Assembly (NCBI GenBank): GCA_025336725.1
Contig: GCA_025336725.1_3647.1
Origin: Escherichia coli
GTDB lineage: Bacteria; Pseudomonadota; Gammaproteobacteria; Enterobacterales; Enterobacteriaceae
Length of the DNA stretch: 64,000 bases
Strand: one strand, 5' to 3'
In this document: piece after piece, positions 1-64,000 of the stretch
Position numbering within the stretch: the first letter of the stretch is position 1
Layout of the letters: every line of letters begins with the position of its first letter
Translations under genes and position numbers: made by a program
The notes under the pieces: generated by a model
What the model was told of the DNA's origin: nothing
Database searches by the model: none
What the model saw: only the letters and a program-made list of their open reading frames with translations

Positions 1-342
1 CACGTTCTCTTCAATATCTCCGCTATAGACACTTTTAATGAACGTCAGGATCTCTTTTTCACCATTAGACTGATTGCGACAGCAACGAGGGCATCCTTGT
101 CCTTTCCCGTAATGGAATTCAGGACGCTGCATGAAGATATTCCCACACTCTTTGTGGCGCATCATCATAGGCGTTGAGGCGTTCACATAAGAGTCTTCAA
201 AATACTCATAATCCCCACCATGAACTTCTACACATCTCTCAACTATTTCTTGGAAGCTAGGAACTTTTTTCACAGAAACAGACCTTGCTGCGCAAGTCTT
301 GCACCCTTGCCCAGATAAATGCTTGCTGGGTTTCTGATACAT
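1..342 (-). CDS. Zn-ribbon repeat protein, partial (runs off window start)
   Basis: Minus-strand frame from ATG near 342 encodes ...VHGGDYEYF...CGNIF-QRPEFHYGKGQGCPRC, the same repeat module as ORF 430..729; not in the ORF track because truncated. Confidence 0.35.
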   Translation of the reverse strand, partial: MYQKPSKHLSGQGCKTCAARSVSVKKVPSFQEIVERCVEVHGGDYEYFEDSYVNASTPMMMRHKECGNIFMQRPEFHYGKGQGCPRCCRNQSNGEKEILTFIKSVYSGDIEENV

Positions 343-429
343 TATTCTTCCGCACGTTTTGCAATGAATCTCAACCTTATCCCAGAGGTCTTGCTTACTA
401 CATGGCTATGACCATACTTTTCAGCATTT

Positions 430-729
430 TCAAGGATATCTTTTTAATACCTTTTTGATCCACTCCTCGGTAGTGCACCTGTTACCACGCTCATGTGGGA
501 ATTTCTTACCCTTTCTTGATTTTGCAGATCTCTCAGCTCCACAAACAGGGCATCCTCTTTTTAGATTTATATGGTTATCAGGTGTCTGGTTGAAGTGGTT
601 ACCGCAGGTATTGCAGACTATTTCTACCTTATCTTTGCATGTTTTGTATTCTATAAGAGAATAATCGTACTTATCTCCGTGAACCCTACGAGCTTTTTCG
701 ATAAACCTTTCTGCACTCAATTTAGCCAT
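430..729 (-). CDS. Zn-ribbon repeat protein (VHGDKYDYS...CNTCG...GCPVCG module)
   Basis: 99-aa track ORF; RBS AAGGAGGAG before ATG at 729; Cys-x2-Cys ... Gly-Cys-Pro-x-Cys zinc-ribbon signature. Confidence 0.45.
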   Translation of the reverse strand: MAKLSAERFIEKARRVHGDKYDYSLIEYKTCKDKVEIVCNTCGNHFNQTPDNHINLKRGCPVCGAERSAKSRKGKKFPHERGNRCTTEEWIKKVLKRYP

Positions 730-789
730 AACTGTCTCCTCCTTTATTGTAGGATACTAAAAACAAACAAATATGTCAAAACCCTAAAA

Positions 790-818
790 GCAAAAAAGCC
801 CCACCCGAAGGTGAGGCT
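790..818 (-). terminator. Intrinsic terminator after tail tube gene
   Basis: Minus-strand hairpin AGCCTCACC-ttcg-GGTGGGGCT followed by TTTTTTG. Confidence 0.55.
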
Positions 819-835
819 TATACTAAAGTGTGCCC

Positions 836-1309
836 TTAGATAATACCTGCAAGACCTGCGAGGCCAGTGAGAGCACCAGTGATGTTGTCACGGTTGAGCC
901 ATGCATCCAGAATACCGATATCCCAGTCCAGTTGACCTACTTCGGTTCCGTAAGTCAGGTCAGGCTGTTTCTGGATCCAACCGATTGTAGAAATACCAGG
1001 GCCTTGGCTACCTTCCAGCAGAACCGGGAAGAATACCAGACCAGTAATCGATGCCTGTTTCTGCCAGTCGGAAAGGTAGGCGTTCCATACAGAAGTGTTC
1101 TGCAAAGATACAGTCATAACACCGGATTGGTTACGAGACAGAGCCGCAGACATTTCGCCATCCACACCAACGTGAGGGTAGATGTTGTCTTCATTTCTTG
1201 AAACAACGATCTTGGTGTCAGCAGCGAAGCCAGTGACACGCTGCTGCATCAGATACAGTTTGACCTTTTTAGGGTCATACGCATAAGGAGTTAAAATTTG
1301 AGTTTCCAT
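836..1309 (-). CDS. Tail tube protein (putative)
   Basis: 157-aa ORF immediately downstream of the sheath-sized gene on the same strand, the canonical sheath-tube order; no motif check possible. Confidence 0.5.
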   Translation of the reverse strand: METQILTPYAYDPKKVKLYLMQQRVTGFAADTKIVVSRNEDNIYPHVGVDGEMSAALSRNQSGVMTVSLQNTSVWNAYLSDWQKQASITGLVFFPVLLEGSQGPGISTIGWIQKQPDLTYGTEVGQLDWDIGILDAWLNRDNITGALTGLAGLAGII

Positions 1310-1319
1310 CTAGTATTCC

Positions 1320-2696
1320 TTATTCAGTCATTGCAACAGCATTGGTGGATTTAGAACCAACTTTGTCCAGAAGAACGTTGATCCGGATACGAACGAAGTG
1401 CAGAGCGTTGTTATACACCAGTTCTACTTTCACACCTTCCAGAACACGAGCAGCCAACTGGTTGGTCGGGATTTCTGCACGTTTTGGAACTGTAATGATC
1501 GGGTCGTAGAATACATTGTTGTCTTCGTCAAAACCTGTCAGGATAGCACCGTTCTTAATGCCCGTATTGATCGGGTTGTTCATCAGAACAGACTTGATAA
1601 CTGGCAGATCATCATCAGACATCTTCATGCTCAGGCCCATATTAGAGCGGCGGTGCATATATCCGAACATGGACTCTTCAGATCTAAACTTAATCCAGTG
1701 AGCGAAGCGGATAGCATCTGCATACTGACCAGAGGCACATTTACCTTCCCAGAAAGCACCAACACCGTTGATTGTTCTGTAGAAGTTAATGTTGTTCTCC
1801 CAAATCGCCATGCGCTGGGTCAATGTCAGTGATGGTGCAAGCACACCAGGCATCTGTTTTAAGTGTAAGCTGTCTCCGTAAGATGGATCGTTGGATGCCA
1901 TAGCACCGATAATACCGCCCTCTGGGAAGTCTTTGTCGGCGCGAGGGTCGTACATACCAACACTGTCATATTTTGCAGCTTTCAGTTTAGCGGCGATGTT
2001 GCTGTCTTTACCAGTTACATCTTCTGAAGTAGAGTAGACATGTAACTTGTAGTTAGCCTGAGCCCACTTAGCACACGCCTCAATGTCTGTGTGGTCTTCA
2101 TGACACAGGAAGTACCAATTGTCCCGCTCAGCATTGATCTTGTCAATTACTGTAGAAGGTTTTTCAGCATTGGCGATATTTTTGATTGTATAGTTACCAG
2201 TATGATAACCAACAGTGCAGTCACCAGTGATGGTGAGAACACCTTCAGAAGCCTCTACAGTGATATCGTTCAAGCTATCATCTGCTTCAATTTTAGTCTT
2301 CATTGACTCTGCAATCTGAGTTGCACCTGTTCCACCAGAAACAGGGACTATCAAGGCAGTATTGTAGTCACCTTTTGCAATAGTCATTACGACATCGGTA
2401 TCAGCTGCAGCAGCAATGCCTTTGAAATCTACAGTGGTTTTTTCTTTGGCTTGTCTGCCGATCATAACATATTGTGGAGGGAATACACCACCAAAAGCTT
2501 TTGCTGCAAACTCATATGCTGCAGAGCCTTGTGCGAAACCATCTTCCACCATCTGGTCCAGCTCAGCATATACGCGAGCTCGCTCAGTAAAGTTATTGTG
2601 GATAGCGATGAACAGGGGAGTTTCGAAACCTACAGTGTCAATAGGCTGGGTTCCGAGGTTAACTGTAACATCTACCACTTTATCTAAATATGGCAT
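1320..2696 (-). CDS. Contractile tail sheath protein (putative)
   Basis: 458-aa ORF, sheath-like size and position between head-completion genes and tube gene. Confidence 0.6.
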   Translation of the reverse strand: MPYLDKVVDVTVNLGTQPIDTVGFETPLFIAIHNNFTERARVYAELDQMVEDGFAQGSAAYEFAAKAFGGVFPPQYVMIGRQAKEKTTVDFKGIAAAADTDVVMTIAKGDYNTALIVPVSGGTGATQIAESMKTKIEADDSLNDITVEASEGVLTITGDCTVGYHTGNYTIKNIANAEKPSTVIDKINAERDNWYFLCHEDHTDIEACAKWAQANYKLHVYSTSEDVTGKDSNIAAKLKAAKYDSVGMYDPRADKDFPEGGIIGAMASNDPSYGDSLHLKQMPGVLAPSLTLTQRMAIWENNINFYRTINGVGAFWEGKCASGQYADAIRFAHWIKFRSEESMFGYMHRRSNMGLSMKMSDDDLPVIKSVLMNNPINTGIKNGAILTGFDEDNNVFYDPIITVPKRAEIPTNQLAARVLEGVKVELVYNNALHFVRIRINVLLDKVGSKSTNAVAMTE

Positions 2697-2768
2697 TTGT
2701 TTCCTCTTAATATCTGTGCACGGATATCAAACACGCAGTGTAATCATTACACTACACAATTATAACGA

Positions 2769-3320
2769 TTACTGACCGCTGTCTGTAACCGCTTGACCAG
2801 CATCGGGTGAAGGGAAATGTGTGGTTACTTCAGCCTTTATTCCCTGGAGATCTTCAAAAGCCCCAATGTCTGTCTCAACAAACCTTACGTTAAATGTCAA
2901 CATTACAGTGGCTCTATTTTCATACGTCTGCTTATTCAACGGCACCCTTTGAGGTGAGATTGTTGAATTGTTAGAGTAGGCAAAGCACGATCCCAGAGGG
3001 AAATACTTGTCATAAAACATTGGGAGATTTATTGCTTGCAGCACTCTACTCAGTGCAGCATATGCCCTGCCACGATAAGCTGTTAACAGATAAGTAACAG
3101 TGTAACTATGGGTGACGTAAGCATTACCCTCCGCATCTTGAAACTCATTGTCTTCCCAAGTGGTAGGATTGATCGCCAATGTTTGTAAAAGTACAAACTC
3201 ACCTTCCGGCTTCGGTATGGTAGAACTTTCTGCCAGAACCACAGTTCTTCCTGTAGCAACCTTGACGAGTTTAGCAATAGTGGTTTCAAGATCAGAAAAA
3301 ACTTTTTCGAAAGCTTCCAT
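2769..3320 (-). CDS. Hypothetical virion protein (tail completion/neck region)
   Basis: 183-aa track ORF packed between head and tail genes. Confidence 0.3.
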   Translation of the reverse strand: MEAFEKVFSDLETTIAKLVKVATGRTVVLAESSTIPKPEGEFVLLQTLAINPTTWEDNEFQDAEGNAYVTHSYTVTYLLTAYRGRAYAALSRVLQAINLPMFYDKYFPLGSCFAYSNNSTISPQRVPLNKQTYENRATVMLTFNVRFVETDIGAFEDLQGIKAEVTTHFPSPDAGQAVTDSGQ

Positions 3321-3745
3321 TAGTTTTCTCCTTCAGGCTCTTCTACCACAAAAAATCTATATCTTCCCCCACCAGACGTGATATATGCATCACACTTTAA
3401 AACGGTAAACCATTTCAAGTCACCGCGGATGTCAGGCAGTTGAATTTGATCAGCCATTGCATACGTTCCTTCATCCGGACTATACAACTTGGTTGATGAG
3501 TAAACTGTAAAAGCCTCATACTGTCTGTCACCCTCAGGGTTTATTTGAGAGGAGTAATCTTTAGCTGCCCTTCCTGTCAACGGCTGCACAACACACTCTA
3601 AGACATCAAACTCTTCATATTCAAGTTCTAACCCCTCGTTAGCAAAAGGCCCACCAATTGTTTTGTTATACACTCTGTGGCGACCTTTGAATGTTTTACG
3701 AGGTATTAGCCTGTTCTTTCCTATCAGCCTATAACCTGCTGCCAC
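3320..3745 (-). CDS. Hypothetical virion protein (neck/tail terminator region)
   Basis: 141-aa track ORF, start/stop adjacency with neighbours. Confidence 0.3.
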   Translation of the reverse strand: MAAGYRLIGKNRLIPRKTFKGRHRVYNKTIGGPFANEGLELEYEEFDVLECVVQPLTGRAAKDYSSQINPEGDRQYEAFTVYSSTKLYSPDEGTYAMADQIQLPDIRGDLKWFTVLKCDAYITSGGGRYRFFVVEEPEGEN

Positions 3746-3754
3746 TCAACCCCC

Positions 3755-4231
3755 TTATTTTTGCTGTCCAATTTTAAAGGTTGCAGATTCAAGCAGCACA
3801 TCGTAATGCCGCATAGCTTCGTTGAAGCCCTTCTCTTGTGCCCACTGCTCACTAACCGTAGGATTACTAAACTGCCCCGCCTCAATAACAAACTGGATAG
3901 CTTTAGCCCCTGTATCCCCCATCTGCTTAAGAATAGCCTCTGCACTTGATCCTCTAGCCATAGCTCTCAACAATTTTTCTGTCAAGGTCTGCAGTTGCGT
4001 GCTGTGAAATGCAAAGGCCGTCTCCATGAAATTGCGAACAGGCAGCCCGTTCCAACCGAAGTTGTGAATAGCTGCCAATGTTGCCATATTTAAGCCTGAC
4101 GGGTGAGGTTCATCATAAAAGCCGTAGGTTATTGTTTTGCTTTCTAGTTTCACAAGGTCTTTGTAAAAGCGATCTAAACGCTTTAGGTTGAACCTGGTTT
4201 GACATCTAACCTTTAGCATTATATTCCTCAC
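3755..4231 (-). CDS. Hypothetical head-tail joining protein
   Basis: 158-aa track ORF in head-completion position. Confidence 0.3.
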   Translation of the reverse strand: MRNIMLKVRCQTRFNLKRLDRFYKDLVKLESKTITYGFYDEPHPSGLNMATLAAIHNFGWNGLPVRNFMETAFAFHSTQLQTLTEKLLRAMARGSSAEAILKQMGDTGAKAIQFVIEAGQFSNPTVSEQWAQEKGFNEAMRHYDVLLESATFKIGQQK

Positions 4232-4272
4232 TAATGTATTTTACCACAAAGATACATCAAAAGCAACAATTT

Positions 4273-4950
4273 TTAAAAACTGCGTTTGCGTCTTGGGTGG
4301 CGAGGAGGTTGGTTATTTAGACCACTGATAGGTGTAATCCCCTGGACATCGAACGGTCCGTTGCTGTTTTCATTAAATTTAACCCGAATTCCTTCATCTA
4401 CACGAACACCCCCAATGATAATCATTCTGCTGTAAGCATCTAGCTCAGAATCTACATAGTCTGGGTTTGCCAGCAACCAATCAAGGAAATCTTTCCATTG
4501 GGCGTAGGAAGATCCACCACGAATCTCTATGGTCTCATCACCTATTTTTTCCAGACGGGAAGTTATACTTGCATTACCGCTGGACACTTCCTGCATCATC
4601 AGCCACCGCACAAGCTGCACAAGCACATTGTACTTAAGTAGGGGAAGCTTATCAGGGTCTGCCGGATAATTTAATTTCAACTTTTCCATGTCAAGGAATG
4701 TTTTAATTACCTCATCAGGGAGGGTTTCCTCATCAACATTGCCAAGCAACAACCTCATAATATTAATAAGAGGTTGGTCTGGATCAGGTTCCGGAGGTAC
4801 AGGATCTTCTTTTGGTGGTTCTTCTGGGGTATCGACTACACCATCATGGTTAGGCGGGGACGGGATAATCTCTTCATCTTCATACCATGCCATTTGAAAA
4901 TACCTCGTAAAAATAAAGCCCCATTCCTGATTTGGAAGGGGCCTTAACAA
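4273..4950 (-). CDS. Hypothetical virion protein
   Basis: Track ORF uses TTG at 4950; likely true start is ATG at 4893 (MAWYEDEE...); proline/acidic-rich N-terminus. Confidence 0.3.
   Translation of the reverse strand: MLRPLPNQEWGFIFTRYFQMAWYEDEEIIPSPPNHDGVVDTPEEPPKEDPVPPEPDPDQPLINIMRLLLGNVDEETLPDEVIKTFLDMEKLKLNYPADPDKLPLLKYNVLVQLVRWLMMQEVSSGNASITSRLEKIGDETIEIRGGSSYAQWKDFLDWLLANPDYVDSELDAYSRMIIIGGVRVDEGIRVKFNENSNGPFDVQGITPISGLNNQPPRHPRRKRSF
4917..4942 (-). terminator. Weak hairpin plus T-tract between two head-completion genes
   Basis: GCCCC/GGGGC stem with a long loop, followed on minus strand by TTTATTTT. Confidence 0.25.
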
Positions 4951-4952
4951 AA

Positions 4953-5768
4953 TTATGCCAGTGCAGCCTCAAAATCTTTCATCATATTTTGGAAAGTTTT
5001 TGCCTTACTTAAGGTAACACCGTGCTCTTTAGCGAAGGTTTGGAGTGCATCTTTTGAACCACTTTTGTCATCTTCGTTGTTAAGAGCTGCGGCCTGTTTA
5101 AGGATTTCATCCTTATTCTCAACAGCTGCAGATGCGAAAGAGGCTACAGTCACATCTTGTGGATCTGCTACAGGACCTTCACCGTCACCCTCAAGAGGTG
5201 GTTCCGGAACTTCAGGTTCAGGCTCTGGGGCCACTGTAGAGGTCAGCCCAAGATTTACAACCTGAGAGCGTTTCTTAGGCCATTCGATGGTGAAAGTTTG
5301 GGTATCTTCTTCATAAACAATGTTGCATTGCTCATCGTTTATGGTCACTTTCTTAGGCATACCTTCAGGGTCCCACAGATGGCCCTCTGCAACGGAAACT
5401 TGGAAAGCAGCATCTACTTCTTTAAATACTGACGGGGTGAGTGTGATATTGACATCCCCACTTTGCAGTGTTAAAGTGCTTTCATCAAGGTTTTCTGTGA
5501 AGAACAGAAGAATAACACCCATACGGATAGTTGAAATACCAGTATCAATTGGCAGGCCTGTGTGTTTTGCAATCTTCTGGAAGAAGTCTACAATCGTTCT
5601 ACATGGATAGTGAACACTGCCAATAACGAATTCTGTTGGGGGCAGCAGAGCTGATAAACCAACATTGATTTCTGGATTGTATTGTGCTAAAAATTGATAA
5701 AAACTTAATTGATTGTTGAAAACTCTTAATAGAGGATCATACTCAACTGGATATACGGCTCTCTTCAC
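4953..5768 (-). CDS. Hypothetical virion protein
   Basis: 271-aa track ORF directly downstream of the major capsid terminator. Confidence 0.3.
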   Translation of the reverse strand: MKRAVYPVEYDPLLRVFNNQLSFYQFLAQYNPEINVGLSALLPPTEFVIGSVHYPCRTIVDFFQKIAKHTGLPIDTGISTIRMGVILLFFTENLDESTLTLQSGDVNITLTPSVFKEVDAAFQVSVAEGHLWDPEGMPKKVTINDEQCNIVYEEDTQTFTIEWPKKRSQVVNLGLTSTVAPEPEPEVPEPPLEGDGEGPVADPQDVTVASFASAAVENKDEILKQAAALNNEDDKSGSKDALQTFAKEHGVTLSKAKTFQNMMKDFEAALA

Positions 5769-5789
5769 GGGACACTCCTGTTAAACCCT

Positions 5790-5824
5790 AATAAAATAAA
5801 AAAGGGGGGGAGAACCCCTCCCCA
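5790..5824 (-). terminator. Intrinsic terminator after major capsid gene
   Basis: Minus-strand GGGGAGGGG-ttct-CCCCCCC hairpin followed by TTTTTTTATTTT. Confidence 0.6.
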
Positions 5825-5847
5825 TATGGGATGAATCACCTTAGTGA

Positions 5848-6858
5848 TTAGCCACCGTTTTTCAGAGTTACTTTAACAACCAGCTCTGGACGGGTGTTAA
5901 CTGCCAGCATAGAAGTTTCAGATTCAATCTTCTCTTCACGCAGGTATGCAGAGTGTTTATACCACATATACAGTTCCTGTGCTGGGGTATTTGCTTCGTT
6001 AACATCGTCTGCCGGAGCAAAGTGCAGCTGGAACATCTGATCAATACCCATCGGCAGAATGCGAGCTTCTTTCGTAGGAATATTGCCAGAGATATCTTCG
6101 ATAAAGGTGATACCTTTATGCTCAAACACACGGTATACGCTGTCTTGACCGCCAGCACCAAGACGGCGACGCAGAGGTTCCTGAGCAGAGCCGTAATAGG
6201 TGTATGCCAGTTCTACCAGAGGGTGATGGGTAATAGCACTGAAGAACTCCGGTGAGCACAGAGCTACAATACGATAGCCAGCTGCGTTATCGCCAGCTTG
6301 CAGCGCGATGTGCAGACGAGCTTCTTCCAGAACCTCCATCGGATCCTGATCTGCTTTTGCAGGGTCGATCTCAACAGATTTCTGAGACACACCCCACAGA
6401 GTGTAGTAGTCATACTGACAAGTTGTGTCGCCAGGTGCATAGGATTTACCCAGAATAGCCTGGAACAGCGCTTTCTCACGCAGTGCTTCATGAGAAACAC
6501 GGATACGGCGAACAACGCGGGTTACTACGTCCTGAACAGTTTTCGGAGCATCAGGGGTGAAGTAACGACGGAAGTTCTGAACATCTGCGGCAGTGATGCC
6601 TTTATCCAGAGGGAAGAACGGGATGTTCAGGTTTTTAACCTGGGCACGTTCACTACCAACGTAGTTACGCTCACCACCACGACGGCGTGCCGGAATGTCG
6701 GTTACAACTTCATCAACACGCTCGATCTGAGCAATTGTTGAGGTGCCGAGACGGGTTTCGAACAGATCCATACCAGTGATCAGTCGGAATTGGCGCGGAA
6801 CAAGGTCCAGAGTAGCACCTAAATCAACAATGCCAAATTCATCTTTACGAGTAATCAT
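5848..6858 (-). CDS. Major capsid protein (putative, HK97-fold)
   Basis: 336-aa ORF downstream of scaffold and decoration-like genes and followed by a strong terminator; typical capsid size. Confidence 0.6.
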   Translation of the reverse strand: MITRKDEFGIVDLGATLDLVPRQFRLITGMDLFETRLGTSTIAQIERVDEVVTDIPARRRGGERNYVGSERAQVKNLNIPFFPLDKGITAADVQNFRRYFTPDAPKTVQDVVTRVVRRIRVSHEALREKALFQAILGKSYAPGDTTCQYDYYTLWGVSQKSVEIDPAKADQDPMEVLEEARLHIALQAGDNAAGYRIVALCSPEFFSAITHHPLVELAYTYYGSAQEPLRRRLGAGGQDSVYRVFEHKGITFIEDISGNIPTKEARILPMGIDQMFQLHFAPADDVNEANTPAQELYMWYKHSAYLREEKIESETSMLAVNTRPELVVKVTLKNGG

Positions 6859-6908
6859 TTATTTCTCCAAAGTAAAACTTAAATATTTCCCGAACAATTT
6901 AGGGCTTA

Positions 6909-7295
6909 TTATTCACCAATAGTCTGGACGTGAACTTTGTTACCTAAAGCTTCCAACTTATCCAGAATTCTTTGGTCTGCTTTAGCTCCGTCTGCACCTA
7001 ACAGCATATCTTTTGCAAAGGTAACACCGTGGACGGCAACAACCAGGTTATAGGACTGACCCACTTCTAATGGTTTTGCAAGATGAACTTTTCCTGCATC
7101 TTTGACAAGAGCACGGTCAACAAGAACGCCGTACACATCAGAACCGTCTGCGTTAGCGATAGTCCCAGTTTTTGTTACAACAGTGCCAGCGTGGTGATGC
7201 TCTGTCAGTGTTACCTTGATCTCTTTAAAATTGTAGCCAGCATCGCTAGAATCAACTTTGCCGAGCACGATATCAGAATATTGAGCGGTAATCAT
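6909..7295 (-). CDS. Head decoration-like protein (putative)
   Basis: 128-aa ORF between scaffold and capsid genes (lambda D-like position). Confidence 0.35.
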   Translation of the reverse strand: MITAQYSDIVLGKVDSSDAGYNFKEIKVTLTEHHHAGTVVTKTGTIANADGSDVYGVLVDRALVKDAGKVHLAKPLEVGQSYNLVVAVHGVTFAKDMLLGADGAKADQRILDKLEALGNKVHVQTIGE

Positions 7296-7315
7296 TTATT
7301 TCCCCCGTTAATGTC

Positions 7316-7789
7316 TTATTTGTTAGATTCTGCACGTGCACGAGCAAGTGCTTTTGCAACGTTTTCAGCAAGAATTTCTTCTGCGGATTTTGCAATATCA
7401 TCCACAACAGGTTCGCCATCATTACCATGTTCAGTGGTGGCAAACTCTTCTTTGGTTTTATGCACCTCTGCTTCCAGCTCTTCAATTTTTGCTTGAGCTT
7501 TCTCCAGCATAGCTACGATAGGTTCGTTAGCTTTTTCCAGCATGAAGTCAACCAGGGTTGCATGATCTTCTTCACCAACAAAGCTTAAAGCTTGAGCTTT
7601 AGCCAGCATTTTAGCTTTTTCAACTTCAACCTGGGCCTTGATGATTTCTTCAGCTTTACTCTGGGTTGCTTTCAGCTCTTCTACTTGCTTCAGCAGATCC
7701 AGATACTCTTTAGTTTTGGTTACGTCCACCGGATTCTCCTCGGTATTTGCGGATTTTGCAACATCATCCACCTCGGTAGTTTTATCCAC
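7316..7789 (-). CDS. Scaffolding protein (putative)
   Basis: 157-aa acidic, Ala/Glu/Lys-rich predicted coiled coil, upstream of capsid gene. Confidence 0.45.
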   Translation of the reverse strand: MDKTTEVDDVAKSANTEENPVDVTKTKEYLDLLKQVEELKATQSKAEEIIKAQVEVEKAKMLAKAQALSFVGEEDHATLVDFMLEKANEPIVAMLEKAQAKIEELEAEVHKTKEEFATTEHGNDGEPVVDDIAKSAEEILAENVAKALARARAESNK

Positions 7790-7809
7790 CTCAGCAGGTT
7801 CCTGTCTAC

Positions 7810-8295
7810 TTAACAGATCAGGTTCCCTTCTTTATCGAAGAGATCAGCGGTTACTTGTTCAAAAATCTGTTGTGTTTTTAACGAACTGCTCTGATCTACC
7901 ACGTTAAGCTGCTTGCCTTCTTTTGCAGCTTTATGAATGGTCACGTTATCACAACGCTCTTCCAGCCATGCAATGCAAGACTCTGCGTCAGCTTGCGCCC
8001 ATTCCCAATCAGGATGCTCTTTAGCCCAAGCTTCCTCTTCAATCTCAAAACCAAGCATGTGTGCGAGTGCTTTGGCATCGTCATACCACATATCGAAGAA
8101 ACGACGCAGGTATTCTTCAAAACTCAGCTCCACAGTAACTTGGCGAAGTGCCTTAACAATATCGTCTGTTAACTGCTCAGGCTGAAGATCACTCTTCATC
8201 AAAAGAGATACAGGTCTGTTGTTAGCGCTATAGCCTTGCGCCTTATGGCACAGGGCAATCCCCTTCTCTTTAATAGTGATTGTTTTTTCAGACAT
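7810..8295 (-). CDS. Hypothetical head morphogenesis protein
   Basis: 161-aa track ORF between portal and scaffold. Confidence 0.3.
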   Translation of the reverse strand: MSEKTITIKEKGIALCHKAQGYSANNRPVSLLMKSDLQPEQLTDDIVKALRQVTVELSFEEYLRRFFDMWYDDAKALAHMLGFEIEEEAWAKEHPDWEWAQADAESCIAWLEERCDNVTIHKAAKEGKQLNVVDQSSSLKTQQIFEQVTADLFDKEGNLIC

Positions 8296-8870
8296 TATTC
8301 ATTGCCCTCTTCTACAACACTGATCCCGAAATTTACATTGGTAATTTCGCCCGTCTCTTCATCAACATTACCTGTTGCCTGAATGCTTAGGCCACCAACA
8401 ATGCCAGCCTTCTTAGCTTCCCATAATTCAGGATTATTGTATTTAACTTTAGCAACCCAAGAGCCAGCCTTGATGACCTGCTCAGTACCAATTACTACAA
8501 CATCAAACTCTTCTTGAATCCACGTCTTTTCAATAGTGAAAGCATCTGTAGAGGTCAAGTGAAAAAGGTTTTCAGAAACTAGGCCTGCGGCGTATGCTGC
8601 GTCCCAATTATCTTTAGCCTTTTTGATAGTGTCTTTACTCATCCACTCACCGTGAGCATCTTTAGTGTCAGGTTCGTAGATGATTTCGTAGGAAATCATT
8701 TCTTCCTGTGGCATCTTATTCCCCATGTGGATTATTTTATCACGCCAAAGGAGGTTTTGCAACCCCCTGTGTTGATAATTTTTAATTTTCCATGTTAGAT
8801 ATGGAATTATCTCTGGTTGATGACATCTTAGAAGTGCCGTTGCCAGTGGATCCTGCAGCCATACCATCAC
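8295..8870 (-). CDS. Hypothetical head morphogenesis protein
   Basis: Track ORF overlaps portal 3' end; true start probably the internal Met (MPQEEMISYE...). Confidence 0.3.
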   Translation of the reverse strand: MMVWLQDPLATALLRCHQPEIIPYLTWKIKNYQHRGLQNLLWRDKIIHMGNKMPQEEMISYEIIYEPDTKDAHGEWMSKDTIKKAKDNWDAAYAAGLVSENLFHLTSTDAFTIEKTWIQEEFDVVVIGTEQVIKAGSWVAKVKYNNPELWEAKKAGIVGGLSIQATGNVDEETGEITNVNFGISVVEEGNE

Positions 8871-10338
8871 CAGCTCTACTGATGTCCTGGCCCAAGAGTT
8901 TCATTAGCTCTTCCTGATCCATGTCCTCGTCAAATCTTTCATCAAACCCGCCTACTTCAAGAATCTTATTAATTACTGCAGGAGTTTTTGGCAAGTAACC
9001 TACAGCACCGATCCTCTGGACAAACTTGGAGAAGCTCTCCATGTCCACTTCTTCAATCAGACCGGGTTTCAGTTTAGGCATATCATCATCTTCAAGGATG
9101 ATACCATTCAATGCCAGAAGCTGTGGAATAAGATCTTTATTGAAGGCCTCAGTGATAATATCTATATCACGCTGAACAAAATGCCCATGGATAGACTGTT
9201 TTGACTCAGACAGGGAGAAGGATCCAACGTTATCGTTACCGAGGTTAATAAATCCAGCACCGAAACGGTCAAGAATCGCCTTCTTACGGGCATCAATCAA
9301 ATCTTTAGTTGAATACTGCTTACCCATGCCGTCAACACCCTTCAGGGTCATGGAGTAAAGCTCTTTACCAGACTTATCTCTATCAGACGGAAGTATAAAG
9401 AAACTTTGCTCCCCACTGTGGGCATTTGCTGCGTCAAGCATAAGATCTGCAACCATTCTCCCTTCCATTGAATTCGGGTCAATACTGGCCTTGTTCAGAA
9501 TATTGGAAGGAATTTTCAGCTCAAGCACACCACCAAGGTCTTTGGAGCAGCCAACAACCTCAAGGTTTTCAATCAGAACTTTCTCACGGAAAGATCTGTA
9601 GCAACCTATCATCGGTGACACACCTGCAGGATTAGACTCTGTTCCTGACAAGGTCATGAGCATAAGCTTCTTGGCAGGGATGAAAATTTCAGGCTCATTA
9701 AAGCCTTTTGAAGGCATTGCAGCAAGAGGACCAGCCCAGCGTGCATTCTGCGTGTTTAGAAATGCATTAGGTGATTGATAAATACCTGTCAGTGTTCTAC
9801 TATTCTTGTCAAAGACAAACGGCTCTGATCTGGACAAACTGGCCTGAGGTCGGAATGCAATTTTATCAATAAGAAGCATCCCGGCATATTTACCTTCTTT
9901 CTCTCTGCGGTATACTTTCTCAAACAGTGAAAAACCATACTCGTTAAAGGTAGCTGCGCTTCTTGCAATATCTCGAAGAGTTTGCTGGTTTGCCAAATTA
10001 CGCAAAGAATACTCTATAAGCTCGGCAGCTTTCCTAGAGTCTTCACTTTTAACATTATAAAGGATCTTAAAATCATTAAATGCTTTCGTGATGAAAACAT
10101 ATTTTGTATCTAAGGCAGTAGCAACTGTGGAATCACATTTCATAGTCTCCACTGTGGCAATCAGCTGAGGCCAACGCAATTCCTCAACCATCATAGATTG
10201 TGATTCTGCCATAATTTGGGAAAGTGCGCCAGAACCGATCTCACTCATACGAACATTATGAGTTGGTGCGCCTGCGTTCCCAGATTTATTCACAGTTTTG
10301 GCTGTGGCGTTGTGTTTCCTGCGGTTCTTTTTGGACAC
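8782..10338 (-). CDS. Portal protein (putative)
   Basis: 518-aa ORF immediately downstream of the large terminase on the same strand. Confidence 0.6.
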   Translation of the reverse strand: MSKKNRRKHNATAKTVNKSGNAGAPTHNVRMSEIGSGALSQIMAESQSMMVEELRWPQLIATVETMKCDSTVATALDTKYVFITKAFNDFKILYNVKSEDSRKAAELIEYSLRNLANQQTLRDIARSAATFNEYGFSLFEKVYRREKEGKYAGMLLIDKIAFRPQASLSRSEPFVFDKNSRTLTGIYQSPNAFLNTQNARWAGPLAAMPSKGFNEPEIFIPAKKLMLMTLSGTESNPAGVSPMIGCYRSFREKVLIENLEVVGCSKDLGGVLELKIPSNILNKASIDPNSMEGRMVADLMLDAANAHSGEQSFFILPSDRDKSGKELYSMTLKGVDGMGKQYSTKDLIDARKKAILDRFGAGFINLGNDNVGSFSLSESKQSIHGHFVQRDIDIITEAFNKDLIPQLLALNGIILEDDDMPKLKPGLIEEVDMESFSKFVQRIGAVGYLPKTPAVINKILEVGGFDERFDEDMDQEELMKLLGQDISRAGDGMAAGSTGNGTSKMSSTRDNSISNMEN

Positions 10339-10440
10339 AAGCTTTACCCCTCAAAACAGTATAACAAAATAGCCCTCGTGTCAGAGGGCTAGTATCTCCG
10401 ATTACTCTATTCTACCACATCTAATTAAGATTGGCAACAC

Positions 10441-11583
10441 TTAGATAAAACGCTTGAACATAGAGGGTGATGAGATTGATGGAATCACACAAGGCAGCGC
10501 TACCTCCTCTTTCTCCAGGAAATTAATCGCAGAAGCTACACAGTCGGCCCAGTCGTCTTTTCTGTTAAATGTTGATCTTTCCCCGTTGAATTTTTCAAGT
10601 TCAGTCAGAAATGCTTCCAGAGTATCAGGATGAAAACTGGATTTTACAATCCTCACCATCCCTTGTTGGGCAAGATTGGCAAAAGGTGAGAACCTTGTCA
10701 GTTTAGATTTGTTGGAAGGCATTGGGTCTTCTTCAACCCTGAACCCTTCGGCGAGCAAGGATCTGGATGAGGTTAAGAACTCACTCTTACCTGCCTGACC
10801 AGGGTCCACAGAAAATACGATTATGCAATCATCTCCATCAAACTGCGCCTGTTTTCTGATGATCACATCTCGTTCCCCAGCCTTTTTACAGAACTTGCCT
10901 TCCAGACCTGTGGAATACCTCCCGTCATCCACGTTCTCAGGACAATAGTCCCCAGATAGGTAATAAAAGCCGTCGCTATCTTTACTTACCTTAACACTGG
11001 CGGTAAAGTCAGGAAATTTATTACCGGAAGTTCTCTCGGTTCCTGCCTTATCCCATGCCCTGCAAGATACTGATCCAAGAGGTACTCTATCGGCATCACG
11101 AAGGAAAGATCTTTGGAAATAGTTTGCACCCTCAGGTTTGGCAAACCAGTTGCCATGAAGAAGCTGGGCTTTTTCCAGCTCTGGCAGACCTTCAAGGAAA
11201 GCAAGGTATTCTGGGTTGTCTCTCAGGCATACAGGATTATCGAAAATTGTTGCGCCTATAAACGAGAATGACAACGGTCTTGGCTTGATTTCCACACCTA
11301 GTCCATTGACCGTAGTGTATTTCTCTATTAACTCCTCTTTAGAGTCTCCCCAGATAAACTCACCGTCGCGTCGGATAAAATATCTTTTCTTACCACATTT
11401 CTCCGGATCTGGATACCCTTCATCGTCCAACCACCACCTAACCAGTTTGGCAAGCATGTGTTCTGAGTCGGGGTTACAACTGATAACCATTCTTGATGGA
11501 TACTTTGACTGAGATCGCAGACGAGACATCAAATAGTCTATCTGCTCCCATTCGAATTGCGTGCCTTCATCGAAGCAAACCAT
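10441..11583 (-). CDS. terL: Large terminase, Walker B and nuclease segment
   Basis: Begins MVCFDEGTQF (Walker B hhhhDE); same frame as 11611..11988, separated from it by a single TAA at 11608-11610. Confidence 0.75.
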   Translation of the reverse strand: MVCFDEGTQFEWEQIDYLMSRLRSQSKYPSRMVISCNPDSEHMLAKLVRWWLDDEGYPDPEKCGKKRYFIRRDGEFIWGDSKEELIEKYTTVNGLGVEIKPRPLSFSFIGATIFDNPVCLRDNPEYLAFLEGLPELEKAQLLHGNWFAKPEGANYFQRSFLRDADRVPLGSVSCRAWDKAGTERTSGNKFPDFTASVKVSKDSDGFYYLSGDYCPENVDDGRYSTGLEGKFCKKAGERDVIIRKQAQFDGDDCIIVFSVDPGQAGKSEFLTSSRSLLAEGFRVEEDPMPSNKSKLTRFSPFANLAQQGMVRIVKSSFHPDTLEAFLTELEKFNGERSTFNRKDDWADCVASAINFLEKEEVALPCVIPSISSPSMFKRFI

Positions 11584-11610
11584 GGTGTATTCAAGTCCTT
11601 GATGGTTAGT

Positions 11611-11988
11611 TTATCTTGGACATACTCCATGTGGCAGTATTTTACAACGGCCTCCTTTTTTGCTCCTGTCCCACTTGCCAGTGCTCGGATCAAACCGTGG
11701 AAAAATAAACTTATGATCCTTCTCTCTGAACTTTGGTTTAATGTTTTCAGGCAGATCACTGTAAATAGCTACTGCTTTAGGCCATAGCCCACCCTCACCT
11801 TCCAACTGTGGAGTTGTTCTTCGGAACATAACCACAGAGCTGTGTGGGTCATCAATAATTTTAAGTGGCATTAGCTGCAAGAGGAACGACTTGCCAGAAC
11901 CGGCTGCACCTCCGATCACCAAAATATCTGCATCGTTCTCAAGGATCATCTTCTGCTTTTCAGAACACGGTCCGTAAATCTTAGACAT
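11611..11988 (-). CDS. terL: Large terminase, N-terminal ATPase segment
   Basis: Walker A GGAAGSGKS; ends at an in-frame TAA 8 codons before the downstream segment. Confidence 0.75.
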   Translation of the reverse strand: MSKIYGPCSEKQKMILENDADILVIGGAAGSGKSFLLQLMPLKIIDDPHSSVVMFRRTTPQLEGEGGLWPKAVAIYSDLPENIKPKFREKDHKFIFPRFDPSTGKWDRSKKGGRCKILPHGVCPR

Positions 11989-12275
11989 TAACCTCTCTCC
12001 TTTGGAAACAGTGTTCTTATATAGTCTTGCAAAATGATCAATTTAGCTCTATCATTACTACAAGACAGGTTATTATCCCTCATAATGCCAGAATTCACCG
12101 CATCTGGCGCACCTTTCTTCAAAGGGATAGCTTTAGCAGGTGGTTTCATAGCACCCTCGGGAGGTTTAACAATCAACCTTCCTACATCAGGAGGGTCAAT
12201 CTTATATTCTTTTTCGACACTTGTCGCACATCCGCACAGCAGTAAGCAAGCAACTAACAATACGGTGGCTCTCAT
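11988..12275 (-). CDS. o-spanin (outer-membrane lipoprotein, Rz1-like)
   Basis: 95 aa; signal peptide with lipobox-like LLLCGC; Pro-rich; 4-nt overlap with upstream i-spanin. Confidence 0.5.
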   Translation of the reverse strand: MRATVLLVACLLLCGCATSVEKEYKIDPPDVGRLIVKPPEGAMKPPAKAIPLKKGAPDAVNSGIMRDNNLSCSNDRAKLIILQDYIRTLFPKERG

Positions 12276-12670
12276 CTACCCTCCTGATTTATACTCTCAT
12301 TATAAATCTCTATAAGCTGATCAGGGAGTGTTGACTTCTTACCCTCAGGAGACTGGAGGTAAATAATCTGCTTTTCTTTACCTGCCTTCTCAGCTATACT
12401 TAATTTATCCTGCAGGTCAGAAAGGGATTTTTCAAGGTTTTTAACCTCCTCTGCGTGACCCATTTTAATCCTGTCCGCTTGCTTTTGTTGCTGATCAAGG
12501 ATCCGTTCCCACTTCAACTCTGTTGCTGTCACACCTTCCTGGTAAGCAGTGTCAAGCTTAGAATTAAACCAATATACGGCACCAAGATAGGCTATACCAA
12601 GAGTTGCTGCAAAAACTAAACCTTTTATGACCCCTTTATACCTGCCCAGTCCTGTTAAAACTGAAATCAT
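12272..12670 (-). CDS. i-spanin (Rz-like)
   Basis: N-terminal transmembrane helix then coiled coil; start refined to the Met preceded by GGAG (track ORF extends to 12706). Confidence 0.5.
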   Translation of the reverse strand: MISVLTGLGRYKGVIKGLVFAATLGIAYLGAVYWFNSKLDTAYQEGVTATELKWERILDQQQKQADRIKMGHAEEVKNLEKSLSDLQDKLSIAEKAGKEKQIIYLQSPEGKKSTLPDQLIEIYNESINQEGR

Positions 12671-12775
12671 TTTACGGCTCCAGAAACGAAAAAACCCCGC
12701 AGCCATACAGCTAACGGGGCGGGTTAAAATTGAGTAACCTAAATAGATCGAAACTAACTAAAAGGAGACTAATAC

Positions 12776-13045
12776 TTATCGAGGCACTCGGTGGATGATT
12801 CTAACAGTAACTGCATTCTCATTCATCAAGTAAGCATCCACATCTCTGTAAATATAAAACTTCTGCTCGCTATCAACAACACAAGCTACTGCCCCTTCAG
12901 AGTTGTCTTCAAAGAAGACCACTACTGCATCGCAGCTTAGTTCATGATACGACTCTCGAAGATTTACAGCAAGAGGGTTGAAATCGTCACGAAAATCTAC
13001 AGTATGGGTTGGATTTACACGTTCTACAATTTTAAGTGTATACAT
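12776..13045 (-). CDS. Hypothetical protein
   Basis: Track ORF 12776..13201 trimmed to Met 53 because the upstream extension overlaps tRNA-Pro. Confidence 0.35.
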   Translation of the reverse strand: MYTLKIVERVNPTHTVDFRDDFNPLAVNLRESYHELSCDAVVVFFEDNSEGAVACVVDSEQKFYIYRDVDAYLMNENAVTVRIIHRVPR

Positions 13046-13088
13046 TTTTAGGATTCCTTTTGTATATATGTTTAAGGTATGGTGAAAT

Positions 13089-13165
13089 TGGTCTCCACGG
13101 AGTGATTCGAACACTCGACCTCCTGATCCCAAATCAGGCGCTCTACCAAGCTGAGCTACGCGGAG
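13089..13165 (-). tRNA. tRNA-Pro (anticodon TGG)
   Basis: Hand-folded cloverleaf: acceptor CTCCGCG/CGTGGAG, anticodon stem CCTGA/TCAGG with loop TTTGGGA, T-loop TTCGAAT, encoded CCA. Confidence 0.65.
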
Positions 13166-13174
13166 TTTATAATT

Positions 13175-13249
13175 TGGTGGCCCTGGGTGGAATTGAACCA
13201 CCGTCTGGCGATTATGAGTCGCTTGCTTGAACCTTCCAGCTACAGGGCC
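13175..13249 (-). tRNA. tRNA-Met (anticodon CAT; could be Ile-lysidine)
   Basis: Acceptor GGCCCTG/CAGGGCC, anticodon loop CTCATAA, T-loop TTCAATT, encoded CCA. Confidence 0.6.
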
Positions 13250-13250
13250 A

Positions 13251-13326
13251 TGGTGCTGATGGCAGGACTCGAACCTGCAACCTATTGATTACAAATCAAT
13301 TGCACTACCAATTGTGCTACATCAGC
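13251..13326 (-). tRNA. tRNA-Thr (anticodon TGT)
   Basis: Acceptor GCTGATG/CATCAGC, anticodon stem ATTGA/TCAAT with loop TTTGTAA, T-arm GCAGG-TTCGAGT-CCTGC, CCA. Confidence 0.6.
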
Positions 13327-13331
13327 AAAAA

Positions 13332-13430
13332 GGTGCTAGGCGATGGAATCGAACCACCTATGTATTCAACGACTACTTCGTCTATTTTCAGGATTAAAAA
13401 TCCTCGCCCTTGCCAAAGGGCCTACCTAGC
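13332..13430 (-). tRNA. Atypical tRNA-like element (~99 nt), identity unresolved
   Basis: Good acceptor (GCTAGGT/GCCTAGC), D-arm and T-arm (GGTGG-TTCGATT-CCATC); only plausible anticodon hairpin AGGA-TTTTTAA-TCCT (TTT) plus a ~30-nt variable region with its own hairpin. Confidence 0.4.
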
Positions 13431-13528
13431 ATATTATGCGAATCATGCTGCTAGTCGGCGATGACGACTGTAACATTTGTTAATCCGGTTCTGCTTCCGG
13501 AGCTCGCTTAATTTCATGATCCACGATC

Positions 13529-13618
13529 TGGCAGAGAGTAATGGAATCGAACCATCATCGAGGATATCTCAACGGGACGGTTTTCAAGACCGCTTGAGCA
13601 CCATGCTCCCTACTCTCT
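13529..13618 (-). tRNA. tRNA-Ser (anticodon TGA), long variable arm
   Basis: Acceptor AGAGAGT/ACTCTCT, anticodon stem GCGGT/ACCGT with loop CTTGAAA, ~20-nt variable arm, T-loop TTCGATT, CCA. Confidence 0.6.
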
Positions 13619-13730
13619 TTTTATAAACAACACTGATAATGACACTGATTTTCGAACAGTTAGTGACTAGTATAAACGACGATAAACATCAATGTCATTA
13701 TCTATGTTATTTATCACAAATATGTAATTT

Positions 13731-13817
13731 TGGTGGGGAGTGATGGAGTCGAACCACCCGAGTCGCAATGACAATAGATTTACAGTCTACACCGCTACCC
13801 CTACGGTATAACTCCCC
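13731..13817 (-). tRNA. tRNA-Tyr (anticodon GTA), long variable arm
   Basis: Acceptor GGGGAGT/ACTCCCC, anticodon stem GTAGA/TCTAT with loop CTGTAAA, ~15-nt variable arm, T-loop TTCGACT, CCA. Confidence 0.6.
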
Positions 13818-13821
13818 GATT

Positions 13822-13896
13822 TGGCACCCCGTACTGGACTCGAACCAGTGTCAACGGCTTAGAAGGCCGCTGCTTTATCCACTAAGCTAACAGGGC
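13822..13896 (-). tRNA. tRNA-Arg (anticodon TCT)
   Basis: Anticodon stem GCGGC/GCCGT with loop CTTCTAA, T-loop TTCGAGT, CCA; acceptor contains G-U wobbles. Confidence 0.55.
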
Positions 13897-13954
13897 ACTG
13901 GGTGGCTTTCTTTTACACCTGAGCCGCCAGAAAAGGTGGGAGACCATGTTTATA

Positions 13955-13983
13955 ATATTACACTGTTAAGCAAAGTTTGTCAA
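13955..13983 (-). promoter_or_regulatory. Sigma70-type promoter for the tRNA operon
   Basis: Minus strand TTGACA - 17 nt - TAATAT about 50 nt upstream of tRNA-Arg. Confidence 0.55.
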
Positions 13984-13992
13984 GAAAATATT

Positions 13993-14187
13993 TTAACTGT
14001 TGCTAACAGGCTGTATTTCGGTGGTAAACGGCATAAAAGGTGCTGGTTTTTCAGCCTCTTCTACTACCACCTCTTCTTCCTCTTCACCAAACATCTCATC
14101 ATATTCTTCCTGCATTCTGTCTGCCTTGTCAAGGACATACTCTGCAATGCTTTGACGAATATTTTGTTTGGTTTTCGGATCCAACAT
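13993..14187 (-). CDS. Hypothetical protein, 3' portion (5' end lost in assembly gap)
   Basis: Acidic C-terminal ORF segment running into the N-run. Confidence 0.3.
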   Translation of the reverse strand: MLDPKTKQNIRQSIAEYVLDKADRMQEEYDEMFGEEEEEVVVEEAEKPAPFMPFTTEIQPVSNS

Positions 14188-14288
14188 CNNNNNNNNNNNN
14201 NNNNNNNNNNNNNNNNNNNNNNNNNNNNNNNNNNNNNNNNNNNNNNNNNNNNNNNNNNNNNNNNNNNNNNNNNNNNNNNNNNNNNNNN
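14188..14288. other. Assembly gap (run of N)
   Basis: About 100 consecutive N characters in the sequence. Confidence 0.95.
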
Positions 14289-14296
14289 AAACAACC

Positions 14297-14539
14297 TCAT
14301 TGTAAAGCACAAATAAATAAAACATACTTAATTTGTTTGTTATCGGGCTCAGGGTAGAAGTAGAAGATCTTGCTATCACCAATCTGAACACCACCATCCC
14401 AACAACATAAACCATAACCCGTATTCATACAAGCTAAGTCGTTGGCAAAATCTATTGCATCATCTAGTGCACGAAATTCACCTTCATCTTCTAAATAATC
14501 CTCATTCATGGAGCGGAAAACGAGCTTAACCTTAAACAT
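14297..14539 (-). CDS. Hypothetical protein (3' end may lie in the gap)
   Basis: 80-aa track ORF abutting the N-run. Confidence 0.3.
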   Translation of the reverse strand: MFKVKLVFRSMNEDYLEDEGEFRALDDAIDFANDLACMNTGYGLCCWDGGVQIGDSKIFYFYPEPDNKQIKYVLFICALQ

Positions 14540-14615
14540 AGCATTACCTGTAGACCTCGTAAGTTAAAATTGCATCACATCATATTGCAGATCTTATCAG
14601 GTAACACTGTTTTTG

Positions 14616-14804
14616 TCAACAGATTCCGGCCTTATCCTTCCTGTCTGCGTACTCTTTAATCGCAATCTCATCTGCATTGAGGGCCAAGCCTTCAAAGTAA
14701 TCCTCAAGCTCCTCGTCAATATCAGGAGACCAGCTCTTTTTCCTGTCAGTGTGAATTGCAGACTTGTTGAACTTATTACAGTTCTTTGCTACCGGATTGT
14801 TCAT
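14616..14804 (-). CDS. Hypothetical protein
   Basis: 62-aa track ORF, same orientation as neighbours. Confidence 0.3.
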   Translation of the reverse strand: MNNPVAKNCNKFNKSAIHTDRKKSWSPDIDEELEDYFEGLALNADEIAIKEYADRKDKAGIC

Positions 14805-14819
14805 TAGCTCTCCTCAGCG

Positions 14820-15392
14820 TTCATAGTAAATTTTATTTAACATTACCTCATTCTTTGCAGAAAGAATACCGAGATATGCATCACCGAACCTACCTGCAAC
14901 AACCTCTGCATGATACATCACTTCGTTAATATCGTCAAGAGTGATAACTGGATGACCGTATCTCTCTGAATATTGTCTTAGAGTGCGATGTAGAGAGTCG
15001 TCATCGTAGGCAGACTTTTTAATATCGCAAACACGACGAATAGCCTTGATGTCGAAAAACCCTGTGCGATACTAACCAAAGGAAAGTGTCTCATCAGTAT
15101 CAACATCTACATCAATACTAGCAAGAACCTTATCTACAAGATAGCTGTCATCCTTTGGACTAGCTTCCTTAGTGCGAATGTAGTTGCCATCTTTCCCTGG
15201 TGACAACTCCTTCTCATCACCAACTCGCATGTCATCGTTTGGCGGTGTTAACCACTTATCTGGATGCTTACGATCACGAGCGTCCGAATGATTGCGCTGG
15301 AAACCTGGCTTCCACTTGAAAGTTTTCCCCATCTGTTCTTCATCCTGATAACGTTTTGCAATCTTTTCTCGGTCATGTTTGCGTGAGCTCAT
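14820..15392 (-). CDS. Hypothetical protein, apparently frameshifted into two segments
   Basis: Track ORF 15072..15392 continues in another frame (YRTGFFDIKAIRRV...KIYYER, no start codon of its own) down to ~14820; shift sits near a TTTTT run. Confidence 0.3.
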
Positions 15393-15499
15393 AGCTGACT
15401 CCTCTTCAGGTTATAGAAAAACTCACTGTATCGCTTTGTAACAAGCTTTTCTATCAATCTGGTGTGATTGCCTTACCTAATGTAGTTCACACAGCTGTA

Positions 15500-15770
15500 G
15501 AGCGATTTAGAGGCCTTCTTGCCAGTTTCCACACATAAACTTTAAACAAACTCGCGCGGGAGACTCTCAACCGACTCCTTACGGCGCTTGCAAGCTTTCG
15601 TCGGCGGTCCACATTAGTGCTCGGCCTTTGGCCTGCGCTATAGCTTCGCTACCACACATGTGAACAGTCATGCATGTATGCACGCCTGTTATTGTGTGCA
15701 CTATGGAGGCCCGGCATCTCGCCCCTCATAGGCGAGTGCCAATGAAGGGCCGACACTATACCAGTAAGTA
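15500..15770. other. GC-rich, ORF-free, hairpin-dense segment (candidate structured RNA/leader)
   Basis: Multiple stems, e.g. GGCCC-GGCA-CTCGCC-loop-GGCGAG-TGCC-GGGCC (15708-15751), GGCC-ttt-GGCC, GCTTGCAAGC; no ORF of 60 aa or more. Confidence 0.3.
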
Positions 15771-15896
15771 ATAAATTTAAAACATAATACTTTAGATCTA
15801 GTATATTCTACATAAGTTAAGTATATGTACTTTAGTACCATAAGTACTAGATCTTTTATTTTTTATTATTTAGTTATTTTAGTTATATTCTTTATG

Positions 15897-15977
15897 TGTC
15901 CGTATCACGGACAGTTAGTGTCCGTATTACGGACAGATGTGTCCGCGTGGCGGACAGTAGTGTCCGTCTCACGGACA
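15897..15977. promoter_or_regulatory. Array of four palindromic operator-like sites TGTCCG-N5-CGGACA
   Basis: Perfect 6-bp inverted arms at ~15897, 15919, 15940, 15961 (21-22 bp phasing), intergenic. Confidence 0.6.
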
Positions 15978-16052
15978 GTTGGTAATCTTTGTGCTGTTGT
16001 GGACATAAAACATACATACCTTTATAATACAAATATTTAAGTTTTTACTGGT

Positions 16053-16403
16053 CTAACCAGTTGTCGACATGTGAATCACTTCTTCTGGTGGTAAAACTTT
16101 AGAAAATGTGCATCTTTTCCCTCTCCCTTGTGTGGAAGTTTCAACTATCCCAGCACACTCTAAAGTTCTAACGCATTCTGCTGCTTTCGTTTTCTTAATC
16201 CCTGTATCAGCTGCAATTTTCCTTGTGCTTGGTGTGAATCGTGAATTTCCTCCAAGCTTATACCAGTTGTGCAGATAGCAGTATACTACCTTGTCATACA
16301 GATCAAGAATAACCACCTCTCCTGTTGTAGTATTCAAAACTTTCGACAGAGAAAGTATCCCAAGCGGGACTTTAAGATAGGGCAGCTTATCCTCATCTTT
16401 CAT
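16053..16403 (-). CDS. Small DNA-binding-like protein (possible winged helix)
   Basis: 116-aa track ORF; segment RKIAADTGIKKTKAAECVRTLECAGIV resembles an HTH; adjacent to the palindrome array. Confidence 0.3.
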   Translation of the reverse strand: MKDEDKLPYLKVPLGILSLSKVLNTTTGEVVILDLYDKVVYCYLHNWYKLGGNSRFTPSTRKIAADTGIKKTKAAECVRTLECAGIVETSTQGRGKRCTFSKVLPPEEVIHMSTTG

Positions 16404-16450
16404 ATCTCCTGATTCTCCTTGTGTGGATATTTTCTTTAATATAGCAGGGA

Positions 16451-17005
16451 TTACTCCCTGCTGTCAATATCAAAACCCATTGCAAGGCCGTATGCCTCTT
16501 CTAGCGGTAACAGTCTCCCCCACACATCCCAACCAACATCCAACTGCCTGCCAAATAACTGTTGTGTGGTTCCGTGAGCATGACCAAACAGTTGAACTGA
16601 TCCGTGGGGCTTTCTGTTCCACGTTGCAAACTGGTAATGGCTCATACAGATCAGATTCTTGTTGTGGCGAAGCTCGTAATAATCTACAACCTCATGACAG
16701 AACTCTTTCATAATTCTGACAGTCGTCCTTGTGTCATGGTTACCACGAACAAGAATAATATGTCCGTTCAGCATATTTAGAATTTCAGGCAGTAAGTTGT
16801 TGATATTCTTATCCTTAGTGCATGCAATGTCTCCCAAGTGGAACACGGTGTCCCATGGTGACACAATTGAGTTCCACTTGTCTATGATCCCTGCATTCAT
16901 GCTATCAAGATCGTGGTTATACTGCGATCTGTGCTTTTGACAAGAATCGAACTCCATAACACGCTGGTGGAGAAAGTGTGTGTCACTTGTTATAAAATAT
17001 TTCAT
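16451..17005 (-). CDS. Calcineurin-like metallophosphoesterase
   Basis: Motifs SDTHF (DxH), GD, LVRGNHD (GNHD), GHAHG (GHxH). Confidence 0.75.
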   Translation of the reverse strand: MKYFITSDTHFLHQRVMEFDSCQKHRSQYNHDLDSMNAGIIDKWNSIVSPWDTVFHLGDIACTKDKNINNLLPEILNMLNGHIILVRGNHDTRTTVRIMKEFCHEVVDYYELRHNKNLICMSHYQFATWNRKPHGSVQLFGHAHGTTQQLFGRQLDVGWDVWGRLLPLEEAYGLAMGFDIDSRE

Positions 17006-17012
17006 ACTATCC

Positions 17013-17423
17013 TCATTTAAGTTTAATACAGTTTTTCAGTTCACGTTCCATACGATCCACAACCCTTTCTGGAACATTGTGGATACTTTTGTTACCGTGG
17101 CGATTCTCCACCACGATTACGGTGTAATTATACCCATTACGGATCGCCATGTCAATATACTCTTGCACATGCTTTTCTTTTGTGAATGTGTTGCTTACCA
17201 CGACACGGTCGTATCCCATACGCATCATATCTTCTATATTATCTTTGCACCATTTTGCAGCAAGTGTGACTTTACTTGCATCCCAGTTGTAATTTCCATC
17301 ATCGTCGTACCAGAACATGTCGTTCTCAAAATGTGGATACAGACCTTCTAAAGATAGCGCATTTGCCAGTGTTGATTTGCCAGACCCTGGTAGACCACGC
17401 ACGATATACAGCATTTTAGACAT
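17013..17423 (-). CDS. P-loop kinase (polynucleotide-kinase-like candidate)
   Basis: Walker A GLPGSGKST right after start; start refined to Met 34 with GGAGGG RBS (track ORF runs to 17522). Confidence 0.45.
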   Translation of the reverse strand: MSKMLYIVRGLPGSGKSTLANALSLEGLYPHFENDMFWYDDDGNYNWDASKVTLAAKWCKDNIEDMMRMGYDRVVVSNTFTKEKHVQEYIDMAIRNGYNYTVIVVENRHGNKSIHNVPERVVDRMERELKNCIKLK

Positions 17424-17502
17424 AGCGACCCTCCGTTTTAATTTTAACGACAGTATACCGTGTTCTTTTGAACATTTCAAGTGTTGACATGATGCTGTTT
17501 GT

Positions 17503-18459
17503 GTGGGAAGATTGTGTAACAAAATGACAAACGAGGAACGTATGATGAAGTATTTTAATGCAGATGATTTAGTGGATAAAGGTCTTGTAACCAGTCGGTA
17601 TTATCCAAATCTCGGATTAAAGATCTACAAATATGCCAGAAAAGTATTCTACAACAATTTATGGCATTTGTCTCCGCGTCTACTGGAGTGCCGAGGCATT
17701 GTTGTCGGTAACGAGGGGAATGTTGTGGCATGGCCCTTCACAAAAGTGTTTAACTTAGGAGAAAACTCCACCAACCTACCTGACAATAAGCTTGTGACGG
17801 CTGTAGAGAAAAAGAACGGGTTCCTTGGCGTGGTATCCTCTCATAAAGGTGAACTATTGTTCTCAACGACTGGGTCTCTTGATTCTCCATATTGTAACCT
17901 TGCAAAGGAAACCATCCAGGAGCAATGTGGCAATTTAGATCTTATCAAGAAGGTTATGGGCCATGAAAACATGACATTTATGTTTGAAATTTGTCACCCT
18001 TCAGACCCGCATATTGTTCATGAGGATCATGGTGCGTATTTGATAGGTTGTAGATACAATGATTCTGGAATAATGCTACCAGAAGCGGCTTTAGACGGTA
18101 TTGCCAAGTATCTTGGTGCAAAACGTCCTCACACTGTGCGTGAAATTCCGTTCAGCTATGCAAAAGAATTAGCTGCAGAAACAAGAGGTGAAGGGTATAT
18201 GATTCGTAAGCCTTACTACCCTTATGATCTGCAGCTGAAGATCAAGTCTCCATACTATTTGGCACGGAAGGCCGTAATGAGGGGTAAAGCTTGGAAGATT
18301 TGGGATGATGATATCTTTAAACGTGTTGACGAAGAGTTTTATGGCATGGTAAACTTCATTCGTAGCAATTACACAGAAGATGTGTGGAACTGCCTCCTGG
18401 AGCAAGAACGTCGTGAGATACTTGACTGCTATTTCCACAACGAGGACTATATGCAATGA
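17503..18459 (+). CDS. ATP-dependent RNA ligase-like nucleotidyltransferase
   Basis: Motif I EKKNGF (KxNG), motif IV GEGYMIRK, motif V LKIKSP; likely start at a downstream Met (17524 or 17542). Confidence 0.55.
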   Translation: MGRLCNKMTNEERMMKYFNADDLVDKGLVTSRYYPNLGLKIYKYARKVFYNNLWHLSPRLLECRGIVVGNEGNVVAWPFTKVFNLGENSTNLPDNKLVTAVEKKNGFLGVVSSHKGELLFSTTGSLDSPYCNLAKETIQEQCGNLDLIKKVMGHENMTFMFEICHPSDPHIVHEDHGAYLIGCRYNDSGIMLPEAALDGIAKYLGAKRPHTVREIPFSYAKELAAETRGEGYMIRKPYYPYDLQLKIKSPYYLARKAVMRGKAWKIWDDDIFKRVDEEFYGMVNFIRSNYTEDVWNCLLEQERREILDCYFHNEDYMQ

Positions 18460-18504
18460 AGAAGTGGAAAGTTCTTTTTAATCATTCCAGCTTAAGGGAG
18501 CTGT

Positions 18505-19113
18505 ATGAAACTTGTGCATGGTGTTGGTGTTAATGATGCAGACTATCCTGTCAGGGTTTTAGACAAGGATACCGGAAAGAGAATCATGTGTCCTTTTTAT
18601 ATGACATGGTCAAATATGCTAGGAAGGTGCTACCTTAAAAACAAGAAATTTGAAGCTTATGCTATGGTAGAAGTTTGTGAAGAATGGAAAATCTTCAGCA
18701 ACTTTAAGCGCTGGATGGAAAAACAAGATTGGCGGGATAAATTTTTAGATAAAGATATCCTGTTTGAAAATAATCTTATATACTGTCCAGAAGCGTGTAT
18801 TTTTGTTCCTCGTGAAATAAACAACTTCTTTGTAGCAAGGGTACCACAAAGAGGGGAGTGTTTGATGGGAGTAAGAAGAAAAGGCCCATCTTTTGCTGCC
18901 TATTGCAAAGATGGGGTTAATGACACACAGGTTTATCTTGGAACCTTTCCCACGCAGATTGAGGCACATATGAAATACTTGGAATGCAAACTGCAACTTC
19001 TTAGAGACTTGATTAGAACTGTAGATGACAGTAGGTTGCTATTAGGATTACGAAGAATTGAGAGTAAGATAGTTTTAGCTTTATCTTCAAAAACACCGAT
19101 AGAAAATTTTTAG
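18505..19113 (+). CDS. AP2-domain protein (homing-endonuclease-related DNA-binding protein?)
   Basis: C-terminal GVRRKGPSFAAYCKDG...YLGTFPTQIEAHMKY resembles an AP2/ERF-type domain; no HNH or GIY-YIG motif seen. Confidence 0.4.
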   Translation: MKLVHGVGVNDADYPVRVLDKDTGKRIMCPFYMTWSNMLGRCYLKNKKFEAYAMVEVCEEWKIFSNFKRWMEKQDWRDKFLDKDILFENNLIYCPEACIFVPREINNFFVARVPQRGECLMGVRRKGPSFAAYCKDGVNDTQVYLGTFPTQIEAHMKYLECKLQLLRDLIRTVDDSRLLLGLRRIESKIVLALSSKTPIENF

Positions 19114-19121
19114 AGGGATGT

Positions 19122-19469
19122 ATGAAAGTCTGGATAGATGATTTGCGTAACCCAGCTGATTACGGACAGGCAGATGCAGTTTGGTTTAAAACTTCACAAG
19201 AGGCTATGGAGTTTCTCAATACTCCTGCTAAAATGTATCGAAGAGTGACAGAGTGGTTTTTTGACCACGATTTGGGTGAAGACTCTGATCAAGACGGGTA
19301 TGCTGTTTTATTGCGCCTGGAAGAGCTATTTGTATTTGGCAAGCCACCTGTTGTTGACAACGTGAAGATTTTCGTGCATACTTCTAACCCATCAGCAGCT
19401 CGTAAATTTATGCTTGCTGCAGATTCGTTCAGAAAGTTTGGAATAGAGATCAAACAGAACATTTACTGA
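19122..19469 (+). CDS. Hypothetical protein
   Basis: 115-aa track ORF immediately upstream of Sir2 with a 9-nt gap. Confidence 0.35.
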   Translation: MKVWIDDLRNPADYGQADAVWFKTSQEAMEFLNTPAKMYRRVTEWFFDHDLGEDSDQDGYAVLLRLEELFVFGKPPVVDNVKIFVHTSNPSAARKFMLAADSFRKFGIEIKQNIY

Positions 19470-19477
19470 GGACACCT

Positions 19478-20239
19478 ATGCGACGACTGATTATTATCTC
19501 TGGTGCTGGCTTGAGTGCTGAATCCGGTATCCCCACCTTTCGATCTGGTAGCACTGCAATGTGGGAGAATTTCAGCATCGATGAGGTGTGTAACATCCAC
19601 ACCTTTGCCAAGAACTACTATAAGGTGCATGACTTTTACAATGCACGGCGTGTAGCTCTGGGTAGTGTTGAGCCCAATCTTGCACATCTCCGGATCGCCG
19701 AGTGGTATTCTCGCTGGTCTGGTCGTGTAATCAACCTGACCACCAATGTAGATGATTTGCTGGAGCGTGCTGGTGTAAAACATGAAGATATTTTACATGT
19801 CCACGGGTATTTGCCAGAAATAGTCTATGAGGACGATGAAGGAAGTAATGTCATTAAAGACGTTGGGTATTCGGAGGTAGATGCAGGAGAGTATATTTGG
19901 GTTAAGCCTAATGTGGTATTCTTCGGAGAAGTTGCTCCAAAGTACACAGACATGTATGACCTATTGACTTCTCTGACAAGCAATGATATGGTTATCCTTG
20001 TAGGGTGCTCAAACACAGTTATCAATTTTAACTGGGAGCTGTTCCCTGCCTGTAACAAGGGCACTAAGCTGTTGATTGTTAACAAATACGACTCACAGCA
20101 TTTGGAGGAGAATGGCATTTCACGTAGTGACATTTACCAGTATGAGGATCGCGGCATTCCTGTTTGGTTTAACGGGGCGGTTGACGCTTTCTCTGATAAA
20201 ACATTTATTGAAACTGTAGAAAACTTCATGGAACTTTAA
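19478..20239 (+). CDS. Sir2-family NAD-dependent protein (no zinc ribbon)
   Basis: Sirtuin signature GAGLSAESGIPTFR, TTNVD, catalytic HG; no CxxC pairs between HG and VVFFGE. Confidence 0.75.
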   Translation: MRRLIIISGAGLSAESGIPTFRSGSTAMWENFSIDEVCNIHTFAKNYYKVHDFYNARRVALGSVEPNLAHLRIAEWYSRWSGRVINLTTNVDDLLERAGVKHEDILHVHGYLPEIVYEDDEGSNVIKDVGYSEVDAGEYIWVKPNVVFFGEVAPKYTDMYDLLTSLTSNDMVILVGCSNTVINFNWELFPACNKGTKLLIVNKYDSQHLEENGISRSDIYQYEDRGIPVWFNGAVDAFSDKTFIETVENFMEL

Positions 20240-20252
20240 AAGGAGACCTTTA

Positions 20253-20966
20253 ATGCTGAATACTAAGTTAATTGACAATCTGGAAAAACTGTCCCAACCT
20301 GAAAACTACCTTTGGTCTGCCAACTGGGTGGAAAACTGGAACCGTGTGGCAGCTAAAGTGAAAAAATCATACACACCATTCGAATTACAGCTTAGCTTCA
20401 TTGAGGAAGAGTTTAATGAAGTTCTGGAAGAGCTGGAGAAAGGTGATGGTGGAGATCATCTGCTAAAAGAGGCCTGCGATCTTCATGTTGTTACAAGCTA
20501 TGCCGCTTATCTTGTTAATGATAATCATGAAAAGTGGTCAAACCTGTTTGATAATCCGCGAGGTCTTAAGTTTAAGATCGGTGAGTTCTATGACACACTG
20601 ATCGCTGCGAAAAACACCTCCAAGCAAAAAGCTTCTGCTTACCGCCTGGCGGAGTTGTCAACAGCTTTGCTATTCCAGCTTCGCGGTGATGTGTGCGGGA
20701 TGATGCGGAAGGTTCTCAAATCTAATGACAGCAAGTTTGCACGGGTCAACCATCTACGGTATTCACACGGTGCCAGTGCAGATATGCCTGCTGAACAACT
20801 CGTAGAGTTAGAGATTAAAGATCTTGAGCGACGCTTCGATGGTCGATATGAAGGTTTTGTTGCTAAAGAAGAATTCTACAACGGTAATAAGGTTATCATC
20901 TTCCTTGACAGCAAAGGTAAGATCATGAAGCCTTCAAGCTTCAAGGATGTAACAGAGTATATTTAA
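20253..20966 (+). CDS. MazG-like nucleotide pyrophosphohydrolase domain protein (putative)
   Basis: EEEFNEVLEELEKGD...KEACDL resembles the MazG acidic motif; C-terminal half unknown. Confidence 0.4.
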   Translation: MLNTKLIDNLEKLSQPENYLWSANWVENWNRVAAKVKKSYTPFELQLSFIEEEFNEVLEELEKGDGGDHLLKEACDLHVVTSYAAYLVNDNHEKWSNLFDNPRGLKFKIGEFYDTLIAAKNTSKQKASAYRLAELSTALLFQLRGDVCGMMRKVLKSNDSKFARVNHLRYSHGASADMPAEQLVELEIKDLERRFDGRYEGFVAKEEFYNGNKVIIFLDSKGKIMKPSSFKDVTEYI

Positions 20967-21029
20967 CAACATAGCCGGGGTTACCCGGCTTTACCTGTTG
21001 TGGAAAGTAGTAAAGTGAGGTAGTTAGTT

Positions 21030-21338
21030 ATGTACAAGCACTCCAGGTATCTTGAAAACGATGCTGTGTTTGGGGATCAGATGAAAGAATTGGTTAAACT
21101 TATAGGCAGGATAGAGGATAAGTTTGACACTAAGATCTACATCGACAGCAAGGTCTTCAACCACAAAATATGGACAAATGTGTGTGTTGGACTACATGGG
21201 GATAGAGATGTAGTAAATTTAGTTGTAATTAAGTTCATAGTGTGGCAGAATAAGACTATAAGTTATTACGATCCACATCTGCTTGTTTACCCGATAAAAG
21301 ATCTATTAGAGAAGGAGGACTGCAATGCCATTATTTAA
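21030..21338 (+). CDS. Hypothetical protein
   Basis: 102-aa track ORF. Confidence 0.3.
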   Translation: MYKHSRYLENDAVFGDQMKELVKLIGRIEDKFDTKIYIDSKVFNHKIWTNVCVGLHGDRDVVNLVVIKFIVWQNKTISYYDPHLLVYPIKDLLEKEDCNAII

Positions 21339-21591
21339 TCTTGCTAAACCTGTAGAAGCACACCAGTTTGATGGAAGCTCTTCCTCAGCATCTGATCTGC
21401 AACGGTGGATTGATACAGGTGAGTTTACATCGTCACCTGTTCGGACCAGAGATATTCGTCGCATGTGTGAGCTTGTCGAGCGTTTGGTAACCTGGTCTTT
21501 TACAGGGGATTGGTTAGTTGACTTTATGGGAGACTGGCTGGTAATGAGTAAAGAAGAAATGTTTAAAATTTTTAAGGAGGAGACTGAGTAA
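21325..21591 (+). CDS. Hypothetical protein
   Basis: 88-aa track ORF. Confidence 0.3.
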   Translation: MPLFNLAKPVEAHQFDGSSSSASDLQRWIDTGEFTSSPVRTRDIRRMCELVERLVTWSFTGDWLVDFMGDWLVMSKEEMFKIFKEETE

Positions 21592-22892
21592 TGCATCAAA
21601 TCAAAACACCCCTGTACGCACTAAACAAAGATGGCAGTTACCAGCAGTGGAAAGTATTCACAGATGGTGAAAAGGTTATCGTAGAGTTTGGCAAGCTTGG
21701 CGGTAAATTGCAGTATAAAGAAACAGTATGCACGCCTAAGAACGTAGGTCGATCCAACGAGACTACAGCTGAGCAACAGGCCGAGCTGGAAGCGATCAGT
21801 AAGTGGGAAAAACAAGTTCGCCTGGGGTATGTTGAGAATATGGAAAATTGCGAGCAGGGTGTTGACCTTTTACCCATGCTGGTGCATGACTACCTGAAGC
21901 GTGGCAAGGCACTTAAATTACCTTGCTGGATCTTGCGTAAGTTAGATGGCCTTCGTCTGCTTGTTGTTTTCCAAAATGGTGAGCCTAAATTTATTTCCCG
22001 TGGTAATAAGTCCTACCCTATTCAAGGAAAGCTTTTAGAGCAACTTCGTTCTTTCCATTCTACCACTGGGATTAAACAACTTGATGGGGAACTATACATT
22101 CATGGTCTTCCTTTGCAGAAAATAGTGTCTCTTGCTAAACGGTGGCGCACACAGGAAGAGATTCAGGCCGAGATCGATAAAGACTACGAGGCAGATAAAA
22201 AACGCCGTCATGCCGCAATTAAGGCAGGCTTATCAACATACAAAAACTTCAATAAGGTAGATATTCCTGTTGATGTTGAGCCTGTTCGTGATGATTTGCG
22301 TTACGGAGGGTATTGTAGCTATGACTTAGAGTATCATATTTTCGACATCCCTAGCGACAAGGTATGGTGGGATCCGGAAACAGAATCTGGACGCTGTAAG
22401 GATCTTATGGATGCAGAAAATACCATTACCACTCTGATGCTTGACCATATCAAGGTTGTTGACGCAGAACTTGCGTACACAGTTGATCATTGCGAAGAAT
22501 CTGTTGGTGTATTCATGTCCGAAGGGTATGAAGGCACTATCATGCGTAACTTCTGTGGTAAATATGAATACGGTCAGCGAACATCTGAAGCGTTGAAATG
22601 GAAAAAATTCAACGACACGGAAGCCAAAGTGGTGGATGTAGAAAAGGATAAGAACGATGAGGGTGTTCTTGTCTGTGTTGACAAGGAAGGTGTTGTTGTT
22701 AAAATGAAGATGAAAGGGACGCACGAGGAGCGTAGTTATGACCGGATGCTGGAGTTGATTGGTAAGTTTGTGACTTTTAAATATCAGGCGCGAACAGAGG
22801 ATAACAACTTCCAGTTCCCGGTGGCTATATGCGTCCGAAATGTTAACCAGACACTTGGGAGGTGCTGGAATAATATAGGGTTTAGTAGGTAA
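21591..22892 (+). CDS. ATP-dependent DNA ligase
   Basis: Motif I KLDGLR, motif IV EGTIMR, motif V LKWKKF. Confidence 0.75.
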   Translation: MHQIKTPLYALNKDGSYQQWKVFTDGEKVIVEFGKLGGKLQYKETVCTPKNVGRSNETTAEQQAELEAISKWEKQVRLGYVENMENCEQGVDLLPMLVHDYLKRGKALKLPCWILRKLDGLRLLVVFQNGEPKFISRGNKSYPIQGKLLEQLRSFHSTTGIKQLDGELYIHGLPLQKIVSLAKRWRTQEEIQAEIDKDYEADKKRRHAAIKAGLSTYKNFNKVDIPVDVEPVRDDLRYGGYCSYDLEYHIFDIPSDKVWWDPETESGRCKDLMDAENTITTLMLDHIKVVDAELAYTVDHCEESVGVFMSEGYEGTIMRNFCGKYEYGQRTSEALKWKKFNDTEAKVVDVEKDKNDEGVLVCVDKEGVVVKMKMKGTHEERSYDRMLELIGKFVTFKYQARTEDNNFQFPVAICVRNVNQTLGRCWNNIGFSR

Positions 22893-23022
22893 CGGGGGTC
22901 AATTGAATGATGGTTTTTCAATTGTCTCCTGCATATGCCCTGATATTCTCACTGTGCAACATAACCATGCTGTGCAGTGTTGTTGATCGGGTTCGTTATG
23001 AGTGAACTGGAGAGTATGGAAA

Positions 23023-23511
23023 ATGAAACTTGATAAAAATGTTCAACGAAAAGCTTTCTTGGATATGATCGCATATTCAGAAGGCACAGATAATGGTAGA
23101 CAACCTACCAAGGATCGGGGATACGATGTCATAGTTGGTGGCAAGCTGTTTAGCGATTACAGCAAGCATCCAGGTGTGTACGTTAAGCTAAATTCTAAAC
23201 TTACCTCCTCTGCCGCTGGTCGTTACCAAGTTTTGGAGAAGTTTGCTAAACACTATATGAAGCAGTTAGGATTGCCAGATTTTGGCCCTGACAGTCAGGA
23301 TAAGATTGCCTTACAGCTAATCCGTGAGTGCAAGGCACTTGATGATATTGATGAAGGGCGTATTCATCAGGCCATTTATAAATGCCGCAGCCGCTGGGCA
23401 AGCTTCCCACCACCACCAGGGGCTGGAAAGCTGTACAATCAGCGAGCAGAAAGTATAGACAAGATGCTGGAGATCTTTAAGAAGGCAGGTGGAGTTGTTA
23501 CAGATGAGTAA
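23023..23511 (+). CDS. Endolysin, lambda R-like lytic transglycosylase
   Basis: QRKAFLDMIAYSEGTDNGRQ...GYDVIVGG...FSDYSKHP closely matches lambda R as I recall it; start refined to ATG after GGAGAG. Confidence 0.8.
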   Translation: MKLDKNVQRKAFLDMIAYSEGTDNGRQPTKDRGYDVIVGGKLFSDYSKHPGVYVKLNSKLTSSAAGRYQVLEKFAKHYMKQLGLPDFGPDSQDKIALQLIRECKALDDIDEGRIHQAIYKCRSRWASFPPPPGAGKLYNQRAESIDKMLEIFKKAGGVVTDE

Positions 23512-24187
23512 CGGGATTGACTGGTGGAGTGTCTTTAGATACGATACAGGCACTGGAAGGTTGTTTTGGAAGTCCCCACCAAAAAACAAACCTCAACTGA
23601 TGGGAAAGGAGGCTGGATGTACTAACATGGACGGGTACAGGGATATAATCTATCGCGGCGTGCATTACTACAGGCATAGATTGGTGTGGGAGATGCATTA
23701 TGGACCAATTCCAGAAGGGTACGAAGTTGATCACATAAAGCCACTTTTCTATTCCGATGGTGTTGCTGATGACAGGATAGAAAACCTACAGCTGTTAACA
23801 CCAGAAGAAAACGCAAAAAAGGCGGCAGATGACGGATGCCTGGCACGCAAGATACCTAAATCTAACACTGGACACTTGGGTGTATATTTTCATGCTAGAA
23901 CTGGAAGGTATGCTGCTTTTGGTAAGGTAGGTCATTACTATAAGAAAGACCTAGGAGAATACGATACCTTAGAAGAGGCCCTTGCTGCTCAAAAGTCTTT
24001 TGAAAGTGGCACGTTTGTCAGGGAATATCGTGGACAGCCTTTAGGGAGGGATAAATCTAGAGGTGTCAGATTTGAAGCAGATAGGGGCAAATGGAAAGTA
24101 ACTTTCAGAGGAAAAACGATAGGCAGGTTTGACACCAAAGAGTCTGCTGAAGCGTGTTACGCAAAGGCTCTTGCTGAAAGATTGTAA
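23489..24187 (+). CDS. HNH homing endonuclease with AP2 domains
   Basis: HNH core VDHIKP...NLQLLTPEEN followed by two AP2-like repeats (GVYFHARTGRYAAFG..., GVRFEADRGKWKVTF...). Confidence 0.7.
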   Translation: MELLQMSNGIDWWSVFRYDTGTGRLFWKSPPKNKPQLMGKEAGCTNMDGYRDIIYRGVHYYRHRLVWEMHYGPIPEGYEVDHIKPLFYSDGVADDRIENLQLLTPEENAKKAADDGCLARKIPKSNTGHLGVYFHARTGRYAAFGKVGHYYKKDLGEYDTLEEALAAQKSFESGTFVREYRGQPLGRDKSRGVRFEADRGKWKVTFRGKTIGRFDTKESAEACYAKALAERL

Positions 24188-24255
24188 CAGTATCATTGAC
24201 ATGACCACACGGACGTGGTATTGTTTCCTCATAAAATATTAAGGAGGGTTTAACC

Positions 24256-24462
24256 ATGAAAGATTTTCTGTTGGCAATTTTGTTCATGGTAGCATGTTTG
24301 GCCTGTGGTGTCGTATTTGCAGGTGAAACAGCGTACCTTGTCGATGTATATCGAGACAATGGTAAACGTATTTGCCTTTATGAAACAAGCCAAGGTGAAC
24401 TCTATGAGCTTGTGAAACAAGGCGAGGCAGGTTCCTGTCCTCGCACCCATTTCTTTGAATGA
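24256..24462 (+). CDS. Small secreted or membrane-anchored protein
   Basis: 68 aa with N-terminal hydrophobic segment LLAILFMVACLACGVVFA. Confidence 0.35.
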   Translation: MKDFLLAILFMVACLACGVVFAGETAYLVDVYRDNGKRICLYETSQGELYELVKQGEAGSCPRTHFFE

Positions 24463-24474
24463 GCGGGGGATTAC

Positions 24475-24937
24475 GTGGAAGACGGTCGTTTAATGAAGTC
24501 TGAACGCAGGCTTATTGTGCAGCTGATCCCAGAAACAGCTTGGTATAATAACCTACGAAACGCTGTGAAGAAGAGCGAGTGGGATAAGATCCGTAAGAAG
24601 TGCTACAGAGAGGCCAACTACACTTGTGAGGTGTGTGGCGGTAAAGGTAGCAAACACCCAGAATTAGTGTCATGAACTTTACACTTTCGAAGGGGGTGAT
24701 CGGCTTGTAGGACTGATAGCGTTGTGCCCAGACTGTCACACATCGGTGCATCCAGGGTTAGCAAATATCCGTGGAAAGTATGCTCAGGCAGTTAATCAGT
24801 TGGCTAAGGTGAATAAGATCACCAAGGGTATGGCAGAGGCCTATTACCGAGACTGCTTTGCAGAGTGGCGTGAGCTTAGTAAAGTTCCAGAATGGAAGAC
24901 TGACTTTTCGTGGATAGAGGGTTACCTTGATGGCTAA
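24475..24937 (+). CDS. HNH-like zinc-finger nuclease, apparently frameshifted
   Basis: CEVCGGKG...HPELV in one frame continues as CHELYTFEGGDRLVGLIALCPDCHTSVH in the adjacent frame (~24655). Confidence 0.4.
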
Positions 24938-25220
24938 GAAACCTGCAAAAGAGAAATTTGATAAGACAGCTTTTGTATTCGATACACCTTTGGACGATAT
25001 CATCAGAGGTATGCAAGCCTTGTATCGGAAGTCTGAATCTGAGCAGTTGTCGGAATCAGAGCTTTACTGGTTGGGTTGGTGGGAGCTTAATCTGCCTAAA
25101 GCTGAAAGCTCTAATCTAAAAATCGTTAAAACGTGTGCCCAAGAAAATGCTGCACTTGGGATTTACCACAAAAGAAAAAGATCAACAAAAAGCTCTCCAA
25201 GAAAGACTAAAAAGTCTTGA
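24927..25220 (+). CDS. Hypothetical protein
   Basis: 97-aa track ORF, basic C-terminus. Confidence 0.3.
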   Translation: MMAKKPAKEKFDKTAFVFDTPLDDIIRGMQALYRKSESEQLSESELYWLGWWELNLPKAESSNLKIVKTCAQENAALGIYHKRKRSTKSSPRKTKKS

Positions 25221-25279
25221 CAAAAGTGTTATTAATCTGATATTATCGGTCAGATACATATAAACTAGGAGAACTAGAT

Positions 25280-25588
25280 ATGCTTAAAATTTTTATTGTT
25301 GAAGATAAAGATATTGTCCAGTTGTATGCAAACGAGAATCATAAAGGTATGATTCTGAAGAAGGCAAGCAACCTTCATGAAAACACAATTCAACCTGGTG
25401 ATGTAATTAAGATCTGTGGTTATATGATGCCAGACTCCTTGATGAAAATAACCCACCACTGGGGGTCTAATCCGTTCCTTTTTGAAAAGTATTGGGATGT
25501 TGAATCACTTATTGCAGAGAGTGATGATGCATTCCATTACAGCATCCAACCATCTTGCAGAATAACTAACAGGAGGGTCTTTGAGTAG
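25280..25588 (+). CDS. Hypothetical protein
   Basis: 102-aa track ORF. Confidence 0.3.
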   Translation: MLKIFIVEDKDIVQLYANENHKGMILKKASNLHENTIQPGDVIKICGYMMPDSLMKITHHWGSNPFLFEKYWDVESLIAESDDAFHYSIQPSCRITNRRVFE

Positions 25589-26720
25589 AGAATATCCACT
25601 TATTGAGTCCATAGATTGTCTGGCTGATCTTCTTGAACCTGACGCTATAGTTTATTATGACTTCGATCAGGTTGCGTATCAAGCTGCAGCAAGTTGTGAA
25701 AAAAGGACAATTGAGGTAACACACAAAGCCTCCGGACGTAAGAAGATGTTTAAAACACGAACAGAGTTCTGGGGGCGGCAGAAGAACACCGTTGGTGGTT
25801 GGTTAAAAGCTGAGAATACCAACCGTGAAGCTGCATGTAAAAAGGCTGGCAAGGAGTTTATTCCGTGGACACGAGAAGATTTCGATGTCTTGGATATCCA
25901 AACACCTGATCCTGTAGAGAACTGCTTGCACACAATTAAGTGTAAAGCTAATGCAGTTCTTAATTATCTTGGTATTCCTGAAGATCGGTGCGTGGGGGTA
26001 CTTGGAGGCACAGGTAATTTCAGACTAGATCTTCCCATGCCGGAAAGATATAAAGCCAACCGTAACAATACTCTTCGACCACTGCTGCTTGGAGATGCAA
26101 GACAGTATCTCCAAAAGCAGTATAATGCTCAAGTGATCAACGGTATCGAGGCTGACGACTGGTTAGCTATCCAGCAATTTGAAGGTTGGAACCACTACCA
26201 AAAAACAGGTAAGTTCAACAAGTTTATTATCTCTATTGATAAGGACCAAAGAACACTACCGGGGCTTGTGTTCGATCCCATGCGAAACGATAAGGGAGAT
26301 TTTGTAAGGGAAACCCCTATGCTGATCGATAACGGTATGGGGAACATCTTCATGAAGCCTAATGGAGAGGTTGGTGGTTACGGAATGCTGTTCTTCGGAT
26401 ACCAAATGCTGTGTGGTGACTCTGCTGACAACATCAAGCCGTATCAAGGACTTATCGGTAAGGGTAAGTTCGGGGATGCCTCAGCATTCTACCTGCTGTC
26501 TCAGTGCAGCACTCCAAAGGAGATGTGGGTGGCTATTATTGATCAGTACAAGAAGTGGTTCCCGAAAGGTGTTGTTAAGTATACTGACTTCAATGGTATT
26601 GATCGTAGAATTTCCGTAGGTCAATGGATGAGTATAATTTTTGACTGTTTGTATATGAAGCGAACATTCAATGATCAAACAAAACTTGTTAACGTTCTTA
26701 GAAATGTTGGAGCAATTTGA
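25581..26720 (+). CDS. 5'-3' exonuclease / flap endonuclease (RNase H-like, FEN family)
   Basis: Hallmark GIEADDWLA (GxEADD) plus an acidic-residue pattern typical of FEN nucleases. Confidence 0.7.
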   Translation: MSREYPLIESIDCLADLLEPDAIVYYDFDQVAYQAAASCEKRTIEVTHKASGRKKMFKTRTEFWGRQKNTVGGWLKAENTNREAACKKAGKEFIPWTREDFDVLDIQTPDPVENCLHTIKCKANAVLNYLGIPEDRCVGVLGGTGNFRLDLPMPERYKANRNNTLRPLLLGDARQYLQKQYNAQVINGIEADDWLAIQQFEGWNHYQKTGKFNKFIISIDKDQRTLPGLVFDPMRNDKGDFVRETPMLIDNGMGNIFMKPNGEVGGYGMLFFGYQMLCGDSADNIKPYQGLIGKGKFGDASAFYLLSQCSTPKEMWVAIIDQYKKWFPKGVVKYTDFNGIDRRISVGQWMSIIFDCLYMKRTFNDQTKLVNVLRNVGAI

Positions 26721-27052
26721 TGACTAAAAATGCTGTAGATAACGCAATTATGGAAGCTGTTTTTGAGGATGACCATACAACAGGGACACTTAAAACAAAA
26801 AACACATTCGTTGTTGCCACAGGTATGTGGCGGTTGTATGAAGATGACACCATTTCATACATCCTGTACACGGATGATTACGCAGATGACCGTGTATGGT
26901 CTGCTGTTTTAAAAGAGGATTGTGAGCTGATTGATGGCGAGCGGTTATGCATGTTCACCAGTGTGGAAACCGATGTTAAGCTTTGCTCTCTCGTCTTGTT
27001 CAAAGATAAGGCTTATGCTCCTGATGAAGGAGAGGAGGATAAGGAAGCATGA
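26717..27052 (+). CDS. Hypothetical acidic protein
   Basis: 111-aa track ORF. Confidence 0.3.
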   Translation: MMTKNAVDNAIMEAVFEDDHTTGTLKTKNTFVVATGMWRLYEDDTISYILYTDDYADDRVWSAVLKEDCELIDGERLCMFTSVETDVKLCSLVLFKDKAYAPDEGEEDKEA

Positions 27053-27676
27053 GAGAGCGTCTATTATCCATAGACCAGTCGTTGACACACACAGCTTGTG
27101 TTGTATGGGACGATGGAAAGCCTGTTCATAAGGTTGTATTACGAACTCAAAGCTCATCTGCAAAAGAGAAGAAACCAGGGACGGTTTCTTTTGCAACAGC
27201 TGCTGAGCGTATTGACTGGATCTGCAAACAGGTCAGATATTATATCCACACGCACGGAGTTGACACCGTGGTTATGGAAGGGCTTTCCTTTGGATCACGC
27301 GGGGATGCCACACGTGAACTGGCGGGTTGTTTTACGGTCTCGAAGTATGCTTTGGGATGCTTTAGCAGATTGTGAAAATGACGGCCTGTTTAAGGTCCAC
27401 ACAGTAACACCGACAACCGCCAAAAAGTTTGCTCGTAGTCATCTTCCTGAAGAACTTGCTTTTGAGGAGAAGAAAAAGCTTGACAAAAAGACAGGTAAAG
27501 AGCATACTGTGAAGAAACCTGTTACGATGGATAAAAAGTTAATGGTTAAGGCCTGTGAAGTATCTGAACCAGGGTTTCTGGATGGGATCAATTTAAGATA
27601 CAAGGTAAGGCCGATCTGCAGATGCCTACGGATAGGCAGGGCGCATCTGGAGGGATTATCGCAAAGCGTAAAATAA
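27049..27676 (+). CDS. RNase H-fold nuclease (RuvC/YqgF-like resolvase candidate), apparently frameshifted
   Basis: SIDQSLTHTA...VVMEG in the first frame; continues in a second frame after ~27340 (near TGTTTTA). Confidence 0.3.
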
Positions 27677-28231
27677 GAAAGAAAGCTGTCAAAGCTCCCG
27701 TTCATAGCGGGTGGCTAAAAGATTCTAAGGACATAGCCAACTTTCGGAAAGAATTGTCAGAAGAGCAGGATGGCCTTGATCCGATCTTGTGCGAGCCACT
27801 TCGTAAGCCTTGTTTAGATCATGATCATCTGACTGGTCGTTGCAGAGGTGTTTTGTCCCAATGCACTAATACCTTTGAAAGATATGTGCTTAAATACTGG
27901 ATGAAATACTGTAGCGAGTATCAGGTGCAGTTTATCAGAGGCGTTGCGCCGGATGGCTGACTATCTGGAGAAAGACTACAGCGACTTCCCGCTCCACAAA
28001 AACTACAGAGACGATATGACAAAGTTCTTGAGGAGATGCTCTAAAGCCACAATTATTGCACGAGCAGAATCGGATCTCGATCTTGTCATTAATCCAGAGT
28101 ACACTAAGCATGAGGCTATTGAAGCCTACATGCAGGAGTTCATAAAGAAAACTGAGGAGAGAGACTTCTATGGGGATGAAAAAGGTATTCAATCCTTGCG
28201 ATTCAGTTCTGATCAGGATGAAATACCGTAA
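27622..28231 (+). CDS. Endonuclease VII-like resolvase, apparently frameshifted
   Basis: CLDHDHLTGRCRGVL...CTN resembles the T4 gp49 core; C-terminal part (ADYLEKDY...) lies in the next frame from ~27950. Confidence 0.5.
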
Positions 28232-28391
28232 CTGGAAAGGTGTTGTTGCAGATCGCCGCGTTACTGAACCTAATTTATGGTTTGGTTCTACAGAGTATCA
28301 TAAAGAAGAGCAGTGGTTGATGCATGCCTTTGATGTAGACAAGGGCGAATATCGTGACTTCGCTTTAAAAGACATTCTTCAGTTTTACTAA
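28170..28391 (+). CDS. Hypothetical protein
   Basis: 73-aa track ORF. Confidence 0.3.
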   Translation: MGMKKVFNPCDSVLIRMKYRNWKGVVADRRVTEPNLWFGSTEYHKEEQWLMHAFDVDKGEYRDFALKDILQFY

Positions 28392-28403
28392 GGAATCTTA
28401 ACG

Positions 28404-29387
28404 ATGATGACAAAGTTAACTCTTGAGCAAATTTTAACACTAAAGCAACAGGGATACACTAATAGACAAATTGCTCGTGAATTTTTAGGCCGTGAGTCAC
28501 GTGAGAGCTGGATCCGACTACAGCTTAAACGTGCACAAGAGAATATGTCAGAGATTGTAGGAGAAGCAACGGAGCGCTTCCTTGAAGAGCACAAAGGCGC
28601 TAAAGTTTGGGTGTATGATACAGAGACATCCCCAACAAACGGCTGGTTCTTTGGGCACTATAAGACCAACATTCAAACCTGTGGTATTGAAGTTATGCCT
28701 TATATGCTAACTTTCGCAGGTAAGTGGTTAGACAGCCCTAGTGTGGTTGACTGCGCTCTTCCCGATTACAAAATGTGGAATGAGGATATTCACAATGATC
28801 TCGAATTGATTCAGGATTTGTGGTATTATCTGGATAAATGTGATGTCGCAGTAGCCCACAATTCAGGTTTTGACTGTGGGTGGGCCAACCAACGATTTGC
28901 ATTTCACGGGTTGCCGCCAACAAGCCCATACAAAGAGGTTGACACCCTCAAAATGATCAAGAAGGCATTCCGTTTGAATGCAAACACTTTGGAGTATGCA
29001 TGCAAATACTTCCAACTTGCCAGACAGAAACTGATTGACCACACATTTGAAATGTGGATCAAGTGTGTTCACGGTGATCTTGAGGCGTTTAAACAGATGC
29101 GGGAGTACAATGTTGGTGATATCCTATCTCTGGAAGGCCTGTATTTGCTGGCTCGTCCGTTTGCTAAGCAGCACCCCAACATGTCATTGTACTACCAGGA
29201 CGAGGAGCCAAAAGTTCGTTGCCCACGCTGTGGTGGAGAACACCTTCACGAGGAAGAAGCTTTGGCGTATACTCAATTGAGTGCATTTAAAACATACCGC
29301 TGCGAAGGTTGTGGATCTGTTGTTCGTGATCGTAACAACATCCGTACCAGAGAAGAAATGAAAAACACCCTGATTCAGATAGTCTAA
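28404..29387 (+). CDS. DnaQ-like 3'-5' exonuclease with N-terminal HTH
   Basis: Exo motifs VYDTETS (DxE), HNSGFDCGW, YNVGDILSLEGLY; N-terminal TNRQIAREF helix-turn-helix; C-terminal CxxC...CxxC. Confidence 0.65.
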   Translation: MMTKLTLEQILTLKQQGYTNRQIAREFLGRESRESWIRLQLKRAQENMSEIVGEATERFLEEHKGAKVWVYDTETSPTNGWFFGHYKTNIQTCGIEVMPYMLTFAGKWLDSPSVVDCALPDYKMWNEDIHNDLELIQDLWYYLDKCDVAVAHNSGFDCGWANQRFAFHGLPPTSPYKEVDTLKMIKKAFRLNANTLEYACKYFQLARQKLIDHTFEMWIKCVHGDLEAFKQMREYNVGDILSLEGLYLLARPFAKQHPNMSLYYQDEEPKVRCPRCGGEHLHEEEALAYTQLSAFKTYRCEGCGSVVRDRNNIRTREEMKNTLIQIV

Positions 29388-29396
29388 CAATTATAG

Positions 29397-29430
29397 GGAG
29401 GCTTGCGCCTCCCTTTTCATTTTGGAGGCA
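29397..29430 (+). terminator. Intrinsic terminator after exonuclease gene
   Basis: GGGAGGC-ttgc-GCCTCCC hairpin followed by TTTTCATTTT. Confidence 0.55.
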
Positions 29431-29432
29431 CT

Positions 29433-30251
29433 TTGAGCAAGAAAGAGTCCAACGACAAATATTACACAAACCCTGAGTATGCAGAATACCTTGTTGGTAA
29501 AGTAAAAGATAAGTATGGGAATTGTGCATACGTTGAGCCTTCTGCTGGAAGGGGTTCTTTTTCAAAACTATTTTCAGAGATACTGTCGTACGATTTAGTA
29601 CCAGATCCTGAATTTGAAGGACCAACACCGTGCATTCAGGCAAACTTCTTGGAGGTGTATCCCAAGGCAGATGTCTTCATAGGTAACCCACCATTTGGCA
29701 AGAATTCATCCTTAGCTTGCAAATTCTTTAACCATTGTGCATCATTGCTGGAGATTGGAGGAGCTATAGCCTTCATCTTGCCACGGACATTTGAAAAAAT
29801 ATTTTTTGCAAACAAACTTAACCTGTCGATGCACATTGTCTACAGCGAAAGGTGCCCTAAGAACTCGTTTTTACTTAATGGCAAACCTTATGACGTGCCA
29901 TGTGTTTTCCAAATTTGGGAGAAAAAGGCGTGCAATAGGGATCCTGTAGAGGTTGGAGAGAATAAGTTATTTTCTTTTAGCACTCCAGATGACTACGACT
30001 TCTGTGTAAGACGTGTTGGGTATAATGCTGGAAAAGTATTGGAGGAGGATGACCCAAAATCTGAAGAATCAACATATTTCATAAAATCTTTAGTTGACGG
30101 TGTTGACAGAGTGTTTGCTGAATGCTATTCTTCCTTTCAAGAAGAAGCAGGTAAGACTGCCGGAATGAAGAGTATAGGTAAGAAAGAACTACAATACATT
30201 TTGGAGACTAGGTATGATCAAAAGCATAGACTTGACCAAAGAACTTACTGA
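29433..30251 (+). CDS. N6-adenine DNA methyltransferase (putative)
   Basis: Motif I-like VEPSAGRGSF and motif IV IGNPPFG; start moved to TTG after GGAGG because the track N-terminus overlaps the terminator hairpin. Confidence 0.6.
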   Translation: MSKKESNDKYYTNPEYAEYLVGKVKDKYGNCAYVEPSAGRGSFSKLFSEILSYDLVPDPEFEGPTPCIQANFLEVYPKADVFIGNPPFGKNSSLACKFFNHCASLLEIGGAIAFILPRTFEKIFFANKLNLSMHIVYSERCPKNSFLLNGKPYDVPCVFQIWEKKACNRDPVEVGENKLFSFSTPDDYDFCVRRVGYNAGKVLEEDDPKSEESTYFIKSLVDGVDRVFAECYSSFQEEAGKTAGMKSIGKKELQYILETRYDQKHRLDQRTY

Positions 30252-30672
30252 TGCAAAAGCTTTTGGTGAGACAGCGGTACAAAGGGGGCAGGCGATGGGA
30301 CTGGCACTACCTTTCGTCTTAAAAGAGCACTTTACAGATTTTCAACTTATCAAGGGTGATAAGGGAATGCTTATTCTGGAGCATAAGTTGAGTAAGAAAC
30401 GCTACAAAGTTGTTTTTAATTCTAAAGCCCCAACAAAACTAGGATTCAGAACTTACAATCTCAACCCATCCTACACCAAGGGTGTTGGAAGGGTAGAACA
30501 ACAACATTTCAGTGCCAGAGCTTCTTTAGCCCCTTTGATGCTAAATTTCTCAGGGGTGGCTTTAGGATACCTTGATAAGAAAAGAGTTCTTCATGTTCGT
30601 TTCACAGACTTTGTAACGCTTTTAGCTAACAACGAGGTTGATGAAAAGGGACGTGTAAAAACAAACTTCTAA
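30214..30672 (+). CDS. Hypothetical protein
   Basis: 152-aa track ORF. Confidence 0.3.
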   Translation: MIKSIDLTKELTDAKAFGETAVQRGQAMGLALPFVLKEHFTDFQLIKGDKGMLILEHKLSKKRYKVVFNSKAPTKLGFRTYNLNPSYTKGVGRVEQQHFSARASLAPLMLNFSGVALGYLDKKRVLHVRFTDFVTLLANNEVDEKGRVKTNF

Positions 30673-30687
30673 TAACGCATAGTATGA

Positions 30688-30891
30688 TTGGAGGCCACAA
30701 TGACACTAAAGTTAACAATTCCAGACAGCTTTTCAGAAAACTTTATCCCAGAAATGATGGATAAGATGCGATCATTGCTTGATCAGATCGAGGAAGCTGT
30801 TTGGGAAGACGATGCTGTAGTGGCTAACGAGCTGGTAGATAAGTGTAAAAGTATTATTGATGCAGTTGAAGAATACCACGGAGGTTTTTGA
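30688..30891 (+). CDS. Hypothetical acidic protein
   Basis: 67-aa track ORF. Confidence 0.3.
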   Translation: MEATMTLKLTIPDSFSENFIPEMMDKMRSLLDQIEEAVWEDDAVVANELVDKCKSIIDAVEEYHGGF

Positions 30892-32459
30892 TGGATATTA
30901 TTGTTCTTAATGCACCACCGTGCTGCGTCCCGAGTGGTACAGAGTTCCTCACCAAATCCGGGTGGAAAAGTATAGAAGATTTTGATAATGATTTCGTGGC
31001 GGTGTGCGATAAATTTGGGGCAATGCATTGGGAGATACCTGAATTTATTGAAGGCAATACTCCAGTTTTTGAAAAGGGCGTTTTTGCCACATGGTCTATG
31101 GTTTTAACACCTAACCACAAAGTTCTGTATGAAAACAGAAGAGGATCAAGAATTGCTAGAGAGTGGTCAGAGATAACTTTGGAATCCAAAACTGGCTACG
31201 ATGGATATATACCTGCCACCTTCCATCAAGAGTCTGGAGAGGATGTGGACGATTTTGACCTGCTTAGAGTTGCAATCCTAGCAGACTCTTCTGAGGTTAA
31301 AAACCGAGAAGGTGTGTTAATGTTTAATATTAAAAAGGACCGTAAAAAGGAGAGGCTGCGATACTTATTTAAAAGAACTGGAGTAACCTTTTCCGAAAAA
31401 GAGTTTGAGAGTATGCCTGGTTACACCCGTTTTTTCATTCACAACAGCCCTTTCATGAAGAAAGATGGTATACCTAGCCACTGGTGGAATCTCTCTTCCA
31501 AGGCCAGTGAAAAACTACTAAACGAGATGCTGAAATGGGATGGGTGCGAGAAATACAAATCTTTCTCAACCACTTCTAAAGAGGAGGCAGATCTATTTCA
31601 GCTTTTAGCAGCAAAATGTGGGAGAAAGGCCAAAATTGAAATAGATAACTACAAAAGGGAGTGTGATGAAGAGAGCAGAACTCGTAGCGTTTGCTATGCG
31701 GTAAAAATTCTAAAGTCAGACTCTTATTCGATGCGTAAAAGTGGCGGATATGATAATCCCGATAAAGCTTTTCAACCTTACAAAGAGGAGTTACCTGGGG
31801 GTAAGTGTTACTGCTTTACCACAACAACCGGATTTTGGGTGGCAAGACAAAACGGTATGGTGTTTTTAACAGGTAACAGTGGAAAAGACCATATTGCAGA
31901 TCTCTTGTTGGAAGCTATTCCTAACTCACACCACCGTGAGGTTAAGGAGATGCTATTCAGTGTGGCAATTAAGGCAGCTGGTGTAACTCCTCAGCTCTGG
32001 AATGCACTTTATGACCGCCACTACAAAGAAGAGCCTTGCCCTTTCTTAATGATAGACGGCAAGCATGTTTCTCCGCGAGAATGGATGATCCATTGTAGTG
32101 AAAATCTGATTAAACCTATCTTTGGTGAAGATGCTTTCGGTAAAGCCGCAGTCGCATCTTTGAAGAAAGATTTCCCTGAAGGTAAAGGGGTTATTGTTTA
32201 CTCCGATGGTGGATTCAAAGAGGAGCTGGCATGCCTTAGTGAGTACGCATACAGCACAGGTGGAGATCTGTTGTTGTTCCGTATTCACCGTGTCGGATAT
32301 GACTGGGGAAATGATTCCAGAACCTATCTAAGTCTGGAAAAGAACGGAATAAAAGGGATTGAGTTTGATGTTGTAAACCCTGAAGGTGCACCTTGGGAAT
32401 GTGCATCGGAGATTGTGTGCAAGTATATTGATGCTAAAGAGGCACAAGAAGAATGTTAA
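30891..32459 (+). CDS. dNMP kinase (T4 gp1-like) interrupted by an intein
   Basis: Extein MDIIVLNAPPC + SGKDHIADLL... gives a P-loop of the T4 gp1 type (RSGKDT); extein C-terminus resembles dNMP kinase. Confidence 0.6.
   Translation: MDIIVLNAPPCCVPSGTEFLTKSGWKSIEDFDNDFVAVCDKFGAMHWEIPEFIEGNTPVFEKGVFATWSMVLTPNHKVLYENRRGSRIAREWSEITLESKTGYDGYIPATFHQESGEDVDDFDLLRVAILADSSEVKNREGVLMFNIKKDRKKERLRYLFKRTGVTFSEKEFESMPGYTRFFIHNSPFMKKDGIPSHWWNLSSKASEKLLNEMLKWDGCEKYKSFSTTSKEEADLFQLLAAKCGRKAKIEIDNYKRECDEESRTRSVCYAVKILKSDSYSMRKSGGYDNPDKAFQPYKEELPGGKCYCFTTTTGFWVARQNGMVFLTGNSGKDHIADLLLEAIPNSHHREVKEMLFSVAIKAAGVTPQLWNALYDRHYKEEPCPFLMIDGKHVSPREWMIHCSENLIKPIFGEDAFGKAAVASLKKDFPEGKGVIVYSDGGFKEELACLSEYAYSTGGDLLLFRIHRVGYDWGNDSRTYLSLEKNGIKGIEFDVVNPEGAPWECASEIVCKYIDAKEAQEEC
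30924..31877 (+). mobile_element. Intein (318 aa) with homing-endonuclease-like insert
   Basis: Block A CVPSGTEF, block B TPNH (TxxH), C-terminal FLTGN followed by +1 Ser; central LAGLIDADG-like LLRVAILADSSE. Confidence 0.6.
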
Positions 32460-33046
32460 TCGGAATTGATGTAGATTTGACACTGGTAGATTCAGGAACA
32501 GCATGGTGGGAGTGGTTGGAGCGTTTGTATGGTCCAGCCAGTAAGACAGTCGCTAAACCTTCTAACGGACTGATGTATTACGATCTGTCAAAGTATTGGC
32601 CTGATCGCCCCAAAGAAAACATCATAGGGCCTTTTGATTTTTGGAGTGACCCGTTCCTCTACGACTTTCTTAAGCCTGAAGAGGGGGCTATTGAGGTTAT
32701 GAAAGATTTGGTGGCTCGTGGTCACAAGCTTGCATTTATCTCGGTATGCAAGAAAGGTCACCTTGCATCTAAATCAAGGTTCTTAAAGCGTTGGACCAGT
32801 GATTTTATGGATCTTGACGATCACACCCAGGGCCACGGCTTCTACGCCACACATTTCAAAGGAAATGTGGCTGTAGATGTTATAATTGACGACAGGCATG
32901 AATACCTAAACCAATTCGCTTCACGACCTGAAGTTATTAAAATCCTAAAAGATACGCCTTATGAGCAATTCGAGGAGTTAAAGGTCAGTGTTGACTATAC
33001 CGCTAATAGCTGGTATAAAATAGGAAAGTTTTTAGAAGGTATTTGA
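32453..33046 (+). CDS. HAD-family 5'(3')-deoxyribonucleotidase-like hydrolase
   Basis: N-terminal IGIDVDLTLVDS (DxD nucleophile motif). Confidence 0.55.
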   Translation: MLIGIDVDLTLVDSGTAWWEWLERLYGPASKTVAKPSNGLMYYDLSKYWPDRPKENIIGPFDFWSDPFLYDFLKPEEGAIEVMKDLVARGHKLAFISVCKKGHLASKSRFLKRWTSDFMDLDDHTQGHGFYATHFKGNVAVDVIIDDRHEYLNQFASRPEVIKILKDTPYEQFEELKVSVDYTANSWYKIGKFLEGI

Positions 33047-33047
33047 A

Positions 33048-33248
33048 ATGGGCAGATGTTCTAAAGGTGGCGATCCTGTAGTCAGATACGGTGACTGGCT
33101 AGAGGTGTATGATCTGGGAGGTAAGCTGGTGTATGCCTCCAGGATCACCCAAGACATGTGCTCCGATATGTTCAACAGATACCTTGCATTTAAGGCCAAC
33201 ATAAACCCAGACGAAATTTCCAAAATTAAAACAAGGAGAGCTAAATAA
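33048..33248 (+). CDS. Hypothetical protein
   Basis: 66-aa track ORF. Confidence 0.3.
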   Translation: MGRCSKGGDPVVRYGDWLEVYDLGGKLVYASRITQDMCSDMFNRYLAFKANINPDEISKIKTRRAK

Positions 33249-34231
33249 TGCTAAAACTGTGCACTGCAAAGATCATTGCTGACAGCATTTCCGAGAAAGG
33301 TAAGCGCATCACCACTTTTGAGCTAGAGTATCCTCGAATTATTCACTCAGAGCTTATGACGCATCGAGTATTCAGCCGAAACGCCATGTCTTCCCGTGCA
33401 GTTCCTGTCGGCAAGATGCTGCAACAGATTGTGGAGAATCCTGCAATGCCAGTTCGCTTCGGTGCAAATAAGCGAGGGATGGAAGATGGTGGGGAACACG
33501 ATCAAAAGATCCGTGTAGAGTACACTGACATGGAGTTAACTCCTGAAGAATTTTGGAAAGAAGCTGCAAAAAACGCCGCTTGGCATGCAGAGAAGTTCGC
33601 ACTTGCTGGTTACCATAAGCAAGTATGTAACCGCTTAGTGGAGCCTTTTCAACGCATGAAAACAGTTGTAACAAGCACCGAGTGGAATAATTTTTTCCAC
33701 CTCCGTTGCTGGCACGATGCGGATCCTACGATTCAGATGTTGGCTAATTGTATGTGGGAAGCTCTTGTGAATAGCACCCCTGAGATCCTTAAACCAGGTC
33801 AATGGCACACCCCATATGTAGAGCACGTTTATTTGGACGGAGAGTTTAACTACGCTGTACGTGACACAGAAGGAAAGCTCTGCATCCTCGATACTAAAGA
33901 AGCTCTGTCTATCAGTGCTAGTTGCTGTGCACAAGTATCTTATCGAAATATTGACAGCACGTTTGAAAAGGCAGACAGTGTGGCTAAAAAATTGATTGGT
34001 GGGGATCGTATTCATGCAAGCCCTTACGAGCACCAGGCAACACCTATGGATCACGATAACGCAATGGAACGTTTAAACTACTATCTATCTTCATGTGAAA
34101 TCACACAAGACAGCTGTGTTTGGCAGGAAGGTGTAACCCATCAAGACCGTGATGGTAAATTCTGGTCTGCCAACTTTTGTGGGTGGGTTCAGCACAGACA
34201 ACTGCTTAATAACCACTTCGTGAAAGGTTAA
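33248..34231 (+). CDS. thyX: Flavin-dependent thymidylate synthase ThyX
   Basis: ThyX-like signature ELMTHRVFSRNAMSSRA (HR...SxR). Confidence 0.65.
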   Translation: MLKLCTAKIIADSISEKGKRITTFELEYPRIIHSELMTHRVFSRNAMSSRAVPVGKMLQQIVENPAMPVRFGANKRGMEDGGEHDQKIRVEYTDMELTPEEFWKEAAKNAAWHAEKFALAGYHKQVCNRLVEPFQRMKTVVTSTEWNNFFHLRCWHDADPTIQMLANCMWEALVNSTPEILKPGQWHTPYVEHVYLDGEFNYAVRDTEGKLCILDTKEALSISASCCAQVSYRNIDSTFEKADSVAKKLIGGDRIHASPYEHQATPMDHDNAMERLNYYLSSCEITQDSCVWQEGVTHQDRDGKFWSANFCGWVQHRQLLNNHFVKG

Positions 34232-34290
34232 TCCTATCACAGCGATAGGTAACTTCTGTGTTGACTAATACTATCAGATAATCTATAATA

Positions 34291-34791
34291 ATGGCTCACT
34301 TTGTTGGTGAGCCAGAAATGGAGACAGATATGAGTAATGTTATGATTCCTAAAAAGACATTTATTTCAGTTACTTTAGATTTTCTATCTACCGTTCCCGG
34401 GTTTAACGTTCGCACACGAAACGGTCTCCGAGCTGCACTCTTTGCCATAGGGTTTGATTTAAAAAGTATTGATGTTCTTCGTGGAAAAAACGTTCGATGC
34501 AGAAATAAGCCAACACATTATCGAAAGACAGATGTATTTGCTGGTGTCATGCGTGCAGACTTTAGATACCCACAAATGTATAACGGTGTAGATATTTTAG
34601 ATGTAGATAAAGCACCCGGTGAGGCAATGCTTGTTCAAGATCTTCCGTATGATATCCCTGTAGAGGATCGTGTTAATGTAAGAAAGTATACAAAACAATC
34701 TGAAAAGGCTGAAGATATTCATATTGTTGATGAACCTTTCAATTTTGAAGATCTGCATCGCCTGGAAAAATTATTCGGTATTGAAAGCTAA
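34291..34791 (+). CDS. Hypothetical protein
   Basis: 166-aa track ORF. Confidence 0.3.
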   Translation: MAHFVGEPEMETDMSNVMIPKKTFISVTLDFLSTVPGFNVRTRNGLRAALFAIGFDLKSIDVLRGKNVRCRNKPTHYRKTDVFAGVMRADFRYPQMYNGVDILDVDKAPGEAMLVQDLPYDIPVEDRVNVRKYTKQSEKAEDIHIVDEPFNFEDLHRLEKLFGIES

Positions 34792-35032
34792 GGTGGTGAA
34801 GATGAGTCATAACTCCAAGTGGAAGGATCTTGGTTTTGCAAGTCGGGCAGAATATGTTGGTTGGCTTTGGTTCAACGGTCTGACAAACGATATTAAAATG
34901 TATGATGATGTTTATTATGACGAGTATACAGGTAAAATTATAAATATCTCTGTAGAAGAGGATACCTTTACTCGGCAAGATACTGATACCTGCCTTGATA
35001 AATACGTGGATGAAGTGGAGGAAGCAAATTGA
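34724..35032 (+). CDS. Hypothetical protein
   Basis: Track ORF; likely start is the internal Met (MSHNSKWKDL...) around 34801. Confidence 0.3.
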   Translation: MLMNLSILKICIAWKNYSVLKAKVVKMSHNSKWKDLGFASRAEYVGWLWFNGLTNDIKMYDDVYYDEYTGKIINISVEEDTFTRQDTDTCLDKYVDEVEEAN

Positions 35033-37344
35033 TCACCAAAGTAATTAAAAGTAACGGATGTGAAGTTGAATTCGATCCAGAACGTTTAAATAAGGCAGCT
35101 ATTTTCGGTGACGACGGTAACGGCAATTGGTCACATATTGCAATGGATGCATACAAACGTCTGTATGATGGATGCACAACCAAAGAAGTTAACCAAGCTA
35201 TTATAGATTCATGTGTTAGCCGTAAAGACGAAGCACATTCCCGTATGGCTGGTCGTGTTCTTATTGGTCAGATCTATAAAGAGGCTTTTGGAGGGTTTAC
35301 AAAGATCCCTTCCTTACCATCATTCTACAATACCATGGTTGAGAAAGGGTATTGGGAGGATATGGGTTATAGCTTTACTGAGTTAAACACTTTAAACACT
35401 GTTATTGATCACAGTAAAGATCTCGGTTATGGCTATGCAGTCCTTAAACAGTTTCGTGACAAATACGGGATCAAGGATACTCTTAAAGACACCCTGTTTG
35501 AATCTCCCCAGATGATGTTTATGGGGATAGCAATGGCTGTAATGAAGAATATGCCTAAAGAACGCCGTATTAACGATGTTGTAAAATTATACACTTATCT
35601 GTCAGACTTAAAGATCAATGCCCCGACACCGTACTTAAACGGTCTACGCACAGGCAAGACAGGGTATGCATCTTGTTGCGTAATAAAAGCTGACGATACA
35701 GCAAAGTCTATTGGTGTGGCACGTGAAGTTGCTTACACAATGACGGTTAACCAAGCAGGCATTGGCTACTATTTATCGTCAAGATCTGCAGGTGATGGTG
35801 TTCGTGGTAACACGATTAAACATATGGGAAAGCTCCCATATTATCGTGGTATTGATGCTGGGGTTAAGGAGAATAGACAACAATCCCGTGGTGGTTCGGC
35901 AACAGTGTCATTCCTTGCACTGGATCCTCAGATTGATGAGCTAATCCGTTTGAGAAACCCTATGACTGTTGCTTCAAAAAGAATCAACACTATGGATTAT
36001 TCCATAGGTATTAATAGGTCGTTTATCAACCGTGTGGCTAAAAATTTAGATTGGATGCTTGTTTCTTATAAGCACGCACCTCAGCTGCATGAAGGCATCT
36101 TCACCATGTCTATGGAGGAGTTTGATGCAGAGGTTGATCGGATCGCTAAAGATGACAGTATTCCTAAAACATGGATCCGTGCTAGAGATCTTGCTGCTGA
36201 ACTTATCACGCAGCGTACTGAGGTAGGAAGACTGTATGTATACTGGACAGACGAGATGAATAGGCATACACCTTTTAAAGATGTAATCTATTCAAGCAAC
36301 CTGTGTGCAGAGATAGCCCTTCCGACAAAAGGCTATTCAGATATGCGTAATATCTTCAAGTATGATGCTGATGATGGTGAGGTTGCATTGTGCTTCCTAT
36401 CATCTCTTGTAGCTGGGAGGGTTACCCCAGAGGAGTATGAGGACGTTGCATACTACACGGTGCTTATGATTGACAATGTTATGGAAATCATGACATATCC
36501 GTATGAAAATATGGAGAGCACTGTTAAAAAACGCAGATCCATCGGGGTTGGCCTTACCAATGTTGCACATTTTATTGCCAGCCACAAGGTTACTTACGGA
36601 TCTCCTGAAAGTAAACAGCTTGTTCACGATCTTGCAGAACTCCACAGCTACAGCTTGCATAAGGCAAGTTTACGGTTGGCAAAAGAGCGTGGTGTCTGCG
36701 AGTGGATGCATAAAACAAAATATCCAGAAGGTTGGTTACCAATCGACACCTATAACAAAGAGGTCGATAGCGTGGTGAAAGATCCTTCTCTTAAACAGGA
36801 TTGGGAAGGGTTACGTAAAGAAATAATTGAAAATGGTGGGCTACGTAATAGCGTTCTTGAAGCATATATGCCTAATGAAAGCTCTTCGCTGGCAACAAAC
36901 ACCACTAACGGGGTTTATCCTGTCCGTGAGCACATTATCTTTAAAAAGTCGCCACAAGGGCAGGTGCTGTTTATCGTTCCTGACTATGATGAGTTGAAAG
37001 AGTATTACACTTCGGCTTGGGACGTTGATACTAACGACATGATCGATATGTATGCTGTGATTCAAAAATTCACAGGTCAGGCAATCAGCGCGGATTTATA
37101 CATCGACTACACCAAGTTGAAAGATGGTAAAATTTCAATGAAGGAGCAGCTGGGTTACCTTATCCGTGCTACTAAATTCGGGATGAAGACATGGTATTAT
37201 TTAAACTCCAGGGTTGGTGCTGGTGACTCCTTGGCAGAGGAACTTCATGCCAAGAAACAGGCTGAAGATGAAACCAGAAAGAACTATCCTTTGATTGCAG
37301 ATAGTTCAGTTGAAGATCCGTATTGCGAAAGCTGTGCACTATAA
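35029..37344 (+). CDS. nrdA: Ribonucleotide reductase class Ia large subunit
   Basis: 771 aa, NrdA-typical length, followed by NrdB-like and glutaredoxin genes. Confidence 0.7.
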   Translation: MITKVIKSNGCEVEFDPERLNKAAIFGDDGNGNWSHIAMDAYKRLYDGCTTKEVNQAIIDSCVSRKDEAHSRMAGRVLIGQIYKEAFGGFTKIPSLPSFYNTMVEKGYWEDMGYSFTELNTLNTVIDHSKDLGYGYAVLKQFRDKYGIKDTLKDTLFESPQMMFMGIAMAVMKNMPKERRINDVVKLYTYLSDLKINAPTPYLNGLRTGKTGYASCCVIKADDTAKSIGVAREVAYTMTVNQAGIGYYLSSRSAGDGVRGNTIKHMGKLPYYRGIDAGVKENRQQSRGGSATVSFLALDPQIDELIRLRNPMTVASKRINTMDYSIGINRSFINRVAKNLDWMLVSYKHAPQLHEGIFTMSMEEFDAEVDRIAKDDSIPKTWIRARDLAAELITQRTEVGRLYVYWTDEMNRHTPFKDVIYSSNLCAEIALPTKGYSDMRNIFKYDADDGEVALCFLSSLVAGRVTPEEYEDVAYYTVLMIDNVMEIMTYPYENMESTVKKRRSIGVGLTNVAHFIASHKVTYGSPESKQLVHDLAELHSYSLHKASLRLAKERGVCEWMHKTKYPEGWLPIDTYNKEVDSVVKDPSLKQDWEGLRKEIIENGGLRNSVLEAYMPNESSSLATNTTNGVYPVREHIIFKKSPQGQVLFIVPDYDELKEYYTSAWDVDTNDMIDMYAVIQKFTGQAISADLYIDYTKLKDGKISMKEQLGYLIRATKFGMKTWYYLNSRVGAGDSLAEELHAKKQAEDETRKNYPLIADSSVEDPYCESCAL

Positions 37345-37349
37345 TTTTA

Positions 37350-37371
37350 AAGGGGCTTCGGCCCCATTTTA
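37350..37371 (+). terminator. Hairpin plus T-tract between nrdA and nrdB (attenuator-like)
   Basis: GGGGC-ttcg-GCCCC followed by ATTTT. Confidence 0.45.
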
Positions 37372-37382
37372 GAGGTAGAATA

Positions 37383-38470
37383 ATGGCTGTATTTAATGCT
37401 GAGAACACCGCTCATAAAACTGGTGACTATCCGCTGTTTCTGGGACAGCAAATGGGCATGTACGACTCTATCAACAAAAAATATCCACAACTGTTTGAAC
37501 TATACAAAAAACAAAAAGAGCAAGATTGGGCAGAGGATGAAGTGGATTTGTCGCAATCTATTTCAGATTTTGTAACATGCTCTAAGTCAACTTATGACGT
37601 GATGGTGCAGACCTTGATGTGGCAATGGGAGGCTGATAGCGTTGCGGCAAGATCGATTATCTGCCTCTTTTCACCATTCATCACTAATAGCGAGCTTTTC
37701 ACTCTACTGATGAAACAGTCAGAGATTGAAGTTCTTCACGCACTAACCTACTCAGAGATTGTTAGACAATGCCTCCCTAATGCTCGTGAGATTATAGAAG
37801 AGATTCAGGAAAACCAAAACGTTCTGAGCAGATCTGGCGTTATTGTCAAATACATGCAAGAGCTTGAGATTATTGGTGCAAAATACCGACTGGATCCTTC
37901 TAGTGTTGAAGAAGATATTGTGCGGAAATGCATTCTTAGAGCGCTTTTGCACTTTTAGCTCTGGAAAGTATTGAGTTTGTGCAAGTTTTGCATATACTTT
38001 CGCAGTAGCTGAACAGGGTATTTTTTGTTCAGGTAGCGCAGCTTGTTCAAAAAATCATGCTTGACGAAATGCTGCACTCGAAAGGTGATTTTGCCATCAT
38101 TGATATCCTGCTTAATGATCCAGCATGGGAGAAAAGCTTCCTTGAGATAAAAGGGGAGTTAAAAGAGATTCTTGATGAAGTACGAACCAAAGAGTACGGT
38201 TGGAGCGACTATATTTTCAGCGAAGGAAGAGCGATTATAGGTCTTAACTCACCGTTGCTTAAAGAATGGGTTGACTATAACTGTTCACCGATTTATGATT
38301 ACTACGACATCGACAAAGACTTTGTGCCGCCAACAAAGGACCCGCTACCGTTTATGCAGGTGTGGATGAAACCTTCATTGCAACAGACGGCGAACCAAGA
38401 AATGTCGAACACTGACTACCGCGTCAACACAACTGTTAACGACGCTGAAGAAGAAATTTGGGAGTTTTAA
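37383..38470 (+). CDS. nrdB: Ribonucleotide reductase small subunit, disrupted by about three frameshifts
   Basis: N-part has ExxH-Y (EIEVLHALTY); the SFAxxFAxAE and DEMLH motifs appear in different frames within 37940-38060, each switch at a T-run. Confidence 0.65.
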
Positions 38471-38473
38471 TAT

Positions 38474-38752
38474 ATGAGCTGCGAAAAATCTTTTTTCATC
38501 ATCATTTACGGTAAGGATAACTGCCCACATTGTGTAAGAGCAAAAGAATTTGCAGTCAGTAAAGGCATACCTTTCGTATACAAGACGCTAGGTGAGGGAT
38601 ACACAAAAGAAGAGCTTATCGAGAAGTGTAGCCCATTTGTTCCCAGAACGTTGCCTCAGATCTTCTTGGAAAGCAACCTTAACAGTATCCACATAGGAGG
38701 TGCTGACGATTTCATCTCTTTTGTTAAGAATGGTTTTGGAGAGAAAAAGTGA
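38474..38752 (+). CDS. Glutaredoxin (NrdH-like)
   Basis: 92 aa with CPHC redox motif near the N-terminus. Confidence 0.65.
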   Translation: MSCEKSFFIIIYGKDNCPHCVRAKEFAVSKGIPFVYKTLGEGYTKEELIEKCSPFVPRTLPQIFLESNLNSIHIGGADDFISFVKNGFGEKK

Positions 38753-41378
38753 AAGTTGTAAAACGGGACGGTAGAGAAGAGTTTTATAACGGAATCAAGG
38801 TGATCAAGGCGGCAGAGTCCGCCTTACTTGAGTCTGGGCATACTGAAGAAGAAGCTTACCGGATTGCCTGCGCGGTTAATGAAGTTGTTGCCAACAATCT
38901 GCCAACCGACCAGTGCACGATCTCTGTAAAAAATATCCATATCCTTGTTGAAGATGCTCTTATGGATATGGGTTTAAAATGTGCAGCCAGAGAATACATC
39001 CAGTATAGACAGACAAGAGATAATAACAGAGAGGCAGGTGGAAAACTGCTTGCAGATATTAGTGGCTTTTTGGATCGTACTTGTGATGAATTTACAAAAG
39101 AAAACGCAAATAAGCCTACTAATCATGTACACACTCATCGTGACCTGCTTGCAGGAATCCTTAGCAAACACCTTGCATCAACACAGATCCTGCCAGATCG
39201 TGTCTCAGAAGAGCACAACAAGGGCTTCATCCATGTGCATGATCTTGACTACTTGATCAGTCCGTTAACAAACTGTTGTTTGGTAAATTATCCGGATATG
39301 CTGGAAAACGGATTCAACATTGGTAACGCCCATGTCAGCAAGCCTAAGTCAATAGGGGTTGCAACAACAATCCTTAGCCAAATCTCTAGTGCAGTAGCTA
39401 GTGCTCAATATGGTGGTCAGACTATGAGCCATATTGATCATTATTTGGCACAGTATGCTGAAGCCACCTATGAGAAGAACCTTAAATTTTGTCAGGAGCA
39501 TTGGTTGCCGGATGCTGAAGGCGTTGCAATGCAGATGACTGATAAAGACGTGTTTGACAGTATGCAGACGTTGCTTTATCAAATCAACACGTTAACTTCT
39601 GTCAACGGTTAACAAACTGGCCGTTTTAAAACTCTGCTAACCTCAGTATGAGGGGTCAGCTGATTGCTGGCTAACGGGGAACGCTAAGGCGAAAGCTATG
39701 CCAATCCCGTGACTAGCTTCACAAGGAGTGAGGCGGTTGTAACGACTAACCTTTTGGTGTAGGGATTATGGAAGATTCCGAAACGCAGAGGTCTGATTAA
39801 GAATCACATGGTGTGATTTCAGGCAAGAGATAGTCTGGCCTTGTGGAAACATAAGGGTGGGGACCGCAAACCCCTTTTATCACATTAAGTTTAGGACTTG
39901 ATACCTCGGTCTTTGGTAGAATGATTACCAAAAACTATTTGAAAGTTCACAAAATGGGTCTTGGTGAAGAACGGATCACACCTGTGTTCCCTAAAGTATT
40001 GTTCTTCCTAGAAGAGGGTGTCAACATGAGCCCTGAGGATCCTAACTATGATTTGAAACGATTAGCTCTGGAATGCTCTGCAGAGCGGATTTATCCTGAC
40101 TTTGTTTCTGTTCCGCTAAATCGTAAGGTGACAGGTTCTACAGATGGCAAAGTAACGAGCATGGGTAAACTATAACTGCTCATGTAAAATCTATCTAAAC
40201 GGGGAAACTCCAGAACGGACAATCCCGTGCTAAATGTTCTTTTGAACTAAATGCCTAACGACTAACCGTGATGAATGTAGCGGTGTAGGGTGTAAGCCGA
40301 TGACACTCGAAATGGTAGACACACTAAGTGTGAAGATATAGTCTGATCTGCATGGGAACATGCAGCAGCACTTAAAGGTGCGGGGGTGGACTTGCGAACC
40401 ACCCTGAACATAATGTGTAGAAGTTTCTTATCGAAATATAGCGACCCTGTAACAGGCGAGGAGAAATACCTTGGCAGATTTAACTTAGGTGTTGTTAGCC
40501 TTAACCTACCAATGATTGCGGCAAAAGCTAAGACGGAAGGTGTTGATTTCTTTACCGTTCTAGACGAATATCTGGATTTGGCATATGAAGCTCACCTTGT
40601 AAGGGTTAACCGTCTGAAAGGCACTAAGGCAGGTCAGAACCCCATCATGTGGTGTGAAGGCGCTCTTGCTCGCTTGGATCCTGAAGAGAGTATTGATAAA
40701 CTCTTCTATGACGGGTACGCTTCCATCAGTATTGGGTATATTGGTGTGTATGAAACCTGTCAGATTTTGGGTAGAGAGGGAGACAAGGCTTTAGCTCTTG
40801 GAATCCTTCAGCACATGAAAGATGCTTGTGAGCGATATAAGAAGGAAAGTGGTCTGGCATTCAGCTTGTACGGCACTCCTTCTGAAAGCTTGTGCTACAA
40901 AGCTGCAACCTGTCTGGATCGTGAATATCCTGAGGTATTGAAGCACGAGCATGAATATATCACCAACAGTTTCCACCAACCAGTATGGATCAATAGTTCA
41001 CCTTTTGATAAGTGGAAGTATGAAGAAGGTTTTGCTATGATCTCCTCTGGCGGCAACATTGGATACATAGAGACACCTAACCTGAAAAACAACCTGGATG
41101 CTTTAGAGGCTCTTGTTGACTTCGGGTATAAACACATTATGTATTTTGGTATTAACCAGCCAGTGGATAAATGTCTTAAGTGTGGATTCTCTGGTGAGTT
41201 CAGTGCAACAGCTAAAGGGTTCTGCTGCCCTGCGTGCGGATGCCACGATGAACAATATATCTCAGTGATCCGAAGAGTGTCTGGCTATCTCTCCAGCCCG
41301 AACAGTAGGCCGTATAACACAGGTAAACAAGCAGAGGTTATCGAGCGAGTTAAGCACTACGGAAGTTGTGGCTGCTGA
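38749..41378 (+). CDS. nrdD: Anaerobic ribonucleotide reductase, three exons
   Basis: Exon1 38749..39609, exon2 ~39867..40166 (GPQTPF...DTS...GRMIT...PEDPNYDL), exon3 40416..41378 (CRSFL, RVSGYL glycyl-radical motif, CxxC...CxxC). Confidence 0.7.
39610..39866 (+). mobile_element. Group I intron 1 in nrdD (ORF-less, ~257 nt)
   Basis: Exon ends in T, intron begins with TAA stop and ends in G; contains AAGAGATAGTCTGG resembling the group I core; exon reading frame restored after removal. Confidence 0.5.
40167..40415 (+). mobile_element. Group I intron 2 in nrdD (ORF-less, ~249 nt)
   Basis: 5' exon ends ATGGGT, intron ends in G before TGT AGA (CRSFL); contains AAGATATAGTC, the conserved group I core element. 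Confidence 0.6.
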
Positions 41379-41440
41379 TACTTGACAAAAGCCACAAGGA
41401 TGTGGCATATTGTTGGTACACAGTAAACTAGGAGGTGCAG

Positions 41441-41560
41441 TATGTCTACAGGTATTTATAAAATTTGCAAGTGCGGTTGCCATTGTAATCTTCGTTGGTG
41501 CAAGGCGCTGGATGATTTTATTTGGTATTGCCCTGAATGTGGTGCGGAGTATCTATGAAC
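41441..41560 (+). CDS. Small Cys-rich zinc-ribbon protein (39 aa), not in ORF track
   Basis: ATG preceded by AGGAGGTG; MSTGIYKICKCGCHC...WYCPECGAEYL. Confidence 0.35.
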
Positions 41561-42028
41561 ATTGCCGGATACACAGAAATATCTTACACCGAAGGGCCAG
41601 GTATTAGAACTGCCTTGTGGGTATCTGGGTGCCCACACGCTTGCCCTGGTTGCTTTAATCAGGCATTTTGGTCAAAAGATAAGGGAAGAGAGTTCACCGA
41701 GGAAGACTTGCAAAAAATCTTGTCAGATTTGGACAACCCGTCTGTGTGCGGTATCTCTCTGCTGGGTGGAGAACCCTTGGCATACTATAATGAGCCGGGT
41801 ATTATTAGCCTGATGGAGAAAATTAAGGAAAAATTTGGTGACAAGAAAACTATTCTTGTGTATACTGGGTTCACATTTGACCATATCTCTAGTGATGTTC
41901 TTAAACTGGCTGATATCATCATTGATGGTAAGTATATAAAAGATTTGCCAACCAAGAAACCGTTCCGAGGAAGCGATAACCAAAGAATGTTTAAAAAAGT
42001 AGCAGGTGGGTGGGTTCAGGTAGACTAA
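41555..42028 (+). CDS. nrdG: Anaerobic RNR activating enzyme (radical SAM)
   Basis: Cys cluster GCPHACPGC near the N-terminus; start refined to MNIAGYTEIS. Confidence 0.65.
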   Translation: MNIAGYTEISYTEGPGIRTALWVSGCPHACPGCFNQAFWSKDKGREFTEEDLQKILSDLDNPSVCGISLLGGEPLAYYNEPGIISLMEKIKEKFGDKKTILVYTGFTFDHISSDVLKLADIIIDGKYIKDLPTKKPFRGSDNQRMFKKVAGGWVQVD

Positions 42029-42031
42029 TTG

Positions 42032-42061
42032 TTGACAAAGCTTTGTTTAGACGGGTATAAT
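42032..42061 (+). promoter_or_regulatory. Sigma70-type promoter
   Basis: TTGACA - 18 nt - TATAAT. Confidence 0.5.
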
Positions 42062-42092
42062 TATCGTAAAATGAAAGCAGAGGAGGTGCCAA

Positions 42093-42206
42093 ATGGCTAA
42101 AAAGGCCTTGAAGAAGGCGTATAAAAAAGAGATTGCGCTTGAGCTTAAGAAAAAACACAAGCGTGAAAAGAAACATCATGAGGATGAAGAGGGGGTGCAA
42201 CAGTGA
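42093..42206 (+). CDS. Small basic protein (37 aa), not in ORF track
   Basis: ATG after GAGGAGGTG; Lys-rich MAKKALKKAYKKEIALELKKKHKREKK. Confidence 0.3.
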   Translation: MAKKALKKAYKKEIALELKKKHKREKKHHEDEEGVQQ

Positions 42207-42553
42207 CACAAGAACGTATTGATTTGGCTAATAAGTTTGTAGATCTCATTTTGCCACGGTTAGTTACTCAACATGCTGACGCTATTTCTACTAATCTCGA
42301 TGGCTTACGCCTAATGCTGAATCGCACAGATGACCCTCGTATTCGGGCCGATTTAGAAGCCTCTGCCAACAAACTGGAAAAGTTCTTGCAAGTAGACACG
42401 CAAGAAGCCTTACACAATATTATGGTGGAAGGTTTCTCTAAAGAATTTACCGTTAAAGAGCTTAAGGAGCTGATCCACCAAGAAGAGATGAATATCCGAG
42501 TTCAGGCTGTTGCAAGCAGCATGGAAGCGGCTATCGAAAAACTGTTGCAATAA
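42203..42553 (+). CDS. Hypothetical protein
   Basis: 116-aa track ORF. Confidence 0.3.
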   Translation: MTQERIDLANKFVDLILPRLVTQHADAISTNLDGLRLMLNRTDDPRIRADLEASANKLEKFLQVDTQEALHNIMVEGFSKEFTVKELKELIHQEEMNIRVQAVASSMEAAIEKLLQ

Positions 42554-42591
42554 AAGTTCCAGACACATCTCAATCTGAAAGGAGTCCCACT

Positions 42592-43380
42592 ATGGGTCGA
42601 GCTAAAGAAACAAAACGCATGCGTGATGAAGCCAGAGAGGCTCGTAAATCTGATCGCCTGCGTAAGGCTGCTGAGAAATTTGCTGACGAACGAGAGCACA
42701 CCGCTCCAGCTCTCCGACCAATGAATAAAAAGCAGCAAAAGTATCTTGATTATCTAGGGTCACGTAAGATTATTATTGTAAACGGTGTGTTTGGGTCTGG
42801 TAAGACATTCATGGCATCTGCATATGCAGGTGATCTTCTGCGTAAGAACGAGATTGATAAGATCATTGTTGCACGCCCTTACGTTCAGACAGGAAAGACT
42901 TCAGGATTTAAACCCGGAAATGCAATGCAGAAACTGTGGCCCTATCTTCGGAGTATGATGGACACGATTTGTCGTCGTGTTGGCAAAGGTGCTTTTGCAG
43001 CAATGCTGGGAGACGGTCAGAACAGCCGTATCGAGATTTGTGAAGTTGAAAGTATTCGTGGTCGTAGTTTCGATGAACGATGCTTTGTCCTAATTGACGA
43101 GGCACAGCAAACTAACCCTGAAGAAATGTTGTCAATTATCACAAGGATTTCCGATCAGGCCACCCTTGTAATTATGGGGGACAATAGCCAACGAGACATT
43201 CCTGGTAAATCTGGCCTTGCATGGGTGACAGATTTCTTTACACGACATCCAGATCCTGAAGTTGGGATGATTAGCTTTGATAGTCCTGACGATGTTGTTC
43301 GTTCTGGACTGGGTCGTCAGATTGCACTCAATCTTATTGAGGACCGTGCAAACCGTATTTGGACTCCTGTTTCCGAGTAA
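42592..43380 (+). CDS. phoH: PhoH-like ATPase
   Basis: Walker A GVFGSGKT, Walker B VLIDEAQ. Confidence 0.7.
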   Translation: MGRAKETKRMRDEAREARKSDRLRKAAEKFADEREHTAPALRPMNKKQQKYLDYLGSRKIIIVNGVFGSGKTFMASAYAGDLLRKNEIDKIIVARPYVQTGKTSGFKPGNAMQKLWPYLRSMMDTICRRVGKGAFAAMLGDGQNSRIEICEVESIRGRSFDERCFVLIDEAQQTNPEEMLSIITRISDQATLVIMGDNSQRDIPGKSGLAWVTDFFTRHPDPEVGMISFDSPDDVVRSGLGRQIALNLIEDRANRIWTPVSE

Positions 43381-43424
43381 CATATAAGGGTGGTTATTCC
43401 ACCCTTGAATATCTAAAACACTTG

Positions 43425-43453
43425 TTGACAAACAGACAAGCTTTAGGTATTAT
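43425..43453 (+). promoter_or_regulatory. Sigma70-type promoter
   Basis: TTGACA - 17 nt - TATTAT, preceded by hairpin GGGTGG-ttatt-CCACCC. Confidence 0.5.
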
Positions 43454-43481
43454 TGCCTGACAAAACGAGGAGAAGAACAGT

Positions 43482-43793
43482 ATGGCTACGATACAAGAGA
43501 GATTGAATAAAATCTACTGCCTGTTTGTCTATAACGGCGAGACAATTTTGGCAAATAAAGGATACAAGAATGTGTGGATTAAGGACAGCGGTGGTAATAT
43601 AATCAACTTGGCTCTACTACGTGAGCGAAGACACCGATTCTTCACTGAGTCTCGTGTTATTGAAAGCAACACCTTTTACAGAACAGGTGATAAAGTAATT
43701 GTTGACAATGACACGTGGTATGTGGTAGACTGGCAATCGTTGACCTGTGATGCTTCTGACAATTGCAAGTATTCCATGGTAATTGCCAAATAA
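43482..43793 (+). CDS. Hypothetical protein
   Basis: 103-aa track ORF. Confidence 0.3.
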   Translation: MATIQERLNKIYCLFVYNGETILANKGYKNVWIKDSGGNIINLALLRERRHRFFTESRVIESNTFYRTGDKVIVDNDTWYVVDWQSLTCDASDNCKYSMVIAK

Positions 43794-43854
43794 AGGCAAA
43801 CGAGAATCAGGTTTAAATAAATCGCTTTTAATTTTCCAACATTAAGGACCTCAC

Positions 43855-44901
43855 ATGAATTTAACACCTCGCAGCACCATGGTACACGGCATGAAAGAAA
43901 AACAGAACGGCTTCGAACCGATGAGTAATAAAATGTTTGGTATGCCGGGTGGTATTATGGAAACATACAGCTACCCAACACCTGTTGTTGACCACGTTCT
44001 TTATATCGACGATTTGGAAGATCTACAAGACCATATGTCTCGTCTGCAGACGATCCGTATGGCTCAGCCGGAAGAAAGCATTCGGGTGATCATCAATAGC
44101 CCTGGTGGTTGCGTGCACATTGCAATGGCATATCTGCAGGCATTCCGCGAGTCTCAGGCAAGCGTTGTTGTACATGCTGAAGGGATGTGCTGCTCTGCTG
44201 GAACAATCTTATGGCTGGGTTGCAAAGAACGCACCGTGGCTCCAGATACTGAGTTTATGTTCCACTACTACCAAGGTGGCACTTATGGCAACGGTGTGAA
44301 CATGAATACTCAGGTCAGCTACTGGAAAAAACGTTTCGAACGTCTGATCGAAAAATACTACGGTGGGGTGCTGACAGAAGATGAGATCGCATCCATCACG
44401 GCTGGTGGAGAAGTGTGGTTGGACGGAGAGGAGCTGGCAGCTAGAACTGGAGCTATCATTCTGGACGATGAAAATATTCAGCGTATCCAGAACGGGCAGA
44501 AACCGAAAAAGCTCCTGGCAAAAGGTGATGAAGGGGTATTAGGTGAAGCAGGTCTGCCAGAGATTCACCAGTGCACCTCCCTGGACGAACTGGTTCATGC
44601 TGTTGAGTCTGCAAAAGCAGGTGGTGCGAAAGACGATGTTCACACTGTGTTCCTGAATCTGCAGATGGAAAGTGGTGAGACCGTCCGGATCGGCCTCGGA
44701 GAGATTACCTCAGAAGATCTGCAGCGATTCTCTGTGGTAGAGCTTCAGGACATTTTGTCCCAATTGAAAACCACCCTGAACGGCGGCGAAGAAGTTCAGG
44801 TGAAAGATAAGACCCGTAAGCGTCTGGTGGACAATATTATTAAAACAGCAAAAGAGCTCAATGAAAAAATCCTGGGCGCAGGAATTGTCGAAGAAGCTTA
44901 A
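43855..44901 (+). CDS. ClpP-like serine protease with ~150-aa C-terminal extension
   Basis: INSPGG, GMCCSAGT (Ser), FMFHYYQGG (His), VWLDGEE (Asp) match the ClpP fold and triad. Confidence 0.55.
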   Translation: MNLTPRSTMVHGMKEKQNGFEPMSNKMFGMPGGIMETYSYPTPVVDHVLYIDDLEDLQDHMSRLQTIRMAQPEESIRVIINSPGGCVHIAMAYLQAFRESQASVVVHAEGMCCSAGTILWLGCKERTVAPDTEFMFHYYQGGTYGNGVNMNTQVSYWKKRFERLIEKYYGGVLTEDEIASITAGGEVWLDGEELAARTGAIILDDENIQRIQNGQKPKKLLAKGDEGVLGEAGLPEIHQCTSLDELVHAVESAKAGGAKDDVHTVFLNLQMESGETVRIGLGEITSEDLQRFSVVELQDILSQLKTTLNGGEEVQVKDKTRKRLVDNIIKTAKELNEKILGAGIVEEA

Positions 44902-44913
44902 ACATTAATTCCA

Positions 44914-44935
44914 AAGCCCTCTTCGGAGGGCTTTT
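44914..44935 (+). terminator. Intrinsic terminator
   Basis: AGCCCTC-ttcg-GAGGGCT followed by TTT. Confidence 0.5.
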
Positions 44936-44952
44936 ATGATCTGGAGATTTGC

Positions 44953-45486
44953 ATGACTTGTGCTAGAAAACCTGATGAACAACGTAACGCTTACGATGAG
45001 TATGTGACACCGGAGTGGTGTGCAGAAGGGCTGTATGACCTTATTCCGTTCCCAGAAGACTGGACATACTTAGAGCCTTGCAGGAATAGCGCTTCAGGTG
45101 TGTTCTACTCCCGTATGCCGTTAGGATCTGCATGGGGAGAAATTCAAGAAGGTGTTGACTATCTGAATACAGAATACAACCATGTTGACTGTATTATCAC
45201 CAACCCGCCGTACAGCCTGGCTCGTGAGTTTGTGGACAAGGCGTTGAAAGATGCCGACGTAGTTATTATGCTTTTGCGTCTTAATTTTCTGGAAAGCAAG
45301 GCCAGATTTGAATGGTGGCTTGATAATGCACCTACCACTGTGATCACAATATCTAAGCGTCCGTCATTCCAATCCAATGGTAGAACGGATGGGCAGGCAT
45401 ATGCATATTTTGTATGGGACAAGAAAAACCGTCTAGACTTGCCGCCATTTATGTGGTTGGCACCACCAGAGGCAGACTTGAAATGA
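44953..45486 (+). CDS. Small phage-type N6-adenine DNA methyltransferase
   Basis: 177 aa with catalytic motif IITNPPYS. Confidence 0.6.
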   Translation: MTCARKPDEQRNAYDEYVTPEWCAEGLYDLIPFPEDWTYLEPCRNSASGVFYSRMPLGSAWGEIQEGVDYLNTEYNHVDCIITNPPYSLAREFVDKALKDADVVIMLLRLNFLESKARFEWWLDNAPTTVITISKRPSFQSNGRTDGQAYAYFVWDKKNRLDLPPFMWLAPPEADLK

Positions 45487-45767
45487 AAATGAGTGCTAAG
45501 GACAAGTTGCACCAGTTAGCGCTAAAACGTCCTGTAACGCTTCCTGACGAGCTTAACTCTATTTATGATGCGATTGTAGGGGAGATACAAAATAAAGCGT
45601 TAGCAGGCTTTCTGGGATGCGGATTTTCGATAAATCTTCCATCGCACCTCTCAGACTACTTCCCACACATCGTTGGGGATTTGAGGGCAGGAGGTCTGCA
45701 GGTGGATGTTGTTGGCATCTCTCCGGAGAAAAATAACACGGTTGCCTACTTGACAGTAACTTGGTAG
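45483..45767 (+). CDS. Hypothetical protein
   Basis: Track ORF 45414..45767 trimmed to ATG overlapping the upstream stop. Confidence 0.3.
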   Translation: MKMSAKDKLHQLALKRPVTLPDELNSIYDAIVGEIQNKALAGFLGCGFSINLPSHLSDYFPHIVGDLRAGGLQVDVVGISPEKNNTVAYLTVTW

Positions 45768-46028
45768 TTGTGTATTGTTGTTATCAACAAGGGGGTCATT
45801 TATGTATGTCATTTTCAATTTACTCAAGACAGGCGAAACACTACACAGAGATTCTGATCACTCAGAAAAAATCTGTAGAAGGTGAGGGAATATCATCATA
45901 AATGCGTCCAGATCGGGTTTTTGATAGGCTTATTGCTATGATCCCTCTTGAGAAGTATACCCTCTGACAGGTCATAGGGATGCTTGGGATTTAATTGATT
46001 ACATAGATTCATTTAAGGAGCCTAGTGT

Positions 46029-46427
46029 ATGAAGATTGAGATCACTAAAGAAGGTAAGAAAGTGTCTGGCGATTATGCAACAGTAATTCGGGATGTAATG
46101 TTTGAAGTAGCCCAGACTGGTACTTCTAAGGTTGGTCAAACGGTAAGTGTGCAAGGTAATATTGCCGCAGGTGAAAAGATAATCATCGTGATCAAAGGAC
46201 AAGACCCTGTGGAAGGAACAGTGGGCCGAGGAGGCTACCTGTGCATTTCTGAAGAACCGCGTATGCTGGTTGCTGATAACTCCACAGGTAAAAAGCGGGT
46301 ATGTAACACGGACGAGGTGATGATTATCTATCCAGTCAACCAAGATGATCCGGCAACATGGATTGTGGGAAATGAAATCTTCTCTTTAGAAGAGTTATCC
46401 TTCCCAGCTCCGCGCTCTGTTCAGTAA
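46029..46427 (+). CDS. Hypothetical protein (MKIEIT-type N-terminus)
   Basis: 132-aa track ORF. Confidence 0.35.
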   Translation: MKIEITKEGKKVSGDYATVIRDVMFEVAQTGTSKVGQTVSVQGNIAAGEKIIIVIKGQDPVEGTVGRGGYLCISEEPRMLVADNSTGKKRVCNTDEVMIIYPVNQDDPATWIVGNEIFSLEELSFPAPRSVQ

Positions 46428-46466
46428 TAATTTATCTTACCAGGGACGGTAGAAGTAGGAGGTAGC

Positions 46467-46700
46467 ATGAAAGTTAAATTTCTTACAGATTTAGGATACC
46501 CTTCCTTGGTTGACTGCATCGGTAAAATTGTGGAAGCAAAACGGCTATCTGCAAACGATAATGTTGTCATGGTTAAGGGAAAAGATTTATTAGCTGCAGG
46601 TGCAGAGTCTGGCAGGATCTCTCCTGACTATACGTATTACCTGTCTTTAAGTAATCTACCAGAACGAGGCGGCAAAGGCCTTGAAGTTGTAGAGGAGTGA
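46467..46700 (+). CDS. Small paralog-family protein (MKVKxLD...DLLAAGA)
   Basis: 77 aa; shares N-terminus and LIAAGA core with 50029 and 50243 ORFs. Confidence 0.4.
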   Translation: MKVKFLTDLGYPSLVDCIGKIVEAKRLSANDNVVMVKGKDLLAAGAESGRISPDYTYYLSLSNLPERGGKGLEVVEE

Positions 46701-47230
46701 CAGGTATGCTTCTGATTAACTGGGAATACCTCTATGGGGACAAAGATCCTGTTGCGTTTGTTGATCGTAGATGGAGATATACTGAAGAACAACTGGCTGC
46801 AAAAAATTTAACTGCAAAACGCAGAAAGATCATCCAGTGCAAGTATAAATACGCACAGTTTGCTGCAAAAGTGTCTCCACAAATCGAGAGCTTTGTGCTT
46901 AAATTGTATGACGAGTACCTCAAATTCAAATTGGATTTTGTACAGGTATACCGTGCACAGATACGGCCAGATACCAGCATTTGTAGATGGAAGGTTGTTT
47001 GTGACGGTAAAGATTTGCCACTCAGCTTGACAATTGAGCAGCGTTGGGGGTATCATGAGTGCGGTCTGTATGAGACTTGGGATGTCATTGTAGATCCTGC
47101 TAAGTACCTGAACACAGAGGAGCTGGAATATATCAATAAGGTTATTCTAGATATGTTTTTCAACTACACTCGTGAAAACTCCGAGAAAGAACGAGATAAT
47201 TTTCTTGACACCATCAGCAACCATCTGTAG
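46697..47230 (+). CDS. Hypothetical protein
   Basis: 177-aa track ORF. Confidence 0.35.
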   Translation: MTGMLLINWEYLYGDKDPVAFVDRRWRYTEEQLAAKNLTAKRRKIIQCKYKYAQFAAKVSPQIESFVLKLYDEYLKFKLDFVQVYRAQIRPDTSICRWKVVCDGKDLPLSLTIEQRWGYHECGLYETWDVIVDPAKYLNTEELEYINKVILDMFFNYTRENSEKERDNFLDTISNHL

Positions 47231-47260
47231 TATATAATTTAACCTACAAAGGGAGAGCTA

Positions 47261-47497
47261 ATGAGTATAAATGTTGTGCTAATAGGTTACCTGGTAATAG
47301 CCGTTATAACAGCGGTATTCTTGACAGGTGTATGCATCGTGTCTAGACGAAGGGTGAAGTTTGATGATTTTATCACCATCATCACTGCTGCACCTTTTTG
47401 GCCTATTGTTATCTTCATCGTAATAATGTGCCTAGTTGATTACTACAAGAATATCCGTAAGGAGAAAAAGGGGAGTAGGGATGGAGACCGCACCTAA
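47261..47497 (+). CDS. Small membrane protein
   Basis: 78 aa with two predicted hydrophobic helices. Confidence 0.35.
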   Translation: MSINVVLIGYLVIAVITAVFLTGVCIVSRRRVKFDDFITIITAAPFWPIVIFIVIMCLVDYYKNIRKEKKGSRDGDRT

Positions 47498-47698
47498 AAC
47501 TGTTTATACTGTTCTTAAAGAGATTGCGTTCTACGCAGATCTTAGCCAGGCACCTTTATGGGAAAAGAGCATGTATTTAAAGTGGTGCGTTAATTTAGGG
47601 AGACCTTCCAGTGTTTCAAGACATGTTTATTGAGATGCTATCTGGGGTATTGTTACTGGTAGCCATCTTAGGTGGTGCAGTTCTGATGTATAAATATC

Positions 47699-47902
47699 TT
47701 GAAAAAGGAGACAGCAATGGCAAAAAATAAATCTTTAGAGCAGGCTGAAAACCTTCTCCACGAGCTGGTAAAGGAGTGGAAAGTTGAATACTCAGATTTT
47801 AATGCAAGAGAAGGTGAGGATTATTGGCCTACGGAGCGCTCAGAGGGGGAGTGGTATCAAGATTTTATAGAATGGTTATATCAGACGTGCGATGAGGGGT
47901 GA
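47699..47902 (+). CDS. Hypothetical acidic protein
   Basis: Track ORF; probable start MAKNKSLEQ near 47717 after AAAGGAGA. Confidence 0.3.
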   Translation: MKKETAMAKNKSLEQAENLLHELVKEWKVEYSDFNAREGEDYWPTERSEGEWYQDFIEWLYQTCDEG

Positions 47903-48309
47903 CGATGTTTGTTAAATATGTAAAAACGTGCCTCAACAGTCTTGGTAGAGAGCATTGGTACACACTGCTTGAAAAAGGAGAAATTTTAACAAAATCTGGA
48001 AAGATAACTTTGATACCTTTGGACGATAAAGATCCGTCACTACTTGTCATAGATGATTACGTTACAGGTGTGTCGTACGAGGTATCTGTAGAGAGGTTAA
48101 TACGCAGATCTGGAGGTCCTTATGACCGAAGAGAGTATGTTTTCGATTCCGTTACAGAGAAGGAAGATCCGTCCCTAATGTTTAGGATGGTGATCAGGGA
48201 TATGAAATCATCTATAAATAGGATCGTAAAGGACATTAGAAGGCCTTTTAGGGTAAAAGTTAAGAAGTTTTTGATTCTAAAAAGATCAACATACTCGCCG
48301 TTGTGCTAG
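47899..48309 (+). CDS. Hypothetical protein
   Basis: 136-aa track ORF. Confidence 0.3.
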   Translation: MTMFVKYVKTCLNSLGREHWYTLLEKGEILTKSGKITLIPLDDKDPSLLVIDDYVTGVSYEVSVERLIRRSGGPYDRREYVFDSVTEKEDPSLMFRMVIRDMKSSINRIVKDIRRPFRVKVKKFLILKRSTYSPLC

Positions 48310-48342
48310 GCGTAATTCAACTTCTGTTAATTTTGCACTATT

Positions 48343-48372
48343 TTGAACTGTTGTTTAAGTAATGTGTATTAT
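48343..48372 (+). promoter_or_regulatory. Sigma70-type promoter followed by a palindrome
   Basis: TTGAAC - 18 nt - TATTAT, then ATGGCACA-aagga-TGTGCCAT. Confidence 0.45.
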
Positions 48373-48422
48373 GGCACAAAGGATGTGCCATAATTAAATA
48401 AACTAAGAAAGAGGTAGAGAGA

Positions 48423-48770
48423 ATGTCAAAGATTAAATCGATATTAATGTGGGTGGCTGTTGTAGCTTTTGTAGGATACTGGACTTGGGAAACTGAATTA
48501 AAAGATATTGGGTATACCAGCCTTGAGAGCAAGGCGTGCATTGGCATAACCGATGCATTCAGGCAGAATGCTATGGATCACGAATGTGTCGATGCAGATA
48601 TAGATGAGAAACTGTCTAAGGACAAAGATTTTTACCATGGTCATGCCTTGCTTGATAGTGGTGACACTGTAGAATTCTGGTCGTGGTTCCGTGAAGATGG
48701 GACAATAAAGACAGCAGTAAAGATTTCCAACAAAGAGTTGATGCTGTTGCAGCAGAAGGAGGTGCAATGA
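48423..48770 (+). CDS. Secreted or membrane-anchored protein
   Basis: 115 aa, N-terminal hydrophobic segment ILMWVAVVAFVGYWTW. Confidence 0.35.
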   Translation: MSKIKSILMWVAVVAFVGYWTWETELKDIGYTSLESKACIGITDAFRQNAMDHECVDADIDEKLSKDKDFYHGHALLDSGDTVEFWSWFREDGTIKTAVKISNKELMLLQQKEVQ

Positions 48771-49054
48771 TCTGGATATCCTACGCTGATGGCACCATGC
48801 TGTATACTGCAGGTACTAGATATGAAGTTAAGGAGGACGATAAAAAATTTATCGTAAAAACATTTGACAAGGACGACAACCTTTTGCTAGAATTGACTTA
48901 CAAGGTTGGGGAGGTATCTAGCATCCAATTGGATTGCGGTCATAAAGATAACCCGCTCAAGAAACCTGGGGTAGGTAAATCTTCAGAAGAACGCCTGTCT
49001 CGTATTGCAGAAAGCGTTTCTGCACAAAAATCTAAGAAGGGGACTAGAAAATGA
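48767..49054 (+). CDS. Hypothetical protein
   Basis: 95-aa track ORF. Confidence 0.3.
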   Translation: MIWISYADGTMLYTAGTRYEVKEDDKKFIVKTFDKDDNLLLELTYKVGEVSSIQLDCGHKDNPLKKPGVGKSSEERLSRIAESVSAQKSKKGTRK

Positions 49055-49245
49055 AAAACTTACGTTTTAACACTTATTACTACAACACCTTGAATGATTT
49101 GTATTATATTGTTCGAAGTAAAAGTCCTGAAACAGTCCTATTCTGCCGCGAACCTTTCAAAGGGGAGGAAGTAGAGTCTGAGATGAATGTTAGCCATATT
49201 ACCTCTTTGTTGCTCTCAGGCGCAATGGAAGAAGCAATATTCTAA
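49051..49245 (+). CDS. Hypothetical protein
   Basis: 64-aa track ORF. Confidence 0.3.
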   Translation: MKNLRFNTYYYNTLNDLYYIVRSKSPETVLFCREPFKGEEVESEMNVSHITSLLLSGAMEEAIF

Positions 49246-49263
49246 ACCAGGCGGGAGGGTTTT

Positions 49264-49461
49264 ATGAAGCACTATTGCCTGTTTGGTAGGATGGGTGTAG
49301 ACTGTGATTGGGTTTTCTTAAAACTTGTCAGCATCCGAGAGTCAATCCCAGAAGAAGAGCAAGAAAGTGAGCTGATGGCATGGATCAACTATTACGGAAA
49401 CACTTTCAGGTATGTCAAAATGGAAGGGCTGCCAAGCGAGGCTGAAGATGAAACTGTTTGA
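49264..49461 (+). CDS. Hypothetical protein
   Basis: 65-aa track ORF. Confidence 0.3.
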   Translation: MKHYCLFGRMGVDCDWVFLKLVSIRESIPEEEQESELMAWINYYGNTFRYVKMEGLPSEAEDETV

Positions 49462-49732
49462 GTGGTTTAAAAAGTTTAAATACCGAGCCGTTGCTGTATC
49501 GAAATGGACCGTCCGCTGGGTGGACGATGATGGAACACAAATTCCAGGTGATCAGGATACCGGATACTGGGTTATGATGGAGAACGGATTTGGGAAAAGG
49601 AAGTTTAAATGTGTTGGTGCTCCTACTCTTTTAAATGTTAGAAGTGTGCCAGGGTACAGCACTATGGTTGTTTGGGAGCTATCCGGTGTTCCTCCTGCCA
49701 ATGTGCAATATCTGCCAAACCCAGAAAAATAA
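49412..49732 (+). CDS. Hypothetical protein
   Basis: 106-aa track ORF. Confidence 0.3.
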   Translation: MSKWKGCQARLKMKLFEWFKKFKYRAVAVSKWTVRWVDDDGTQIPGDQDTGYWVMMENGFGKRKFKCVGAPTLLNVRSVPGYSTMVVWELSGVPPANVQYLPNPEK

Positions 49733-49744
49733 AAGGAGAAGATA

Positions 49745-50029
49745 ATGAGCAAGGGTGTCAGTAACAGTGCTGCAGAGTTTAAAGTGATCTGTAAAGGAAC
49801 TTATTGGATAGTGAAACAGAAGGTGTACCTATTCGGTTTCATACCGTTTTGGCAGAGATTTTGCTGGGGAGCTAACGAGCTTAAGAGATACGCCACCAAG
49901 GCTATGGCACTTATTGGTATAGCTGAATACATTGCTGCCAGGGACAGAGAGGGGAAAACTTGTTACTACACTGCTGACGAGATTCGCAACAGTGTTTACG
50001 TTCCACAACCGCCCGATGGAGACCGCTGA
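49745..50029 (+). CDS. Hypothetical protein
   Basis: 94-aa track ORF. Confidence 0.3.
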   Translation: MSKGVSNSAAEFKVICKGTYWIVKQKVYLFGFIPFWQRFCWGANELKRYATKAMALIGIAEYIAARDREGKTCYYTADEIRNSVYVPQPPDGDR

Positions 50030-50253
50030 TGAAAGTGAAAGTTTTAGATTCAAACTTCTATATTGGTCAAGAGCCTTTAGTTGGAAAAGTATTTACCGCT
50101 ATCCCTAACGAAGATTATCCTGACCTTTTAAAAATAAAAGGATCAGATCTTATTGCCGCTGGCGCGTCTCAGGAGTACTTTGACAGTCAGTGGGCCTACA
50201 ACTTTGCCCTAGGGGAGGATGTGGAGGTAGTGGAGGACGATTATGAAGGTTAA
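50029..50253 (+). CDS. Small paralog-family protein (MKVKVLD...KGSDLIAAGA)
   Basis: 74 aa, paralog of 46467 and 50243 ORFs. Confidence 0.4.
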   Translation: MKVKVLDSNFYIGQEPLVGKVFTAIPNEDYPDLLKIKGSDLIAAGASQEYFDSQWAYNFALGEDVEVVEDDYEG

Positions 50254-50497
50254 AATTCTTGACTCTAACGTCTACTTGGGACAATCATTCCTGAAGGGAA
50301 AGGTAGTACCTGCTGTATACTTCGAAGGGTTGCCGTGGGATGATCCTGTGCGGCAAAATCACAGCTATGTAGGCCACAATGTGGTGTTCATTTTGGGATC
50401 AGACCTGATCGCGGCTGGTGCTCCGGAATATTATTTCGGAGAGGACTCGTATTATGCCTTTGGGTTAGGGTCAGATGCAGATATTTTAGAGCCGTGA
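50243..50497 (+). CDS. Small paralog-family protein (MKVKILD...GSDLIAAGA)
   Basis: 84 aa, paralog of 46467 and 50029 ORFs. Confidence 0.4.
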   Translation: MKVKILDSNVYLGQSFLKGKVVPAVYFEGLPWDDPVRQNHSYVGHNVVFILGSDLIAAGAPEYYFGEDSYYAFGLGSDADILEP

Positions 50498-50900
50498 TTG
50501 GGGACTGTTGTGAAAAATAAACTGTTCAAAGTTACAATGAAAATTCGCGGAGCTTGGAGCGTAAAGCAAGGGCGTATCCCGGAATTTGAAAAAGACTTCT
50601 ACGTAGTCTCCACCTCGGAGGCTGCATGCTGTGAGCTGGCTGTACTATGCAAGAACTGTCGAAGGATACCAGACTGGTGGCTATGACGGAGAAATTATAA
50701 GCAAGGGTGTAGAAGAAATTAATGTGTTGACAAGTGAAAAAGTTTTTGTTATAGTGCATCCAGATTCCAGAGTGAAGCATTACTGGAATGCCAGAACAAA
50801 AACTTGGACACCGTTTGCAGATTCTGCTACGCCACTTTTAAACCAGAAAGCTCTTGACTCTGCCCCAAGTTATGGGGTTGTTGAAGAAAAGCTAGACTGA
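50498..50900 (+). CDS. Hypothetical protein, apparently frameshifted; paralog of 52705..53100
   Basis: Two overlapping track ORFs; C-part VIVHPDSRVKHYWNARTKTWTP matches VMRHPHSNIAYYWDVLNNEWTP of the 52705 ORF. Confidence 0.35.
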
Positions 50901-51213
50901 AACAGTGAGGTACTAACATGATGGATTTAGTTCTGGACACTGATAACACCGGAGAGTTTAAAAAGGATGGTGTAACAAGCGTTGACCAATCCTTCTCTGC
51001 CAAGATTGACTCAAAATGGACCTACAAGTTTGATGGAGATCTCCGCAAATGACTAAGGAAGGTTGTAGATGCTGCAGCCATTTTGAACGCTCTGGATACG
51101 ACCCTGTGAATCCTTTGATCAAGGATCCTGTTGAGTTTGCAGAGTATGTTCGAAAAATGGCAGATCTTGCTGTAGATATTTTAGACACTATCGACAACAA
51201 GCTATAAAAACTG

Positions 51214-51242
51214 TTGACACAACGCTTCAGATTTAGTATCAT
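51214..51242 (+). promoter_or_regulatory. Sigma70-type promoter upstream of hpf-like gene
   Basis: TTGACA - 17 nt - TATCAT, then hairpin AGAGGG-tttggtt-CCCTCT. Confidence 0.45.
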
Positions 51243-51289
51243 TGTTTTCAAAGAGGGTTTGGTTCCCTCTTCTTTAAAAGGAACACGTT

Positions 51290-51607
51290 ATGCAAATTGA
51301 AATCACTGGCAACGTAGAAATCACTGAAGGTATGGTGTCTTTCATTTCCCACAAAATGTCTAAGCTGGAGCGTTTGCACCCCTCTGCCAACTATGCACGT
51401 GTGAGTGTAAAAGTTGAAAATGATCACCAGGAAGTTATGGCGTTCATTTTTGACACTTTCGGAAAAGAAGTTATTGCCAAAGCTAAAGGCAGTGATGCTT
51501 ACGAGGCAACTGACCGTATGGTAGATGTTGCAGCACGTCAGCTGGCTAAATGTGGTGGAAAGAAAGGTAAGGGGAAAGGCAAAGTAAAGATTGACTTTGG
51601 AGAATGA
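51290..51607 (+). CDS. hpf: Ribosome hibernation promoting factor-like protein (HPF/RaiA family)
   Basis: MQIEITGNVEITEGM...KLERL...VKVEN...AKGSDAYEATDRMVDVAARQLAK parallels E. coli HPF as I recall it. Confidence 0.65.
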   Translation: MQIEITGNVEITEGMVSFISHKMSKLERLHPSANYARVSVKVENDHQEVMAFIFDTFGKEVIAKAKGSDAYEATDRMVDVAARQLAKCGGKKGKGKGKVKIDFGE

Positions 51608-51743
51608 GGTGCTACAATGGATGTGATTAAGAAATTAGTCCCAAGTGTAGAGATTGCATGCTTTGAAATTATGTTTGCAATCGCAGTTGTAGTTAATGTG
51701 TTAGGTTACGGCTATTAATATCAAATATTGAGGAGACCTCTAA

Positions 51744-51974
51744 ATGAAAATTAAATTATTCAAAACTGAGCTGGCAGACAAAAACTGTGGACTGGTCGAA
51801 GGCATGATCGTTGAAGCACAACCAGTTGACTACATGAAGGTGGTTCGTGATGCCCTGGGTGAAGGTTTTGATCTGATGGAGCCAGCTCTGCGAGAAGATG
51901 TTATCGAGATGGCTAAAAAGCACACACCGGAAGGTTTGGTAGTGTTTGTTGCTCCGGTAATGGAGAGGAGTTGA
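51744..51974 (+). CDS. Small hypothetical protein (MKIKLF-type)
   Basis: 76-aa track ORF. Confidence 0.35.
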   Translation: MKIKLFKTELADKNCGLVEGMIVEAQPVDYMKVVRDALGEGFDLMEPALREDVIEMAKKHTPEGLVVFVAPVMERS

Positions 51975-52104
51975 TTGTAACTCCGGATGTGTATGAGGTT
52001 GTAGAAGAGTAATCCTGCTTGGGTTGGAATACTTTCCTCGACAAGAAAGGTTTATAATTATTTGTGGGAAAGGAATCCCCATCTCTTACCAGAGGTGATA
52101 CCAT

Positions 52105-52368
52105 ATGATTGTTTATTTTAAAACTTCAGGTGGATACCCTGATTCTCAAAGCTTGATTGGAAAAACGTGCACAGCATACTCGCCTCTTGATGAGGAGGTA
52201 AGCGGTATCCTACAAGATATGTATCGGATTGATCCCCAAGAAGCTTTTGATCAAAACCTTGTATTTGTCAAAGGCTCAGACATGAAGTCTTTGGGGGCAT
52301 TCCCTGAAGCAGATGATGATGCTGTTTATTCGTTTATGACACCTTTTGAAGCTATGATTGTGGGGTGA
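52105..52368 (+). CDS. Small hypothetical protein (distant member of the LIAAGA family)
   Basis: 87 aa; VFVKGSDMKSLGAF resembles the family core. Confidence 0.35.
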   Translation: MIVYFKTSGGYPDSQSLIGKTCTAYSPLDEEVSGILQDMYRIDPQEAFDQNLVFVKGSDMKSLGAFPEADDDAVYSFMTPFEAMIVG

Positions 52369-52705
52369 GAATATGAAAGTACGCTTTATTGGTGAAACAA
52401 TTCCTGTGCATCTCCGGTCTCCTGAAGACTCTGCAGATCTTGCATCTCAAAAGGCGAGAGGGTATGATAAGAAAGTGATCTCAAGCAATGTAGAGCTTGA
52501 GGCCACCAGTCTACCTGACCCGGCTGCATTCTTCAATCATTATGGCTACTATTTTAGCAATCTGATGAATATTGGTGAGCTTGTGTTTATTAGTGGTGGA
52601 GAGATAGTTAGCAAGCTTGGTGGAGATCCGGATATCTTTCATGAAACCTGCCCTTTTGCATTTGTGGTGGGTTCAGATGTGGAAGTTATTGAGGAGGTTC
52701 GGTAA
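52358..52705 (+). CDS. Small hypothetical protein
   Basis: 115-aa track ORF. Confidence 0.3.
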   Translation: MWGENMKVRFIGETIPVHLRSPEDSADLASQKARGYDKKVISSNVELEATSLPDPAAFFNHYGYYFSNLMNIGELVFISGGEIVSKLGGDPDIFHETCPFAFVVGSDVEVIEEVR

Positions 52706-53100
52706 TGGTAAGTCTATACCGTGTTGAGTATAGCTCGGATACTGTATACAACGTAAGAAGCAAAGATCGCAGTGATAGAGTGCAAGAAATGTATGTTCTT
52801 GCAGATAGTCCGTTATCTGCAGCGTTCAAGGCAGGAGCTCTTGCATCTCGTTGGAAATTTGAGGGTGGATCTTTCTATGAAGAAACCCTTGAAGATTCTG
52901 TTGTTATTTCTTCTGTAGAGGTTTCAACCGACTACGAAGGGAAAAAGTTCGTAATGCGGCACCCACACAGCAATATTGCGTACTACTGGGATGTTCTGAA
53001 CAATGAGTGGACCCCTGATCTTCAGAAGGCCACTGTTCTAACCCCATTCCTGGCAGATAAGTTCCCACCAGAAGGTAATTTATCTGCACTGTTTCAGTAA
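52705..53100 (+). CDS. Hypothetical protein, paralog of 50498..50900
   Basis: 131-aa track ORF. Confidence 0.35.
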   Translation: MVSLYRVEYSSDTVYNVRSKDRSDRVQEMYVLADSPLSAAFKAGALASRWKFEGGSFYEETLEDSVVISSVEVSTDYEGKKFVMRHPHSNIAYYWDVLNNEWTPDLQKATVLTPFLADKFPPEGNLSALFQ

Positions 53101-53118
53101 TTTTATGCCACACAGGTG

Positions 53119-53147
53119 TTGACAACACCAACCCTGTGTGCAATAAT
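53119..53147 (+). promoter_or_regulatory. Sigma70-type promoter embedded in an inverted repeat
   Basis: TTGACA - 17 nt - AATAAT; CACACAGG (53109-53116) and CCTGTGTG (53133-53140) flank the -35. Confidence 0.4.
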
Positions 53148-53176
53148 ACCTTCATCTTAACAAGATAGGAGACCGA

Positions 53177-53437
53177 TTGATGAAGATTAAATTGAAAAAC
53201 CTTGAAACGGCAGAGATTCAGGAAGGTGTTGATTTCCGTTCTAAAGATGGAGACATCCTAGAGGCGAATGTCCCGACATATAAGTTGATTAAAGGTTTTG
53301 GCAACGTTCCGGAGGAGGATATTACAGACATTCTTATGATGTTGATCCTTGACGGGACTGTGTTTGTAGGTGAAGGTGAGAACGCTATTGCAATCCCGAG
53401 ACATTTTTATGAAGTAGTTGACGAAGAGGTGCTGTAA
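53177..53437 (+). CDS. Small acidic hypothetical protein
   Basis: 86-aa track ORF. Confidence 0.35.
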   Translation: MMKIKLKNLETAEIQEGVDFRSKDGDILEANVPTYKLIKGFGNVPEEDITDILMMLILDGTVFVGEGENAIAIPRHFYEVVDEEVL

Positions 53438-53788
53438 ATGAAAGTAGAGATCACAGGTTTTGATATGAATGCGGTTCCGGAAGATATTTTAGCTAAACTC
53501 CCGGAAGGTTTTGGTAACGGTGTTGTGGTTGATGCTGTTCCTCCTACCAAAGACATTCTGCTGCAGTATGGTGTGGCAGAGGAAGATGTCGATAAAGTTC
53601 TTACAATGATGGCAATCGACCGTGTTGTCGTTGTTAAAGGTCTTGAAGGTTTTGATGACGATCCTCTGATTATTCGTGGTGATGACTATAGCATCATCGA
53701 CAACGAAGGCCAAGAGTTCTACGAACCTTCTGCTGAAGATGTTCTTAACTTACTACTGGAAGCAGGCACCGAAGAGGAGGAAGAATAA
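53438..53788 (+). CDS. Small acidic hypothetical protein
   Basis: 116-aa track ORF. Confidence 0.35.
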   Translation: MKVEITGFDMNAVPEDILAKLPEGFGNGVVVDAVPPTKDILLQYGVAEEDVDKVLTMMAIDRVVVVKGLEGFDDDPLIIRGDDYSIIDNEGQEFYEPSAEDVLNLLLEAGTEEEEE

Positions 53789-54138
53789 TGAAAATTGATC
53801 CGTTACTGAAGGCTCGTGCAGAAAAAGTATACACTGTCAAGCTGACCTCTCTGGTCCCTACTTGTCATCCGGATGTAGGTTGGCCTGAAGGCCTGGTAGA
53901 GGGGACTGTAACAGCTGCATACCTTCCTAACATCAAATACCTCATGGAGATCTTGGAGATGGATGAGGAAACGGCAGAACAGTTCCAGTTAGACATGAAG
54001 CAAAGTGGGACTCTGGTTATTCACGGGTGGTATAATACTAAAGATGCAGAAGACCCTCTGGTGACTTCTAATCTGGCATATGAAATCTTAGGGCCTTTGA
54101 ACCTGGGGAAGACTAATGAAAGATCTGGTTTAGATTAA
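53788..54138 (+). CDS. Hypothetical protein
   Basis: 116-aa track ORF. Confidence 0.3.
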   Translation: MKIDPLLKARAEKVYTVKLTSLVPTCHPDVGWPEGLVEGTVTAAYLPNIKYLMEILEMDEETAEQFQLDMKQSGTLVIHGWYNTKDAEDPLVTSNLAYEILGPLNLGKTNERSGLD

Positions 54139-54205
54139 GATTAAAGATACCAATGGAGAACTCAGCCATTTTGGAATTAATGATGGTGACGAGCTGATCG
54201 CACAC

Positions 54206-54403
54206 TTGCCTACCAAGGAAGTTGTAAGCAAAGCGGTTGCCGGAGAAGAAGCTGCAATGCAGGCTGCAGGTGTGGATGAAAACTATGTAGCTATGTGCAT
54301 GTGCCGAGATCAGGTTGTTCTGTATAAAGCGTATCGACCAAACGGAGCCACGGAGTGGCTTGTATTCCGACCAGATGGGTATGAAATCTTAGAGGCACTA
54401 TGA
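54206..54403 (+). CDS. Hypothetical protein
   Basis: 65-aa track ORF. Confidence 0.3.
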   Translation: MPTKEVVSKAVAGEEAAMQAAGVDENYVAMCMCRDQVVLYKAYRPNGATEWLVFRPDGYEILEAL

Positions 54404-54492
54404 TAAATCTTGCCAAGGTTGCAATGGTCCTGCTAATTATTTGCTGGTCAGTAACCTTAACACTGTGTCTTGTATTTCAGTAAGGTGCTTGT

Positions 54493-54756
54493 ATGAACAT
54501 CCTGATGTGGGGTGTAGCAGTGGCGTTTGTTGCATGTTTTTGCTGCTGGGTTGCGGTGAGGATTTCTGTAGCTACCCTTCGGAAGTTGGGGTTCTCAGAG
54601 TGGGATATTAATATCCTCTCTTTTCGCAATGAAACAATCTCAGCCGCCCTGCTCTGTAAGAAATTCAAGTGGGAACCTTGTGAGGTCATGAACTATCTAA
54701 GAACGGGTGATATACCTGAAAGATTTAAAAAAGTTCTTGACGGCAAGGATAAATGA
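54493..54756 (+). CDS. Small membrane protein
   Basis: 87 aa with N-terminal hydrophobic helix. Confidence 0.35.
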   Translation: MNILMWGVAVAFVACFCCWVAVRISVATLRKLGFSEWDINILSFRNETISAALLCKKFKWEPCEVMNYLRTGDIPERFKKVLDGKDK

Positions 54757-54845
54757 TAGTATAGTGACTAACAAGAGGTGAGGAATGACTGATTTTACTG
54801 AAGCTTTAATGATGGCCTTGTCTGTTTTAGCGCTATCGGTGTGTT

Positions 54846-55163
54846 TTGGTGCGTTATTCACATCTCTGGTTAAAGTTTTACATACCATATTATCACCCAA
54901 GGAGCACAGTAATGACGAAGATTGACTTAAATGCTGGCGACCATGTTGTTGTCAAATGCATCGGGGATTATCTTGGATTCACAATCGGCAATACTTACGA
55001 GGCAGTAGTGGCGAATGTTTATCATGATAAAGTCCTCAGTCTTGTATTTGACTGCGACGATGACGGAGATGACCGCTACGTCTGTGAGGTGCTGGCACGT
55101 GACGATAGTGAAGATCAGAAATTCCTGGTTATCGAACTGAACGGTATTTTTGTAGAACGTTAA
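54846..55163 (+). CDS. Hypothetical protein
   Basis: Track ORF; likely start at internal Met (MTKIDLNAGD). Confidence 0.3.
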   Translation: MVRYSHLWLKFYIPYYHPRSTVMTKIDLNAGDHVVVKCIGDYLGFTIGNTYEAVVANVYHDKVLSLVFDCDDDGDDRYVCEVLARDDSEDQKFLVIELNGIFVER

Positions 55164-55191
55164 TTTAAAACAATATAAGGAGACTCTTACT

Positions 55192-55497
55192 ATGGCTAAA
55201 TCTAAAGTTGAACTGTTCACCTCTCTTCCTTCTGACACTGCAGAGCGTGATCGCCTCCGTAAAACAATTGAAGAGCTGGTAGAACTTCAGCTTCAGATTA
55301 AAGATCTGAAAGATGCTATTAAGGATATCATCCTTGTTGAGAAGCAGGATCACCTGTATTCCCCTAAATTCATCAAATCTCTGGTGGCTACCGAGTTCGA
55401 TATTCGCTATGAGGCTGAAAAGCGTCGAGCTAAAATCGAAGAAGAGGTTGAACACATGTCTGAGGCAGACATTCTGTTCAAACGCTCTGTAGAATAA
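55192..55497 (+). CDS. Hypothetical coiled-coil protein
   Basis: 101-aa track ORF followed by a strong terminator. Confidence 0.35.
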   Translation: MAKSKVELFTSLPSDTAERDRLRKTIEELVELQLQIKDLKDAIKDIILVEKQDHLYSPKFIKSLVATEFDIRYEAEKRRAKIEEEVEHMSEADILFKRSVE

Positions 55498-55503
55498 TGA
55501 CAA

Positions 55504-55529
55504 AGAGGGGGCTTGGCCCCTCTTTTTTA
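55504..55529 (+). terminator. Intrinsic terminator
   Basis: AGAGGGG-gcttgg-CCCCTCT followed by TTTTTT. Confidence 0.65.
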
Positions 55530-55551
55530 CTATCTATGAAGGAGATTTGAG

Positions 55552-55878
55552 ATGGGTATGCCGATTACTGTAAAAGAATTGAATGAACGTGATGCAGGTG
55601 GGCTATGGCCTGCACGAAAAATACGCTGCGTCTATATGAAAGAGAATCTTGAACATCTTGATCAACAGATCAAGGTCGGCGATATTTTCGAGGTCTTCTA
55701 TTCCAATCGTCGCAACTGGGAAACCATTCAGCCTTCTGGTTTTGTTCTTGCCAAACTTGACACTGGAGAAGTGATTATCCCCGGGTTGAATATTGTCTTC
55801 GAAATTATCCAGGAGTGGGATCCGGACAAAATGAAATACGAAGAGTTGTTCGGTAAGGACATCATTAAACCTGTGTGA
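55552..55878 (+). CDS. Hypothetical protein
   Basis: 108-aa track ORF. Confidence 0.3.
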   Translation: MGMPITVKELNERDAGGLWPARKIRCVYMKENLEHLDQQIKVGDIFEVFYSNRRNWETIQPSGFVLAKLDTGEVIIPGLNIVFEIIQEWDPDKMKYEELFGKDIIKPV

Positions 55879-55886
55879 GGTGAATT

Positions 55887-56186
55887 ATGTCTACAAAGAC
55901 AGCTAAATACTCATACATGCCAGCCACCTCAGCAGAAATAGACTTCAGTTTTGATGTGTTTCCACTGTTTGAGGTAGTTCTGGCATACCCTACTGTATTA
56001 TCTGCTCCTGAATCACTTGTGCCTGTTAAATTGCAGAACGCCATGCATTCCATGCACTACAACAATAAATGTAGGCACAGATGGTGTCAAGACGAGGAAA
56101 AAGATCTGGAGAGTTTGAGAGATTTTGATAGCCACCTTTTGACAACTTTTAGCTACTCTAATCTTGATAAGCCCTCATGGGTATAG
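55887..56186 (+). CDS. Hypothetical protein
   Basis: 99-aa track ORF. Confidence 0.3.
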   Translation: MSTKTAKYSYMPATSAEIDFSFDVFPLFEVVLAYPTVLSAPESLVPVKLQNAMHSMHYNNKCRHRWCQDEEKDLESLRDFDSHLLTTFSYSNLDKPSWV

Positions 56187-56210
56187 CAAAATATAGAATT
56201 TAAGGCACCT

Positions 56211-56239
56211 AGGACGCTCTGTGGCGTCCTTTTCTTTAT
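56211..56239 (+). terminator. Intrinsic terminator
   Basis: AGGACGC-tctgtg-GCGTCCT followed by TTTCTTTAT. Confidence 0.55.
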
Positions 56240-56398
56240 CTGATGCACGATTGCATATCTTAGATAGTTAATCTCACCACAGAGCGTTTAAGAGCTTCCT
56301 GCACACAATTATCTTTTTCGAGCGTAGCGAGAACGCACGTCCGTTTTGACCCAAATCACCATACGCTCGGATTTTAACCAACCCTCGCGGCGTTTCTG

Positions 56399-56427
56399 TT
56401 GACACATTACCGCTCCTGTGATAGTAT
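56399..56427 (+). promoter_or_regulatory. Sigma70-type promoter
   Basis: TTGACA - 17 nt - TAGTAT, upstream of two small unlisted ORFs (33-aa hydrophobic peptide, 52-aa acidic protein). Confidence 0.4.
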
Positions 56428-56821
56428 CCACACATCGTTTGGAGAATATGGAATACACAATTAAAACATTGTCAGAGGTTTTGGTGGTGATCCTGATGAT
56501 CATCACGTCCATAGCGGCTGTTGCCGGAATACTAACGGGTGGAACATGACCAACACACATGCATCTGAAGAGACATCTGAAGAAGTGACCGTAGAGGAAA
56601 ACTTAGACCCTGAGGCTGATGACCTGACGTGGGAAGACATCTTAGACATCTGGTTCTCTATCCTGCCTGAGCACGAAGAGTTCAGAGGTGGCAGACTATG
56701 AAGCACCGAGCCCACATAAGTTTATCATGCTAAAGCATGGCCTGAAGAGGCAAACGTATATAAATTCCTGCGCATTGGAACGTATAACCCTGTTCACACT
56801 CTCATTCCCAGAGGAGATTTC

Positions 56822-57037
56822 ATGAAGATAGAAATATTTGGTGGAGCTGACAACACTCGTGGCCTGATTTACCTTGAATTTGATGAATCTTACCTCCCAG
56901 AGGTGTTAAACATGGACGCTATTGCAGAATCCCTTAATGTAGACCCTAAAGATCTCTACTCAGGTGCTGAAATTGATGGTTGGGAAGAGACTATGAACAT
57001 TGATTTCAGTGAATCAGGTGATGAACCTCTGGACTGA
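56822..57037 (+). CDS. Small acidic hypothetical protein (MKIEIF-type)
   Basis: 71-aa track ORF, last plus-strand gene before the ORF-poor region. Confidence 0.35.
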   Translation: MKIEIFGGADNTRGLIYLEFDESYLPEVLNMDAIAESLNVDPKDLYSGAEIDGWEETMNIDFSESGDEPLD

Positions 57038-57385
57038 CACACAATTAGCTGCTCAGCTAAGGTTCTGTAGGCACCTATAACATCTTCCAACTAAATTTCC
57101 TACCAACACAGTTACTTACCTACCACACATGACTGTTTGCTTGTTTAGTGAGCAGTCATCCCTTGACATTCTTGCCTATCATGATAAAATTAAGTTCTTC
57201 TCTTTTCTTTTACCGAGTAATTCGGGTTTTCTGTTCTCTTCGGTTTGAAGGGGTATGGAGATACACCTGAGTGAACAGGGTGAACAACCGAACATTTGGC
57301 TATGGCATTAGCATGGCGAAGCGGACGGGTGACGAAAGAGGGGCCGGAGGACACCAGTCACTGCCATATAGTATATGGGTGATAA

Positions 57386-57927
57386 CCTGAAGAGTCTGAA
57401 TAAGTGTTTAAGTACCAGTCAGAGGAAAGGGTGAATGGTAGACGAAGGGGGAGGGGGGTTTCTTATATCTTTAATTTGTATACTTTATATACACTTGTAA
57501 ACCAATTCAATTGTAATTTGTTTACCACACAAAGTGGATAGAGACAAATATCACCTATTAAACTTGAATTATTTATAGAAAATACCACAACACCTCTTAA
57601 GTCTTTGATTTTACACACAAATCTTACAAATATCCTACCTCCATATTTAACATACTTGTAACATACTCCATATCCTACCTGCCTGATCAATTTTACTCCC
57701 ATCACATCCCCACATTCCCCTGTCTGTATTACTCCCCGCCCCGCTTGGGAGTCCTGTCATATCTGGCTTTCCGGCAAATATCACACCCACAAATATCATC
57801 ACCTGAAGAGGGTTTCATCCCATAGTATATACCTTGCCTGAAGAGCGCTTCATACACCACCTAAATTTTTTAATTGACCCCTCCCCGCCGCCGGAGAGGT
57901 TGGCTTTTCCCACACAGGCCTGAAGAG
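57386..57927 (+). repeat. Four same-strand copies of CCTGAAGAG
   Basis: Copies at ~57386, 57802, 57837, 57919; two preceded by ATAGTATAT. Confidence 0.5.
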
Positions 57928-58464
57928 TCAGCCAGAAATATCTCAAGGGGTCCGGTTATGCCACGATTCTGTGCTTGTCCTACAGGAGTGCTGCCCTGTC
58001 AGGAGCCGGTAGCGACTGGAGTGCTGCCAGGCGGACGGAATGGGAATACTTCTCATTCTTATAACGATTCTCAAATATCATGGCAGTGAGGCAAATTAAT
58101 AGGCCAGGCCGTTCACACAGTGGCACAACATTTGCAACCTATCTTGGGTGGGGGAATGAGAATACCTATCATTGTGAGAATAGTTATCATTACGGGCAAT
58201 TTAACATAATACCCATTATGCGCACCACTGGCGATACATACAGGGATTGATAACATGTGACACTGTTTACGCATATAACAATTGCATTTCTTACTATTTG
58301 TGGGGGATATAGTTAGCAGCCAATAGATTAGATATTAACCTGCAGCTATCCAGCCATTTAGACGTCTAAACGCCCACACAACAAGGATTATACATACATT
58401 CCTGAATGTAAACAGGGCCGCAAAAATGCTACCATACCAGATTGTAAATTTTTCATGCAGCACT

Positions 58465-58560
58465 TGACAAAGAGGAGAAAAACTTGTCTGACATGCTGTG
58501 ACATAATGGTGACATACTGGGCATGCTGTGACACAACTGACACGATTGACATAATTGACA
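58465..58560 (+). repeat. Phased array of TGACA(T) motifs
   Basis: Eight TGACA at ~58465, 58489, 58499, 58510, 58529, 58538, 58547, 58556; last four 9 bp apart; GCATGCTGTGACA occurs twice. Confidence 0.5.
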
Positions 58561-58683
58561 TGCATGACTGTTTACGCTCTCACTATTCCCGCTATTACTA
58601 TTCACTCCCTTTACTGTTTACATTTCCAATAATCTACATGCATAATAGTTTACATAGCTAACTATTTACACAGAGATGATAAG

Positions 58684-58924
58684 CCATGACATTCGTTTGC
58701 ATGACAATAATCACACTGATTATAATTAGCATGACATAATATAAAAGCAGGGCAACTATTAGAAGATCTATAGTTGCCTTGCTTATTATGTCATGATTAA
58801 CTGAATATAAGGCAACTATGATCTGATTAATAGTTTGCAGACAAACTATCACGGGGGTGATGGTTACTGCTTTTATATTATGTCGCGACTCCGTCGCGCC
58901 ATGCCATTCGTTTGCATAGTTGCC
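58684..58924. repeat. Direct repeat plus long imperfect palindrome
   Basis: CCATG(A/C)CATTCGTTTGCAT at ~58684 and ~58899; inverted arms CATGACATAATA...GGCAACTAT / ATAGTTGCC...ATTATGTCATG about an AGATCT centre (~58730-58795). Confidence 0.5.
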
Positions 58925-59530
58925 TTATTGTTACAGGTAAAACAATTGCATTGTTAATTGTTTCTTATCTTTTTCTTAGTCATCTAATGATTTCAGTCAG
59001 GACAGTAATGTACAGTAACCATTAGACGACTAAAGATTTCTCTGTTTATGATAACTCACCGTGATAATTTCGGACGGTTTACGAAAAATGTTGACACCCT
59101 GGCTGATTTATGTTATGCAGTTTACACGAATAATTATTTTATGCAGGTATTGACTATTCCGTTATTCTGTGGTTGGAATAAATACTTAGCAGGCTATAGA
59201 ATGGTGAACGTACGTAAATTCTGAGATTTGGCGGCTATAGTTATACTCGATTTTTCACGTAGAACACGGCTTTGTGGTTGTGTAAGTGTATGACTTATAA
59301 AGATTTTTAGTTATTGACAAGATATTGAAGATGTGCATCAGGTTAAATTTTGTGCAATAGCGGCATTACGTGCAATTTTGGGAGAGAAAACGGGTAAAAA
59401 TGGCATTGCTACCACATAATGAAAGATTATGCAATAGTTATTTTATATGTATATTTGTACAGTGTGCGGGATTGATGGCTCGTCAATTATTCCACTTGCC
59501 AGGCGGGGCCGTTGTGGTAGGAAGAGAGCA

Positions 59531-59559
59531 GACAAAAAGAAAGGGGCTTAGTGGGCCCC
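59531..59559 (-). terminator. Intrinsic terminator for the minus-strand block
   Basis: Minus-strand GGGGC-ccactaa-GCCCC followed by TTTCTTTTTGT. Confidence 0.45.
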
Positions 59560-59714
59560 TTGATAATTCAGTTAAAAAATTATAATGATTCGTATATTTC
59601 AAAAATCCGATTTGCCAGGCGTCGTTACGGAATCTAAATTTTTCTTCACGTTTGATCATAAGATCTTTATAGCCGTATTTCCTTAAGCACTTCATTAACT
59701 TTATGGCGGCATAC

Positions 59715-60002
59715 TTACATTATCTTGAGCGTCACCAATAAACTTGTTGCTATGTGGTGCATTGCTTTAATTTCTTCTTCCAGGACCAGGGCAACTACGC
59801 GGACCGGATCAAGCTGATATGCGGTAACATCAATGCGGCATTGTAGACGGCTTTTAACGTCTGCCACCGGATATACTGCAACCTCTTCCCCGTCAACATT
59901 GACGATAATTAGTTTACCATCGATTTCGAATCCTTTCGCCGCCGGACCGTGACAAAAAGCGTTATCAAAACTGTATGCCGGATTATCAGATTCAATGTTC
60001 AT
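59715..60002 (-). CDS. Hypothetical protein
   Basis: 95-aa track ORF. Confidence 0.3.
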   Translation of the reverse strand: MNIESDNPAYSFDNAFCHGPAAKGFEIDGKLIIVNVDGEEVAVYPVADVKSRLQCRIDVTAYQLDPVRVVALVLEEEIKAMHHIATSLLVTLKIM

Positions 60003-60156
60003 GGCGTTTTTACCTCTCAGTTAATTTTCTTACAGCTTCCCTTCAAAAAAGAATATATCAAAACTGCCGATCCCTGTCAACCAGGGATAGCATAATTTTT
60101 ATGTGATCAAGGGGCTGTTTGCCCCTGACCATGTAACTTGTTGTATTATTTATTGC

Positions 60157-60405
60157 TCATCCAGCTTTCCCAAGCTGCCTGATAATCTGCCTCACTGCGG
60201 CGGATCTCTTCTTGCTCTTCAAGCCGGATCTCTTCTTCAAAGGTAAAGGATATCGGATTTTTGGTCTGGCGTAACATCCAATCATCTTTTTTACGGGTAA
60301 AGATCTTATATGCTTTCTCGCAAACCTCCTTTTTACTACCTTTTTGGACTTCAGCGCTTTGTAGGCCATGTACTGAACTAGTTTGAGCTGATCAAGGCGT
60401 TTCAT
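60157..60405 (-). CDS. Small basic hypothetical protein
   Basis: 82 aa, Lys/Arg-rich. Confidence 0.3.
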   Translation of the reverse strand: MKRLDQLKLVQYMAYKALKSKKVVKRRFARKHIRSLPVKKMIGCYARPKIRYPLPLKKRSGLKSKKRSAAVRQIIRQLGKAG

Positions 60406-60470
60406 GATGTTTTCCCTCTTTATGGGGTTCTGGTTTGGTGGGCCTTTTGGCCCGCAGTGTCATTATCTTA

Positions 60471-60740
60471 TTACTTACGGCGGCAAAATTCAAGTGTTTT
60501 AATTGATAATCTTCCTCGGCCTGATACAACCGCCTCAATCATTTCGTTGGCATTGTTGAAGCCATACCCTTGAGCGAACTCATCCGCGCCACCTTCGTGA
60601 TCATGTTCTGCATTCATCGCTTCCACAAAATGGAATTCCAGGGTTATTGAGATAAGGCTTGATGTTCCGTCCTCTTTTTCGATGAGATCCCAAATAGCGT
60701 TAAAACGTGATTCGACTTCTTGGTTAATCCAGCTTGACAC
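60471..60740 (-). CDS. Hypothetical acidic protein
   Basis: 89-aa track ORF. Confidence 0.3.
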   Translation of the reverse strand: MSSWINQEVESRFNAIWDLIEKEDGTSSLISITLEFHFVEAMNAEHDHEGGADEFAQGYGFNNANEMIEAVVSGRGRLSIKTLEFCRRK

Positions 60741-61162
60741 GGCGTTTTCCTCTCTTCTGGTTGTTGTGTGGACACTTTTGCCCCTTCAAGATAAATGTTA
60801 CCTAACCACGGCAGATGTCAACTGTTTTTATAGTTTTTATATAACGGGCACCCTACGTGGGTGTCTCCCCGTCGCCAGGTGCCACCCGTGAGATAAGTAT
60901 AACAAAAAACAGGACCATTGCAAGCCCTGTTTATTGTCTTAAAACCAGTTGCCAACCGTTTCCAATAGATCACTGCCTATCAGGACAACACTGATCAGCA
61001 CATACCTAACCATAAAGGGAAAGATCGCCAACATTGCCGCCACGATCCCTATGGTAATAATTATCTTTCTCATGTTTTCTATTCTCTTTCTGTTGCGTTC
61101 AAGGCGGTCACCGCCGCCTGCTTATGCTTTGTTAGTCAAGGGGGCGTACGGTATAGATTAAA

Positions 61163-61387
61163 CTATGCTGTACGCTCAACTATGACAACGGTTTGAGGGA
61201 TCTCACCTTCCACCACTATCAAGGCTTTTTTCTGCGTAATGGATATTTTTACCCGCTTCAGCGTGGCGGTAAAGTCTTTCATTTCGTCACGTGGTGTTTT
61301 AGTGCAATGCCAGATCTCAGGCTTACCTATTTGCAAGCCGCGTAAAAATTCCGTTTTCCCTGTTTTGTTCGTGATCATTTGTTTCAC
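61163..61387 (-). CDS. Hypothetical protein
   Basis: 74-aa track ORF. Confidence 0.3.
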   Translation of the reverse strand: MKQMITNKTGKTEFLRGLQIGKPEIWHCTKTPRDEMKDFTATLKRVKISITQKKALIVVEGEIPQTVVIVERTA

Positions 61388-61388
61388 C

Positions 61389-61598
61389 TTACCCGATACC
61401 GTGGGAAGATAGGATCATGTTAGCCATAGTTGCAACCACTCCAACCGATAATGCCAGGCCAACTACTACAACCGTGAAAATTTTTTCTAACATGATTCCA
61501 CCATCATTAATGGGCGTTGCCTTATTGCCCCGCCCTATGTCGTACACTTTACCAGATCCGCGCCAGGTGTCAACAATTATTTTTAACCGTCTGTACAT
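61389..61598 (-). CDS. Small membrane protein (putative)
   Basis: 69 aa with hydrophobic segment VVVVGLALSVGVVATMANMIL; competing plus-strand ORF judged less likely. Confidence 0.25.
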   Translation of the reverse strand: MYRRLKIIVDTWRGSGKVYDIGRGNKATPINDGGIMLEKIFTVVVVGLALSVGVVATMANMILSSHGIG

Positions 61599-61664
61599 TC
61601 TGAAATTGTCAAGGTTTTTGATAAAACAATGGAATTGAGAGTTTTCCCATCTTCTGATCCTCTG

Positions 61665-61928
61665 TTAGCATATGATAGCGATCACGCCGCCACAAATAAA
61701 AGGTAAATCAAAACGGTCTAACCTGCAAGCTATTTTTAAACGAAAGGCAACATAAAAGAAAAGTTGCAAACAATCGATCATTGTGTTAGCTGTTGAAACG
61801 CTGCCAGCATTAAACATCGCCCCGCCCACGGCGTTAAACGTTGCGTTACTCACGAAAGCGAAAAGGCAAGCGATCACGGTGGCGATCATAATGTTGCGTT
61901 TTGTCAATTTGTAGATGATGTTTTTCAT
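61665..61928 (-). CDS. Small membrane protein (putative)
   Basis: 87 aa with N-terminal hydrophobic helix. Confidence 0.3.
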   Translation of the reverse strand: MKNIIYKLTKRNIMIATVIACLFAFVSNATFNAVGGAMFNAGSVSTANTMIDCLQLFFYVAFRLKIACRLDRFDLPFICGGVIAIIC

Positions 61929-61992
61929 TCTGTCATGTTGGCGGCAGCGATGCCGCCTTATGTATTATGCTTTGTTAGATTGTTGTTTGTTG

Positions 61993-62226
61993 TCAACTAT
62001 TTTCAAAAAATTTTTCTGCTGTAATATTTTTCCCGGTAGGGTTCGCTACTTTCAAAATTTTATCATGCACTGGACGCCCAAAAGAATAAGCGCCGTACAC
62101 AGTGCACCAATAATCGCCGTCAGGCTGTACTATTACCGCCGCATAGGGTACGCCTTTTTCGTTTTTGCTGACAAAATAGATCACATTGCCATTAATAGCC
62201 TCAGCGCGTTTAATTTGTTCCATCAT
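61993..62226 (-). CDS. Hypothetical protein
   Basis: 77-aa track ORF. Confidence 0.3.
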   Translation of the reverse strand: MMEQIKRAEAINGNVIYFVSKNEKGVPYAAVIVQPDGDYWCTVYGAYSFGRPVHDKILKVANPTGKNITAEKFFENS

Positions 62227-62289
62227 GATGATTCACCTATCTTTATTTTTTCATAGTTTCAGGAGGGGCCTTTTTCGGCCCCGCCAGGC

Positions 62290-62589
62290 TTATTTATTGA
62301 TGGCGTGCAGCGGGAAAGGTACGCCAGGTTGATAGATAACTTTTACAACCTCATCAGGGCAAAAAAAGTTACAAAATTCACCCTGATAAGCCTCATCCTC
62401 TTTTAATTCTTCATCAACATACTGGAAAAAGTAGTCGATGCTTGGATAATCCTGACCGGGATTATAGTCGACCATTGTCAGGACTAGTTCAAGATCGTTG
62501 CGTAGGATATGCATACCCGCTTTTAAGTATTTTGCTTCCATTTCTACTACATCGCCAACAGTAACAATAGCCATGATTTTAACTCCCAT
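62290..62589 (-). CDS. Hypothetical protein
   Basis: 99-aa track ORF. Confidence 0.3.
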   Translation of the reverse strand: MGVKIMAIVTVGDVVEMEAKYLKAGMHILRNDLELVLTMVDYNPGQDYPSIDYFFQYVDEELKEDEAYQGEFCNFFCPDEVVKVIYQPGVPFPLHAINK

Positions 62590-62797
62590 CTATCCGGTTA
62601 ATGATTGGGGGCCGCCCCCTGATAAGTCTTATTATCCATATTGTCGGACTTGATGCAAGTACTTTTTAAAAATTTTTTAAACGCCTTGGGGGCCGCTGTA
62701 GCGCTAAAATAAAAAAGGCCATGCAACCGCATAGCCTTTGTGTGATTATATCGCTGCAGGCCCTGCCATGGGCCTTATTTTGCATCATTTGCCGGAA

Positions 62798-63118
62798 TTA
62801 TTCAGAGAAAACATCGTTCACAATAGCGATCACAATGCCGCCCACCTTGTCACGGTCAACAATGCACAAATCACCATAGATCATGTGGTAGTCTGGATGA
62901 TCTTTCACGGAATAGTCAATGAGTGTTTTCTTATCATCCAGCTTTTTAACTTCCACAGTCATTGTAATAAAATGATCGTTAAAGGCACTATTGCGGAAGA
63001 TCATTACCTGGCCGCCTTGACATCCAGTGATCTCAACTTCCACGCCGTCTACGATCTGACCATCAAAGAAATAAAGATTATTGGCGGGCATAAACATGAT
63101 CATTGCTCCTTTTTGCAC
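62798..63118 (-). CDS. Hypothetical protein
   Basis: 106-aa track ORF; the overlapping plus-strand ORF looks like a shadow. Confidence 0.3.
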   Translation of the reverse strand: MQKGAMIMFMPANNLYFFDGQIVDGVEVEITGCQGGQVMIFRNSAFNDHFITMTVEVKKLDDKKTLIDYSVKDHPDYHMIYGDLCIVDRDKVGGIVIAIVNDVFSE

Positions 63119-63189
63119 TGATTATTTTAGCAGGGTTTAAATTTACTTTATTTGATGGCCCTGGGGTCAAGGCCATCTAAAAATAAATT

Positions 63190-63390
63190 TTACAGGCCTA
63201 CGATCTCTTTAATTCGTTTTACTGCTGCCTCAGCGCCTTGAGGGTAAAAATTATGGTAACCAATTACGCGGGTAATACTGATCGCCGCCTGATGATCTTC
63301 ATAATACCCCTTGAATATTTCTTGACCATCAACCAGCACAGCGATTTTTTCTTCTTTTTTGAAATTAATAACGCGGATATTGTTGCTCAT
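63190..63390 (-). CDS. Hypothetical protein
   Basis: 66-aa track ORF. Confidence 0.3.
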   Translation of the reverse strand: MSNNIRVINFKKEEKIAVLVDGQEIFKGYYEDHQAAISITRVIGYHNFYPQGAEAAVKRIKEIVGL

Positions 63391-63674
63391 TTTGTTTCTC
63401 CTTTTGGAACTTTGTCTGTGTGGTGGGGAGTGTCTCCCCGTTGATTGTTATTATCCATATCCCGGACCGGATTGCAACACCCCGGAAGAAAAATTTTTTG
63501 AAAAAAGTCAGGCCCCCAGGGATCGGGGCCGTTATCAGGTACGTACGGCGATAAAATACATCCCTACGCCTAACAATATTTCAAGGGCGATAATCTCAAG
63601 CCATACCATAACGCGGCGCGCCTTATCGGTGCTGGGCTTATCCTTGAGTGTCATCGTCTCCCCCTTTCCTTCTG

Positions 63675-63914
63675 TTAGCAGTGACGTGGTTTACAATGGC
63701 CCCCAGGAGTATTATCGCCACGCACATTACGAGAAAAATTATTTCTGTCGTTGTTCGATCCATTGTTATAAAATTCCTCAAGATCAGGCCTAAAAGTAAA
63801 TTTTTCGTTATTGAATCCATCACGCCAGGCGGCTGGCCTCAAATCTTCACTAAATGGATTAATTAACGTGGTATTATTTAAACGGCTGGCCCACATATTT
63901 TCTATTCCTCTCAA
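63675..63914 (-). CDS. Hypothetical protein
   Basis: 79-aa track ORF. Confidence 0.25.
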   Translation of the reverse strand: MRGIENMWASRLNNTTLINPFSEDLRPAAWRDGFNNEKFTFRPDLEEFYNNGSNNDRNNFSRNVRGDNTPGGHCKPRHC

Positions 63915-64000
63915 ATAAGCGATCCGCCTCAGTTAAACAAATCTCATGGGCGTGATCTCTGGTTTTAGCTTCATCAAAAACCTGTTGTGCAAGGCTGCAA

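Follow-up and report, generated by a model that had tools for sequence, protein, structure and literature searches.

The gene considered here lies on the minus strand at the beginning of the window, by which we mean the whole stretch of 64,000 nucleotides that was analysed, and it follows the tail sheath and tail tube genes of a phage on the same strand (Table 1). The sheath protein is identical to NCBI MCT7477438.1 in an exact-sequence look-up, and nearly all of the 131 phage records that match positions 1-3000 by megablast are rV5-like coliphages (Vequintavirus); on these sequence matches the window is assigned to a phage of that kind. Downstream of the tail tube gene the strand carries an intrinsic terminator, then a promoter-like site and a strong ribosome-binding site of its own for the gene that follows, and finally two open reading frames, ORF1 and ORF2, the second of which runs off the end of the window. 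Together they hold an array of short repeats and the beginning of a nuclease domain.

Table 1. Features of the tail gene region at the start of the window, and genes elsewhere in it that are interrupted relative to the phages HMD-6 and JES2013
Feature	Position	Strand	Details
Tail sheath gene	1320-2696	minus	Upstream of the repeat gene
Tail tube gene	836-1309	minus	Upstream of the repeat gene
Intrinsic terminator of the tail tube gene	796..819	minus	10-bp stem, then a T run (terminator scan)
Promoter-like site of the cassette	751..779	minus	TTGACA, 17-nt spacer, TATCCT; 10 of 12 consensus positions; consensus match only
Shine-Dalgarno sequence AAGGAGG	738..744	minus	8 nt upstream of the ATG at 729-727; read from the sequence
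ORF1, 99 aa	430..729	minus	Module 1, basic linker and first helix of module 2; ends at a TGA made by the extra base
Predicted zinc-finger module 1	532..717	minus	Ligands C39, C42, C60, C63; CxxC...CxxC
Predicted zinc-finger module 2	289..474	minus	CxxC...CxxC; helix and YDY part disrupted by the frameshift pair; CKTCG...GCKTC back in frame
Out-of-frame patch, about 50 nt	381..433	minus	Stops at 430-432, 421-423 and 406-408
ORF2	1..342	minus	From the ATG at 342-340 to beyond the window edge; holds the later half of module 2, then module 3 and the opening residues of the nuclease domain
Predicted zinc-finger module 3	79..264	minus	Ligands H192, C195, C213, C216; HxxC...CxxC
Start of the predicted Vsr-like (EDxHD) nuclease domain	1..75	minus	NQSNGEKEILTFIKSVYSGDIEENV, including the invariant E224; rest past the window edge
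Head protein	7806/7812		Frameshifted relative to both relatives
RNase H-like gene	27324/27346		Frameshifted relative to both relatives
Gene neighbouring the RNase H-like gene	27921/27925		Frameshifted relative to both relatives
nrdB	37945, 37979, 38021		Frameshifts; intact in HMD-6 and JES2013
Virion structural protein	48273		Frameshifted relative to both relatives
An HNH gene			Broken in the window, intact in both relatives

Positions 1-729 of the minus strand encode three copies of a module of about 62 aa, in which a helix with the motif VHG.KYDY is followed by a C/H-x2-C/H ... C-x2-C arrangement of Cys and His residues. A three-frame translation of 1-800 places all three copies in a single minus-strand frame, which opens at the ATG at 729-727 with MAKLSAERFIEKARRVHGDKYDYS...CNTCG...GCPVCG, meets three stops, and then continues as ...HCKTCG...GCKTCA...VHGGDYEY...RHKECG...GCPRCC...NGEKEILTFIKSVYSGDIEENV to base 1. 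When the modules of the frame-corrected translation are compared with each other in pairs by blastp, the E-values are 2e-13, 6e-12 and 4e-7, and the repeat is therefore real and far beyond chance. The first-pass annotation of this DNA had described a tandem zinc-binding repeat of at least three copies on this strand, and both the pairwise scores and the behaviour of the repeat in other phages agree with that description: the four Cys/His metal ligands of each module are present in all three copies in the window, and the ligand columns C39, C60, C63, C123, C143, C146, C213 and C216 are invariant in 41 homologs. The first ligand pair takes the form CxxH in most homologs.

The modules belong, as far as profile searches can place them, to a group of small predicted zinc fingers known under several names. 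ORF1 passes the Pfam cut-off for DUF723 marginally (22.0 bits against 20.9) and stays under that for DUF4379 (20.8 bits against 24.5), and of 41 diverse homologs 36 match DUF4379, 31 match DUF723 and 13 match the CapR homology domain. The description of DUF4379 given by Pfam is 'probable treble clef zinc finger'. An AF2 model of ORF1 alone has a pLDDT of 78.5, and a Foldseek search with a single module found no significant match among solved structures (best E=0.09). We refer to the modules as predicted zinc fingers of the CapR/DUF723/DUF4379 type.

Only the promoter-proximal 243 codons of the gene are contained in window positions 1-729, and the architecture of the whole protein is best seen in its intact orthologs at the matching locus, which are 541 and 540 aa long in the phages HMD-6 (XLV54124.1) and JEP1 (QOC67640.1), respectively. 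A second allele, of 611-616 aa, is found in PDX and A135 and has one extra N-terminal module, making four in total, and the number of modules thus varies at the orthologous site (three versus four). In these orthologs the three or four zinc-finger modules are followed by a Vsr-like nuclease and then by a C-terminal GNAT domain that resembles Mom of phage Mu. The full-length ortholog matches two PHROG families from end to end, namely PHROG 559 ('HNH endonuclease', E=1e-110) and PHROG 3339 ('homing endonuclease', E=6e-67), and is named 'Hef-like homing endonuclease' in the UniRef entry of the JEP1 protein. NCBIfam gave no match. A database search returned 1207 homologs, mostly from phage-sized contigs, and tblastn found 1692 places in 907 phage records, with up to 11 per genome. 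Within the window itself tblastn found no further copies of the gene.

The nuclease domain is homologous to Vsr and to I-Bth0305I, and residues of its predicted catalytic motif are strongly conserved, with E224, D260 and H278 invariant and N273 nearly so in 41 homologs; all of them are present in the source protein. The last Asp of the motif (D222 of I-Bth0305I) is aligned by HMMER to a nearly invariant His, H288, which may reflect either a shift in the alignment or a true substitution. The HNH label attached to PHROG 559 was considered and rejected, as Pfam reports no HNH domain in the full-length ortholog at E<=1 and none occurs among the families of the 41 homologs; the label is a misnomer for a nuclease domain that is predicted to be Vsr-like. 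The GNAT domain has a fold closest to that of the DNA adenine carbamoylmethylase Mom of phage Mu, a likeness at the level of the fold. A Pfam match to Mom occurs in two of the 41 homologs, and a profile of the C-terminal domain matched no Mom sequence in the PDB. The suggested link to Mom thus comes from the fold and from a few Pfam matches.

The gene is very probably a free-standing Hef-like homing endonuclease of the Vsr/EDxHD type with a zinc-finger array, carried by an rV5-like coliphage. Its apparent likeness to Hef draws on the UniRef name, on the placement of Hef-type enzymes in the Vsr-like family (PMC3239194), and on tblastn matches to phages reported to have Hef-like genes. A resemblance of the repeat to the DNA-binding modules of phage homing endonucleases had been proposed at first reading, with no name for the family; the proposal is supported by the match to PHROG 3339, the Hef-like UniRef name and the presence of DUF723, DUF4379 and CapR domains among the homologs, and the family can now be named, as CapR/DUF723/DUF4379-type for the modules and as Hef-like Vsr/EDxHD homing endonuclease for the ortholog.

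In the window this gene is not continuous. The sequence of ORF1 is that of NCBI MCT7477436.1 (N5V81_21785), which forms a singleton cluster, and the 114 visible residues of ORF2 are identical to the start of NCBI MCT7477435.1 (N5V81_21780, 412 aa). Because the remaining 298 residues of the latter protein are collinear and gap-free with the intact 541-aa ortholog, with all nuclease catalytic residues kept, the gene is evidently complete beyond the window edge. A DNA alignment to the HMD-6 and JEP1 orthologs locates the interruption precisely: the window has an extra base at 432/433 (TATCC[T]TGAAAAT) and lacks one at about 381-384, where the coding strand reads TCTGG-GATAAGG and the plus strand has a run of C. 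By this alignment, what splits the gene into two ORFs is a one-base insertion and a one-base deletion, which lie within module 2 at a distance of about 50 nt from each other. The first-pass annotation had reported two ORFs in different frames with a junction at 342-430, possibly interrupted by a frameshift. The two ORFs and the junction are as it described, and the reading frame is indeed interrupted, with three stops between the two indels; the ORFs themselves, however, share one frame, and what separates them is a compensating +1/-1 pair.

The consequences for module 2 were read from the same alignment together with the corrected translation. Read in its own frame, the patch between the two indels still encodes ENAEKYGHSHVVSKTSG, the helix and YDY part of the module, and the first in-frame ATG of ORF2, with a weak GGAAG upstream, splits the module in half. 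The patch also differs from the orthologs by base substitutions, six in about 50 nt against 4.3% across the whole gene, three of which are non-synonymous in the true frame (D106G, Y107H and Y112S); Y107 and Y112 are positions with at least 90% conservation in the family. Outside the patch the changes unique to the window comprise 16 synonymous and six non-synonymous ones. An uninterrupted frame across window positions 375-440 would read TATCCTGAAAAT and TCTGGGGATAAGG (or TCTGGAGATAAGG).

An indel survey of the window against HMD-6 and JES2013 over about 43 kb puts this interruption in context. The large terminase gene carries a +1/-1 pair of the same kind at 11653/11609; the stretch between its two indels contains a stop at 11611-11613, and the true-frame peptide AVVKYCHMEYVQDKL is identical to that of the relatives. 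No phage could be viable with its terminase disrupted, and errors of assembly or consensus are therefore the best explanation for pairs of this kind in the contig. Frameshifts also affect nrdB, the head protein and several other genes (Table 1), and the single-base indels of the window are mostly changes in homopolymer length, with deletions in excess. Among about 15 billion proteins the 99-aa product stands as a singleton, known from one public record. The cluster of the intact form has 17 members, and of the 15 that are listed at least 12 are 540/541 aa long, one of these being found on 16 contigs. The exact pattern of the frameshifted allele is absent from viral and genome contigs, a result of little weight since the pattern of the intact allele is absent from viral contigs as well. 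A single metagenome match to the frameshifted pattern was discarded as an unrelated 24-mer occurring by chance. A look-up of contigs encoding ORF1 returned no entry. We consider the +1/-1 pair to be probably an indel artefact of this assembly, and likelier to be so than to be the mark of real decay.

The substitutions in the patch speak against an artefact, particularly those at conserved residues, and could reflect relaxed selection after a frameshift that is real. The indels would then mark a decaying homing endonuclease gene, now a pseudogene or an allele crippled by the loss of module 2, in keeping with the known life cycle of these genes after fixation in a lineage. This reading is a possible but doubtful one: it gains from the local excess of substitutions, from the indel clusters of the window, whose lengths tend to add up to multiples of three (7 of 11), unlike those expected of purely random errors, and from the fact that homing endonuclease genes are dispensable to the phage, but it has to contend with a like pattern in the essential genes terL and nrdB, which a viable phage could not tolerate, with the constrained appearance of the gene outside the patch and with the intact 298 residues past the window edge, as well as with a truncated product that is known from one assembly only. 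A split that is both real and functional appears very unlikely. ORF1 would in that case act by itself as a DNA-binding protein with a single zinc-finger module, comparable to the satellite repressor CapR, and ORF2 would be a nuclease with fewer modules and changed specificity; ORF1 does keep the promoter-like site, the ribosome-binding site and a complete module, modelled with a pLDDT of 78.5, while module 3, the nuclease and the GNAT domain are preserved in ORF2, and CapR provides a precedent for domesticated modules (PMC8096241; PMC10448857). Against this, ORF2 starts within module 2 behind a weak GGAAG, the arrangement occurs in no relative, both products are found in a single record, and many similar interruptions lie in unrelated genes of the window. 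An adaptive version of the same idea, in which free ORF1 would bind the intergenic region between the tail genes, either to regulate in the manner of CapR or to confer immunity by masking the target, and ORF2 would use its shortened array for a new specificity, seems to us just as hard to credit. The stop directly after a Pro codon at the first indel (CCU UGA), a gap close in length to the 50-nt gap of T4 gene 60, and the still recognisable true-frame peptide in the patch might bring to mind programmed recoding, either by two frameshifts, first +1 at CCU-UGA and then -1, or by a bypass in which the ribosome, as in that T4 gene, would skip about 50 nt. The chance of this is close to nil: shifts in both directions would be required, a ribosome landing on the one CCT downstream would meet a TAA two codons later, and the patch is homologous coding sequence and not an inserted gap; all orthologs are uninterrupted here, with no conserved shift site, which effectively refutes both forms of recoding.

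The setting of the gene can be compared across phages. The position of the repeat gene downstream of the tail genes had at first been thought unexpected, a view that does not hold: the gene forms an optional intergenic cassette of about 1.65 kb that most relatives lack, as is typical of free-standing homing endonuclease genes. Among 122 matching Vequintavirus records, five carry it (HMD-6, JEP1, PDX, A135 and A147), always between the tail tube gene and the gene for the tail assembly chaperone; in non-carriers about 160 nt separate the tail tube gene from the chaperone gene downstream. Presence or absence at one intergenic site is the population pattern of homing genes. A135 and A147 are entered in the database, by mislabelling, as 'Campylobacter' phages.

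The junctions of the cassette are clean, and only about 6-8 nt are replaced by it. The terminator of the tail tube gene is kept in phages with and without the cassette and forms the left border of the intergenic region that holds it; the left junction lies just past a TTGACA that follows this terminator, with cassette-specific sequence beginning right after the TTGACA, and the right junction lies just ahead of the sigma-70-type promoter of the chaperone gene, as annotated in rV5. The cassette-free junction of rV5 (DQ832317, around 48,240-48,420) contains GGTTTTGACACACGTTCTTGAATTGCTTGAAAGGTTAAATTGACAAT, and cassette-free genomes retain 22 nt, CTTGAATTGCTTGAAAGGTTAA, of which 20 positions match the last codons of the gene and its stop. 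Between these borders the cassette brings its own promoter-like site and ribosome-binding site (Table 1). Rfam detects no intron RNA at the locus in either the window or HMD-6; an intron-encoded endonuclease was rejected on this result, and the gene is on the same ground regarded as free-standing. In the 330 nt left of the cassette and the 420 nt right of it, no difference is fixed between carriers and non-carriers, and hence there is no signature of co-conversion and no polymorphism that might protect the target. Identity to HMD-6 is 95.5% for the gene and 93.5% for the flanking genes, a slight excess that is not evidence of recent transfer. Outside phage records, a search of complete E. coli genomes found no copy of the frameshifted allele, and PLSDB yielded only a cassette-free phage-plasmid.

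How such a cassette might spread can be outlined from work on related systems. Modules of the CapR type bind DNA, and mutation of the Cys ligands abolishes binding, as shown for the CapR of PLE (PMC8096241); in phage homing endonucleases, repeated CapR/DUF723 modules form the array that binds DNA, and they recombine with ease (PMC10448857); and proteins in which three to five CapR-like domains precede an EDxHD/Vsr nuclease make up a large and poorly annotated group of homing endonucleases (PMC12350094). By analogy, the three modules of the present protein would be strung together to read a long DNA target and would position the nuclease domain behind them. During co-infection the enzyme would cut the uninterrupted intergenic site between the tail tube and chaperone genes of cassette-free phages, the likely target as judged from the junction, and recombinational repair off the cassette-bearing genome would then copy the gene in. 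Insertion of the cassette would destroy or split the target site, so that a carrier would be protected from its own enzyme.

The combination of a nuclease with a Mom-like domain also allows a different role to be imagined, following Iyer et al. (PMC7824862), namely a conflict system on a single chain, with the Mom-like GNAT domain modifying the DNA of the phage itself and the Vsr-like nuclease directed against host or competitor DNA that lacks the modification. We regard this as improbable. The profile of the C-terminal domain, which lies outside the window, gives it no Mom match in the PDB, and some phages have many copies of the gene, at up to 11 places in one record; the gene is present or absent at one intergenic position, in two allelic forms, and this presence/absence pattern speaks for homing over a conflict system.

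For a specialist the gene itself holds nothing surprising, as its family, its architecture and the near-identical orthologs XLV54124.1 and QOC67640.1 are already in the databases and the literature. The practical gain is in annotation, the copies in Vequintavirus genomes being labelled 'hypothetical protein' or, wrongly, 'HNH endonuclease', for which Hef-like/EDxHD homing endonuclease is a better name. The source contig has clustered indels that break essential genes, and every apparent frameshift or pseudogene in the window is consequently suspect. The intact allele of HMD-6 and JEP1, together with the many cassette-free partner phages, such as rV5 and RudolfGeigy, would make a convenient E. 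coli phage system for experiments.

Several known systems share parts of this arrangement. Hef and Hef-like enzymes, such as the experimentally studied Hef of phage U5, the F-Lim enzymes of Dickeya phage LIMEstone1 and those of the Campylobacter CP220-like phages, are encoded by free-standing intergenic genes beside conserved phage genes, as here, and tblastn links the window gene to putative homing endonucleases of the LIMEstone-like Dickeya phage Coodle, of Campylobacter phages (11 places per genome) and of Acinetobacter phages. U5 Hef reportedly cuts the nrdB gene, whereas the window gene has its place between tail genes. In LIMEstone1 the Hef-like gene adjoins the tail tube gene (PMC3296691). 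I-Bth0305I (PDB 3R3P), the prototype of the EDxHD nucleases, is intron-encoded in recA and binds DNA through NUMOD/HTH motifs, in contrast to the window gene, which is free-standing, uses zinc-finger repeats, has an extra GNAT domain and has the final Asp of the motif aligned to a His (H288). The T5orf172 genes of ICP1 and the CapR of PLE resemble it in their modules, which are shuffled zinc-finger repeats of about 60 aa each that stand N-terminal to a phage nuclease and vary in number between alleles; in ICP1, however, the modules are joined to a T5orf172 (GIY-YIG-related) nuclease and not to a Vsr-like one, and the ligand spacing of CapR is CxxC-24/26-CxC (PMC8096241) as opposed to C/HxxC/H-17-CxxC here. 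The same layout is described in PMC12350094 for a mostly unannotated group of intron-encoded enzymes, which place three to five CapR/DUF4379/DUF723-like domains, each about 60 aa long, ahead of an EDxHD/Vsr-like nuclease, although those proteins end at the nuclease, while the free-standing window gene adds a Mom-like GNAT domain. Finally, the Mom-REase fusions of jumbo phages (Iyer et al. 2021, PMC7824862) likewise join a nuclease of the restriction-endonuclease fold to a GNAT domain of the Mom family, and have been interpreted as restriction/modification-like weapons, whereas the window gene shows the site-specific pattern of a mobile cassette.

In the essential large terminase gene of the window the reading frame is broken by two compensating indels (-1/+1) that lie 44 nt apart, and a stop is found at 11611-11613; when this patch is read in its true frame it gives a peptide identical to that of relatives. 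The pattern matches that in the endonuclease gene, and it points to assembly errors in the contig. Other conserved genes of the window are also split across frames (see table), among them nrdB, which carries three single-base indels specific to the window, at 37945, 37979 and 38021. In a comparison with the related phages HMD-6 and JES2013, one or both of these were found to keep intact versions of nrdB and of each of the other genes that are split in the window.

Features of the window, and of related phages where a locus handle is given
Feature	Coordinates	Strand	Remark
Large terminase gene, interrupted part	11563-11988	minus	indels at 11609 and 11653
nrdB	37323-38470		split across frames
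RNase H-like gene and its neighbour	27040-28230		split across frames
Head protein gene	7316-8295		split across frames
HNH gene	24466-24934		split across frames
Virion structural protein gene	47896-48359		split across frames
One further ORF	50504-50897		split across frames
Insertions within nrdD (38749-41378)	39610-39866 and 40093-40415	plus	comparison with JES2013
tRNA cluster, five genes	13092-13896	minus	Rfam RF00005
Second cassette allele	L004:1612-3462 (PDX); L005:1612-3447 (A135)		same site as window cassette

The anaerobic ribonucleotide reductase gene nrdD has two interruptions in the window and is continuous in JES2013. A group I intron was identified by Rfam at 40093-40365 (72.7 bits), and the first of the two insertions, which is about 257 nt long, is without an Rfam match; the nrdD gene of HMD-6 contains an HNH endonuclease gene. 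At 11562-11564 the large terminase gene junction of the window is continuous; HMD-6 and JES2013 each carry an insertion of their own at this point (HMD-6, about 319 nt, L006 36819-37137; JES2013, about 985 nt, L009 11509-12495, containing an 'endonuclease VII' ORF), and the difference among the three is a presence-absence polymorphism of an intron or endonuclease.

A tRNA cluster like that of the window is usual in rV5-like phages. Some 18 GenBank MG0656xx records are named 'Campylobacter phage' (A135, A147, C7 and others) and share 93-94% identity over the tail genes with the E. coli Vequintavirus of the window; that of A135, the single record opened, is flagged UNVERIFIED, and the organism and host labels of these records look unreliable.

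Cassette-free phages, for example RudolfGeigy (L003:6220-6270) and rV5 (L012), keep a 22-nt junction sequence, CTTGAATTGCTTGAAAGGTTAA, of which 20 positions agree with the final codons and stop codon of the endonuclease gene. Either this gene runs at its end into intergenic DNA that was there before, or a deletion gave rise to the cassette-free state. The cassette allele of PDX and A135 encodes a protein of 611-616 aa with four zinc-finger modules, and its DNA identity is about 80% over the whole cassette and just 68-72% in the module region. This shows that the DNA-binding array turns over fast.

Follow-up and report, generated by a model that had tools for sequence, protein, structure and literature searches.

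A stop codon inside the large terminase gene of a Vequintavirus-type genome reads as a compensating pair of single-base indels and is probably a sequence error

The DNA considered here is a stretch of 64 kb (hereafter the window) whose source type is a Vequintavirus, an rV5/FV3-like myophage of Escherichia coli. Positions 10300-12100 are matched at 90-98% identity by 121 phage records in GenBank, nearly all of them Escherichia Vequintavirus (rV5, FV3, Murica and similar) and some titled 'Campylobacter phage', and the initial 25 kb of the window are collinear with FV3, variants of rV5, HMD-6 and others at 93-97% identity. Vequintaviruses are virulent phages, without the refuge of a prophage state. 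Two stretches of the window stand apart from this collinearity: FV3 has nothing at the equivalent place for positions 1-773, which appear to lie within the match to HMD-6, and for positions 18468-19317 the equivalent segment is missing from both FV3 and HMD-6. The latter stretch contains an open reading frame (ORF) of 202 residues at 18505-19113 (plus strand), flanked by an RNA ligase and the next conserved gene; Pfam does not match it, and it may represent a mobile gene of the free-standing kind. On the minus strand, positions 13089-13896 hold six tRNA genes (Pro-TGG, Met-CAT, Thr-TGT, Ser-TGA, Tyr-GTA and Arg-TCT), with an additional weak tRNA-like match at 13335-13430. The tRNA-Ser gene (13529-13618) is unannotated in FV3, contains two of the window's private indels (13604 and 13618), and is matched in Rfam only by a sub-threshold tRNA-Sec.

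The gene of concern lies on the minus strand between an o-spanin gene and a portal gene, an order (o-spanin, TerL, portal) shared by the window and its relatives, in which the gene at this place is annotated as terminase large subunit (TerL) and forms a single coding sequence of 1548 nt encoding 515 residues. The features of the locus are as follows.

10441..11988, minus strand: large terminase (TerL) gene of 1548 nt, with the start, stop and length of the intact 515-residue TerL of relatives; identified by Pfam (Terminase_6N and Terminase_6C) and by synteny
11887..11910, minus strand: Walker A motif (P-loop) GAAGSGKS, residues 27-34, from direct reading of the translation
11566-11583, minus strand: Walker B motif MVCFDE, residues 136-141, from the translation
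11611..11988, minus strand: upstream ORF as written, 125 residues and a TAA; true TerL sequence up to residue 112, out of frame from 113 to 125
10441..11583, minus strand: downstream ORF as written, 380 residues from Met136 (the first residue of Walker B), including the C-terminal RNaseH-like nuclease domain
11653, minus strand (approximate; any of 11651-11655): extra base, the window reading AAAAAAGGAGGCC where its closest relatives read AAAAAAGGGGCC and the other clade AAAAAGGGAGCT; from DNA alignments
11608..11652, minus strand: out-of-frame stretch of 15 codons, in which the +1 frame encodes AVVKYCHMEYVQDK, identical to relatives
11611..11613, minus strand: in-frame TAA, which takes the final two bases of GAT (Asp125) and the opening base of AAA (Lys126) as read in the true frame
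11607..11608, minus strand: missing T, relatives reading CTTAAC and the window CT-AAC, after which the original frame is regained; from DNA alignments

The gene carries the marks of a T4-like phage large terminase, namely an N-terminal Walker A of the form GxxxxGK[ST] and a Walker B (hhhhDE) with its catalytic glutamate; its ATPase and nuclease profiles both exceed their curated cut-offs once the sequence is repaired as described below, and a single uninterrupted or spliceable frame over both domains, absent from the gene as written, appears only after a correction of two bases. A sequence-only reading of this DNA had taken the gene to be the essential TerL, and motifs, Pfam profiles and the relatives' coding sequences all agree with that identification. 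It had also placed the Walker A ORF and the Walker B/nuclease ORF in one frame, as they indeed are: their starts differ by 405 nt (11988-11583), or 3 x 135, with a single stop between them, and the outer limits of the two ORFs taken together are exactly those of the relatives' 1548-nt coding sequence. Its description of them as separated only by a TAA at 11608-11610 holds for the single TAA but not for its position, which is 11613-11611, nor for the word 'only', given that 15 codons here are out of frame.

The nature of the interruption emerges from DNA alignments made with four GenBank relatives and then with three IMG/VR contigs and one Logan contig. In whole-gene pairwise blastn of the window's TerL against seven relatives there are exactly two gaps and none elsewhere. 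The insertion stands at about 11653 in the context AAAAAAGG[A]GGCC, and the deletion converts the relatives' GATAAGCTTAACC to GATAAAC-TAACC in the window, with a synonymous AAG>AAA change at 11610 adjoining the missing T. The two indels, one of +1 and one of -1, are 46 nt apart, and between them residues 113-127 as written (GRCKILPHGVCPR*T) all differ from the relatives' AVVKYCHMEYVQDKL. The split is visible in Pfam as well, where Terminase_6N is divided between profile positions 2-73 in the upstream ORF and 99-211 in the downstream ORF, which also holds Terminase_6C, and the centre of the domain is lost; as written, the upstream ORF scores 16.7 bits for Terminase_6N, below the cut-off, and the downstream ORF about 41 bits for Terminase_6N and 29 bits for Terminase_6C. 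As judged from these alignments, the TAA is the product of a compensating pair of +1 and -1 indels and of no nonsense substitution. A single base change, whether mutation or miscall, that converted a sense codon to TAA and left the rest of the gene in frame would account for the shared frame on either side and the one stop, but the relatives read CAA GAT AAG CTT AAC at this place, so that the TAA straddles two codons of the true frame, the 14 flanking residues are wrong too, and the alignment requires two gaps. The DNA alignment rejects such a substitution, to which we assign next to no probability. A comparison with relatives at the stop codon, which had been proposed as a check, thus meets no substituted codon there, the TAA being an out-of-frame reading of GAT AAR.

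When the extra base is deleted and the missing T put back, the repaired TerL is identical in all 515 residues to that of phage EPFV3-03/2025 and to that of a Logan contig (L009), and differs from FV3 TerL by one residue. Its Pfam matches become continuous and strong, with Terminase_6N covering profile positions 2-211 at 72.6 bits (cut-off 22) and Terminase_6C scoring 27.9 bits (cut-off 22.6); a PDB sequence search with the repaired protein gave no meaningful match. At the DNA level the gene differs from those of EPFV3 and L009 at 33-51 positions, all of them synonymous, and from others at more. Even the AAG>AAA change inside the garbled patch is synonymous when the true frame is used, and the only non-silent changes in the window's TerL relative to EPFV3 and L009 are the two indels. 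With every substitution in this lineage synonymous, strict purifying selection has acted on the original frame of the gene until now. The nearest named relatives, EPFV3-03/2025 (XRA40575.1), EduardKellenberger (QXV77697.1), Murica (YP_009593907.1) and FV3 (YP_007006235.1), have their TerL at the same locus, with the same start, the same stop and 1548 nt; these four Vequintavirus terminases (Terminase_6N and Terminase_6C) are 95-98% identical to the window in DNA, with 100% protein identity to EPFV3 after repair, and have neither the extra base nor the missing one. The window gene is an ordinary Vequintavirus TerL, an allele free of introns, and no new feature.

Both indels are unique to the window among the sequences compared. 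Neither is present in approximately 125 related sequences, and the 96-nt stretch that holds both sites reaches a best identity of no more than 94.8% among 119 GenBank records. In three IMG/VR relatives and in Logan contigs the TerL frame is intact or the gene has an HNH insertion at another point, and the Logan contigs compared encode a portal protein identical to that of the window. Exact look-up of the 125-residue and 380-residue ORF products in an index of 153 billion genes returned no record of either. A 25-mer bearing the insertion had zero exact matches in IMG/VR, JGI metagenomes and GTDB genomes, and a 19-mer bearing the deletion had zero in IMG/VR, both weak results in that a wild-type control 25-mer also had zero matches in IMG/VR; a degenerate control pattern found three IMG/VR relatives, with the frame intact in all three.

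The TerL lesion is one of many in the window. The 81 annotated FV3 coding sequences of the collinear region were translated and searched against the window, where 78 of the proteins found a match; ten of these 78 showed a change of frame or an internal stop. The same test returned none of 61 for HMD-6 and two of 79 for Aya, one of Aya's two being TerL, which ceases to align with the window at 11562/11564, roughly where HMD-6 has an intron. The ten frame-broken genes of the window, relative to FV3, and its other private indel patches are these.

About 7806-7815: break in a 325-residue head-module protein
TerL: frame-broken in the window, as described above
15080-15095: break in a 192-residue protein
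24665-24702: break in an HNH endonuclease
27324-27346: break in an RNaseH-like protein
27921-27927: break in EndoVII
37945-38021: break in NrdB
NrdD: frame-broken in the window
45791-45949: break in a 79-residue protein
48273-48281: break in a virion structural protein
21481-21504, 27595-27629, 50617-50658 and 51034-51094: other window-private patches of small clustered indels with extra substitutions, relative to FV3, HMD-6 and Aya

Further frame breaks lie in the 50-57 kb part of the window. Several patches give uncompensated frameshifts, as in the head-module protein, the HNH endonuclease, the RNaseH-like protein, EndoVII, NrdB and the virion structural protein. The region 39609-40455 leaves NrdD in pieces, with ORFs at 38749-39612, 39921-40175 and 40386-41378; NrdD is split in FV3 and HMD-6 by an HNH endonuclease that the window lacks, although non-homologous spacers of about 250 nt and one internal stop remain there, and these could be the remnant of an intron or further sequence errors. 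Another ORF, at 30888-32459 (plus strand), encodes 523 residues, made up of an FV3-type dNMP-kinase-like protein of 200 residues (MDIIVLNAPPSSGKDH...) and an in-frame insertion of about 322 residues inside its P-loop. The insertion begins with a cysteine (NAPP/CCVPSGTEF...) and ends ...FLTGN/SGKDH, boundaries that are intein-like; it is absent from FV3, HMD-6 and Aya, and Pfam returned no match for the ORF.

Counting as private only what distinguishes the window from three relatives at once (FV3, HMD-6 and Aya), there are 46 private indels, gathered in 22 patches of no more than 60 nt, and approximately 680 private substitutions. Neighbouring indel pairs number 24, compared with some two to three expected by our own Poisson estimate. 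In coding patches the net change of length is mostly not a multiple of three, being so in only four of about 13. Private substitutions lying more than 30 nt from an indel comprise 437 synonymous and 115 non-synonymous changes, whereas those within 30 nt of an indel comprise 13 synonymous and 14 non-synonymous (Fisher p = 5e-4) and are twice as dense: selection is lost inside the patches, which are spread across the genome. GATC (Dam) sites occur at 10 of the 46 indel events, compared with 5.6 expected, a weak association (p = 0.045, uncorrected, with events that are non-independent) of a kind that would hint at methylation artefacts of nanopore sequencing, and fourteen other 4-mers showed no association with the indel patches. 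The errors differ from plain errors of homopolymer length, as in the change from GGGG to GGAGG. A lineage under strong selection everywhere except in short garbled patches that ignore the reading frame is what technical error would leave behind, and is not what evolution would.

The interruption of TerL is therefore very probably an error of sequencing or assembly in an error-rich assembly. The real phage would have an intact TerL, and the sequence as written would contain two single-base errors, without which the sites would read AGCAAAAAAGGGGCCGTT and GATAARCTTAACC. The first of this pair would shift the frame for 15 codons and expose a TAA from GAT-AAR (Asp-Lys), and the second would restore it; because such errors cancel, the two halves of TerL look as though they were in frame and parted by one stop. 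A pair of indels with no net effect is a one-in-three coincidence under random errors, and as such unremarkable. The pair would be one case among the short garbled patches met all over the window, each with clustered small indels and extra substitutions, of a kind that would be typical of an assembly of low coverage or insufficient polishing. The earlier suggestion of a sequencing or assembly substitution was thus on the right track in naming error as the likeliest cause and mistaken in its mechanism, which the alignment makes a +1/-1 indel pair. Furthermore, a virulent phage could not multiply from a genome in which TerL, a head-module protein, a virion structural protein and several genes of replication and nucleotide metabolism were all broken, where the essentiality of the head-module and virion structural proteins is taken as an assumption.

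It is unlikely that the indels and the other lesions of the window are real, belonging to a defective or non-clonal genome (a decaying variant from a metagenome or a mixed lysate) that co-infecting intact relatives sustain. Both lesions are, after all, present in the sequence as written; near-identical Vequintaviruses coexist in single samples, as the identical portal protein in several Logan assemblies attests; and 46 indels to approximately 680 private substitutions is not an absurd ratio for raw mutation. Against this, the purifying selection seen outside the patches (437:115, and in TerL 33-51 differences, all synonymous) is incompatible with a relaxation long enough to break some ten genes, independent mutations would not gather in patches of 60 nt or less, no other assembly has either indel, the exact ORF products are without record, and the phage type is lytic, with no prophage in which a damaged genome might shelter. 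The proposal of a recent nonsense mutation in a defective phage accordingly fails as regards the nonsense substitution, and as regards a real lesion of any kind it is disfavoured by the similar lesions in about ten genes of a strictly lytic type.

Far less probable still is that the sequence is real and TerL is nevertheless made from it, by two successive frameshifts, by read-through or as an active split terminase of residues 1-125 and 136-515. A frameshifting ribosome would have to shift by +1 near AAA-AAA-GGA-G and then by -1 near GAT-AAA-C. In its favour, the insertion creates an AGGAGG motif, resembling a Shine-Dalgarno sequence, after a run of six A. Shine-Dalgarno-like motifs and A runs are elements of known frameshift sites in E. 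coli (prfB, dnaX). However, none of the marks of programmed frameshifting or read-through (an in-frame slippery site, a stimulatory element, conservation) was found at the TerL sites. Inspection of the sequence shows at neither of them a correctly framed slippery sequence that would permit cognate re-pairing; the 141-nt region is no more stably folded than shuffled versions of itself (z = -1.0); there is no Rfam recoding element, the only Rfam matches in 10000-14500 being tRNAs; and neither site is conserved, the frame of the relatives being plain and uninterrupted. Two serial events of low efficiency would, moreover, yield little TerL. Read-through, which the sequence-only reading had listed as the less likely cause, could not rescue the gene: it would leave out-of-frame residues in place of 14 conserved ones in the ATPase core immediately ahead of Walker B, none of the six phage tRNAs is a suppressor, and the region forms no structured RNA. 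We know of no leaky context of the form TAA-A. As to a split terminase, TerL in pieces does occur naturally in this subfamily, though by way of introns (PMC7344957), but split expression here would drop the conserved strand AVVKYCHMEYVQDKLNHQGLEYT before Walker B (Terminase_6N profile positions 74-98). Recoding and splitting alike leave the other broken genes unexplained.

The practical use of the finding is chiefly as a warning about quality. The window as written is unsuitable for gene calling, for TerL phylogeny and for the prediction of packaging type: annotation would turn TerL, and no fewer than nine further genes, into pseudogenes or split genes. More generally, an 'in-frame stop' can mask a compensated double frameshift, and comparison with close relatives at the level of DNA exposes such cases, while a pattern of substitutions that are synonymous only is evidence of selection on the gene. 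A viable phage that truly carried the lesion would have to make its terminase in split or recoded form, for which we found no support here.

Split terminase genes do occur among the relatives, though their cause is another. In HMD-6 a group I intron (Rfam RF00028, 81.4 bits; L004:1029-1307, equivalent to about 11565 in the window) lies directly after the FDEG codons of Walker B, and TerL is annotated as two coding sequences. A Logan contig (L008, 2122-3094) has an ORF of the HNH_3 type between nucleotides 744 and 745 of TerL, and in several GenBank relatives (H1, H12, H13, H19-21 and H27-30) the gene holds insertions, 0.3-1.9 kb long, whose annotation is endonuclease VII or HNH. In Pectobacterium phage CB7, of the Vequintavirinae, a splicing-competent HNH intron resides in TerL (PMC7344957). 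Mobile insertions have a hotspot in the TerL of the relatives, and the window has none of them. The break in HMD-6 lies about 45 nt downstream of the lesion in the window, and in each TerL comes as two ORFs; yet terminase genes split by introns or homing endonucleases carry an inserted element, and splicing restores their mRNA, whereas the window has no insert and a gene of wild-type length. A split by intron or intein is ruled out on the same grounds, there being no inserted DNA, no Intron_gpI match and a gene of 1548 nt like the intact alleles.

There is a likeness, too, to the compensated frameshift artefacts, with their paired indels, of unpolished long-read or low-coverage drafts of phage or bacterial genomes. 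As in these, the lesions of the window ignore the reading frame, strike many genes and are absent from all relatives, and they likewise take the form of clustered small indels accompanied by nearby miscalls.

Follow-up and report, generated by a model that had tools for sequence, protein, structure and literature searches.

Does the GC-rich, gene-free stretch around positions 15500-15770 of this DNA carry a structured element and, if so, what might such an element do? The window (the whole stretch of 64,000 nt that was analysed) belongs to Vequintavirus, the genus of rV5-like myoviruses of E. coli: positions 15400-15800 match 119 records of the phage collection at 85-97% identity, and all 119 are members of this genus, some of them mislabelled as Campylobacter phages. 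The minus strand holds every gene from position 1 to about 17.5 kb, where an RNA ligase gene is transcribed divergently. Read along the minus strand, genes for a polynucleotide-kinase-like ATPase, a metallophosphatase and a 116-aa HTH protein are followed by about 660 nt without a gene, then by a gene for a 192-aa hypothetical protein, two small genes and a cluster of six tRNAs (13089-13896, by ARAGORN and Rfam); beyond the cluster, in the same direction, lie the genes for the spanin, large terminase, portal, capsid and tail. The features of the gene-free stretch and of its borders, in minus-strand order, are as follows.

16438-16467, minus strand: sigma-70-like promoter TTGACA-18-TATATT with a TG, an 11/12 match, upstream of the HTH gene.
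16053-16403, minus strand: gene for an HTH_36 / DUF6945 DNA-binding protein of 116 aa, annotated in relatives as a transcriptional regulator or a replication initiation protein.
15896-15983, no strand assigned: four 17-bp palindromes, TGTCCGYNNNRCGGACA, at a spacing of 21-22 bp.
15771-15899, no strand assigned: AT-rich stretch (GC about 0.31) with two AGATCT sites and GTACWWA repeats.
15468-15758, minus strand: conserved structured non-coding element of about 290 nt, from the 5' flank TAGTGTC to the motif TAAGGCAA.
15413-15454, minus strand: 13-bp hairpin immediately upstream of the RBS and ATG (15390-15407) of the next gene.
15072-15392, minus strand: first downstream gene, PHROG 12226, 192 aa in relatives and open for 106 aa in the window.

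The element lies where the original prediction had put it, with the palindromes on one side and the next minus-strand gene on the other; downstream on the same strand, the tRNA cluster follows after about 1.6 kb and the large terminase and portal genes after 3.4 kb. The predicted bounds of 15500-15770 fit, except that conservation reaches slightly past 15500, to about 15468. The high GC content was also borne out, with 52% at 15468-15758 and 52.2% at 15480-15770 against 42.7% for the whole window; the latter segment stands about 3 sd above the mean of 291-nt windows (sd 3.1%) and ranks third highest among them. At 42.7%, however, the window is only mildly AT-rich, so that the 'AT-rich genome' of the prediction was an overstatement.

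The original prediction saw no obvious known RNA class here, and none was found. ARAGORN and Rfam detect no tRNA or tmRNA at 15400-15800, and Rfam 15 searched at relaxed thresholds with the phage element gives only chance-level matches (rli43 at 25 bits against a threshold of 100, and microRNA models). The rV5 genome paper has only an unlabelled 'non-coding' box for the element. Two resemblances were set aside: a partial likeness to the E. coli type I-E CRISPR repeat lacks the repeat's 3' arm and was taken as a coincidence, and the motif TGTGTGG was rejected as an element-specific signal, as it is over-represented throughout the window, mainly antisense to genes.

Conservation in relatives had been proposed as a check, and the 119 records answer it. 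Among the phages the element has a mean pairwise identity of 92%, similar to that of the flanking genes, while the hairpin A described below (98.6%) and a 24-nt loop are better conserved than the neighbouring genes. A covariance model finds one copy per phage genome, and neither the rest of the window nor the E. coli chromosomes searched contain another. When IMG/VR, GTDB genomes and metagenomes were searched by protein anchors and sequence patterns, no distant relatives emerged; the yield was one divergent metagenomic phage (L022) and a few further phage and plasmid copies.

Is this conserved sequence a gene after all? As predicted, no ORF of at least 60 aa overlaps it, the longest being 33-46 aa. 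Variable sites fall on the three codon phases as 20/21/22, compared with 9/11/45 in the HTH gene. Because there is no third-position bias and no conserved open frame, the element is non-coding.

Outside the phages, pieces of the element recur in a single family of E. coli plasmids. Complete E. coli genomes searched with the phage copy yielded no chromosomal match and four small plasmids only; in PLSDB, the hits of the plasmid copy were confined to the capsid-plasmid family, apart from one Vequintavirus genome entered there as a plasmid. The plasmids, collected from E. coli genomes, PLSDB, metagenomes and a protein-anchored look-up, are circular and of 13.2-14.3 kb (about 13.5 kb). Among their products are a major capsid protein and a neck protein, together with a distal tail protein resembling Dit, a tape-measure protein of 700 aa and an HTH_36 protein of about 300 aa with weak matches to replication initiators (a weak DnaD_N match and 'replication initiation O-like' PHROGs); none of their ORFs is of a size to encode a terminase or portal. 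Aminoglycoside-resistance genes are present in one member, and another example is NZ_CP020521.1, borne by E. coli strain 190. The capsid family was met in E. coli only in our searches, one 90% cluster of it comprising 441 sequences, and no description of these plasmids was found in the literature. Compared with their counterparts encoded in the window, the plasmid capsid protein has an identity of 23.5% and the neck protein one of 44.7% (protein identities outside the element are 23-45%); both are distant homologues of the phage's. When a whole 13.7-kb plasmid was compared with 50,697 phage records, it matched at the element only, and only in the 119 Vequintavirus records. On these sequence comparisons, the plasmids look like satellites of an rV5-like phage. 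A 34-nt match of the plasmid region to 'inverted repeat B' of phage T5 (E = 0.04) was judged to be due to chance, and an Rfam search of the plasmid non-coding region found nothing.

The comparison of phage and plasmid copies, which align without gaps across a 79-nt core, is what supports a fold. The parts of the element, in 5' to 3' order, are listed here.

15752-15758, minus strand: 5' flank UAGUGUC, the first of two alternative partners of GCACUA (15615-15620).
15708-15751, minus strand: hairpin A, with a GGCCC/GGGCC lower stem, a UUCAUU internal loop and an 11-bp upper stem.
15698-15703, minus strand: 3' flank UAGUGC, the second alternative partner of GCACUA.
15663-15690, minus strand: middle hairpin AACAG...CUGUU, mostly removed by an 18-nt deletion in four phages.
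15652-15659, minus strand: motif AUGUGUGG, with a second copy at 15529-15536 and a possible pairing with CACACA at 15691-15698.
15623-15649, minus strand: mini-hairpins, read from the sequence (GCGAAGC at 15643-15649 and GGCC-AAA-GGCC at 15623-15633).
15606-15615, minus strand: conserved single-stranded junction AAUGUGGACC, preceding helix B and near-identical in phages and plasmids.
15570-15605, minus strand: helix B, a 6-bp stem of 15600-15605 with 15570-15575 that closes a 24-nt loop.
15551-15568, minus strand: GC-rich conserved tail of the core, GAGAGUCUCCCGCGCGAG, of which AGAGTCTCCCGCGC is common to phages and plasmids.
15484-15542, minus strand: 3' hairpin AAGUUUAUGUGUGGA / UCUACAGCUGUGUGAACU, carrying CCUCUAAAUCGC at 15502-15513.

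Hairpin A is the composite stem that the original prediction had singled out at 15708-15751. It has 16 pairs overall around a 6-nt internal loop, with one bulged A in the upper stem and the loop UAUGAG, and its folding energy of -28 kcal/mol is equalled by none of 200 shuffles (z = -3.45 on the minus and -4.28 on the plus strand). Among the plasmids it is present in one type (L018), with two compensatory exchanges of G:C for U:A, no broken pair and 99.6% of cells paired. In helix B, three of the six pairs are exchanged on both sides between phage and plasmid (A:U or G:U to G:C; C:G to U:A; A:U to C:G); 99.1% of cells are paired, as opposed to 1-50% when the partner is slid as a control. The covariation score is reached by none of 500 shuffles. 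All five exchanges in the two helices stem from one phage-versus-plasmid split and hence represent few independent events; they nevertheless make up most of the differences within the hairpin A and helix B stretches. The loop of helix B, GAAAGCUUGC(C/A)AGCGCCG(U/G)AAGGA, is near-invariant over its 24 nt and includes a Shine-Dalgarno-like AAGGAG; the plasmid loop departs from the phage consensus at one of the 24 positions and from some phages at none.

From the compensatory exchanges in hairpin A and helix B it follows that the element folds as a single strand, and 'structured', as had been proposed, is therefore an apt description of this non-coding sequence. Hairpin A is exceptional in its stability; the whole segment folds only slightly better than its shuffles (z = -1.7 on the minus and -2.6 on the plus strand), and the core, thermodynamically ordinary, folds no better than they do (z = +0.8). 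A covarying stem with an invariant open loop suggests a recognition site rather than a compact fold. As base-pair covariation fits RNA and single-stranded DNA alike, it does not distinguish the type of nucleic acid; G:U versus A:C counts and RNAalifold on both strands showed no asymmetry between the strands.

The two flanks of hairpin A compete for the same partner. UAGUGUC/GCACUA is a long-range helix in RNAalifold, with one pair varying between U:A, U:G and C:G, and the divergent phage L022 keeps it as GGUG/CACC in a reading of the alignment by eye. The 6-bp helix UAGUGC/GCACUA is retained in the main group of phages, reduced to 3 bp in L004 and broken in L022; at the equivalent positions, plasmid L018 has UGUGGGU/GCCCACA. 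It is likely, then, that a long-range helix closes the variable middle in two competing registers, with the plasmid supporting one and L022 the other. Within this middle, an 18-nt deletion between GTGCA[C/T]ACA direct repeats is found in Murica, MaxTheCat, TP5 and A6-1, and the middle hairpin is dispensable.

Of the smaller parts, the mini-hairpins are mostly invariant across phages, and among them is the GGCC-ttt-GGCC stem of the original prediction, present as GGCC-aaa-GGCC. The AAUGUGGA portion of the single-stranded junction persists even in plasmids in which helix B has been replaced. The 3' hairpin is a helix in RNAalifold that remains paired through wobble despite many one-sided changes, and the motifs CCUCUAAAUCGC and UAAGGCAA recur in plasmids. 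The pairing of the hairpin at 15413-15454 (z = -2.29), ahead of the next gene's RBS, is retained across 20 phages. Consensus folds of the whole element vary with the alignment, the centre differing, and reliance was therefore limited to helices with compensatory support; other predicted helices were distrusted, save for the wobble-tolerant 3' hairpin and the hairpin before the RBS. Rejected pairings include GGAC with GUCU or GCCU, which is A:C in many phages, and an inner stem CUUGC/GUAAG together with the palindrome GCTTGCAAGC, both broken in relatives. This palindrome, which had been predicted, is indeed present at 15585-15594 but only in this phage and one metagenomic sequence closely related to it (L026); in its place, GCTTGCCAGC stands in every other relative that was sampled.

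In the plasmids, the element takes the form of a variable array of hairpin cassettes separated by UGUGUGGG, the same motif as at the AUGUGUGG site of the phage, and cassettes are gained, lost or inverted from plasmid to plasmid. In L030 and L031, an unrelated 8-bp hairpin substitutes for helix B between the same flanks, and L032 is likewise without the core in a covariance-model search; the replacement hairpin has no significant match among sequenced phages. The UGUGUGGG separators resemble boxC of the rRNA-operon leader.

Taken together, these results make it very probable (roughly 85%) that we are dealing with a new conserved element which adopts a single-stranded fold and connects the phage with the plasmids. 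What is new is the modular cassette array, and also that the element is shared exclusively by one genus of virulent phages and by plasmids that encode a capsid; elements of this kind, i.e. cis-acting structured non-coding ones, are already known. Its identity as an 'RNA or long leader', as originally proposed, is a candidate assignment, unproven and drawn from sequence.

The mechanism that we favour, tentatively and at somewhat less than even odds, is that the element serves as an RNA platform in an early leftward transcript. Such a transcript would start at the promoter of the HTH gene, cross the element on the minus strand and continue into the small genes, the tRNA cluster and the packaging genes. 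The stems of the RNA would present the invariant loops to a putative factor, encoded or recruited by the phage, that would act on the transcript or on the transcribing polymerase in processing, read-through or regulation. Plasmids carrying the same hairpins would be acted upon by the same factor during phage infection.

Several observations are consistent with an RNA platform. The element is conserved without being coding, is co-oriented with all flanking genes in phage and plasmids, combines compensatory pairs in helix B (three of six) and hairpin A (two) with the exceptional stability of the latter, and has a core of unremarkable energy whose conserved sequence is what a recognition loop on a stem would display. 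The promoter-like site at 16438-16467 could drive transcription through it: the only terminator-like site in a minus-strand scan is a weak 5-pair stem within the HTH gene (16370-16357), and no terminator was found from the end of that gene to the element. An intrinsic terminator (a GC-rich hairpin followed by a U run) was sought on both strands of 15400-15800 and is absent; a promoter or terminator dedicated to the phage segment was not found. On the sense strand of the plasmids, the E. coli rrnH leader is matched at its boxA core and in its boxC region by the first cassette with its flank; in L030, UGCUCUUUA and CAAUCUGUGUGGG together amount to 22 bases identical to the rrn leader across a 13-nt deletion. 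The cassettes also contain tetraloops of RNA type (UUCG and GAUA). That the element is the sole DNA which plasmids and phage have in common, while their capsid and neck proteins are distantly homologous, also fits with a shared factor.

Other observations count against the RNA platform. The strand tests are symmetrical, and boxA (YGCUCUUUA) is absent from the phage element. The plasmid boxA/boxC-like hairpin is near-palindromic, and thus both strands carry a version of it; the antisense strand of this first hairpin resembles an intrinsic terminator. Strong sigma-70-like promoters lie downstream of the element in the plasmids, so that there the element is not an operon leader. Finally, L030 and L031 have exchanged helix B for an unrelated hairpin, and L032 does without the core. 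For Vequintavirus, the literature searched yielded no transcriptome study and no mapping of an origin or a pac site.

The closest parallels to an RNA platform are lambda nut and the rrn leader, which the element resembles in having hairpins with conserved loops on the transcribed strand, here downstream of a small HTH gene; the plasmid copies add the identity to the rrnH boxA core and boxC region. It differs from them in that boxA is missing from the phage copy and, in the plasmids, is matched within a stem so nearly palindromic that both strands show it; the loops are far larger than the boxB loop, and no N-like protein is known. GOLLD and ROOL are likewise GC-rich structured non-coding sequences of large phages near tRNA genes, but the present element matches no Rfam model, is smaller (about 290 nt) and is modular.

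A rather unlikely reading, though the strongest of the rivals, is that of an origin-proximal signal that works as single-stranded DNA, like a plasmid single-strand initiation or primosome assembly site. Here, the HTH_36 protein would bind the palindromes, the AT-rich stretch would melt, and the unwound GC-rich DNA would fold into hairpins A and B, which would recruit primase or helicase; plasmid copies would exploit the phage replisome for amplification. The architecture of the locus speaks for it. The order of HTH gene, palindromes, AT-rich stretch of about 130 bp, element and downstream genes is fixed in the phages, in the divergent phage and in the plasmids, and two features of an iteron-type origin like lambda ori are present, namely at least three regularly spaced repeats and an adjoining AT-rich region. 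This region, at 98.1% mean pairwise identity, is more conserved than the flanking genes. Palindromes number three in L028, and the locus of typing phage 14 is 42 nt longer here.

The proteins and repeats of the locus vary independently of the element. The phage HTH protein scores 25.1 against HTH_36 (threshold 25) and aligns with the N-terminal domain of the plasmid Rep-like protein at E = 1e-4; homologues beyond the same 119 phages were not found in the homologue search. Palindrome arrays differ between phage and plasmids and among the plasmids themselves, and phage L022 retains the element next to a 26%-identical HTH homologue and unrelated repeats. Hence, the DNA-binding protein and its sites act as a swappable cognate pair, of which the element is the constant companion. 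The plasmid matches to HTH_36, DnaD_N (weak) and 'replication initiation O-like' PHROGs, and the naming of the phage HTH protein as a replication initiation protein in some records, point the same way, and compensatory changes suit DNA hairpins equally well. The minimum of the cumulative GC skew and the divergent transcription are about 1.7 kb from the element, and skew changes have been reported for rV5 at the homologous place (PMC3606486).

Nevertheless, the HTH protein and its repeats could be an initiator with iterons or, equally, a repressor with operators, and some plasmids have no helix B. The primase-helicase reported for rV5 is of the gp4 type, which is not known to need structured signals. 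Known priming signals (G4-type, phiX174-type, the R1 G site and lambda 'ice') share with the element that they are hairpin-rich, orientation-specific non-coding DNA beside an iteron and AT-rich module; no sequence relation to them was found in PLSDB, where similarity is limited to the capsid-plasmid family and one misfiled phage genome, and priming by the element is hypothetical.

Less probable still is that the element is the pac recognition region of a headful-packaging phage, which the plasmids would mimic so that the helper terminase packages them. The plasmids do have no ORF sized for a terminase or portal and share no DNA with the phage other than the element, the large terminase and portal genes lie 3.4 kb downstream on the same strand, and the rV5 genome is reported to be permuted. 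None of this, however, calls for the compensatory stems, bulges and wobble pairs observed, which a double-stranded target does not need. Small terminases read pac sites as double-stranded DNA, and no recognizable small-terminase gene adjoins the element. Moreover, no significant match to a phage exists for those plasmids that have the alternative hairpin. Satellites are known to copy helper cos sites (the P2-type cos site of P4, and the helper cos in cos-type PICIs). The situation here is alike in that a short non-coding stretch is the only nucleotide similarity between a small element, in this case a plasmid without key morphogenesis genes, and a large virulent phage; it differs in that cos sites are double-stranded terminase targets, whereas here stems are kept by compensation and loops by sequence, and the dependence on a helper is only a candidate one.

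Even more improbable is that the hairpins are palindromic cassettes of a selfish or neutral kind, comparable to REP or miniature inverted-repeat sequences, that are shuffled at UGUGUGGG repeats and have no function for their carrier. Cassettes are gained, lost and inverted among plasmids, the 18-nt deletion of some phages lies between direct repeats, and a TAGTG direct repeat flanks hairpin A. Such cassettes would not be expected to occupy one locus in one copy in 119 of 119 phages, with hairpin A and the 24-nt loop outdoing the neighbouring genes in conservation and with the rest of the window and the E. coli chromosomes free of copies. Finally, there is next to no chance that the element encodes one or more small proteins: a few GenBank records annotate hypothetical proteins of 27-56 aa and the two larger indels of the phage alignment are both multiples of three, but these annotations are mutually inconsistent, the 18-nt deletion is situated between direct repeats, the phase counts given above are unlike those of the HTH gene, and the candidate frames are broken across 16-20 phage sequences (the window has a stop, JEP1 has a sense codon in place of one, MaxTheCat lacks 1 nt, and stops come early in the divergent L022).

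It is possible, if doubtful, that the hairpins are a recognition module by which undescribed satellite-plasmids of E. coli tap a factor of virulent rV5-type phages, and that the exchangeable cassettes, as a new modular RNA or single-stranded DNA, set the choice of helper. The nearest precedent is given by the cf-PISP and PISP satellite-plasmids of Vibrio, episomal elements described recently, with none reported outside Vibrio (PMC13230959). These are also small, circular and extrachromosomal, encode a capsid protein, replicate in the manner of plasmids and are not complete phages; the E. coli plasmids differ by their additional distal-tail, tape-measure and neck genes, by having no terminase or portal, and by their restriction to E. 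coli in our searches.

Since the element is conserved in all 119 sequenced members of Vequintavirus, it offers a precise target for mapping an origin, a packaging signal or a non-coding RNA in this genus, and it makes these phages candidate helpers of small E. coli plasmids that encode a capsid and form a common family. Phages of the rV5 type are widely isolated and are candidates for therapy and biocontrol against E. coli. If the plasmids are indeed satellites of a virulent phage, the satellite-plasmid lifestyle would extend to E. coli, and the plasmids would be relevant to phage therapy, both by interfering with the phage and as a route of gene transfer.

The GC-rich element and its surroundings were compared across phages and plasmids, and the window features referred to below are as follows.

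Features of the window around and beyond the element
10444-11610 and 11614-12042, large terminase in two adjoining ORFs
13335-13430, weak tRNA-Sec-like match (Rfam, 29.5 bits)
14189-14288, run of exactly 100 N
14815-15392, gene 3' of the element
15896-15983, palindrome array
16000-16028 (+), strong sigma-70-like promoter match (TGGACA-17-TATAAT, 11/12)
16451-18459, clustered genes for a metallophosphatase, a P-loop kinase and a T4 RnlA-like RNA ligase
16420, 17500, 57525 and 58374, example sites of TGTGTGG

The copy number of the palindrome array differs among phages: phage L028 has three copies, and in typing phage 14 the locus is longer by 42 nt. In the divergent Vequintavirus-like phage L022 (IMGVR_UViG_3300010279_000001, positions 2150-2770), the HTH protein is swapped for a 26%-identical homologue and TGCATCAGAT-type repeats stand in place of the TGTCCG palindromes, while the phosphatase gene neighbouring the HTH locus and the GC-rich element are both kept. 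The promoter match at 16000-16028 adjoins the array and is oriented antisense to the HTH gene, reading into its 3' end. The window as a whole has 27 copies of TGTGTGG where 8.8 would be expected, and most of these lie antisense to genes; the site at 58374 immediately follows TGTATAAT, an extended -10-like sequence.

On the downstream side of the element, the adjacent gene encodes 192 aa in relatives, whereas the open frame here comprises just 106 aa (15072-15392). Gaps in the alignment around 15068-15097 mean that the shortening is due to a frameshift, a stop or a sequencing error. The small-gene region further downstream contains the run of N, presumably a scaffold gap. At 13335-13430 no tRNA was called by ARAGORN; the matching place in relatives holds an annotated tRNA-Lys or 'tRNA-OTHER' of 97-99 nt, a length that would be unusual for a tRNA-like gene. 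The phosphatase, kinase and ligase genes are an RNA-repair-type cluster, adjoining the tRNA genes and the element. As for the two terminase ORFs, they match consecutive stretches of one PHROG profile.

In the plasmids, the first hairpin of the array, together with its flank, reproduces the boxA core (UGCUCUUUA) and boxC region (CAAUCUGUGUGGG) of the rrn leader. This is seen at about 2700-2745 in plasmid L030 and also in the first hairpin of other plasmids; the hairpin loop in L030 is inverted relative to theirs.

These plasmids form a family of circular E. coli molecules of 13.2-14.3 kb, represented by L018 (NZ_CP020521.1, whole), L017, L019-L021, L023, L025 and L030-L033. L017 (NZ_CP043822.1) is 39,610 bp long, approximately three times the unit length, with matches at three places, and is possibly a trimeric form of the 13-kb element. 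In L033, the family member lies within a 30-kb contig that bears two aminoglycoside phosphotransferase genes and a DDE transposase at 13901-17034; the element is therefore linkable to resistance genes. The 13.2-14.3 kb plasmids encode capsid, neck, Dit-like and tape-measure proteins as well as an HTH_36 Rep-like protein, and neither a terminase nor a portal is encoded by them. One cluster of the capsid comprises 441 member sequences. The family has the appearance of satellite-plasmids of an undescribed kind, for which Vequintavirus is the candidate helper.

Follow-up and report, generated by a model that had tools for sequence, protein, structure and literature searches.

A candidate lambda-plan replication origin beside a winged-helix gene in an rV5-like coliphage

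Background

Plasmid iterons, such as those of RepE, pi and RepA, are in most cases direct repeats to which two-domain Rep proteins bind as monomers; as dimers, plasmid Rep proteins bind separate inverted repeats for autorepression. The well-studied large virulent phages T4 and T7 rely on transcript-primed or recombination-dependent initiation and not on iteron origins. The origin of phage lambda (ori lambda) lies inside gene O; dimers of the O protein bind its iterons to form the O-some, and unwinding occurs at an AT-rich tract (PMC7466680). The minimal unwinding unit consists of two iterons plus the AT tract, and the number of iterons is four in lambda and six in Stx phages (PMC7466680). In the lambda sequence, the four annotated iterons (TCCCTC-N5-GAGGGA) are located in the middle of gene O with spacings of 20, 24 and 23 bp. 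They come after the part of O that encodes the DNA-binding domain and are followed by an A-rich tract of ~40 bp and then by an inverted repeat.

We analyzed an intergenic array of four palindromes in a 64-kb stretch of DNA, which is henceforth referred to as the window. The window belongs to a Vequintavirus (rV5-like coliphage): 121 phage records, all of this genus, align with its region 14500-18500 at 90-97.5% identity, and the closest record is OX460980.1. We searched the literature for a description of TGTCCG-N5-CGGACA as an iteron motif or of an rV5-like origin and found neither, nor any paper linking the Vequintavirinae with iterons. The repeats are annotated merely as "repeat_region" in some database records.

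An array of phased palindromes laid out like ori lambda

A first, sequence-only reading of the window had described four 17-bp TGTCCG-N5-CGGACA sites with a 21-22 bp phasing. We confirmed the exact positions of the four sites, all of which have perfect 6-bp inverted arms. Numbered from the neighboring gene, iteron 1 is located at 15961..15977 (TGTCCGTCTCACGGACA, spacer TCTCA), iteron 2 at 15940..15956 (TGTCCGCGTGGCGGACA, spacer CGTGG), iteron 3 at 15919..15935 (TGTCCGTATTACGGACA, spacer TATTA) and iteron 4, which abuts an AT-rich tract, at 15897..15913 (TGTCCGTATCACGGACA, spacer TATCA). Measured from start to start, and beginning with iteron 4, the spacing is 22, 21 and 21 bp. A fifth site is absent from the 64-kb window even when two mismatches are allowed. 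Shuffled sequences contain on average 1.1 sites at ≤2 mismatches, so that four perfect and phased copies are far above chance. The half-site TGTCCG is found 8 times in the window (10.6 expected), and all but a handful of these occurrences are within the array. The sequence-only reading had also suggested a search for the motif over the rest of the genome. The array sites are unique, both in the window and in the complete rV5 genome (137,947 bp), where the only sites at ≤1 mismatch are the homologous four at 65,152-65,232 and where the half-site hexamer is not enriched away from the array.

The array is intergenic, as the sequence-only reading had stated. It is located in a 660-bp region (15393-16052) and starts 76 bp beyond the stop codon of the gene for a 116-aa winged-helix protein (16053..16403, - strand), the homologue of rV5 ORF79 and the proposed initiator. 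Two ORFs cross the array (15825-16040 on the + strand and 15892-16032 on the - strand). They are by-products of the repeats: relatives of this phage differ by the loss of units of 21 or 43 bp, and the latter length is not divisible by three. Together with the 22/21/21 register, the 43-bp deletion rules out a coding role of the array in Vequintavirus.

In the direction of the gene (- strand), the stop codon is followed by 76 nt, the four iterons, a 42-bp AT-rich tract, an inverted repeat and a GC-richer segment. The AT-rich tract (15855..15896) is 90% A+T and A-rich on the gene strand, and is proposed as the DNA-unwinding element. It is the least stable 40-bp duplex in the window (rank 1 of 63,960). 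In rV5, the least stable 40-, 60- and 100-bp stretches of the genome are all at 65,020-65,150, directly abutting the array. The inverted repeat (AGATCTAGTA / TACTAGATCT, 15794-15803 / 15843-15852) has 10-bp arms that are 39 bp apart; folded as DNA, it is not significant (z = -1.73). The AT-rich stretch with its own inverted repeat, which had been claimed to lie beside the array, is thus present in both its parts. The claim of a GC-rich, hairpin-dense segment holds for base composition: segment 15530-15760 has a GC content of 0.54 versus 0.43 and contains several local hairpins, but the RNA fold of 15500-15770 is not significantly better than that of shuffled sequence (z = -1.75). The rV5 annotation places the 56-aa ORF78 in this segment, where up to three tiny ORFs are annotated in BASEL phages. 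An Rfam scan of 14400-17600 returned a sole match, to rli43, with 25 bits against a threshold of 100 bits, and no family was accepted.

We compared this layout with that of ori lambda. Both comprise four 17-bp sites with 6-N5-6 dyad symmetry, spaced by 21/21/22 bp in the window and 20/24/23 bp in lambda. In both, the array is followed in the direction of the initiator gene by an A-rich tract (42 bp here, ~40 bp in lambda) and then by an inverted repeat, which in the window has the position of the palindrome after lambda's AT-rich tract. The iterons are 3' of the winged-helix coding part of the cognate protein (here putative), transcription passes through the origin (predicted for the window) and the copy number varies among relatives. 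Unlike in ori lambda, the arms are TGTCCG instead of TCCCTC, the candidate origin lies 76 bp past a stop codon instead of inside the gene, and the 116-aa protein has no counterpart of the C-terminal, P-binding domain of lambda O. The phages differ as well: whereas lambda is temperate and borrows the host DnaB, the phage analyzed here is a virulent myovirus of 137 kb that encodes a polymerase and a primase-helicase of its own. In contrast to iteron-type plasmid origins, every site in the window is palindromic and the protein is single-domain.

The genes around the array are all on the - strand, and the direction of transcription switches at ~17,500. Upstream of the winged-helix gene are a metallophosphoesterase gene (16451-17005, - strand) and a gene for an AAA_33 / polynucleotide-kinase-like ATPase (17013-17522, - strand). 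The other side of the intergenic region is bounded by the homologue of rV5 ORF77 (listed ORF of 106 aa, 15072-15392, - strand), followed by a cluster of six tRNA genes.

We made four further observations on this neighborhood and its database relatives. The full rV5 ORF77 homologue (phrog_12226, 192 aa) spans 14817-15392 (- strand), and the listed ORF is shortened by an in-frame TGG to TAG change at ~15072. The frame beyond the TAG is still 89% identical at the protein level, and the TAG is a nonsense mutation, a suppressible amber codon or a sequencing error. Positions 14189-14288, in the small-gene region downstream of the array, are exactly 100 N (a masked stretch or an assembly gap). The AAA_33 polynucleotide-kinase-like ATPase, the metallophosphoesterase and an RnlA-like RNA ligase form an RNA-repair-style gene set (16451-18459 and 13089-13896) that adjoins the six-tRNA cluster (Pro, Met, Thr, Ser, Tyr, Arg), which suggests a counter-measure against host anticodon nucleases. 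Finally, 18 MG0656xx records named "Campylobacter phage" (UNVERIFIED) are ~91% identical to this phage group over a 4-kb query, and their host labels look doubtful.

Conservation of the array within rV5-like phages

We compared eight genomes with an overall identity of ~91% (the window, nom, ECML-10, rV5, JohannBauhin, V18, A147 and navn). The array has four copies in five of the eight genomes (the window, nom, ECML-10, rV5 and JohannBauhin), three copies in V18 and A147 and two copies in navn. Copies have been lost as whole units, through deletions of 21 or 43 bp, and at least two copies are always kept beside the AT tract. This range of two to four copies matches the known tolerance of lambda, for which two iterons plus the AT tract suffice. 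All four copies are perfect in the window. In nom, ECML-10, rV5 and JohannBauhin, the second copy from the AT-rich side (iteron 3 of the window) has a degenerate right arm, CGGGCA. This copy apart, the arms are invariant among relatives, in contrast to the spacers. The two flanks of the array differ as well: all eight genomes share an identical 60-bp sequence on the AT-rich side, and the flank on the gene side is variable.

A possibly related arrangement is found in a sister genus. The Salmonella phage PVP-SE1 (L077, 2140-2480) has ATTCCC-N4/5-GGGAAT palindromes, 24 bp apart, in a strand-switch intergenic region that also contains AT-rich DNA and AGATCT-containing palindromes and is rearranged relative to the window. 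The palindromes adjoin gene 99, whose 118-aa product has a sub-threshold match to HTH_36 and aligns with the window protein at an hhalign E-value of 0.009. The palindromes and gene 99 may represent an analogous cassette of different specificity, although the palindromes are placed 5' of the gene.

The 116-aa winged-helix protein

The sequence-only reading had proposed that 16053..16403 is a small HTH-like gene, and its product was identified as a winged-helix protein by Pfam and by an AlphaFold model. The Pfam match to HTH_36 (PF13730) is marginal (25.1 bits for a cut-off of 25) and that to DUF6945 is just under the threshold; PF13730 is also the precomputed assignment of clusters homologous to this protein. 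The AF2 model (pLDDT 72.8) consists of a winged helix with an N-terminal beta-hairpin and short tails, and no C-terminal domain is present in it. In structure comparisons, CRP, LexA and MarR regulators scored like DnaD-N and plasmid Rep. The fold is thus a generic winged helix that does not separate initiators from regulators. PDB 4ro3, the DUF6945-like N-terminal domain of an uncharacterized Vibrio cholerae protein, gives no functional information.

In the PHROGs database, the protein belongs to phrog_12838 "replication initiation protein" (1e-71), a label based on remote homology. Weak matches were obtained with the initiator or O-like families phrog_8102, 428, 270 and 678 (E 0.0037 for phrog_678). 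A BLASTP comparison with lambda O was not significant (E 1.2), and no match to Pfam Phage_rep_O was detected. At the level of sequence, the protein is not a strict member of the lambda O family, and it is known as O-like by the weak PHROG matches only.

We searched for relatives of the protein in several datasets. In 50,697 phage records, relatives were found only in rV5-like phages, and none was found in IMG/VR. Among 5.8 billion proteins we recovered five near-identical clusters, and among 1.84 billion representatives two plausible remote matches (P0008 and P0009). Judged by these searches, the family is nearly confined to rV5-like phages, and its relatives are too few for a deep alignment. 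Nevertheless, an hhalign comparison of the family with the N-terminal domains of the array-associated initiators described below gave 90.9% (E 1.2e-6), which indicates, by profile comparison, that the protein is homologous to these domains.

The same motif in other viral contigs

The sequence-only reading had further suggested a motif search in related phages. In addition to the copies in rV5-like relatives, arrays were found in 22 unrelated viral contigs, which were returned by a scan of IMG/VR that required two adjacent motif copies and used no protein information. All 22 contigs have phased arrays of 2-7 copies at 20-25 bp, and in all 22 the array is immediately 3' of a winged-helix coding segment on the same strand. 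With a home-made winged-helix profile, which is partly circular since many of the 22 loci are its seeds, the domain reads toward the array in 19 of 22 contigs and no significant case reads away from it. The remaining three contigs have winged-helix-like N-termini by Pfam or by eye. The earlier proposal of phased sites for dimers of the adjacent HTH protein is thus supported as to the association of array and winged helix across the 22 contigs, from which we infer binding and oligomerization.

The array is usually placed inside an ORF of 244-419 aa, between the segments for the winged helix and for a C-terminal domain. Nine of the 22 contigs are different (L008, L010, L011, L018, L021, L022, L024, L025 and L029; ~7.5-34 kb, henceforth L008-type): here it is in the tail of a 133-aa winged-helix protein. 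In these contigs, a conserved ORF of ~165 aa follows the cassette, and the large terminase gene is found 1.6 kb on, followed by the portal gene. The ~165-aa protein has no match in PHROGs and might be a detached C-terminal initiator domain. Contig L016 shares the layout of the window: a stand-alone gene for a 120-aa protein ends 2 nt before the array, and an A-rich tract and a GC-rich hairpin come after the array. A BLASTP comparison of the two proteins is insignificant (E 0.88). The O-like and DnaD-like initiators with internal iterons (PHROGs 270, 345, 391, 678 and 186; contigs L008-L029) resemble the window in motif, phasing and position. They differ in that most of their arrays are inside an ORF with a C-terminal domain, the stand-alone-gene layout being found only in L016.

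The functional labels of the array-associated proteins point to replication. Their PHROG matches are labelled replication initiation, O-like, DnaD-like helicase loader or primosomal, with phrog_270 in 8 of 12, and the only other labelled match is a weak one to a generic "HTH DNA binding protein". No transcriptional regulator family and no small terminase family was detected in this search. Cultured phages have annotated O-like/DUF1376 initiators that are homologous to the C-terminal domain of the L013 protein, and in one of these phages, the Marinomonas phage P12026, the initiator gene is followed by P-like and DnaB genes. The L017-type cassette precedes RusA, an arrangement also seen in lambdoid replication regions. 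The A/T- or purine-rich side of the array is distal to the winged helix in most independent lineages. The cultured phages LASTA, MED4-184 and P12026, which have related initiators, carry other phased repeats at the same position in the gene. Thus, the layout is general, and TGTCCG-N5-CGGACA represents one specificity class within it.

The motif occurs in phages of E. coli, Actinoplanes, Treponema, Kiritimatiellae and a Parachlamydiaceae MAG, and in many uncultured viruses. Pairs of TGTCCG-N5-CGGACA palindromes, 20 bp apart, were also found 3' of activator genes in Burkholderiales MAGs (L035, L038, L040, L058 and L066). The products of these genes end in a Fis-type HTH typical of sigma54 activators, and the pairs are probably enhancer-binding sites unrelated to phage origins. 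As other protein families also use the palindrome, the motif alone is not diagnostic and the argument rests on context. A host sigma54-activator site was set aside as a reading of the array, as nothing ties it to the E. coli phage.

Alternative readings of the array

The headline of the sequence-only reading was a bank of operator-like sites. In the corresponding alternative, the array would be a transcriptional control element through which the winged-helix protein represses or activates genes. We consider this reading unlikely, although it is the strongest of the alternatives. The bank could act as a roadblock to early-gene read-through into ORF78-74, the tRNAs and the lysis and structural genes, which are on the same strand. 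It could also control a promoter in the AT-rich tract, where PhagePromoter predicts one in phage Gotham, or an antisense promoter-like site at 16000-16028. The authors of the rV5 genome annotated the protein as a putative transcriptional regulator, many regulators are among the closest solved folds, and the array is at a boundary between gene groups.

A strong sigma70-like promoter, TTGACA-18-TATATT (with TG), is located upstream of the winged-helix gene (16438..16467, - strand) and is the counterpart of P76 in the rV5 annotation. Because the array is 3' of the gene, it cannot serve autoregulation of this promoter. No terminator-like site was detected between the gene and the array, so that transcripts from this promoter would pass through the array. 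A scan for sigma70-like promoters detected none on the - strand inside or beside the array. On the + strand, the near-consensus sigma70-like site TGGACA-17-TATAAT (16000-16028) is 23 bp from the array and antisense into the 3' end of the winged-helix gene, but it faces away from the array, and relatives have a weaker version of it (CGAACA / TATAGT). This site could be a source of antisense RNA or fortuitous. Moreover, since the array sites are unique in the genome, they define no regulon. The operator reading gives no reason for the extreme and invariant AT tract. The arrays of other phages are inside initiator ORFs and beside replication genes, and an operator role is therefore implausible in these phages. 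For these reasons, we regard the operator reading as weaker than the reading as a replication origin.

It is very unlikely that the array acts at the RNA level, where the 3' UTR of the winged-helix gene would contain four 6-bp hairpins in tandem as signals for processing, stability or protein binding. In favor of this reading, a 6-bp stem closed by a 5-nt loop can form in each unit, the loops vary while the stems are constant, and the region is probably transcribed, there being no terminator before the array. However, the degenerate CGGGCA copy is uncompensated, no Rfam family matches, and the arrays of other phages are translated within ORFs. The arms are sequence-invariant across very distant phages and never covary, which argues for base-specific recognition of duplex DNA rather than for pairing.

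Lambda gpNu1 binds the R sites of cosB. A comparable packaging role, with the winged-helix protein as the small terminase and the array as a pac/cos-type binding site, was considered and has a still lower probability. In its favor, no small terminase has been identified beside TerL in rV5, where the two upstream genes encode Rz-like spanins. The cassette has the same orientation as TerL and precedes it by 4.3 kb in rV5 and by 1.6 kb in the nine L008-type contigs; the latter proximity counts against the origin reading. However, none of the winged-helix proteins has a match to a terminase family. The genome ends of vequintaviruses are fixed and carry direct terminal repeats of 458-459 bp (PMC7471380, PMC6563267). 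In phage Gotham, the terminal repeat is at 1-459 and 136,567-137,025, and the array at 96,860-96,940. The homologue of this 459-bp repeat in the window is at 58,030-58,488 (93.7% identity), 42 kb from the array. As the virion ends map this far away, a packaging site was rejected for this phage group. In rV5, the Gotham repeat is found at 104,973-105,431, in a ~2.6-kb unannotated gap between convergent gene blocks.

Plasmid centromeres are typically phased repeats bound by a small dimeric protein. A partition site had also been suggested by the sequence-only reading. This reading, in which a small adaptor protein would bind the array as a centromere-like site, is the least probable of all and hardly credible here, as the neighbors are a phosphoesterase, an AAA_33 polynucleotide-kinase-like ATPase and small uncharacterized proteins with no ParA/ParM-type NTPase among them, the phage is virulent with a linear and terminally repetitive genome (PMC7471380), and the array-associated proteins of other phages are initiator-like.

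A proposed iteron-type replication origin as the best explanation

We consider it probable, though by a modest measure, that the array represents the iterons of a replication origin on the lambda plan, served by a minimal initiator that consists of a winged helix only. The sequence-only reading had noted that iterons and an AT-rich element would fit a replication origin. Among the readings considered, this one fits best, given the ori-lambda-like order of elements, the AT tract and the initiator-associated arrays elsewhere. It builds on the anatomy of the locus, its uniqueness, its conservation and the tie across phages between the motif and initiator-type winged-helix genes. From these we infer binding, oligomerization, unwinding, helicase entry and the start of replication at the array.

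In the proposed mechanism, dimers of the 116-aa winged-helix protein would bind the four 17-bp palindromes. The spacing of two helical turns would place the dimers on the same side of the duplex, where they would assemble into a wrapped nucleoprotein complex comparable to the lambda O-some, and strain from this complex would open the adjacent 42-bp tract. The phage primase-helicase (rV5 ORF230) and the T7-like DNA polymerase (ORF228) would then begin synthesis. Transcription from the promoter before the winged-helix gene would cross the origin and may aid its opening, as at ori lambda. The step of helicase entry is unaccounted for in this scheme because the 116-aa protein lacks the domain by which lambda O recruits the helicase loader.

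Although the global minimum of the cumulative GC skew of rV5 is at ~66 kb, ~1 kb from the array, this is weak evidence for an origin because GC skew here follows the direction of transcription. The authors of the rV5 genome described a skew change at 66,675-66,725 and linked it with the switch in the direction of transcription, leaving the origin undefined (PMC3606486). The sequence-only reading had also held that repeats inside a real protein-coding gene in related genomes would speak against a functional array. The repeats are intergenic in rV5-like genomes and inside initiator ORFs in other phages. We do not regard the latter position as a refutation, because ori lambda is itself inside gene O (PMC7466680).

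A broader version of the origin reading is that TGTCCG-N5-CGGACA is an ancient shared iteron "code", which may be read by extremely divergent winged-helix initiators, and that the initiator of rV5-like phages and of L016 is a bare DNA-binding domain. We put this forward tentatively and think it more doubtful than the origin itself. If it is true, a bare domain opens the origin for a T7-like replisome without an O-C-terminal or P-type module, and initiator-dependent origin firing in a large virulent phage is minimal.

Implications

rV5-like phages are common in therapeutic and biocontrol collections, and their origin has so far been undefined. A candidate origin of ~200 bp with a candidate initiator makes the question testable and would help phage engineering, for example through origin-bearing plasmids and conditional replication mutants. 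If the origin reading is true, a large virulent myovirus with its own T7-like replisome has a lambda-type initiator-and-iteron origin, which raises the question of how the helicase is loaded. The occurrence of the same 12-bp recognition sequence beside very divergent initiators would also provide a system for studying how initiator specificity is conserved or exchanged.
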